From positions 20,460,001-20,524,000 of the forward strand of contig OZ116712.1 of NCBI GenBank assembly GCA_964199315.1: a stretch of DNA of 64,000 nt. Reading direction: 5' to 3'. This stretch comes from Orbicella franksi (lineage: Eukaryota). The stretch's first letter is position 1. The number at the start of each line of letters is the position of its first letter. Below are positions 1 through 64,000 of the stretch, in pieces. The notes beneath the pieces are model-generated. The model saw only the letters and a list, made by a program, of their open reading frames with translations. It had not been told where the DNA came from and made no database searches. The position numbers were made by a program, and so were the translations under genes.

Positions 1-13400: not shown

Positions 13401-16400
13401 ATGCGAGAATGCAAACAATAACTCAAATTTTCGTGGTGAAAATGCAAGTCCCGTTACTCGAAAAATATGAGAAGACTGTTTGCATTCTCATACCCATTCT
13501 GTATCTGTTCTGTACTTATTCGCAAACGCGTTCCCTGTTAGGTTTCTTCTGAGCGGTACTGTATCTATCAGTGTATGTTGTTTGATCAACCTTAATTAGG
13601 AGTGGACATAAAAAAAATATATAATTAATATTTAAATTTTAATTGCCCTCTCTGACCCAACTTGATTTGAAGCTTACCTCACTAAGGTAGACAAGGATGG
13701 AACAAAGACTTCCATTTACACCATTTTCAGCATACTTTGGATCTGACTTCCACTGTTCTTTCATCCACTACACAGCGGAAAAATAATGGAGCAACAACTA
13801 GATCAGCGACTACATCTGTAGAAATAACTACAGTCGAACCTCCCGCAAGCAACCACCCAAATGTCAAGCTTGGGTTGTCGCAAACAAGAGCTTAGACCAT
13901 ATCGGGTCAACACTTTGCCTCATTAGCATAATGGTAACTTCAGAGAGTTATTCCATGCTTTAAATGTGTTATTCATGTGAAAAGTCAATTTTGAGAACAA
14001 ATTTGGTACTTCCCATTGAGAAAATTTCCGTCTCTTGTACCAGCCAGGAATGCAATAATGTGGACAACAACTCATTATCCAATTTTTGCCTAATTATATG
14101 TCAAGTAGTTGTTTACGGGAGGTTAAGAGCAAAAAAAAATTTCCAACTTACAGCTCTAAAAGTGGACATTGTTGCTTGCGAGAGGTGGTCACTTACAAGA
14201 AGTTCCAAATATAGTGATTACACTTGGGAATTTTTGGTATTTTGGAAAACTGGTCACTGAGGAGAGATGGTTGCTTACAAGTATGAGAGGTGGTCGCAAC
14301 CGGAGGTTCAACTGTATTAAGTAAATAATGCATTGTTCCAGAATATATCCATACCACTTCCACAGAAGTAGTTTTAGTTTAAATCCTCCTCCATCTCATT
14401 TCCTAGAAATTCTAGTTTAACTTCATACTTTCCCCTTAAATTTTTCTTTTGTGACCCTTCACTCATTTAGAATTTCAAATGACCCTCCACAGGTTGGGTA
14501 GAGTATTTTCTGGAACCAAACGATGCACATTATGAAAGATTGTAACCCATTAAAGCCTGCCGCCTGACCAAGGCCAAACCAAACGACGTTGACTTTGACT
14601 TTATTATTATTCTTATCATCATTATTGCTATTATTATTATTATTTAGTTTTTATTATAGCATTTTAGCCTTATTTTAATTTGTAGTTTTTTATTTATACG
14701 CTCACTAGAATCTTCAGAATTGAAGGAGGTGAGTCGCCCAGGAAGAAGAAGAAGAAGAAACTAATAATTAACTGTAATTATCACTGTAATTAACACCAAT
14801 GGATGTTTTAGTGAATACTAAAATAAGGGAAGCTATTCATCAGAGAATTAAAACCAACTCTGAACATGCAAACTCTTTCTGTAAATTCATTTTTACACCT
14901 TTATCGATTCTCAGGATTTGTACTCCTTATTTTTCACACAACCTTGACAATGACTTCATAAAGACAACGAAACACGATCGGTTATTATCGTCAGTTTTTG
15001 CTTGTTTATGAATAACTAAATCCTTATTGATAATTATTGAATAATCACAGGGCTGATCTAGACTACAGTAAAGTTTTAATAAATTACTACCTCCACTCTT
15101 TTGTTGCATTCAGGAAATGCTGGATTGTCCGGAATGTAACAGAGTTCCTCATCTGCAAATCAAGCAATATATTGTTAATTAGATTGAGCAGCAATTCACC
15201 AGCAGTTGGTGTAATGTTCCCAAAGACCCAATCACTCATTAATTCACTAAAATTATTGTTATTTAAAAGAAATACTATTATATGATATACTTTATTATGA
15301 TGTATGTAACCAACAGGCTGCAGTACTGCTTACCTATTGGCCTGGTTAGATTATTGATTGTGTTGTTCAGAGACTTGATAGCTATGCTTAGATGCCTAAA
15401 TTCCATGGTGCTGTTCACTATTACATTTTCAACTTGATTCTCAAGATTCTGAATTCTTGCCAGCATATTTTGTAAAAGAACTGCAGTGGCTTTCTTCATC
15501 TCCCGTACATCTCCTGTGAACAAAAAATGTGCATCCCAAGGTTACCCCCAGTTACTTTGCCAGCACCCAGCAAGGGTTTGATCAACGTTTTCAGCAGGAG
15601 GGAAACTGTTTTTCACAGGCAGGCAAAACTACTTGAACTGAACTTCTTTATAGGAAAATTTTTCCTCTAGTTGGTCAAACCAAGAAGGCAAAATCATCCT
15701 TACAATTTAGCAGGTGCCCAGCTCTTAATGGAACCCCTCCCCAGTTATAATACACCTGGGTGAAAAGAGGCACCATGGAAGTAAAGAGTCCTGAATAAAG
15801 ACATTCTCATCTCTAAAGGCTACACTCCTTTTGATCAGCAACAAGAATTGCAACCTCTGGCTGGACCCAATTTCCTGGGCATGCCTAGAGTATTAATTTT
15901 GTTTTATATTCTCAATCACATTTGTCAGACTTGACAGGAAGTCTGTGAATTGAGGACATCCGATGTCACACCCGCCTAGCGGTCGTGATTCTTATTGCTG
16001 ATCAGGAGTACAGCCTCTGGAGATGGGAATGGCATAAAGATCACAACCTTCTTGTGAGAAACAGGGGGCTAAGCCTGTCTAGAGCTGGTGAGACAGTCCC
16101 ATCTTACCAACTTGGGTGGCTAAATTTTCACCGTGTCGAATTTGGTTCATCTTGCCTCCCGACAGAGCTATCCTGCAAGCAGACGTCAACTATTTCCTTT
16201 GCTTATGTTCCAGTTTCATGCTGTCTCTCTAGAATTCAGGGGCCATGATTTAACTGATTGCTTGACAATAAGCATTGATAAAAGTCAGCTGTGACTGGCT
16301 ATCAACACTAGATGCTTGACATAATTTATAGAGTATCATGTAATGTACTTTCCAGCAGGTTTTCATTAACTGAGGTATCAAACTGTACAAAGCAAAACAG

Positions 16401-18110
16401 TGGAAACTGGTCATGCATGCAGACCTATCACTATTGATCGTCATGTCTCTACTGTACTTTGTTAAAACTTCTCCTGGTATACAACACAGCATATAGTGCA
16501 CTTTGGAAACAACTGTGAAGCTCATACATGTCGATCAGAAGGCTAAGATTAAAAGAGAGCGACAAATACTGCAAACCATAATCCCAATTTACTTCATTAA
16601 TATGCATGTGTAACCAAAATTTGTAATAGTAATTGGACTGAGTGAGTACAATTCAGGGAGGAATCACATGAGTAATTTCAAAATTGGACAAGCATAAAGC
16701 ACAAGGCCAATCTGAAATTAAGAGCATGATTAACCACTGAATTCTATGACACGAGGTCCAGTGACTAATCAGTCGCATCAATAACAAATTTTGAAATTAA
16801 AGTCTTTTGAGAGTCTCTTGAGCAAAAGTCAGTTGCACCTTCCTAAGTTTTCAAAATTAATGTAGGAAACATTAATTTTAGGAAGCCATAAGAGTGGGTA
16901 TAATTGACATGTGAACAATGTAGACCCAATTGCAAAAAGTTGTACTTGGATACCTATATAATTGGACACCTACGTCATTGCACGCCCATTACATGACAAA
17001 TTGGTGCGCAGAGAACCAATTATGATAAATAATTTTGCTGTAGATACGATTAACAACACAAACAGCAGGATACCAGAGCAAGACTTGCAACAGCACGAAC
17101 ATTTGCTATTGTCATGCCAGCTTATTGAGGGAGTGTGGAAATTGATCTGCGGTGTTCTTATTATCAAACAAGATGAAAGTGTCAACAACTTTTGCTGTTG
17201 TTCATCACCCAATTCTCCTCAAAATGGCACGTAACATTGGCGTCACAAACGGCTTAGCAGTCTTCTTCAAAACATGAAAATTAATGTTTTTCAGAAGTCA
17301 CTTTTCCATGTGAAATGAAGTATGAAATAACATAAATCTGCATACAATCCATGCGGAACTCGCGATATTATAAAATTACATCCTAAAACTAAAGATCAGG
17401 GCTGAAAACTTACCTGAAGCTGAGCATGTCCAACCAGAAATTTATAAATCTCTAGGGCTTAATTTAAGTTAATAAACCGTATCCTTTGTACGCAAAGCAA
17501 GGTCATGCAACGAAAAATAAATGAAAAAGGGTTGTGATAGAAACAAATTCCACATAAAAATATCCCTGAAAGTAACTGTCAGATCAAGACAAAGTCGAAC
17601 AGTAAATAAACGGGAGTCTTTACATTCACTTTCGGCTGTTTTCATAGGCATAATAATTTACTGCAGACATGTACAAAAAGACAACTGTTAAGGAACGAAA
17701 ATCGATGTAGATGACGAACATACAGCAAAATTGTAAACACTGGAACACTGTTAAGACCAAAATACAGGGAAATTTGCTAGAATTTGTAAATTGTACGGGC
17801 GCTAAGGAACTTTAGCTAACAAAATACAGGAAGTCAGGCATAATATTTCTTATTTACCATTGTCTGAATCTCCAAGTCCATTTGTATACAACCCTTTTTC
17901 CTTGGCGATGGCATCTATATACTCCTTCGATAGCGCTATTATCTTCTGCTTTAAGTATTCAGATTGCGATCGTCTGTCGTTGAGCTGTAGTTGGATTAAA
18001 TACATCCCCCAAACCAGGCTGAGAACTATCAAGATGATACCTAGTCGATGAGACGTCAGTCGAAAGGTTCGCCACCTGCTTCTAGGTTTGTAGGTTCGGT
18101 CGCCCGTCAT
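1413..18110 (-). CDS. MGAT5: Alpha-1,6-mannosylglycoprotein 6-beta-N-acetylglucosaminyltransferase (GnT-V) with a triplicated N-domain, 885 aa
   Basis: 23 GT-AG coding exons in transcription order: 17858-18110, 15334-15513, 15091-15152, 13678-13767, 12800-12913, 12548-12637, 11279-11377, 10583-10675, 10249-10326, 9852-10019, 9144-9313, 7068-7199, 6576-6715, 5942-6066, 5350-5421, 4930-5025, 4566-4649, 4340-4402, 3730-3846, 2976-3050, 2375-2471, 1865-1922, 1413-1614. They sum to 2658 nt in one frame. Type II TM segment LGIILIVLSLVWGMYLIQL. GnT-V motifs KGGPLGELVQWSDLI, DSFGTE, HSPDNTFLGFVV, GLGFPYEGPAPLEAIANGC, TSQHPY, WPPLKAL and C-terminal LLFSCTG..RLCPCR..KEQVAL. Confidence 0.96.
5577..5870 (+). 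mobile_element. tRNA-derived SINE in an MGAT5 intron (antisense to the gene)
   Basis: Pol III A-box-like TGGCCTCATGG (5577-5587) and B-box GGTTCAAGCCC (5620-5630), followed by a core gtgttcttgggcaagacac. The 3' part catcccatccaggggggagt recurs at ~3940-3965. Confidence 0.75.
7640..7715. repeat. Compound microsatellite (ATT)n(GTT)n(ATT)n
   Basis: Read directly from the sequence. It produces the spurious poly-Leu and poly-Thr/Ile ORFs in the track. Confidence 0.95.
13123..13561. mobile_element. Tc1/mariner-type MITE, 439 bp
   Basis: 34-bp TIR cagtaccg(a/c)tcagaagaaacctaacagggaacgc with one mismatch. TA target duplications at 13121-13122 and 13562-13563. Internal cc(a/g)ttc subrepeats. Confidence 0.85.
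13831..14314. mobile_element. Tc1/mariner (pogo-like) MITE, 484 bp
   Basis: TA|CAGTCGAACCTCC ... GGAGGTTCAACTG|TA. Internal gagaggtggtcgcttac subrepeats. A related copy lies at 55451-55802. Confidence 0.8.
14330..14525. mobile_element. Short MITE-like dispersed repeat; second copy at ~34930-35115
   Basis: Ends ttccagaatatatccatac ... gtattttctggaa are imperfect inverted repeats. The same terminal motifs occur at 34930-35115. Boundaries are approximate. Confidence 0.55.
15802..16031. mobile_element. MITE-like element with imperfect TIRs
   Basis: cattctcatctct...ttgatcagcaacaagaat versus attcttattgctgatca...ctctggagatgggaatg form imperfect inverted ends. Confidence 0.55.
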
Positions 18111-19789
18111 TTTTGCGCGAAGAATACCTGTTTTGTTCGTTCTTCCGCCCTTATGGAAAGGGCGGACAGTGAAGTAAACTACATCAGCTTACTCAAGGCT
18201 CAAAAAAGCGCGATTAATATATGCTATTACCACAAGTACTTTGACCGGTTCTGTCTTGCAAACAGAAATCCCAGAAGGTTTGGCGCTACTGCATGCCAAT
18301 GACAACTCTCAAGTTTGATTGGCAGTTGCCTTGACCACCGTTGGAGCCCTCAGAACATCTGCCACTGTCTGGCCACTGTGTCCAACTCTCAAACTTCAAT
18401 ATATTTTAATTATTTCGTTTAAAAATTAGGGAAATTCGGTCGCGACAACATGGAATTGTATTATTTATGAGTAAAAAAATGGCATGTTAGGCATCTCGTA
18501 ACAAGTTTTCAAGAGTTATTTTCCTTGTTTCCTCGGCTCTGAGAGCGCTGCCAGTCATGATCATGGGTCGTCACGCAATTCCGTTCCAACTTTTTACCGT
18601 CTCTAATTCACACCAATTTGGCTGCCCAATTTTCAAACAAATAACAGCTATACCTAGATTTTTACACGCAGATGAGACGTTCTTCTCCTCCTAAAACACT
18701 TTGTTTTTATCGTAATTAGATGTTGCTCCTTAGGGGATTTCAAGTTTAACGGCGGTTTTAACTTTAAATTAAATTGGAAAAGTGTTATTTACACGCATAA
18801 TATTTAGTAATCTGTTAGAGGTGCTTGATTGTTTAGAGCAGCACAGAAAAAAAAGCTAGAGAAAAAATAGGGTACATGGAAGTGTTGAAGGGAAAGCTTA
18901 TTACAGCAACCAGTCTCTCCAAGAACAGGTTACATACAGCCCTTTTTCTATTATTCGCTCTCGATTTCTATCACGTGATAGTTTTAGATCTACATGGTGA
19001 AATTTTATAATTATGACAATTTTATGTTTTTACTAAACGGCATCAAATTCTGTCTTTCTCTAAACGGCAAAACTGGCCAAAAAGCAACAGAAATAGCACT
19101 ATAACCGTATATGTTCGGTACCGCATAACATTTCTGAAAGAAGTTATGCCGTGTCATTTCAAACTTTATTACCTGCAGTATGACTGGCTCCAAAATCACT
19201 TCAACCCCCTCAAAGTCAATACATAAAGCGAAAATACGCTATAATCTAAGAATATTCACAAGAATATTTTCAGCCTAAAATCGGCAGTGAGGATTTTTTA
19301 GCCCGGGCCGGTGAAGCAACTGATATTCTCATGCAACAAAAGAATTCGCTGAACAAAATATGTTCTGTTGACAAAACGTAAAATTTACACCTGTTTTGTA
19401 ATATCAAGAGCAAACAACATGTTTACTTGATAAAATTTAGTGAAAACAGAACTATGTCACTCTGTAAATGTTGTAAGTTTCAATGCGTAACGCTTATAAA
19501 AAACAATTGTTATGTAAAACAAGTTTCAATGCCTTATAAATATCTGAGCAAAATTTGAATTGATACGATGATCGTGAATTCCTCTGTGTAGTACGTGTCA
19601 GATCTACTGAGTCAGAAAAAAAATTTCAATTGCAAATTTGAGATGTAAACAATGCCAGGGCGATGTTAGATATTGTGTTATTGTTACGTTTACTTGCGTA
19701 AGGAACAACCTGTTATCTATTGTCTTGAGAAAAAATTGCGTAACTCGTTAAGTTTATAGCTATCTTGAAAAAAATGTATATTATGTACT

Positions 19790-20445
19790 CCAAACAATAT
19801 TTTATAACTTAACGTGTATGATCAGTACTTACCGATTAAGAAACGAACAGCAACATATTGGTACCCAAAAAAATTAGTCATTCTGAGTTTAATTATATGA
19901 GCTTCAAGTTTATTCCGCAGCAGTAACGCAAAAGGACTAATATAGGAAAACAGATTATTTCTTTTCAGGCAATAGATCTTTGGAAAAGGTTTCAAATCCA
20001 TTCCAAAGAACTTACAGTATTTGCTTTTTCAATGACATTAATACACGCTTTATTGTCAGACCAACATCCGAATTGGTTATTTATTTATTTACTTATTTAT
20101 TTATTTATGCACGGTTTTCCCTTAGCTTAACTATATATTTAAAAAATGAACGAGTAACCAGGATAAGACATATTCAAAATTAAAAAACGTTCCCCGTTTA
20201 AAATAGTTTAAAATTACTAGACTGGCTTTCGATTGCAAGTCCCTATTTGTCAAAGATCGCAGAATGGTAATCGAAAGCTCTGGTAATATGAAACTATTTT
20301 AACCAGAGAACGTTTTTAAATTTCGGAGGTTACAATAGTTACCTTACCTGAAACCTACTCATATATTAAATTTACTAAAAAATGTTATATTTATATTTGT
20401 ATTGAGAAATAAAGATGTTGTCGTTGTTGTTGTTGTTGTTGTTGT
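19790..20445 (+). mobile_element. Decayed 3' end of a CR1/L2-like LINE with a (GTT)n tail
   Basis: Frame from 19936 reads TNIGKQIISFQAIDLWK...LLSDQH, resembling ORF2 C-termini of CR1/L2 elements (from recall). AATAAA at 20408-20413 is followed directly by (GTT)n to 20445. Confidence 0.5.
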
Positions 20446-20799
20446 ATGACAGATATAGTTTCTGAGTTGTTCATCAGTGAAAACTTTGTCCGGTCCAATA
20501 CTTAGAAAATACGTGTAATAATTATAGCGGGAAAATTAGAGGGTGGGGAGGGTGGAGCCTGTATGTCGCAAAGTCTGTAAAGAGAGGGGGTAGGATGAAA
20601 GGAAAATGTCTTGGTCGAAAGAGGGAAGACGAAACTGTTTTTATGACATAATTGTCCGAAGCTAGTACTTAATTTTGTCTCAAACTGTTACACTGCAACG
20701 GCACAGCACTAAGCAAACATAACCTCATCTGGTCTGAATGGTTTCCGAAAGAATTTGCCATAAAAACGGCAGGAAGTCCGAAGTCCGGTAAAAAATGTT

Positions 20800-22134
20800 C
20801 GAGTACTTTCTTTCCAAACATCTTGGAGGCCATAACCGACTTTGATGTTAACACTGATGCCCCAGCCTGGAGGGAAGTCATCCAAGCCATAAAATCCCTG
20901 AAGAATGGAAAAGCTCCCGGCCATGATAACTTGAATGTTGAACTGTTTAAAACACACCCTGAGCTTGTTGCCACTATTCTAATCCCCTTATTCGCAAAAA
21001 TATGGGAGCTGGAAGAAATTCCATTGGCTTGGACAAGAGGAGTCGCAACAAAGATACCAAAGAAGGGGTCTTTAAATTATTGTAACAGCTGGTGGGGAAT
21101 TACCCTTCTGTCTGTGCCGAGTAAAATGTTTTGCAGCGCATCACCAGAGCTGTTGATGACATCTTGCGAAATGAACAAGCTGGATTTCGTAAAGGGCGTG
21201 GGTGTAGGGAACAAAATTTTTACACTCCCGGAATATACTAGAGCATTGTACTGAGTGGAACAGGCAGCTGTATATAAATTTCATTGACTATGAGAAAGCT
21301 TTTGATCGCATCCACAGGAACAGTCTCTGGCAGATTTTGAGGGCATATGGCATCCCGCAACGCATTGTTTTAAGACGCCATCAAATGCTTCTATTCAAAC
21401 TTTACATGCTGTGTTGGTAACTGGTGTGCGTCAGGGATGTGTCTTGCCATCCGTGCCATTTAATAATGCCATTGACTGGGTCCTTCGTCGTACGATGGAA
21501 GACCAGAAAAGAGGTATAAAATGGACCCCTTCAGTTCTACACTGGAAGACCTTGATTTCGCGGATGACTTAGCCCTGCGGTCACTAGCCTGCAGAACAAG
21601 CGGATTAGCGCGGATTAGCGGGCAGAGAGAAAACGCGATACACGAACGCGAAGCGCGAGACGAAAAAATTTTTTTCGTGCTATCCACTCTACTTTATGGT
21701 GCCGAATACTGGCGAATAAAAAGGCCGTGCGTGACCTTTCAAGGCTAGCAGCTTTCCACCTAACTAGCCTCCGGAAGATTCTAAGAATGTTGCCCGGCCT
21801 CGGAAAATATTTAATGACCAGCTCCTAAGGCAAGCTAAACAGGAGGATATTCGCACGATTATCAACAAGAGAAGATGGAGATGGATTGGGCATGTTTTTC
21901 GAAAAGATCATCAACAACAACATAGCAAAAATTGTAATGCGATGAACAACAGAAGGCAAGCGTAGAGGAGGACGCTCAAAAACATGGCGCAGAACGGTGG
22001 AGAAGGAGTTGAGTGAGCTCAAGTACAACTGGAGCACCATTGAAAAGCCGGTGGGCGGCCAAGGGTAGGCAAGGTTGGCGTGATTTGGTTGCTGCCCTAT
22101 GCGCCACACCTGGCACAGTGAGCAGTAAGTAAGT
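20800..22134 (+). mobile_element. 5'-truncated, frameshifted RTE-clade non-LTR retrotransposon (reverse transcriptase remnant)
   Basis: RT motifs across shifting frames: AIKSLKNGKAPGHD, IPKKGSL..WWGITLLSVPSK, FIDYEKAFD, VRQGCVL, LDFADD, and RWRWIGHV near the C-terminus. It ends in a (TAAG)n-type tail agtaagtaagt at 22124-22134. Confidence 0.9.
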
Positions 22135-23037
22135 GGGTAGTACTTTTTTGTCACCCTCGCTGTAAGAATTTATTTTAAAACTGGCGGCACAGTTATGTTG
22201 AAAAAAACTTTAATTATACAACCGGCACCAGAGTAATTTTAGGGGCGAAGATTTGATTTAACGCTTTTTTTAGGCTGAAATCGAGATAAGACTGATAGAG
22301 TGTTGTCAAACTCAAAATGGAAATGTGGTCAAATGTTTGATGTAATATGTCAAGAGTACTTAACCTCCATCGGATAAGGCGTTCGTTTTTTGCGAGAACG
22401 CCTGATCGCTGATTATGGCACGGAACTTGTCACATTTGTTACTGACAGTGTCTCAGGTAATGGGGAGCCTATGTCCTAGAAGAATGGGTTTTGAACTTAT
22501 GAGGGCTATTGTAAAAGCTAATGTTTCGCGGGGCGGCAAAATGAGCTTCTTTTTATTGTATTGCGCCCAAGAATTTTCATAAATAGTCATAATATGCAAA
22601 GTAGTCATGCGCTGAGCATACGATATGCAAATATAAGCTCTGTGACGTGCAGTCAACCCGGAATCAGCTTCTCTCGTTGTGACAAGGTTAACATCGGAAC
22701 AAGGACGGAAAAAAAGTTCACAAATTCACAGGAAAAAACGTCAGCAGTTATATGCGAACTGCTAATGACAGCTACTCCCACAAAAGTGACCCGTTTCGCG
22801 ACGTGTGTGTTCAAGTGAATTTATTTTGCGTTGAACCTATCAATACTGGGGTCACGCAGCGGACGGTGAAACCGTACGGATTATAAGTTTGTTATTCTGG
22901 TTATTTAACCGGCGAATTACGTCAACTGTCGGTACAGTACGGATTGAATGACACTGCTATTCTCTTAAGGGGGATATGTGAGGCATGTTACAGCGCGATC
23001 TCTTTTATAAACAGCGGCTTCGTTGAATCCAGCAGAA

Positions 23038-26000
23038 ATGAACGACGAGGATGATTTATACGACAGCAAACTACTACCGCCCGACACAGATCCAAGTACT
23101 TCGAGATCGGAAATCATCGAGTGTGAGCCGACAAATTCCGAGTTTCCTTCAGCCAAAGATGCCGAGGTTACAGAGAAAGATGTCGGCTGGGCCTGGGTTG
23201 TATGTGGTGCCGCATTCTGCGATTTGTTTGTTGTCCTAGGAATGCACTATACCGTGGGAGTCCTATACGCGGCCTTGCTAGACCACTTCAAAGAATCGAA
23301 AGCAAATACAGGTACAAAGTACATTTGAGATTTGTTGTTTACCGAAGTGAGCTATCAGTACATATTAATATTCTCTCAGATCAATCTGTCCATCTCTCGT
23401 AACTCTTCAATTCGTTTAAATAGCAAGACCGCGAATTTGACTTTAATCCTAGGGGGTAGTTCCAGAAAAGTTGTGTAGGGGTATGTGGCCCACTTCCCAA
23501 AACCCTTGCCCTGTTTATGACCAAAATCGTCGTTTTTTGCTACCCTATTTATGACCTGACCAAAAATTCGATAACCTACTTACGACCGTTACAGCTGATC
23601 CAGTTGCCCTAAACATGACTTATGAAGGGCTTTTGGTGACGGTCTTATTGATAATGATGAAAAAGTAGCTTCTTCTAAGAAACATACTCAATTCAAGACC
23701 AGAGTGCAAAAACCATACCCTATTTATAACCAAAATGGCCAAAATTGATACCCTATTTATGACCAAAAAAGGCTGAAAAACCCTACCCTTGGGGGCCGAA
23801 CATATCTATATAGCCAAAACGGCTGAAAAACCCTACCCCTTGGGGTAGCACATACCTATATAGTCCATATAATGGAGTACCCCCCGGGACTTAAACAAGC
23901 GAGATCGCGCGCGCTGATTTCCCAAATTCCCGCAATTTTATGGTCTTGAATGGAGCTTTGTACTAAGTTTTGACTCCTCAGCCGTCAAAAAATCGTTATC
24001 ATGCGTAGTCAAATTGTGGTTTTTGAGCGCTTACAAAGCATAACGAATTCGGCACTAGTGAAATATTGCTTCATCGCGCAGATTTGCATATGAATTACAT
24101 TCCGTACAGAAACAAACATAACTTTAATGAACAAACTGCTCGTCGCTTTTAAATGGTATCTTTTTGTTTATATCGATATGGTCCGATATCATTGATGCTA
24201 CTTTACACTCTTCGTCCGTTGTTTAGACTTAAACAGAAGAGCTTTTTTTAAAAAAAACATATTTGTCACATAATAGCATTGTTTGACCACGATTCCACTC
24301 TCTTGTTTGGCAGATTTACGTGTATGCTAATACAAAAAAAATATATAAACGGACATGAATCACGTAAGGCCAAGGTTAGCGTGTTCGAAGTCGCATCAGA
24401 CAATAAGCAAAGTGTAGGCTCACAAAAAGGGACGCATTTCCGTCGGCTGAATTGAAGTCCCGAAGCAAAGGTCAACAGCATTGATGACAACTGAAGATAT
24501 ATATCCGGCAGTCCGAGGGCGGGGAGATGAGAACCTGGGAACGAGGTAGATATATCCGTAGATTTTTCTTCTGTTTATCGTCTAGTAGACGACTGCGCTG
24601 AATTATAGTTGGTTTTCCGACAGTTTTGTTACAAAAGGTGAAAAGGCGGGATTTTTCATTTACATGCCCACAGTTTTTGGAAAAACACTTATATTACTTG
24701 ACAATTGGGTATGTTTTGCACTTCAAACTGTCATCATGCATCACTGAATACGAGTGCGATTTCTAATACCTGGCATTCAGTCAAGGAGGCTCCTTGGATT
24801 CAGTGGAGCCTAACTAAACCTGCGATCAGGCGTTTCCCGTTCGCCGAAAAAAAGAAAAGAACGCCTGATCGCAGGGGAAGTAATGCCGGAAACCACGAGC
24901 AAGTGAAACACTGGTATTATCAACCTAAAGTTAATAATTTAAATATCTTAAATGACCTTTTGAACGAAACGCTAGTATTTTGAGCTGTCAAAGTGTCTTG
25001 GGGTACACTCAAAGAAAAAAAATAATAATAGAAGTAGAGAAACGCTCTCATTTCCGTTTTTTGGGATCAATTTCTGCCGGCGCCGGTCTCTCGAGTCCGG
25101 TCTCCCAGCGCTTACTTGTAACCTACGTAGACTTGTTTTGGCCCTACTTTATTTAGGTTTTTTTTTCTTTTTCGTCATTTCCGCCACTCCCTTTAGTTTC
25201 GAAGTATGTATTACGACATCCACCATTATATAATATTGTAATTTCATTTTTATAATAAAGTAACATCTAAACCTGAAGAAGGTTGGTCTGGTCAGCCGAA
25301 ATATTGTTTTACTAAATATACCACTTTCTGTCAGCTTTGCAGTGGTCTTTGACTTCTCATCGTTTTACTTTTCAAGTTTGGCTGATTAGATCTCCTGTGA
25401 GATCTAACGTTCAATCAAGCGGGATCTTCGTTCACGGCTTTGCAGTTTATTTAGTTTCGACCTTTTCCTGAACAGCAGCTGGTAATCGAACCTATTCCGT
25501 TTAAAGTGGTATCTTTTTAGTTAACAGGGATCAAAATGAAGCTGAGCCACGCTCAGATTCGTCTCCTTTAGGGGTAGCATCCCCGACCTTTTCATATGGG
25601 AGCCCGACCCCCAAATCCAACCCCCCACCCCTCCCCTACCCGGGCTTCTTACCTTTGAGGGATGATTCAAACCTTCGTTCCCCTAATTGTCTTTTCAAAC
25701 CATTAGCAACTAATCTTTACTGATCATAGTTCTAAATTTATCTGGTATTTTTTCCACAGCATGGGTGGGTTCCATCGCGCAATTTTGTCTCTTCTTCTTC
25801 TGCTATCCCGGCAGCCTCTTGAGCGAGCGGTTTGGCTGTAGACGTGTTGTAATCGTTGGAGGTCTGATAACCAGCCTAGGTCTTTTACTGTCGTCCTTCG
25901 CGAACAGTTTAACGCAAATTTATCTCACGCACGGTGTCATCGTTGGATTTGGCACAAGTATCAGCTATCTGCCAGCGCTTGTTATGGTGGCGTACTATTT

Positions 26001-28536
26001 CGACAAGAAGCGATCTTATGCTACTGGAGTAGCGACATCTGGTAGTAACTTAGGAGCTCTCGGACTCGCGCCGCTGCAGCAGGTCGTCGTGGACTCGTTT
26101 GGTTGGAGAAACTGCTATCGATTTTTGAGCGGGCTCGCTCTTTTAATATCTATTTGTGGGGTGCTGTTTAAGCCCTTGGAGGAGAAAAAGACTGGTAAAC
26201 ACAAATTCGCCAAGAATTCCGAGATAATCGAGGCAAAGTCTTTGAAGAAAAGGGGTTTAAGTTTCCCAAGAAATAATTGGTTCATTATCTGGGCTGTAGC
26301 TTCGACTATCGCAACGTTTGGCTATTTTATTCCACATGTTCATTTGGTAAGTTGGTATTCTCTTATTCATTAGAGCCATTGTCAATATCGAGTGTCATTA
26401 AAACCAAAAGCAAAGAAACCATGATTGCATATTTACTGGTGTAGCTTACAAGCTCAACTTCATCCTCAAATTTGACCAGCGTCCATGGTTGCAAATCGCT
26501 AAAGGACTGGAAGCCTTTTTGTTCATTTATACCTAGTTCCGACCTTTCTTATACTAGTTCCTGTACGGCTTTACGGCTCCCTGGACCTCGTGATCAGAAA
26601 ACAATTGACCGCAGAGAAATATCTAGGAACTAGGCAAGTCCTGGCCGGCTCTGATTGACCCGGAGCAAGAGAATAGTGAGACTTACCGACTCCTCATTCC
26701 TATCAGGCTATGCCACTAACTCAATCATTTCCCGCTATATATTTTTGCTACTATTGATAACCTGCGTAGCAAGTGTTCCCGCATGAAGAGCTTTTTCGCA
26801 TTCTAGCCGCGCGTAAATTGGGACGAGAGCAAAAAATTGCCCCAATATACCTCGTTGATTTTTTGCTGTCACTCCAATTTACGCGCAGCCAGAATGCAGA
26901 TCGAAGCTCTTCGAACGGGAACGCTTGCAACACAGGCTATATCACTGAGTACAATATTTGCCATCAAGCGAGAAAACTCTCAACTGTGTAGGCTTCATAT
27001 AACATTTCTCTTTATAAATCAGTTCATATTTTCACCTGGTTTGCTCTTGGTTTCGTTTCAGGTACGTTACGCTGAAGAGATGGGCTCTTCGCATCGCGAC
27101 GGCTCGCTCTTGCTTTCTTACATAGGGATTGGCTCCGGTGTAGGAAAGATTATTTTCGGAAAAATCTCAGATCTTCCTTTTGTAGATACTTTGCGATTGT
27201 ACAATTTCTGCATGGTTCTTTCCGGGCTCTCGCCTTTACTGGCTATCTTTGCAACAGGATATCATATGCTTGTAGTGTATGTGGTTGTCCTTGGTCTTTT
27301 GGATGGCTGTATTATCGGGCTTATGTCCATTGTTACGTTCGAATGTACAGACCGTGACAAGATGTCCGAAGCCTGGGGAGGAGTCCTAATGATTCAGTCC
27401 TTTTCAATGCTACTCGGAGCTCCCGCGGCAGGTGAAAATAAAATTTTGATTTTAAAAGAGCTACGTCACGGTTTTCGCATCTTGAAAAGTTTAGGCTAAT
27501 TTCTTTCAATTCCTTAGTTTGTAATCCGTGTTATTCATCTTCATCCTTTGCCATCCTTGTTCCTTTCTGGTTTATTATTATCTCATCGGTGTTTTTCTAT
27601 CTTTGTAAAATACTATTTTCAGTTTCCTTCTTTTTAAAGGTGATTTTGTTGGTGGTCCAGATGACTGCAAATACCTTGACTGAGCTCCTTTAACTTAACC
27701 CAGTCAGCCTTCCTAGGTTGTAAAGCTTGCTCGTACGTTCACACTGGCGATTTTTCTTGTAATTTCTGTCGCGAATTTCAGTGCAAATTTTGTTCCGCTA
27801 AGGTTGCACTTTAAATCGGGCTTGCAAACCGGCTTTGATGTCAGAGCGGTTCGGTCATGATCAGTACAGCGTGAAATCGCCAGAGATTTTGAACTTACCA
27901 TCATCCTTTTTCTTTCTAAGAGTTGTGTAAATGCTCTTAAACAACACTTATCGCATTTTATTGAAGTTCTTTAGATGATGCGCTCAAGACGTTCACAGAT
28001 CATGGTAATTGCAGCGCAATTGAAGGGAAAATCACGACAAAAATTGCACCAAAAATCACCTGCGTAAACAGGCCTTAAATGGGTCATGGGTCTTAAAAGC
28101 AGTTGATCTAGAAGTTTAATTTGTTCAAATGAAGGGAGGAGGGGGGCGGGTAGGAACACGGGAGTAAACGGGGCAGGAAGTCTACGGGAGACGGGAAGTT
28201 CAGACCCACCCGCCCCCGCTGTTCCCATTAATCACAAAGTAGAAAAAAAAACCTTTAAACACATAGAAAAAGAACTTGTAAAGCATCTGAATCTCCATTG
28301 TTAATGCTCGCGATTTTGCTTTTGCTTCTCTTGCAGGGTGGTTAGGTGAAGTGACAGGACACTATCGCAATTTGTTTTTTCTCGCTGGTGTACCGACCGT
28401 CACTGGAGCTTTCATATTTTCTTTGATACATTGCGTGAAGGACCCGTTGATCGAGAGTCAGCAAAAAAGAGCCCTTATTGTTCCTGATCAAGAAAAAGAA
28501 ATTATATTCGTGTATGACAGGTTAACAGTGGTGTAA
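23038..28536 (+). CDS. SLC16 (MFS monocarboxylate transporter family) protein, MCT8/MCT10-like, 476 aa
   Basis: Exons 23038-23311, 25760-26346, 27062-27431, 28337-28536 (1431 nt, in frame, GT-AG). Acidic N-tail; TM1 motif DVGWAWVVC; ERFGCR loop; YFDKKRSYATGVATSGS; GVGKIIFGKISD; GLLDGCI. Confidence 0.92.
23448..23888. mobile_element. MITE-like element with internal tandem subrepeats, in SLC16 intron 1
   Basis: Imperfect inverted ends cctagggggtagttcc / ggagtaccccccggg. Repeated accctatttatgaccaaaa and ggctgaaaaaccctaccc units. Confidence 0.65.
26758..26939. mobile_element. Short MITE in SLC16 intron 2
   Basis: TIRs taacctgcgtagcaagtgttccc / gggaacgcttgcaacacaggcta. Confidence 0.7.
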
Positions 28537-29308
28537 AATAGATCAGTAACTATTTAGTTCGTTTTCTACAGCACTTCGCTATACTGCACTGAATTTAATT
28601 TCTGCCGTTTGTCAATCTGAACGAGAGATCACAAACCGGCTGTACTCTACAATACCATTGATATTGTGAGGTTTTTTGTAGAAACCAGGGCAGTTTTTTT
28701 CCTGGTGGTAGCTATGGCAAGTGATAAATAGAAAAAAATAATAACTAAATCGTTAGCCTTGAGGAAGGACAGTTTTGTAGAATCGAATTACGGGAAAGAT
28801 TTAAGATGGAGGCAAGTGGAAAGTGCGAGTCACGCGCATATCACGAGCGACCAGCACTGTCTGACTCATAGCTATATTGTACCCAGGTAGTGCAACTTTT
28901 AATATCTATATATTTTCCGGCAAGAGTATTTATTTTTGTTTATTGGATATTTACAGCTTGCACGACTATATATACACAGCCGGGTTGTAAAATTTAGTGA
29001 ATTTATACTCTTTATAATTTAGGACTATTCTTAAGGGAATTCGGAATGTCATCATATTTTGTAGAAATGAAAGAGAGTAAATAATTTTGTAAAATAAATA
29101 AAATTGTGCTATTTTCATAGTTCATCTTTCTTGCATTTAATTTGTATTTATCACTTAAGTCTTGTAAGGCTATGTAGCGTATTTTTTTGTGCTTGGATGA
29201 TCTTTGTACAATACGTACTCGCCACAATGTGTTAATTCATTCTTTTGCCAGAGTTCTTTTGCGGTGTACTATAAACTGAAGGGAATCTTCCAAATTTTAG
29301 CACACTTA

Positions 29309-29682
29309 GGCAGCGTCCATATTACGCCGGAGAAATTTGGAAACGGAGCTGTGTTTCTCCGGTTAGACCTACCGTCCACACTAATCCGTCACGAAAACGG
29401 AGCTTTTTGGAAACGCTCTTCAAACCGGAGGAATTCGAAAACGTTGGCTTTTTGTTTTCGCGTAGACGGAAAACATTTTGAAAACGGAGCTTTTCGAAGG
29501 CGATGGCGTTCCGACAATCGCATGATTTTTCTGACCGAGTTTTCGTCAAACACAAATCCAAAATGACCGGTGATTGTTGCATTTTTAAATTCAGAAGGCG
29601 TAGTGTGAACGAAAAACATTTGATGAGTTTTCAGAGTGAAACTTCCGTTTTCAAATTCTCCTGGCCTAGTGTGGACGAGGTC
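29309..29682 (+). mobile_element. PIF/Harbinger-type MITE, copy 1
   Basis: TTA target duplication on both sides (29306-29308, 29683-29685). TIR ggcagcgtccatatta / tagtgtggacgaggtc. Body is shared with 42966-43328 and 46350-46726. Confidence 0.8.
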
Positions 29683-30346
29683 TTAGGTGAAACATACAAA
29701 ACTACCATTGATGATAAACCAAAAGGAAACAAGGGCAAGGATGATAAAGACTAGAAGACTGATGTATTACGTGAAAGAACAAAGGTTCTCCCTTTTGATC
29801 ACACAATCACGCTAAGTTTGTTTTCGGTCTCGTGACTACGCGCCTGCGCCATATGACACCCACATCGAGCTGATCTTGTCAAAAACGCGCTTTAGGCAAG
29901 TATCGATCCCCTTCTTCTTCCACCCCTTGGTTTAAGATTAAAGAACAATTGATTCTAGGTATTTCTGGGTTAACTCCACTATAGAAGTGGAAAGAAGCTT
30001 TCCCTCTCTCTCCACCAGCCTCCCCACACTCGCCTCCCACCACTCCCCACGCAACAAATTTTGTCGATCCAGTCCCTTTTCTCGCCCAGAATTGCGCCTG
30101 GCAACATTCGACCTCAACCGCACAGTTGTCACTGGGTTAACCATATCACTGCCGTATTGTGCACTGTAAAAAATGTGGTTGTCTTGTGGTTGTCTTGCAA
30201 TGTAAATGTTGTTTAATTCACTGACCGCCTAGTATAACTGGCTTCAGAATGCAAGTGTTGTATTTACAGGATGAAAACATCAGAAATACTTGGAACCAAG
30301 AGTGACTGTCGCGTTGCACTGCTCCCTCTGAACTAAATCCTCACCT

Positions 30347-33300
30347 ATGAACCTAACCGAGCTGCCGTTGGAACTGATAGACGAAATACTGAAGCGTCTA
30401 GATGCGATTTCTCTCGCTAAATCTCGGCAGGTTTGCCGTTCATGGCTGTCTTTACACTCGCAGCCGAAATACAAGCTACTTTGGAGACGGGCTTGCTTCA
30501 GAGATATTCCTGGGGATGTTTTGATCGAATTAACTGGAAGTGGATATATTGACGAAACACCAGGCAGACTAAGTGACTCTGCAGAGAATATTCAAGTAGA
30601 AAACAGTAGTATTGACTGGAAAGCTATTTATCAGAAGTGGTTTAGAAGCCGCCATATTAGAAAATGGCCTTCCATGATAACAGGACTTAAGGGTCACAGA
30701 GGTGTGCAAACAGGAAGTTATCATTTTCTCCGGGTTGTTTCTACTGAATGGTAGACTGATGCTCAGTTATGACACAAGGTGTTTTGGTGCACCTGTAATC
30801 TCTCCCCTGCCCCCCTCCCCCGAAACACCCATGGATCCTAACTCTTAGCTACTCTTGGAAGGCACTCTAAAATAATTGCTATTCATGCGCTGATAGTAGC
30901 TGAGTAATTATAAACAATAATAATGGATGGAACTCTTTGGGATATCAGCTGATAACACTTACGTCACCCATGATTATTCTGGATATCCCAAGAACTTCAT
31001 CCAATAATAACGTGTATCCATGGCAGTGTAGTGATTTATGCAACAATACTGTTGATTGTGGTGAAAAAATTAACAGCATGTTATCTTTGGTGTGTAGGGC
31101 CAGTTTGGGATGTGAAATTCTCAGGTGCAGACCGAGTTGTAACTTGTGGAGATGATGGCACCATTCGCATATGGGACAGCTGGTCAAGTCATTGTATTGC
31201 AGTTCTTTCAGGGCATCTGGATGCTGTTCTCTCAATCTCTCTGAGGCAGATAACAGGTTTATGTAGATTCTTGAAAAACCTAAGGCTTGTAATAATAGGT
31301 AACCAAGTGTTAATCCCAGTTAATGTTAGTACAAAGTTATTTTTTAATTGTAAGTTGTTATTGTATTTATTGTGTTTATTTGTTTTTGCACTTCAATGAA
31401 CTGAGACAAAATTGAGGTCCATAATCATGTGCAAAAGAAGAGCAAGGCCAATATCCAGCCATCTTTACCGAATAAGATTGGTCACAATGAAAGGATCTCT
31501 TATACTGTTATAGAGAATAGAAAACTCCATTTTTCCCACAGCACATAGTGCACAATCTTAAGAGGGTAACCAAAGATACCTCTATTTTGCCCACTCAGAT
31601 AGCCAATCGCAATGCAGGATTTGATTCACCTTGCCTAGTCACAGAGTGTCAGTCAAGACGCATACAAAGCCACTTAATATTTTGAGTTACAGACAAGCGG
31701 TTTATGTGTTGATGAGTCAGAGTTGATATATTTAACTTCGTAATTCCAATTCATACTTTCTTTTTGTTACTTTTTTACATAGGTATTTCACTCAACACAG
31801 ATATCCCCCATGATCTCATTGTATCAGGCTCCAAGGACTGCTCAGTTAAAGTTTGGAACATGAAGAAACCAAATACCACAGCAGCTCTAACATGCCATGG
31901 CCATACTGCTTGTGTTAATTGTGTCGCTGTCATAGAGACTATTGCTGCCTCTGCATCTGATGACTGTTCTGTTAGAGTCTGGGATATTGTTACAGTTTGG
32001 TTGACTTTTTGTCTCTTAGTAGTGAAGCAATCTTTTGAAAGTTTAAAGTGGTAGCTAGTGTCTTTGTATTTAATTTTGTATTTCCCAGGGCTTGAAAAAA
32101 CCTGGAATTCTAGCTTGCCCTTCAGACAAGAGCTCTCAAATTTTGCTTGCCCTGGGCAAGTCTTATTTTTTTTGTTTAGTTGAAAGACAACTTGCCCCTG
32201 GAGGCCCTTGCCCATTGGGAAGGTGTTAGTCCAGGACAACTGGATGGCACTTTTTTCAAGCCCCACTTTCCTTGGTCGACAAAAAAAATGTAGTTGATGT
32301 AAAATATTTCAGAATTGAGAAGTGATTCTATCTGAAAGTTTTCACCATTTTAACTTCTAGGGTCATTGTATTCACACATTGTGTAACCTAGGTGACTGGG
32401 TGAAGTATGTGAGGCTTTGGCAACATGATACACTACTTTATGTTACTGATAACACTCAGTTGGGTTTGTGGTGAGTAACAAGGTAGATAGGTCAGATTTG
32501 AGAACAGGGCATCAAAACTTTCTACTGGGCTTAAGGTGCCATTTTTCTGGAAGGCCTGTAGCCTGCATAGCTGGCGGGATTCATGAGTCAGTGATTTTTG
32601 ATGGCAGAGCCCCTATTTTAGGGAATTCATGAGTGGCAAAGCCAAAAGTGAAATTCCCAAATTCAACTCAACTTGAATCACTAATACTCTCACAGCTTCA
32701 CCACTTGTATTCATGGCTTCGCTGCCAAAACCAAAGCAAATCAAGCAAAGGTCTGGGGACAAAATTTCTGTCTGTTTTACCACATTGAAATGTTGTTTTG
32801 ATTAAGATTTGCAGATTTGCAGATTTAATTTTCTCTAAGAAGTGGGGATCATGTGGCTGCCTGGACACCCATCCTTGCAAGCTGTTTTATGACTGTCATG
32901 TCAAGTACTAGGACACCCATCCCCCTCTTTTGACACACACCATCTAGAATTTAAATGCACCGTTCACTCTACTGTAGATATTAAAACTATTAATGCACCA
33001 TTACCCTAATAACTTTACAGGTCCATTAAACATGGGGAGCTTCTATCATCTCTTAAACTAGCAGATACAAGAGGTCAGGGCTACTTTCCAATGACTCCTG
33101 GAGTTCAAGGTGCTGTTCTCAGGGGAAAAACAGCTTTGGTCTTGACTCACTCTAAAGGACTCTTTGCATGGTGTGTAACATTCATAATTTCTTGCTCTTT
33201 TGTCTTTTGGATCAGGCACTTTCCCACATTAGCTAACAAATTATTCCAAGCAACACATAACATTTTTTTTCATCTTCTGCTCTCTAGGGAGAATAAATCT

Positions 33301-34156
33301 GATGGCAGCAACATTGTTCACAACTTCTCTTTGATTGGTCCACATTCTAACCGTGTTCAACGAGGAGAATGTTTGGCCATGCATGGAGCATTGGCTGCCA
33401 TAGGAACTCGTTCTGGAGCAGTATATGTGTATCATCTTGAAGGAAACTGGGAAAATCAGGTGGGCAACTGCTGGTAAAAGTCAAGCCGTATGTATTAATG
33501 ACAACATCCCCCCAAGTTGAACCACATTACTCAACAGGATGCACAACAGCTGGCTGTTAGGAAAACAGATCTATAAGAAAGCATCCAACAGTCGGAACAG
33601 GGTGGATCAAAATGCACAAATAGCGGCAAACCAACATGTCATCCTACAAAAAGTGATATGCAAACAATCAACCTCAATGCATGCTGAAGATGGGTACAAT
33701 TGCAGTCATAATGCAGCAATCAGCACCTCGAAGTGACATTCATTGTGAGACAAACAAATTGACCGTTATCTCCTGTCATAGAAAATGGTTGGAACCCAGG
33801 GGTATCAGTAGTTCATGTAGTGTGATCATTTGGGTGAGGGTAGTCCTGAAAAGAAATGCTATTGGTGACTGGTGTTTCTCAAAACAAAAGTCACCTTCAG
33901 AGTCAAGTGAATGCTGTTTTTCAGTTGGTGGTATTATAAATCTGGTCCTGTAATTTCCTTCGTGAACCAAAATGAACACTGACCACACAATACATTATTT
34001 CTGTTTCAGTTCACCAAGGTTCACCATGTGCTGCATGGATATCATGATCCTGTCAATGCAGTTTGTCTTGATGATGATGGCGAAGGTCCTTCCCTTGTCA
34101 CTGGAGGTGATGATGGCATCATCAGGATTTATCGCTGGTTCCCACCTAGCATTTAG
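30347..34156 (+). CDS. F-box/WD40-repeat protein (SCF substrate adaptor), about 434 aa
   Basis: F-box LTELPLELIDEILKRLDAISLAKSRQVCRSW. WD repeats GHRGPVWDVKF...VTCGDDGTIRIWD, GHLDAVLSI...VSGSKDCSVKVWN, GHTACVNCV...ASASDDCSVRVWD, GYHDPVNAV...VTGGDDGIIRIY. Exons 30347-30701, 31098-31256, 31783-31994, 32361-32470, 33021-33170, 33288-33459, 34010-34156 join in frame (1305 nt). An extra exon between 33459 and 34010 cannot be excluded. Confidence 0.85.
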
Positions 34157-35318
34157 GTTCAAGGCACAAGACTGAACTCTCTTGCTGTAGCTGATTAAAT
34201 AACTTCTTTTCCTTTGCTACTGAAGGAAAAGATCTTGAGCTGTTTGAGTCAGGGTTGAACCTTAAATCTTATGTTCAAATGTACCATGCTTCAGCTGATC
34301 ATGAAAAGGTTAATTTTACTTATTAGCAAGACAATGTTTACCAAAGATACTTAGCTTAAGAAATGGCGAGTTCCAATGATTTTGGTGTGTTATTTCTGCC
34401 CCAATTGGAAACACGCAGCAATAATTTATAACATAACTTAAAATCTCTAACGACAGGTTACAGTTCTTCATTTCACATCAGTTGTAAGAAAGTAGCTGGC
34501 TGTGGTTGTTGTTTATCGATTAAAATCATAAGATATCACAGCAGAACAAATTTATTTTTAAAGACATGTTAAGATTTGTCTATGGTTATTAAGACCAATC
34601 AATCAAATTACTTTATGTGCAGTAAAAGCAACAGTTTTGTATATTTGTTCCAATAATTATATTAGCATACAATAAACAGACAAGTTCTTCTCTATCGGCA
34701 AATACTGTCGGTAACTACTGACCTAAAGCTGTTTAATAAAACATGCAAATCATTCTTTATAATACTGGTGTATAATATGTACTGGTGTGACTGTACAATG
34801 TACTTCTATTATGTGCTGGGACTCAATTAGCAAGTACTGCTATACATGACAAGAAAATTCCTGATTTTACTCTGGGTGTTATCTTATCTTAACTTATCTT
34901 CAGCCCATCAAATTTACTACTGACAGTGTTTATTCTAGAAAATATCCCTACCTCCCCAACAGAAGGGACTTTTTCCAAGACACCCCATCCCTCAGGAGAT
35001 TCTAATTAAGGTTCATACATTTCTTTAAATTTTTTGATCTTAGAGAACCCCCACCCCCAGAAAATTCCTATATCTTCTGTGAGGGGATATGGATATTTTC
35101 TGCAACTGCACATTGTGGTGGGTGGCATTAAAGAATCCACAGTTCTGTGTAAGCCATGTATTCAAGATAAACAAGTCTCTTTGTTATTGGAAGACACATT
35201 TTACTATCAATGAGTAGTAAAATTGATTAACAGTACAGCTCTTATTTCACTCAACTGTAGCCTGTAGCCAGTTATTTGGTGCAAAAACTGCATTAAACTA
35301 ATTCTGAAGCAAATTAGT

Positions 35319-35507
35319 AATAGGCCATTTGCAAGTTGCCTTTTGCCTCTGTGTCAAAACGAGTCTAAGTGTGAAACCATTCATATGAAAATGAGTTCCG
35401 CCTACAGGTTCATTTTCATGCAAATCAAAGTCATTTTCATAAGGATAGTTTTGCACTTAGACTCGTTTTAAAACAGAAGTGCAAGGGAACTCAGAAAATG
35501 GCCTATT
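35319..35507. mobile_element. MITE, 189 bp, in the presumed TMEM50 3' UTR
   Basis: Perfect 12-bp TIR aataggccattt / aaatggcctatt. Confidence 0.75.
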
Positions 35508-35678
35508 ATCGGGATATTTGCCAATTTAGAATGAAAACCAAATCCCTGGCCCTTTCTTACCAAATACTGTACAAAAACTTAAATACTTAAAAAAATCTGC
35601 TCCAGAACTAATTGACAAAATGTCCTGTAGCATCTGTCAGATTTAAATTTCACTAAGAACTCAAAACCAAATAATGTT

Positions 35679-40145
<4,467 letters not shown>

Positions 40146-40423
40146 GATGGCTAGTTGTGTCTAGAATAATACAGAGAAAAATTGCCCTACATTTACACTC
40201 CTTTCCTAGTAGTGTACGTAAAGGTTATTTATGTCGATGCTTGTTCCTTCCCAGCAGACTTCAAGAAACTAGACTTGGTAGCCACGCTATTTCCTACTTG
40301 GTAACCACTCCAATTAGTCAGCAACCGCCATCTTGGTTTTGGTGGTGTGCTCGTGTAACAAAAGACTTTTCAAGAGGAAAAAAAAGTTCCCTAAGTCGAG
40401 GGAACGCTTACAGAAGAAGAAAA
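40146..40423. promoter_or_regulatory. Bidirectional promoter/5' UTR interval between TMEM50 and PSMB3 (278 bp between ATGs)
   Basis: Divergent start codons at 40145 (-) and 40424 (+). YY1-like CCGCCATCTT at 40325-40334, preceded by ARE/MARE-like TTAGTCAGCA at 40314-40323. Confidence 0.7.
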
Positions 40424-41041
40424 ATGTCTATTATGGAATACAATGGCGCTGCCATCATAGCGATGGTTGGTAAAGATTGCGTCGCCATTGCGGCGGATCG
40501 TCGCTTGGGAATTCAAGCACAGACGTTGTCTTGCGACTTTCAGAAAGTCTTTCAGATGGGAGATAAGCTGTTTCTCGGTCTTCCCGGCTTGGCGACAGAC
40601 GTGCAAACCGTTTCAAACCGGCTAACGTTTCGCAAGAATTTGTACGAGCTGCGAGAAAGCCGTCAAATCAAGCCTAAAACTTTCATGAGTATGGTGTCAA
40701 ACTTGCTCTACGAAAGAAGGTTCGGGCCATATTTCGTGGAGCCCGTGATTGCGGGTTTAGACCCGAAGACCAACGAGCCTTACATCGCGGCGTTAGACCT
40801 GATCGGGTGTCCGATGGAGACGAAAGATTTCGTGGTGAGCGGCACTTGCTCGGAGCAAATGTACGGAATGTGCGAATCCCTGTGGGAGCCAGATCTGGAG
40901 CCTGATGACCTGTTTGAGACCATCTCACAGGCGCTGATGAATGCTGTGGATCGTGATGCTGTCAGTGGCTGGGGTGGTATAGTGCATGTGATAGAGAAAG
41001 ATAAAATAACGACACGGACACTGAAAGCAAGGATGGACTAG
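40424..41041 (+). CDS. PSMB3: 20S proteasome subunit beta type-3, intronless, 205 aa
   Basis: Uninterrupted [34 protein letters not shown]...[16 protein letters not shown]...[30 protein letters not shown]. The true start is ATG 40424; the track ORF extends upstream from a non-ATG codon. Confidence 0.98.
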
Positions 41042-41089
41042 ACTGTTTCTGAAATAGCTGAACACTGCTGACTGTGCTAAATTAACATA

Positions 41090-41273
41090 CATTGGAATCC
41101 CGATTTCTCAAACCCTCAGTTTTTCAAACGTCCCGATAACTTGACCAAAAATGTGTTTCCCCTGCTCAGTCAAGCACTATAATGTTCCCCCCCCCCCCTG
41201 ATTTCTTGAACTATTAGATTTTTCAAACCAATTTTCGCTTCCCTTGGAGGTTTGAAAGATTGGGATTCCACTG
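41090..41273. mobile_element. Tc1/mariner-type MITE 48 bp downstream of the PSMB3 stop
   Basis: TA|CATTGGAATCCCGAT ... ATTGGGATTCCACTG|TA: imperfect TIR with TA duplications. Confidence 0.7.
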
Positions 41274-41665
41274 TACTGTCTTGTGAAGATAAGTATTCAA
41301 ATGCCTTTTACTTTCAGCTGGCTCAGAATTTGCAACCTTGACAGGTGAAGACTAAGTGTGTTAATTTCCATGAACCTTTAACATCATGCAAAATTTTTGA
41401 AAATCATAAGTAGAAGGCATTAGGGTAATTTGACAAGAACCTTAGCTATTGCGTGAAAACCCTCTGTAGTCCCCAAGTCGTTCCCCAAGTTGATAACTGT
41501 CCATAATGCATTGACTAAGAACTTTTTGACAAGACTAATAAATAGTCCCCAGTGTGTTGTTTATTGGATCCCAAATGTCTGGTGTTCAGGTGTTATTATG
41601 AGATGACTGTTATTGCCAGTGCTTTTTATAAAAATACTCACTACATGTATATGGCAAGAACCTGA

Positions 41666-41899
41666 GGAGCAAGGATGGCACAGTGGTGAGAGCACTGGCC
41701 TTCCTGGGTTCAATTCTGGCTCAGTGCCATATATGGGTTGAGTTTGTTGATGGTTCTCGCGTTGCTCCAAGGGTTTTTCTCTGGGTTCTCTAGTTTTCCT
41801 CTCTCCACAAAAACCAACATCTCCAAATTCCAATTCAACCAGGATAGAGAACCCACATGAAAACCAGCTAAGGTGGATGTAGCTCTCTCTAAATATTGT
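41666..41899 (+). mobile_element. tRNA-derived SINE (second family)
   Basis: A-box TGGCACAGTGG (41676-41686) and B-box GGTTCAATTCT (41707-41717), then core tgggttgagtttgttg...gggtttttctctgggttctctagttttcctc. Confidence 0.7.
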
Positions 41900-42965
41900 A
41901 ACTGTTTTATGTTATTTGGCCGAATCCTTGATTGGCTACCTGAGCAGGCAAGATGGGGCTATGTTTCCTGCAGTGTCCCACAATCAGGGATGAAGCTAAG
42001 AGCCAGGTACTGGCTAAATTCTGCAGCTCTTAGAGATCTTACACTAGTTGAAATTTCACTAGGAAACAAATGTCTGGTGGGTAATGTTGCAGACCAGAAA
42101 AGCAACCCGAGTTTATTAATGAACTTGCTTAGATCTTTCTTTGTTATATCCCACCTTCATGCCACATAGTGATTTCATTGAAAAAAACAAGAACTGGGCC
42201 ACGCCCATTATCCAGATGGGTTGATTTTATGCTTGCTAATAGCCCAGATGTCTAGCACTTCTCACTGAACTGCAAAAATCCTGGTGGGATGTGAATGGAG
42301 GCCTCACCCGGGAGCTGAAGTGAGAAGTACAGTGAGCCAATAGTGCATTGGGAAACTTACGTCTCCAATCCCATGCAGACTATGCAAGCTGACCTAGGAG
42401 CAAAATTCCGCACGACAGTGTGTGAAATCCATGACCAACTATGATACAGAGCTTTGGTTTCCTAAAACCAACTTTTGACCAGAAAGTCAGGCTAATGGGA
42501 ACTTATCAGTGCTTAGCCACCACCTGTCTCCACTCCCCTGAAAAAGCGTTACCACAAACGGTTTTCCCTGTCTAAAAGGAGATTTTGCAATTTTTTCCAT
42601 TGTGTATACATCACCAAGTGTCCTGCCGCAATTGGAAAAGAAGCAACTGTAACCTTCATTTTCAACTGACGTAAATCACAGAAAGTATACCCCTTCTGTT
42701 TGATATCATAAATTCACTATCTTTCAATGACTGTTGGTCGTGTATCGGATTTTTTTTTTTTTTTTGATCAGGACGCGTCTCTCTCAACCGAAAAAGCATC
42801 CTCGTTGAGAAACAGCACTAAAATGTCCCCGTTTCAACTGAGCCGACTTCAGACGTTTTCCCTACGGTATTCTATAAACAAAAACATACATACTTTATTG
42901 ATAAGTCTGTCAGTGTGGTTTCAGCGTGACCGACTCTTCGCGCATCTTCAAAGATCAATAGCTTA

Positions 42966-43328
42966 GGCCCCATCCACGCTGCGGCGGAGGAATTTGAAAA
43001 CAAAGCCTTGTTTCTACGGTTAGGTCTATCGTCCACACTAATCCGTCATAAAAACGGAGCTTTTCGAAAACGCTCTTGAAACCGAAGGAATTTGAAAAGG
43101 CCGGCTTTTCGTTTTCGTGCGGACGGAAAAAATTTTGAAAACGGAGCTTTTCGAAAACGATGACGTCACGATAATCACGTGATTTCCCTGACCGAGTTTT
43201 CCTCTAACACAAATCCAAAATGACCGGTGATTGTTGCGTTTTTAAATTCCTCCGGCGTAGTGTGGACGGAAAACACGAACCTCCGTTTTCATATTCCCAC
43301 GGCGTATGTAGCCGGTCTGTACGGGGCC
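42966..43328 (+). mobile_element. PIF/Harbinger-type MITE, copy 2
   Basis: tta|ggccccatccacgct ... gtacggggcc|ttc. Body is homologous to 29309-29682. Confidence 0.8.
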
Positions 43329-44837
43329 TTCAATCTTGCTTAGGAAAGCTTTCTTATGTGTCTTACTACAGTTGATTTCTTTAATTTTTTTTAGCAAGGT
43401 ACCAGTTCTCCTTATGAGGGGGCCGCTGTAATTGGCTAAGCTGTAGCGGCTCCCCTGGCAATTCTGTTTTGTTTTGCTGTCTGTTTTTTTTTTTTTTTTT
43501 TTTTTGCTTCCTCTTCTTTTTTCTTTTTCTTTATATGTAATAGAAGGCCAAAGCTTAATAAACAAATAAATAAATATGCTGGAATGCTTCACAAATATCT
43601 TAATATAAACCAAATTCCGAGAGATAAGGCGAGTACGTTATATCCACATGTTTTTGATATTTTATTACGTCTTTCTTGATGAAGTAACGCTAAAGGTCAT
43701 TTAGGACTCGGTGCTCCACTAGCGATTTCTCCTCACAATATCGAGGCAGTGTCCAGCTAGCAGGTGGCGAGAACAATGAAAACGATCAGCAAAAATAACC
43801 CGCAAACAAGAAAACAGTTTCCGAAACATTGTTGTGGAAAATCACCTTTTCGAACAAATTTACGTGATTTGCGCGTATTCGCAATAAATATGGTGTAAGC
43901 AAATTTTGTTCCCTTGAGGTAAAAATGATTCTGAGTTTTTTTTCAGAATTATCGCCTTGCTTCTTCCGTTTGCGCATCAAGAAAAAATTTTCACAAACAA
44001 TGTTTCTGCAACAATGTTCCTTAACGTTGCATCGCGTTTTCAAAACTAACCGTTGAAAGAAATACGTAGAATCAAATACCGGAATTATTATTCCGAGCTG
44101 CGGGCGCTGGAAGGGTTTTCAAATTACATTTGGTTGATGGTGATTTCGCGAAATGAAATGCGGAAACAAATTCAGCAGAGGAAATTGCCCGAAGCAAGCA
44201 GATAAAGAGAATTATCACGCAAGCAAATGCGTAATGTAGGTCATTAAAAGTGTATAGTTCAGCGAAGCAATTTCCTATATATCTAAAGTAAGCTAACAAT
44301 GAATTTTTACCTGAAAAGCTTCTACAGGTAACTCTATTGTAAGTTGCATCACTGAAGTAAAAAATTACCAAGGCAAATCAGAAACCCTCTATGATTCTGA
44401 TTATTCAAGATGCCACGAAGCCGGAATATGGAAAATTTCTGTTGTTTGATTTCAATGCTTAATAGAAAAGCGCTGAGTTGATCTCTTCTACTGTAATCTC
44501 CGTGGTACATTTTTTTTAGAAATTCACTCAGTTTTTAAATAAATACAAATCGAGTTCTTGTAGTGTTTAGGTTTATTTAATACTAGCTGACAGCATCCGC
44601 CATCAAATATTTGACTAAAGTGTTTTCTCTTTCAACGATTCATTGATCCGAATCATTTCTCAGAGTGATTTTCAAATTCTTGTCGCCAAACATTTCCCGG
44701 CTTCACAAATTTTCAAGTTATAATTCCTTCACTCCGCTTATGACAACAACAGTACTTATTTTAAAATCTTAAAATTCTGAGATCTAACTGGAGGTCACTG
44801 GAGAACCTGCAGCTGGAAAGATTTGAACCAATACATA

Positions 44838-45806
44838 TTACAATTCTAAATTTAGATCGATAGGGGAGTTGTCCAGGGCGAAAAATTTATGTTCAACTCG
44901 GCCATTCGGTTTAACTTTAACGACACGAAAACCTTGACTTTCTACTTCATCTGACTTTCCCAAAGAACTCGTTTGAATGATCTCTAATTCTTTGTCCTTC
45001 CCGACGCCATTTAAGAAACCGGCGAAAACGTATTTCGCGTTGGCTTCAACAAGTTTCGGGGCGATTTCTTGTCTGTCGCTAGAATCAATGTTTCCCAAAT
45101 CGTTCTCTTCGTCAATGGATTTTCTAAACCAGGGTATAGTTTGTAAAATAATTATTTGCTTGGGTGGGTTCACCTGGGATTCCAACAGCTTTGATTCCAG
45201 CCATTCTTGTTGTTCTGCCTTCAAATTTTCCGTCTCGGCGCTGGAGTGTTTGTAAAACGCCGTGTTCACGGCTAAAAATTGAACACCCTCTACCCAAAAA
45301 GCAAACCAGTCATCGCCAAAGGTATTACGATATGTCTCAAGGCTACCTAAGGTCGGTGGATCACCGCAGTCAGTCGGACCACAGACACACACAACCGGAA
45401 TTTCCGCGCTTAAATTCTCAAACGCGGACTTAAAACTCTCTAGCTGTGGAAAATATTCTTTCTCGTTCGGCTTCGCATTTGTATAATTTCCCTGCACCAG
45501 TAAAAACCTCGGTTTAGGTTTCATGTTGTTAAGAGCGCTCACGATTTTTTCCATGGTACGTTTTTCAGTCTCGCTGCTTTCTTCCGGGTGCGCGGCCGAG
45601 CCGAACTTCGGAGCAACAACTTGAACGAAATGAAACATTTCTTTGCAGGTGCCTTCACGGTATCTTGTAAATACAGGTAGCTTGTAATCTTTGGCTTTCA
45701 AAATTCGACTTTCCTCAGGAGTCTTTCCCGCTCTGCTCGCTTGATTCATTACCAACGCGTCAGGATGAATTTCCAAATTTAAGCCTAAGTTATCCGGACG
45801 AAGCAT
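44838..45806 (-). CDS. Intronless CPPED1-like calcineurin-like metallophosphoesterase fold protein with substituted metal ligands (probable pseudophosphatase), ~322 aa
   Basis: Open frame collinear with CPPED1-type proteins: LNNMKPKPRFLLVQG, IPVVCVCG, FGDDWFAFWVEGVQFLAVN, EQQEWLESKL, IPWF..SIDEE.D, VFAG, GFRVVKV. The start is ambiguous (ATG at 45881, 45806 or 45749). Confidence 0.85.
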   Translation of the reverse strand: MLRPDNLGLNLEIHPDALVMNQASRAGKTPEESRILKAKDYKLPVFTRYREGTCKEMFHFVQVVAPKFGSAAHPEESSETEKRTMEKIVSALNNMKPKPRFLLVQGNYTNAKPNEKEYFPQLESFKSAFENLSAEIPVVCVCGPTDCGDPPTLGSLETYRNTFGDDWFAFWVEGVQFLAVNTAFYKHSSAETENLKAEQQEWLESKLLESQVNPPKQIIILQTIPWFRKSIDEENDLGNIDSSDRQEIAPKLVEANAKYVFAGFLNGVGKDKELEIIQTSSLGKSDEVESQGFRVVKVKPNGRVEHKFFALDNSPIDLNLEL

Positions 45807-46349
45807 CTTCGTGTTCGACCGCCGCCGCTGGTTCGCAAAATTATGTCGTATAGTTTTTCTCCAATTCACAATATGAAACATATGGCTTTCGACACATGCG
45901 TACACTGTAATATGCAAATCCGTAGACTGATTAGCCTGTGTTTTGCAAAGATGTCAAACGTATGATTTAAATAATACGAAATACAACAAACCTACTCCCG
46001 CAAAGAAGGCTTATTTGAATAAGAAGGGCCCACATTAAGCTCCCTGTTTAAAGCGAAATTTTTCTACATTTGAACTTTTTTTTTGTATGTACACGGTAGG
46101 TATACGTATACTTGAGAAACGTGAAAAACTATCAGGACAAACGTCAATTATAAAGTCAAAATATTTGGAATGACAGTTTGGTTATTATATTCAAAATGAT
46201 ATGGAATTTAAAATGTCAATCATTTTGAGAACAGTTTTAAATATTTTAATATATACAGTTGAAAATCAGCCATTCATTATGCTTCAGTTAAAAATTATCG
46301 GAAAGAACTCTCATCTTGTTTCATAGATAGTGCTTTACGGGTGCTGCAA

Positions 46350-46726
46350 GGCATTGACCACACTACGTCGGAGAAATTTGAAATCGCAAATTTATCTCTA
46401 CGGTTAAGCCTACCGTCCACACTAATCCGTCAAGAAAACGGAGCTTTTCAACAACGCTCTTCAAACCGGAGGAATTTGAAAACGCCGGCGTTTCTTATTT
46501 AGTTTAAAAACTGAGATTTCTGAAAACGACGTATAGTCACGATAATCATCACTGAATCATGTGATTTCCCAGACCGAGTTTTCCGCAAACACGAATCCAA
46601 AATGACCGTTACGGTGATTGTTGCATTTTTTAAAAAAATTCCTCCGACGTAGTGTGGACAGAAAAACATTCGATGCGTTTTCCATTTTCCATTTTCAAAT
46701 CTCTCCGGTGTAGTGTGGTTGGGGTG
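46350..46726 (+). mobile_element. PIF/Harbinger-type MITE, copy 3 (more decayed)
   Basis: ggcattgaccacactacg ... tagtgtggttggggtg|taa. Body is homologous to copies 1 and 2. Confidence 0.75.
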
Positions 46727-47333
46727 TAAGAAACGAAATGCAAAAAATATTGACACGAGGTGGCTCATTCTTGCCGGAAAACACAAGAAACATCGGAAAA
46801 CATGAGTACCAGTATTTTTGCATATATAAACAACAGTCTCCATTTGGCGAGAAAAGATGCTCGGAAAACTGTTCGCTTCTTGGAACAAATAATGTCGGCG
46901 AACATTTATCCGAGCATATTTTCGCGCCAAATGGAGACTATCGTGTTTATTATCCTTCAATTACTTTTTGCAACACGCGCAGTTTTAAAAATTGAACAAT
47001 ATCGCTCTCATAGATTCCCCAGTTTTAGCTGGGACTTATTCAGTCACGTGATACGTTTAGACCAATCGCGCGAGAGCGAAAATTTTTGATGGATTATAAT
47101 CAATAAGAGGAAATCCTTAATTGCAGAAGAGTTGAAAAAAGAACTGCATTAAGGTCATATGCTTTTTAATGAAATGACAAACGAATTTCCAATATGGAAA
47201 AAAAAACAAGTCAACTGAATTAAAATATTGTTCACGCCGTGGAAAAATCAAGTTCTGAGTACAGTGAACCTAACGCAAGATCACTTTATAGTTTGTTTGG
47301 GAGGAAACAAAAGCACTTATATGTTTCCATGTC

Positions 47334-49626
47334 TCACTCCTTTTTGGTTTTGATATCATCCTTTTTACAGAACACACGACACAGGCATCGACATGCCAAA
47401 CGTATCACCATCACAACCATGACAACCACAGCAACAAGAAAAGCCATGACGTCAAGTAAGTAGAACTGATACCAAGGGATGTTAAACACTTGAGCTCTGA
47501 GGTGCAGGGCTCCACCATGTCTGAGTACATACTCTATCCAGTCACAGATTTCTTGAAGAGGTGTTTGTCGACGATCCTTTAACAGGCCAGAGATGTGCAT
47601 TGCTTTGCTCTTAAACCTAAAGATCGCAGAAAGTTTCAAGATACTCATCCCTTACTTATCCTAACGTGTAGTTAGGCAAATAATTTGGGCAATGTTGTCC
47701 GAATGTCGACACTAAAGTAGACAAGTAATCAATACAGCTACCTTGGTTCATCGATAACACGCTCGATTGTCTCAAACAATTGTTGGGCATTAATGCTTTT
47801 ACAATTCACAGCTAACCCAAGGCCAACATGTTCTGCTTTCTTTGCATTACTTTGCTGGTCTATGTACAACGGAAACGCCACCACAGGAACACCATGATAC
47901 GCCGACTCGTAAAGACTGTTGTGTCCCACATGGGAGACAAAAGCTTTGATGTCCTTGTGAGCCAAAAGATCACTCTGAGGTAACCAGTCAACTGCTCTGA
48001 TGTTTTTACTAAGGAATGATGGAATGTAACCTGCAGGAGAAGAGAGAGACTGGTGTCAACGATGTTGTTCACTCTAATGAAGGCCATGAGATGCAAACTG
48101 ACATCTTTAATTATTGATTATTGCAAGTAGCTCCTATGCTTTACTCACTATTTTAATTACCTTTAATTCTCCACACAACTCGCTGTTTCAGTTTCCCAAA
48201 CGCTGTAGCTAACATGTCTACCACCGGCTTTTGGAGATTTGAAGCCACGTTTGATCCAAAAAAAACGATGATAAAACCATGGCCCCCTGAATTACTGACA
48301 AATTCTTCTAAATCAGGGGGAAGAGGCTTAGGATCTTTGACATTCGGTGGTCCAACCATAACATTGCCTGTTGAATATACCCCCAACAGAAACATTAAAA
48401 CTATAATGATTCATAATTACTCATTTTGAACAATGCCCTCTGTCTCCACCCTCTTAACAGTTTGGCCCTCCCATCTCCACCCTCCTAACAGTGTGTCCCC
48501 TGTCTCTACCCCCCTAACAGTGTGTTCCCCACATCTCCACCCTCCTAACTTCCCTTTCTCTTACCTGGCAACAGAGGTTGTGCGCATTCCAAGGCAAAAT
48601 CTGCTGCTCATTACCAAGAGCTCCCTGGAAGGTTCTTTCTGAGTTAATGTTATAACTGACTTTCACTGCATTCATTGGTCTGTAATACACAAGATACATG
48701 AACAGCTTTACTCCGAAGTACGCTCCCAAATTCATTACACGTTCCATAAAATTCATTTTATCGGAAAATCCTGTTAAGAGCATTGGAACATAAGATACAG
48801 GCATTGGTACCATGTGGATAAACATAAAATCTGCAGATAATGGAAGAGGCAGAATTTCCACTCTTGGAATGTCAAAGCGTTCACCAAACATTGCTGCAGG
48901 GCAAGCTGCAAGACTGTCATAAACAATGATATCGACACCTTTCAGTTCCTCCTGTAACTCCGTGCTCTGTAAAAAACGTTCACACATGGTAATCTGTACC
49001 TCACCCATTTTCGTCATTAACTGTAACTTGCTTCCTTCAGTTTCACGCCATGCCACGCCATGTTCAAAGAACTCTGACTTGTATGGTACTTGGTAAATCT
49101 TGTGCTCTACTTTCTCACTCGGTTTAATTTTAGTGGTCGAGGGAACAACCAAAAAAGCCTAAAAGGCAGAAACACAACACACTAATTCCCATTACCTCTT
49201 TACAGGAGCCACTATGCCCTGGGGAGGACTCCATATGAAAAGGTCGCAGATGCTCGTCTTATCGCTTAGGACGAAACGCCATCAAGGTCAGGACGAAACG
49301 CCATTAATTTTAGATGTCAAAATATCTTTGAGGGTGCACTCGAAGAAAAAATAATAAAATACGGTAGGTTCGATTTAGGTCGATCCGCTCGAGTCCGACC
49401 TACTACCTCATCAGTTATTGATTTGTTTCACCCTTCTTATCTCTTCCTTATTACTGTGTTTGATATCAATAACTTGTATTATTGTTTTAAATAAATATTG
49501 GATGACCTTCCATTGTAGGCCTTGTATTAATATACCGTGAGCCTTCAGTGGCACAGAAACCAGCAAGCGTGCCGGTAAAGCTGAGTTGAACGCTAATAAA
49601 AGCCTAAGTAGTGAGAAAAACACCAT
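47334..49626 (-). pseudogene. UDP-glycosyltransferase copy A, frameshifted (pseudogene or null allele)
   Basis: Same five-exon layout as copy B: degenerate exon 1 from ATG 49626, then 48565-49158, 48161-48367, 47742-48030, 47334-47616. Exon 2 is 594 nt versus 610 nt in B; the 16-nt deletion near 48610 gives a stop in exon 3. Exon 1 has a 1-nt deletion (GCA CGC -TT GCT GGT TTC) and I found no donor matching that of B. Confidence 0.85.
48437..48548 (-). repeat. ~30-bp G-rich minisatellite, about 4 units, in UGT-A intron 2
   Basis: Units such as ggagggtggagatgtggggaacacactgtta on the minus strand, homologous to 52771-53070. Confidence 0.8.
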
Positions 49627-50616
49627 TCTTGTTGTTCGTACAGGAACAACTTGGCATGTTCCGATTGTGCTCGGCAACCTTTTGAGCAACTTTTGGCGTT
49701 TGAAGCAACTTTTTGCGGTTCTAGCAACCTCGAGCAAGTTTTGCCTTTCTGGGCAACTTTTGAGCAAACTATAGGTACAGAGGACATATCAAGCTTGAAA
49801 AAGTCAACGATTTCATAGAAAACTTCAATTTATGCGAATTCCTTGAATGTTTATCAACCTTTTGAAGTATATAGTACACAAAACCTGTTACCTGACAACG
49901 CTTCACAGGCCTATTGTTTTGTTCCATTAGACCATAGTTTATAGAGGAAAATGATTAGGAAGGCCGGTAAACATCAAAGAAGCAAACAAACAGGCTAAGA
50001 TTTATGATGGAACGCCCCTTAGTTGACCCTGCCCATCCTTTGTTTTATGCTCATGTGGACTATGCATGAATTACATAACCGTTTTGCTTCTATTGGTTAG
50101 TTGTATGAGCACACATAACCACCTTTTGTATTTTGGCAGGTTTTGTGCAGGGTCAACTCCCAAAAGAGCAAACAAAAACATAAAACAAAGAACTTTGCCA
50201 GGTTTCCTAACCATTTCCCTCTGTTAACTATGGTTAGAAGTGAGAGTGTCCTTAAATTTCGCTAAGTTTCAAGCTATTTTCCTTGACCGATGTTAGCTCT
50301 TACTGCGAAGAAAGAAAAATAAATCTTTTTATTAACGTTTATACAAACTGAATATCATGAAATTTAAGCAACAGCTTTTGAAATTTAGGTAGCAAGTTAT
50401 TGGATTTTTGGCAATGTTTTAGAAACGTTTTGACATTCCAGTGAGCAACTTTCCAGCATTTTACGAGAAAAACAGAGATAGGCCTGGGAACGACGTTGTA
50501 TCGAAGTGTGTGCTAGAGTTCTAGTCACGCAATCTTTAGAGTGACGAAAGTAAATAATTCATTTAAATATAATATGGTAATTTAGTACCTTCCTGAGTTG
50601 CCTGTTTACAGCCAAG

Positions 50617-53600
50617 ATGGCGTTGTTGTCGTTGCTCCTTCTTTCACTGGCAGTCAACACGGCTTCCTCAGCACGGATTGCTGGCTTCTGGTCAGTCGGA
50701 GGGTCACAGTACAGTACTATGAGACAAATAATGGCAGAGCTTGCCTCCAAGGGGCATGAGGTACTGTATGCATCCAAAGTGAATTCTTAGCATACGGGTC
50801 ACGGGTTAGCGAAGTCAGACTCTACGCACCTTGCTGTCCACAATTCTGACCTTGTCTTAAATTTTCCCTCGTAAATTGTCGAACTTGGGCGAAAAGCTTG
50901 TGTAAATTTTATGCCACCCTTCACTGTCCATGTGTCGACGTTTACGTGATCTACCGACCTCTGTACATGATGACCCAACAACTTCACAAGCAAGCGATTT
51001 GTACAAACGAGTTAAGCTTAAGTTTTTTAACTTTCTTTTCATGGGTGTTGTGATACCGAGTTACAGAAGTTAAGTGAGATTTCTTTGATATTTTACTGTC
51101 GTGACCTACCGACGTGCATTTTAGCACTGCATTAAATTCTTGGGCCCCATTTACATGGTCTCGGGTAGCCGAGACAACCAACCTCCTCCCTAAGTTTATA
51201 TGTGAAAACGTCCGAGTCAAAGTTGACCCCGCATGATTATTCATAACCCTCATTGAATAATCAAATGTGCAGCTAACCCTCTTTCCTTGAGTTTTCCTCG
51301 GTCATTCGATCAAAGTGTGTTTTGCGGAGTTAATCTTCACTATCTTTGATACGAATTTCTGCTTTAAATCCTAAACCTAGCCATTTCGTGACAATATAAA
51401 ATCGCCACGCCGAGAATTGTCTCGGTTGGGCGAGTCAAAGTGTTTATATAAAGAGAAGTTGACCCGCCTGCCAGGGTTACCCTACCTGCCGAGGCGAGAC
51501 AACTCTCCCACCCGAGTTGTCTCCAGCTCCCCCCGAGACGGGTTCGCGATCCTCTTGTAAACGGTTGGTTGAATTTTGCAAAGAAATGAGTAAAGTTTTT
51601 TCCTCGGCTTGGGTAACTTATGGGAAGGGTTGTCTTGGGTAACCGAGACCATATAACTGGGGCCTTAGTCCTTTTTAGTCCCAAAGGGTTCTTTCTTGTT
51701 TTGTTGACCGCGCAACGGTCTTGGGAAAAGTATTACGTCACGATCGACGTCTCACGTGACTTCATCGTGAAAACAAACGAATAAAATGGTGGTAATGAGT
51801 CGGCAAATCAAAGAAATCGAAGAATCTCCTCATCCAGCGCAATTGACTGCCGCATGACATGAAAATAGTTTTTCCTATTCATTTTTTTCTCTTGTAATAG
51901 TAATCGCAGTAGAGCGCCAAACTCCTCTGAAGCGACTATGTAGATAGCGGGCAAAGTCAGGATATTTCGTCCCGATGCTAAAGCGGCAGTGTACATAGAA
52001 GTGATTTTACCCGTTTTAAAACCGGCTTCCCATGAAGGCCACTTTCTCACAAGGAAATCTGTGGGACATCTGTCCCATGCATAATGGCTCCTATACTGAG
52101 CCGGTTTTGCTGATTAGTGTGTTGTGTTTCTGCCTTTTAGGTTGTTTTGGTTGTTCCCTCGTCCATTAAAATTAAACCGAGTGAGAAAGTAGAGCACAAG
52201 ATTTACCAAGTACCATACAAGTCAGAGTTCTTCGAATATGGCTTGGCGCGACTTGAAATTGAAGGAAGCAAGTTAAATTACGTGCTGAAAATGGGTGAGG
52301 TACGGATTACCATGTGTGAACGTTTTTTACAGAGCACGGAGTTACAGGAGGAACTGAAAGGTGTCGATGTCATAGTTTATGACTGTCTTGCAGATTGCCC
52401 TGCAACAATGCTCGGTGAACGCTTTGACATTCCAAGAGTGGAAATTCTGCCTCTTCCACTAACCGTACCGTTTGTGTTTAGCCACATGGTACCAATGCCT
52501 GTCTCTTATGTGCCACAACTTTTTACGGGATTTTCCGATAAAATGAATTTTATGGAACGTGTAATGAACTTGGGAGCGTACCTCGGAGGAAAGCTGTTCA
52601 TGTATCTTGTGAATTACAGACCAATGAATGCTCTGAAAGTCAAGTACAACATTAACCCAGAAAGAAGCATCCAGGAAGCTGTTGGTAACGCTGAACTTCT
52701 TATCAGTACAGCAGATTTTGCCTTGGAATACGCACAACCTCTGTTGCCAGGTAGGAAGAACGGAAGTAAGGAGGGTGGAGACGGGGGTAACACTGTGGGA
52801 GGGTGGAGACGGGGGACACAATATAAGGAGGGTGGAGACAAGGGCGACACTGTAAGGAAAGGTAGACTTTAAGGAGGGTGGAGACGAGGGGCACACTGTA
52901 AGGGAAGGTGAGACGGCAGGCAGACTGTAAGGAAGGTGGAGACGCGGGCACACTGTAAGGAGGATGAAGACGGGGAGTACACTGTAAGGAGGGTGGAGAC
53001 GGGTGGTACTCTTAAAGGTGGGTGCAGACGGGGGTATGCTGTAAGGAGGGTGGAAATAGGGAACACACTGTTCAGGGATATTGAAAATGACAAATTACGA
53101 ATCGTTACGTTAGTGTTGTCAATGTTTCTGTTGGGATTATATTCAACAGGCAATGTTATGGTTGGACCACCACATGTCAAAGATCCTAAACCTCTCCCTC
53201 CTGATTTAGAAGAATTTGTCAGCAGTTCAGGAGGTCATGGTTTCATTATCGTTTCTTTTGGGTCAAACGTGGCTTCAAATCTTGAAAAGCCAGTGGTAGA
53301 CATGTTAGCTACAGCGTTTGGGAAACTGAAACAGCGAGTTGTGTGGAGAATTAAAGGTAATAGTGAAGTAAAGCACGTTATGAATAATTAATAAAAATTA
53401 GTGGCTATCTTGTGGATAAGCACAAGGACAAGCAGAAAAATAGGTCTTCTTATGCTTTTCCTTACTCTTATGTCAAGTGAGAACGCTTTGCGTCCGCCAT
53501 CTTGGTTTACTGTATCGAGGAGGTATGGAACCGAAAATAAGGCAATTTCTCTTGTCAGCGCATGCGTACGTGCTTATGCTTGTGTTCATTCTCGTCCCCA

Positions 53601-55187
53601 GAGCCTCCGTTTAAGACAAGTAGCACTGAGGACGAGAATGGCTTGTGTTGTGGGCGTCGCCGCTCGTTATGCTTATGCTTGTGCCTGCCGTAACCAAATT
53701 CGCAACTAACCAATCAGAATTCGTGTCTACTGTCCTCAGTGTTATTCTGCAATCAAGTCATTGACCTAATAGGGCTATTACGTCATGGTCACTTTCAAGT
53801 AACGTGATTTTTCCGCGAGTCAAATTGAAAAGAGAATTTACGAAAATAATAAGCTCGCAATTTAATTTTGAGCGTTTTTGTTCAGTGACAAAACTATCCG
53901 GCCAAAACTGACCTAACGAGCGCTCGTCAAGTAACTGGGATGTTTTCCGATAGCCCTGAAACATTTTGTTTCTTAAATGGAACCGGAGTTTCTAGATTTC
54001 TCCAATTTTGGGTATGGTAAATACCTAATCGAACATTTTTGATATGCTTCGGTGACATATTAGGCTTGTTTGGTCTCGCCATGGATATTTTGGCTCGACT
54101 ACGTCTCACTCGCTTGGTATGTCACAGAAGCGTACCAAAAAGATACGATTAGTATAAAACTAAGGAGTCTGATTAAACAAACTTTTACTATGCACAATTA
54201 GTCTGTAGCATTCAAACTGATAACAGTTTATGTAACGTCGCCCAAAAGGTTCAATTCGACAGATTCATTTAATAGTGTTCAATCGAACCCGACCTCGAGT
54301 CCACTGGACTGACTGGGGTGAGCAACGCAGTTGACACCAGTCTCTCTCTTCTCCTGCAGGTTACATTCCATCATTCCTTGGCAAAAACATCAGAGCAGTG
54401 GACTGGTTGCCTCAAAATGATCTTTTGGCTCACAAGAACATCAAAGCTTTTGTCTCCCATGTGGGACACAACAGTCTTTACGAGTCGGCGTATCATGGTG
54501 TCCCTGTGGTGGCGTTTCCTTTGTTTATAGACCAGCATACTAATGCAAAGAAAGTAGAACATGTTGGCCTTGGGTTAGCTGTGGATTGGAAAAGCGCTGA
54601 TGCCCAACAGTTGTTTGAGACAATTGAGCGTGTTATTGATGAGCCAAGGTAGCTGTATTGCTTTCTTGTCCATTACTAGCAGTGGCGGATCCAGACCTTG
54701 AGGGGGGGAGGGGGGAGGGGGTGTTTGCTTGCCCTACCGGCTTTTCCTCCTTCTGCGAGTTATTGTTTTCTTTTTACCCAAAATAAGGGGGGGGGGGGGG
54801 GAGTAGACATTACCTAAATTACTTGCGTAACTTCTCATTACCGTTAGTAAGAGATCGCTTATGAAATAACAAAGTGAATAACAAAACACTTTCTTTATCT
54901 CTAGGTTTAAGAGCAAAGCAATGCATATCTCCGGCCTGTTAAAGGATCGTCGACAACCGCCTCTTCAAGAAATCTGTGACTGGATAGAGTATGTACTCAG
55001 ACATGGTGGAGCCCGGCACCTCAGAGCTCAAGTGTTTAACATCCCTTGGTATCAGTACTACTTACTTGACGTCGTGGCTTTCCTTGTTGCCATAGTTACC
55101 TTAGTTGTCATGGTGATAAGGTTGACATGTAGATGCCTGTGTCGTGTGTGCTGCAGAAAGGGTGATGGAAAATCAAAGAAGGAGTAA
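50617..55187 (+). CDS. UDP-glycosyltransferase (GT1, metazoan UGT family) copy B, intact, 510 aa
   Basis: Exons 50617-50760, 52141-52750, 53150-53356, 54360-54648, 54905-55187 (1533 nt, in frame). Signal peptide MALLSLLLLSLAVNTASSA. UGT signature WLPQNDLLAHKNIKAFVSHVGHNSLYESAYHGVPVVAFPLFIDQ. C-terminal TM helix and KSKKE dilysine ER signal. Confidence 0.95.
51143..51664. mobile_element. Harbinger-like MITE in UGT-B intron 1
   Basis: TIRs ggccccatttacatggtctcgggtagccgagacaacc / ggttgtcttgggtaaccgagaccatataactggggcc|tta. Confidence 0.7.
52771..53070 (+). repeat. ~29-bp G-rich minisatellite, about 10-11 units, in UGT-B intron 2
   Basis: Consensus approximately gagggtggagacgggggncacactgtaag, starting 20 nt after the exon 2 donor. 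Confidence 0.85.
53587..53640. repeat. 54-bp mini inverted-repeat element; related short elements at 58219-58280 and half-sites at ~547-560 and ~24536-24547
   Basis: cattctcgtccccag ... ctgaggacgagaatg. Confidence 0.6.
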
Positions 55188-55450
55188 AACTGGAAAAAGA
55201 TTTGAGTGCCTGTTTTCCCCAAAAAAGTTATTGTAAGGTTTCGTTAATCTTTATGCCCGCCGTTTTTCACTTTTACACACAATTCAAACTCAGATTCAAA
55301 GCTTTGTCTAGAAAGTTAGGGACGAGGAGTTTTAAGTCATTGCTAAGATTTTTTTCCACTGAAAGAGTGCACGTGAAAGCAAAAACTGTTTCTTTTTTCT
55401 AGCGTGAGCACTGACTCCGGCCACACAACACACGGAACATGACTGCACTA

Positions 55451-55802
55451 CAATCAATCATCCCGTAAGCGACCACCCAAAAGCCTAGGTGGTCGAATAC
55501 CTTATCATCCACTTTTCCTTCAGTCTGTCAAATGGTCGCTTACATTAAGGGGAGGTTAAAACCAAAAGAAAATTTCAAACTTTTAACTCTATAAGTGGTC
55601 GCGGTCTGTTACAAGACGGGGTCACTTACAAGAGGTTCCAAATATAGTGAAATGACTTGGAAACTTGATTTGTTATTTTGGAAAACTGGTCGCTGAGGAG
55701 AGATGGTCGCTTACAAGATTTTCCAAATACAATGATTTGAAACTGGTCGCTTAGGAGAGGTAGTCGCTTACGAGAAGGTGGTCGCAAACGGAGGTTCGAC
55801 TG
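55451..55802. mobile_element. Tc1/mariner-type MITE related to 13831-14314, downstream of UGT-B
   Basis: Right end ggaggttcgactg|ta is intact and the left end is degenerate. It shares the gtggtcgcttac subrepeats and aagaggttccaaatatagtga. Confidence 0.7.
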
Positions 55803-57025
55803 TAGTGACTATTTTTGAAATACAGTATCAAACTTTCAAAATGTGAAGATCTTGTTGTGTGTTTCTGCGATCCTCTGACACAGAGGAACAGAGAGCTGGG
55901 TATTTCTGAGTCAGACAAAAAGTTAGCATGCATATTGCTCTGAGTACACATGAAATTTCACAACTTCATAAAACCGCAAAACAACTTTATTATTGAAATA
56001 AAATACATTGAAATAAGTAAAATTAAAAAACAATACATAACTTGGCCAATACTGAAATAAAAGTTTTGTTCTTATGATTTGGCTAAAACATTTGCTTAAA
56101 TATTTTAAATACAAGCAGTGAGTTAAAGACAAATAAATGTAGACAGTCAAACGTAATGACATGATCTTGGAGTAATTAAGAAATAATACCGTTTGATTTC
56201 AAATAACTGTCGAAGACAGTCACTTAAACCACTGCAAATGTATTAAATACAGTAATGAAAGTCAATTGTGGTTTACTGATACACTATAAATATCTCATAT
56301 TTACAGCTAAAGAACGCTAAACTACGATCTTAACCTAACTGGCGTACGTATAACAGGGAACTATCTTGATTAAAAGTTTAAGAACTAGAACAAAATCAAC
56401 TTTGCCTCTGTAGGAATTCGTTTAACCCAGATGAACTAGCAATAGCTCTCTTAACTGCGCTAACAATGAATCCAACAACTAAATAATGACAGCCCTTGTT
56501 CTATAAAACAAAGAAACTCATTATGAAAACACTTTTACCGTCATAAGCCCAATTTTCTCAATTTTTTACAATGACATTTTTTTTTGCCTTTAAACGAAGT
56601 CTCTCACACTGACTCACTCCTCCCTCCTCAATCATGCTATCACAAAACTACTAACATTAATTGCAAATGACTACAAAATGTACCGTGTCGAGTCATTTCT
56701 CTTAACTGTCAGGGCTTGCTTGTAAACTGTTTTTCAGTTTGAGTTTCTTAGATAAAGTGCATAAGCTATAATGATGAAAGGTGCCTTTAAAACAATTTAG
56801 CTGACATTTTACAAGATAGTCATTTTCAATCGAACTCAATCTAAGCCTATCTTACTGCAACCTTATGCTGCGTTTGTAACTACATCTTTTGTGCTTTTTT
56901 ACATTACATTCAGCTACACTATTGATTAGTTTTGCGGTTTTCTTTGATGTAAAGGTGATTTTGTCCTTGACAAGAAAGACTTGAACATGACAGAGCCCCC
57001 TTAAGAATGTAGACTGTCACAGTCA

Positions 57026-60455
<3,430 letters not shown>

Positions 60456-62602
60456 GATGAGCTGAATGTCCTGAAAAACATAGAAAGGAAAACTTTCGAG
60501 ATTTAGGTCATGTTTTCATTATTGAGATCAACTATTTCTGGTTGGTTAGGGTTTTTTTGTGTTGTCTTGGGGAAAAATGTTTTCGGTTGGTTTATTTGGT
60601 TGATCAACTTTTTCAACCCGCCTCAAACCAGGTTGAAACAGTTGAAAAAGCATTTGCACGATTACATCACATGATTGTAGCTAGTGTAAGGACTATTCTC
60701 AGGAGTTACTGCGTTTCAACCAAAAATAGTTGCAAAAGAGTTCTATCGAGAAACATCAACCGTATCAACACAAACTGGTTGCAGTTGAAACAGCTAATCC
60801 CAATAGAATCGACCTTGGAGACTTTTGATTAGAACATTGCACTTTAAAAAAAGAAAAGAAAACTTGAACAAATGACTATAACAAATGAAAATGTTGCTTC
60901 TCGATTCTGCTGGAGTCATACCAAATTAAAGTTGCCTAGCAACCAGAATCAAAATAAATATTTAAACTTCTTAGAGCTTTGGGAGCCAATTCACAGTCCG
61001 TTTCTCAAGAGTAATGATAAAATGTTACTTGTCTGTGGCCTAGAATGATTGAAGCTACATGACAAAATGTCTTGGTACAAGTTAAGATTGATGGAAATTA
61101 AAACTGCAGACTCGATTGAGGGTTGACACCTGGCATCTGTGTTAGGATAGCTTGAAATTTAGTCAAACCCATCAAAAATATTATGCCTCATTGCGTCTGT
61201 CAGGTTGATTCTTTTTGCCATTTATACTCATTATGTAGAAGAAACTGGAAAACAGTTATGATGATTTTTTGACAAAACTGAAAAATGGCACTTTCCATGT
61301 TCTGACAGTCATTAATGCCATCGACAGAAATGGAAAATACGTAAACTTCTGTTATTCCAAGGGCAGCTGGAAAATAAAGATCATTAATCCGAATATCATT
61401 TTCCAGTTTCCTTCAAGGAAATAAGTTTCTTCTGTTGATTCAAACTGAAAATTATTTGGGCCATTGAAAAAAAACAAGAACAACAACAACAACAAAAAAA
61501 CAGGAAAACACCCCTTTGATCTCTTTTTTAAACCTAGGGATTTAATACTTAAACTTTACTACTAGAAAACTTAAATATCCATTCAAAAATTATGTTAACT
61601 TGAACCACGCATACATTTAGATTGTCAACACACTAAACCATAGATGTAGGCCGGCTTGCCTCACTTCCTGATTTGCTAATGGCACGCTCACAGCCTAAAA
61701 AGGAAGTCTTTTTAATGAAATATGCTCAAATAGCAGAAGCTGGAGTACTCCTAATTGCTACATAATGATACAAAAATGAGTGCAGAGGTTAATACTGCGC
61801 CACTGATGAGCCAAATGTATCTACTGGCTCTTCAACCCTATAAATATCACTGTTTGAAATAAACTTTTAGTTCAACTACCAAGCAAAACCATTGAACTTT
61901 AAATTACCCACAGCATGTACATGGGATGATTATCAATTTTTACAAAGACAAGTCCGCAAATGACTGTTTCATGTTGTTGGCACTAGTTAGCAATTTCTTG
62001 TGTAGACAAAGTATGATCTGAAAGTATCGTGCATTCACAGCGGGAGCTGCGTGTAGTGAGTTTTGTGCCCATCACCAAAGCTCTGTTCCTTACTATGATA
62101 AAAAAATGTTGTATTTCTGTTCTGGAATCATGATAAAAATAGAAAATAATTTCACATTTCTATTACACGGCTGATGAAGTTCGGTTGAGCCCAATGAAAT
62201 ATTCCACTTTTAAAAAGAGTTTCATTGCAGTCTGAGTATAGGAAATTATTTCATATTTCGTCACTGTTCGTACAAGTCTGTTACATAACTTCGTTGTACC
62301 GGTGTTTGAAAACTTGTCAGGATTCATTGTAACAGAAACCCTTTCAGCCATGTTTCTGATCAGAGAAAATACCAAAGTTAAGGAAGGCCAAGGGTAAAAT
62401 AGATTTTCAAGCTGTCAAAGATTCCATTCATGGCCATGTTGTGTTTAGGAGAAACAAAAGCACGACTCTTAAGTTTACAGAGAACTCAAAACAAAGCTGA
62501 GAAACTCTTGCTACGAATCAAAACAGATCGGATTGCAGTAAGCATAATAACAAAAGCTAAAAGCTTAGGATTTTAACACAACATCAGAGTTGTAATACTT
62601 AC

Positions 62603-62760
62603 ACAAAACGGTATGAGTCAGCGTCTTCGTTTAGTGAACGTTACGTGATAAGATTTCTGTAGAAAAAGAAATATCGATATTGAACAAAGGACAAAAACTC
62701 GTGACTCGCAGTCTCGTGATCTACGCCAATGAATTCATGAATACGGAATTCGAGGAAGCG
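62603..62760 (-). other. Candidate non-coding first exon and promoter of cathepsin L
   Basis: A strong acceptor tgtttttcag lies 15 nt upstream of the CTSL ATG (exon starts 60470), implying a 5' UTR intron. There is a consensus donor GT|GTAAGTA at 62603/62602, and a CpG-richer stretch with GGAA (ETS-like) motifs just upstream. The upstream boundary is a guess. Confidence 0.45.
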
Positions 62761-64000
62761 GAAATTTTTGAAGTATTTCACGTAATCTGACTGATTTCGT
62801 GCGTTCGCATCTTAATGACGCACCAGCAATTTTCAATGAACGATTAAAAAAAAATCGAACGACTGTGTTAACTTACTTTCAAGCAAGCTGTGACCGTCTT
62901 TTAGCACAGACCTTGTTATCTCTAGCCCTTCGCTTCCCCTGCTTCGATTCAGTCGCTCCTGCTGGCGCCTTGTTTGTGTTTATATAGTGACGACCGCTGA
63001 GCTGCGCGAAGGTAGGCGCTAAAAGATGATCACATGGCTCACTCGCCACGGGACACCCAGGACAGGCAATTTCTCTGTTTTCAAGTGCTTTCAGTCAGCA
63101 GTAACAGTTATTCCGATTAGGCATTTTTTTTTTAAGAATACGATCGTCTTTTTGCATGTTCAACAGCTTTTTAAGTGACTTTTCTTCATTCTACATTGAT
63201 TTGGGTTTACTGGGGCTGCAACTTCCATCTATAGTAGTACCTTATCTGGATTTGAGGGCTTAATATTTCCTCACTTACCGGAAGTATGAGGTATGTCAGA
63301 AAAAATCGTGACGATGCATTTAAAAGGAAAGTATGGCTTCTCCTGGATCATCTATACTTGCACATAAAAATTCAAAACCGTGCAAATTCTAATTGTCTCT
63401 TAGGCGAGGGTTGGGGGCAGAGGGGCATGGACGAGGAACTGAGGGGAAAAAAAAAATGTCTGTGTTGACTTAAAAGGATAGGATTCTACTGCCCTTAAAT
63501 AGTTTAACTGGCTAGTGTGTGATCTGGTTATATGTTTGATTTGTAGAAACATAGATTACTGGTAGGCATTTGTGTTTTTTTTTAACACTTCTATATTTCA
63601 GAGAATTCCAAGCAAGGATCTGTTAATGTTTACGAAAGGTCCATTGATATTGCAGTTATGTTATAATAATATTATGATTAAAAGTCTCCTTTTCATGAAA
63701 ATCTTTTTTATTATTTTGGACACAGAACAAAAGATATCACCATACAAAAGCTGTATAATCTTTCATGTTATACTTTGAAAGTTCCATGGGTGAACATTTT
63801 CACACACATTTTCAAGAAAACAGGTGATGAGAATAAGGAAAATCATCAACTAAGTGATATTGTATCGATTTAGTGCCAAATTCTCAGAACTGCCATTAAA
63901 AATGCACTATAACCTGCAAGGAGAATTGACATTTCAAATCATAAATCAAATTGTCTTTCTTTTGTTGTAGTTTTTTTTTTAATTATTTGTTTAAACAAAG

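Follow-up and report, generated by a model that had tools for sequence, protein, structure and literature searches.

The window, that is, the whole 64,000-nt stretch of Orbicella franksi DNA that was analysed, carries on its reverse strand a transcribed single-exon gene for a CPPED1-like protein which has lost all eight ligand and catalytic residues of the active family, is predicted to keep the fold, and belongs to a conserved lineage of single origin that is held under purifying selection. The gene is best explained, with a probability of about 0.75, as an ancient, selectively maintained pseudo-phosphoesterase, a paralogue of CPPED1 working non-catalytically by binding, probably via its N-terminal motif. 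In the course of events proposed here, CPPED1 (a class-III-PDE-type protein phosphatase) would have been duplicated and the dead paralogue would have arisen once, before the split of two subfamilies; the calcineurin-like fold would have been retained and the whole dinuclear metal site lost, leaving the protein without metal-dependent phosphoester hydrolysis. The dead copy would then have been kept under purifying selection, with an intact CPPED1 alongside it in the three genomes that were checked. Its role may be that of a binding protein or adaptor, whose determinants would be a predicted-disordered linear motif at the N-terminus and a few clade-specific residues of the domain; the old active-site pocket would not be among them.

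The reading frame (322 codons plus stop; Table 1) was uninterrupted, with neither frameshift nor internal stop, and its start Met is common to the orthologues. An in-frame upstream ATG at 45879-45881 (−), which could extend the protein by 25 residues (MFHIVNWRKTIRHNFANQRRRSNTK), was considered as the true start (at 45881) and rejected, since six other species have stops in the upstream frame. A similar open upstream extension was seen in two related transcript-derived proteins (P0003 and P0005), and stops in the six genomic orthologues. Upstream of the start, the 5′UTR also has three short ORFs in other frames, whose ATGs lie at 46069, 46035 and 45897.

Transcription was assessed from assembled and raw RNA data. 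Two RNA-library contigs, one spanning 43544-46183 (2686 nt) and the other 43784-45953 (2169 nt), were colinear with the genome, so the mRNA contains no intron, and the gene stretch was detected in 14 RNA runs from 11 studies. In raw polyA RNA-seq (run X23), reads lay over ~44170-46005 only and were thus restricted to the gene, with a depth of 2-7 per orientation across ~44670-45838 and zero at 43501-44168 and 46006-46339. A second raw RNA run gave zero reads on the gene; expression is therefore modest or conditional.

Table 1. Features of the dead CPPED1-like gene and its product (positions in the window; residues in the 322-aa protein)
Feature	Position	Strand	Remarks
Transcript, approximate	43544..46183	-	5′UTR of at most ~380 nt, CDS, 3′UTR of ~1.0-1.3 kb, no intron
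CDS, dead CPPED1-like protein, single exon	44838..45806	-	ATG at 45806, stop 44838-44840, 322 aa
N-terminal region, residues 1-46	45669..45806	-	first ~30 residues absent from canonical CPPED1
N-terminal motif core LNLEIHPDAL	45753..45782	-	clade consensus [LM]-x-L-x-I-[PH]-x-[DE]-A
Predicted metallophosphoesterase-fold domain without metal ligands, residues 58-322	44841..45635	-	AF2 pLDDT 90
Ex-motif I VAPKFG (canonical ADxQFG)	45600..45617	-	D to A65, Q/H to K67
Ex-motif II QGNY (canonical CGDL)	45483..45494	-	D to N107
Ex-motif III CGPTD (canonical CGNHD)	45369..45383	-	N to P144, H to T145, D146 retained
Long helix, residues 190-212	45171..45239	-	clade-specific conserved E198, S205, L208, Q211
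Ex-motif IV LQTIP (canonical FQHIP)	45132..45146	-	H to T223
Ex-motif V AGFLN (canonical AGHYH)	45009..45023	-	H to F264, H to N266

When the 497-Mb assembly from which the window comes was searched in six frames, one other relative came up, in two pieces on contig C2. These are the two coding exons of an intact CPPED1 at G000:C2:14578386-14581251 (L002/L003), giving 298 aa when spliced across a GT..AG intron of 1,972 bp (phase 1, within the codon after FWVG). Its motifs read AADTQFG, CGDL, CGNHD, FQHIP and AGHYH; identity is 86% with the closest transcript-derived coral protein (P0220) and 68-72% with sea-anemone CPPED1s. The window protein was aligned to it over 289 positions at 38% identity, with the flanks kept around every motif.

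The published signature of CPPED1 and class III PDEs, D-[x]n-GD-[x]n-GNH[E/D]-[x]n-H-[x]n-GHxH (PMC8366450), fits the intact copy of the same genome and is absent from the window protein, in which the eight ligand or catalytic positions are occupied by A65, K67, N107, P144, T145, T223, F264 and N266 (0/8 kept); D146, the non-ligand acid of GNH[D/E], is the sole survivor. The corresponding residues (D, Q/H, D, N, H, H, H, H) were 99-100% invariant among 86 intact relatives, which had been picked for retaining them. Pfam PF00149 scored 16.4 bits on the window protein (E 0.013), below the gathering threshold of 21.5, and a precomputed Pfam match was likewise absent in 23 of the 24 full-length orthologues. 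With clear homology to an active enzyme family and its key catalytic residues missing, the protein has the make-up of a pseudoenzyme. The initial annotation, which had compared five motif strings with the human motifs, thus proved accurate in its description: each string was found at its place and is collinear with the intact CPPED1 of the same genome, the frame of about 320 codons and the conserved scaffold correspond to the 322-codon ORF and to the motif flanks shared with that copy, the N-terminal extension amounts to ~30 residues beyond the intact paralogue, and the lack of introns agrees with the colinear RNA contigs. The catalytically intact paralogue that it suggested looking for is the copy on contig C2.

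The fold was predicted with AlphaFold2 from a 52-sequence alignment (pLDDT 90, pTM 0.87; residues 1-30 at pLDDT below 55). The nearest models were those of vertebrate CPPED1 (TM 0.83, rmsd ~2.1 Å, 30-32% identity), and Foldseek against the PDB returned SMPDL3A, purple acid phosphatases, Rv0805 and GpdQ at E 1e-12 to 1e-10, with Mre11 and GAP50 (3tgh) as further structural matches, which places the protein in the calcineurin-like metallophosphoesterase superfamily at the fold level. A PDB sequence search with the window protein gave nothing at E up to 1. Metallophosphoesterase ligands sit at the ends of beta-strands, and the substituted residues follow directly after the predicted strands 58-64, 101-105, 138-141, 217-221 and 257-263; the ligands were placed by sequence alignment and predicted secondary structure rather than by residue-level Foldseek alignments. 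No hint of intact ligands shifted out of place was seen in the predicted structure; intact ligands at the active site were the outcome that the initial annotation had named as refuting it.

Orthologues were collected by a search of 5.8 billion proteins, which returned 25 relatives, 46-93% identical (a partial Nematostella model and 24 proteins of at least full length), the named ones coming from Actinostola, Nematostella, Exaiptasia and Porites. In all 24 hexacorallian orthologues the frame is intact and the ligands are lost, and six genomic contigs from other corals each carry the orthologue as one uninterrupted ORF. For the window gene and these six coral orthologues, pairwise dN/dS was 0.06-0.15 by Nei-Gojobori (0.07-0.21 by YN00) at dS 0.7-2.5, and the GY94 codon model gave an overall omega of 0.136 for the seven sequences, with 0.033 for codons 9-57 vs 0.159 for the domain. 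Coral and anemone sequences share 51-54% identity in the dead copy vs 68-72% in intact CPPED1; the dead copy, still clearly constrained, accordingly evolves about 1.6 times faster than its intact counterpart, so that its constraint is somewhat relaxed. Purifying selection and expression, both expected of a working pseudoenzyme, were thus found for the window gene.

Some database entries of this family deserve comment. Two dead CPPED1-like ORFs, P0195 (Porites evermanni CAH3190017.1, 754 aa) and P0019 (Actinostola QZH41_007320, 532 aa), are fused to unrelated N-terminal sequence; one of them is named UDP-glycosyltransferase and the other has a long unrelated N-terminal region, and both are probably merged gene models. 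The dead orthologue of Exaiptasia diaphana (P0177/P0178; KXJ25667.1, XP_020906013.1) bears the NCBI name 'serine/threonine-protein phosphatase CPPED1' despite its lost signature.

A profile search of 1.84 billion representatives placed the hexacoral family on top (545 and 390 bits), with intact CPPED1-like proteins from 239 bits down. Among the lower matches, P0039, P0065, P0073, P0102 and P0151 lack all or all but one of the eight residues and match the profile from the N-terminal extension onward. By a search with a profile of their own, these five were found to belong to a second dead subfamily of at least 16 sequences, seven of which are covered by full-length ORFs on contigs 0.2-2.3 Mb long; for P0039 the gene is one exon with an ORF of 900 nt on a 670-kb contig. 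The tentative attribution of one member to Aurelia, on which the taxonomic placement of the subfamily rests, comes from one cluster with a single EukProt identifier in the 'Seg…/GoldUCD' style, which we take to be the gene-ID style of the Aurelia genome. Searches of a protein atlas and of AlphaFold clusters returned 'CPPED1-like' only and no taxonomic range for the dead clade. ORFs with HTH_animal or GIY-YIG Pfam matches, resembling mobile elements, lie near the dead gene in two unrelated assemblies (at L004:1024-1674 and beside P0039) and are probably coincidental transposon content.

Maximum-likelihood trees (LG+C20 PMSF) joined the second subfamily to the hexacoral family in a single branch (100/99 and 100/98) that excluded every intact CPPED1, even those of cnidarians, with which the intact copy of the window's genome was grouped (98/96). 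The window protein is accordingly not an orthologue of animal CPPED1 and falls into a distinct dead clade (100/98). Both dead subfamilies share the derived residues L11, I13, P15, A17, T47, R48, E51, S205, L208, Q211, K251 and K297, so long-branch attraction seems unlikely to be the sole cause of their joint branch. The dead ligand positions were fixed differently, as N107 and T/S/N223 in hexacorals and as G107 and D223 in the second subfamily, which would fit an early loss of constraint followed by drift. The dead copy has a single origin and predates the split of its two subfamilies; Actinostola, Nematostella and the window coral each have a dead and an intact CPPED1 copy. Rooted with bacterial-type outgroups, the dead clade was placed outside cnidarian and bilaterian CPPED1, beside a long-branch nemertean sequence (91/69), and forcing it into one clade with cnidarian CPPED1 cost 6.85 log-likelihood units (AU p = 0.05, borderline). 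The duplication could have taken place on the cnidarian stem and been followed by acceleration, or it could be older than that stem.

The window gene and six orthologous loci are single ORFs, as expected for retrogenes, the intron-less copies of an intron-containing parent. Their intron-less state and that of P0039, beside an intron-bearing intact copy, fit an origin by retroposition, although the introns may instead have been lost; of the hallmarks of such an event, neither a polyA tract nor target-site duplications are expected to survive at this age.

The neighbourhood of the gene is conserved. A single-exon proteasome beta-subunit gene at 40424-41041 (+), coding for 205 aa, is separated by ~3.8 kb from the CPPED1-like gene, on whose 3′ side it lies, and is its neighbour in two other coral assemblies too, with a protein 98% identical to theirs; in one of them (L005) the orientation of the CPPED1-like gene is reversed with respect to the proteasome gene. 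Direct copies of a ~250-bp repeat at 42974-43226 and 46358-46608 (82-91% identical, spacing ~3,383 bp) bracket the window gene. Summed contig depths of this repeat exceeded 10,000 in RNA libraries, with many chimeric joints, and because of these depths it is taken as an abundant, widely transcribed interspersed element of SINE- or MITE-like kind. Its two copies were considered as the trace of a recent insertion and as target-site duplications; both readings were rejected, the former since the gene is syntenic and old and the repeat an abundant interspersed element, the latter since the copies belong to that element.

Constraint within the protein was mapped from the fraction of the commonest residue per column. 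Residues 1-30 are predicted to be disordered, and residues 9-46 form the best-conserved block of the protein, with a mean fraction of 0.88 vs 0.71 for the domain. The N-terminal core is followed by GKTPEE in hexacorals; its residues L11, I13, P15 and A17 vary little or not at all in either dead subfamily, and canonical CPPED1 lacks them. The peptide looks like a short linear motif, and no match to any known docking motif was found for it. The LxVP-type pattern of calcineurin docking sites was considered and rejected, as the place of the Pro is taken by His in the window protein and in other stony corals; L-x-I-P is present in anemone and second-subfamily sequences. An RVxF-type PP1 motif in KLPVF was also rejected, being a poor fit and not conserved.

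At the eight ex-ligand columns, the mean hexacoral top-residue fraction fell to 0.54, compared with a whole-protein mean of 0.73 and with 1.00 among intact relatives, and seven of the eight columns lie at or below the 55th percentile of conservation. The exception is N266, invariant in hexacorals; D223 and G107 are invariant in the second dead subfamily. Judged by these fixed residues, constraint has returned at some positions of the pocket, where something may still be bound. Scaffold residues around it are retained (F60, G69, G106, G143, Q222, G263), and no conserved substitute set of His, Asp or Cys residues was found across the dead family. The helix of residues 190-212 is a candidate new interaction surface, with its conserved residues presumably forming a surface patch.

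The initial annotation had put forward a selected, catalytically dead paralogue as opposed to a decaying pseudogene, and had proposed to look at orthologues, dN/dS and expression; all three spoke for its reading, with ligand loss shared by stony corals and sea anemones, dN/dS of ~0.1, no stop in any orthologue, and polyA reads and RNA contigs over the gene. Decay or neutral drift as a pseudogene, or an open frame left by chance in a retrocopy, would account for the missing introns, which are typical of retrocopies, and for the lost catalytic residues and the Pfam score below threshold. It would leave unexplained the intact frame in at least 24 hexacorallian and 16 further sequences, an omega of 0.136 at saturating dS, the polyA transcript, the kept microsynteny and the confident fold prediction. 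On dN/dS and on conservation across hexacorals and the divergent second subfamily, the pseudogene reading is refuted, and its probability is negligible. That the protein is still an enzyme, hydrolysing phosphoesters or performing other chemistry via a rebuilt, unconventional active site, is very unlikely: the fold and many pocket scaffold residues are kept, all hexacorals have N266 and position 146 still carries an acid (D or E), but at seven of the eight ligand positions the orthologues differ freely, each subfamily settled on residues of its own there, and a replacement set of His, Asp or Cys is missing. Catalysis by metallophosphoesterases needs the dinuclear centre, which binds both the nucleophilic water and the substrate phosphate (PMC8366450). 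Since the Asp, His and Asn ligands are missing, this centre could hardly form in the window protein, which, judged from its sequence, is very probably inactive as a phosphoesterase.

Binding can be envisaged in more than one way. As a substrate trap or decoy, the protein would hold CPPED1 phosphoprotein substrates (AKT- or PAK-type in mammals) in its old pocket and shield them from dephosphorylation. This is the classical mode of pseudophosphatases, the scaffold around the pocket is conserved, and human CPPED1 has defined protein substrates and interactors (PMC8366450); however, phosphate binding in this fold needs the metals and the lost His and Asn, and the pocket-lining ligand columns are among the least conserved, a poor fit to a conserved phospho-recognition site. 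Because the old pocket is the least constrained part of the protein, a pocket-based trap is less likely than binding via other elements, and we consider it improbable. Improbable, too, is a regulatory partner of intact CPPED1, a heterodimer tuning the activity or localisation of the active copy as dead myotubularins do with active ones. Pairing of pseudoenzymes with active paralogues is common, the related class III PDEs Rv0805 and GpdQ are oligomeric, and dead and intact copies coexist in the three checked genomes. Against it, no evidence of CPPED1 oligomerisation was found, and recombinant human CPPED1 has been described as monodisperse (PMC8366450). The function is most likely non-catalytic binding, to which other ligand-less metallophosphoesterase folds used as scaffolds offer the closest analogy. 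A bolder version of the pseudo-phosphoesterase reading, which we put forward as a tentative long shot, is that of an ancient, possibly pre-bilaterian, retrogene-derived adaptor. Its functional unit would be the peptide [LM]-x-L-x-I-P-x-[DE]-A in the disordered N-terminus, serving to dock or to decoy a signalling enzyme and so to recruit or sequester it, e.g. a kinase or phosphatase of the PI3K-AKT-PAK axis, which CPPED1 itself targets; the dead domain would be a second platform, possibly for active CPPED1. If this were true, the protein would regulate growth and survival signalling and would be specific to cnidarians.

Regulation by pseudoenzymes is a recognised phenomenon, and CPPED1 itself is little understood. 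A full-text literature search on CPPED1 combined with pseudophosphatase, coral or cnidarian returned nothing relevant, and the dead CPPED1 lineage is apparently a new, undescribed pseudoenzyme family. It offers a natural experiment, as the same genomes carry one paralogue bearing every ligand and one bearing none, the latter under purifying selection at least since hexacorals split from a second lineage, which may be medusozoan. The dead copy may reveal which CPPED1 surfaces matter for partner recognition, and Nematostella and Exaiptasia provide a tractable gene with which to ask what a metal-free CPPED1 fold and its N-terminal peptide bind. In a practical respect, the misnaming in Exaiptasia is likely to propagate, and enrichment analyses of coral and anemone transcriptomes may count the dead copy as an active phosphatase.

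Among known systems, the closest is human CPPED1 / CSTP1 (Q9BRF8), a calcineurin-like metallophosphoesterase of class-III-PDE type that dephosphorylates AKT1 Ser473 and PAK4. The window protein resembles CPPED1 in predicted fold (TM 0.83), length, shared scaffold residues and 38% identity to the copy of its own genome, and differs in lacking the eight signature residues, in its sub-threshold Pfam score and in its conserved extra N-terminus of ~30 residues; unlike the intact copy with its 1,972-bp phase-1 intron, its gene is intron-less and belongs to a separate clade. Scaffold pseudoenzymes with a metallophosphoesterase fold include Vps29 of retromer and the B subunits of DNA polymerases alpha, delta and epsilon, and GAP50 of Plasmodium and Toxoplasma is itself inactive. 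As in GAP50, Vps29 and the polymerase B subunits, the calcineurin-like fold is kept and the metal ligands are lost or incomplete, and the function of these proteins is protein binding; they belong, however, to other branches of the superfamily (purple acid phosphatase-like, Vps29 and Mre11-like) rather than to CPPED1, and their partners are known. STYX, MTMR9/MTMR13 and EGG-4/5 are likewise dead phosphatase paralogues under selection, acting as trap, anchor or regulator, but they have the Cys-based PTP/DUSP fold, in which phosphate binding survives the loss of the nucleophile, whereas the window protein is devoid of the entire phosphate-binding metal centre.
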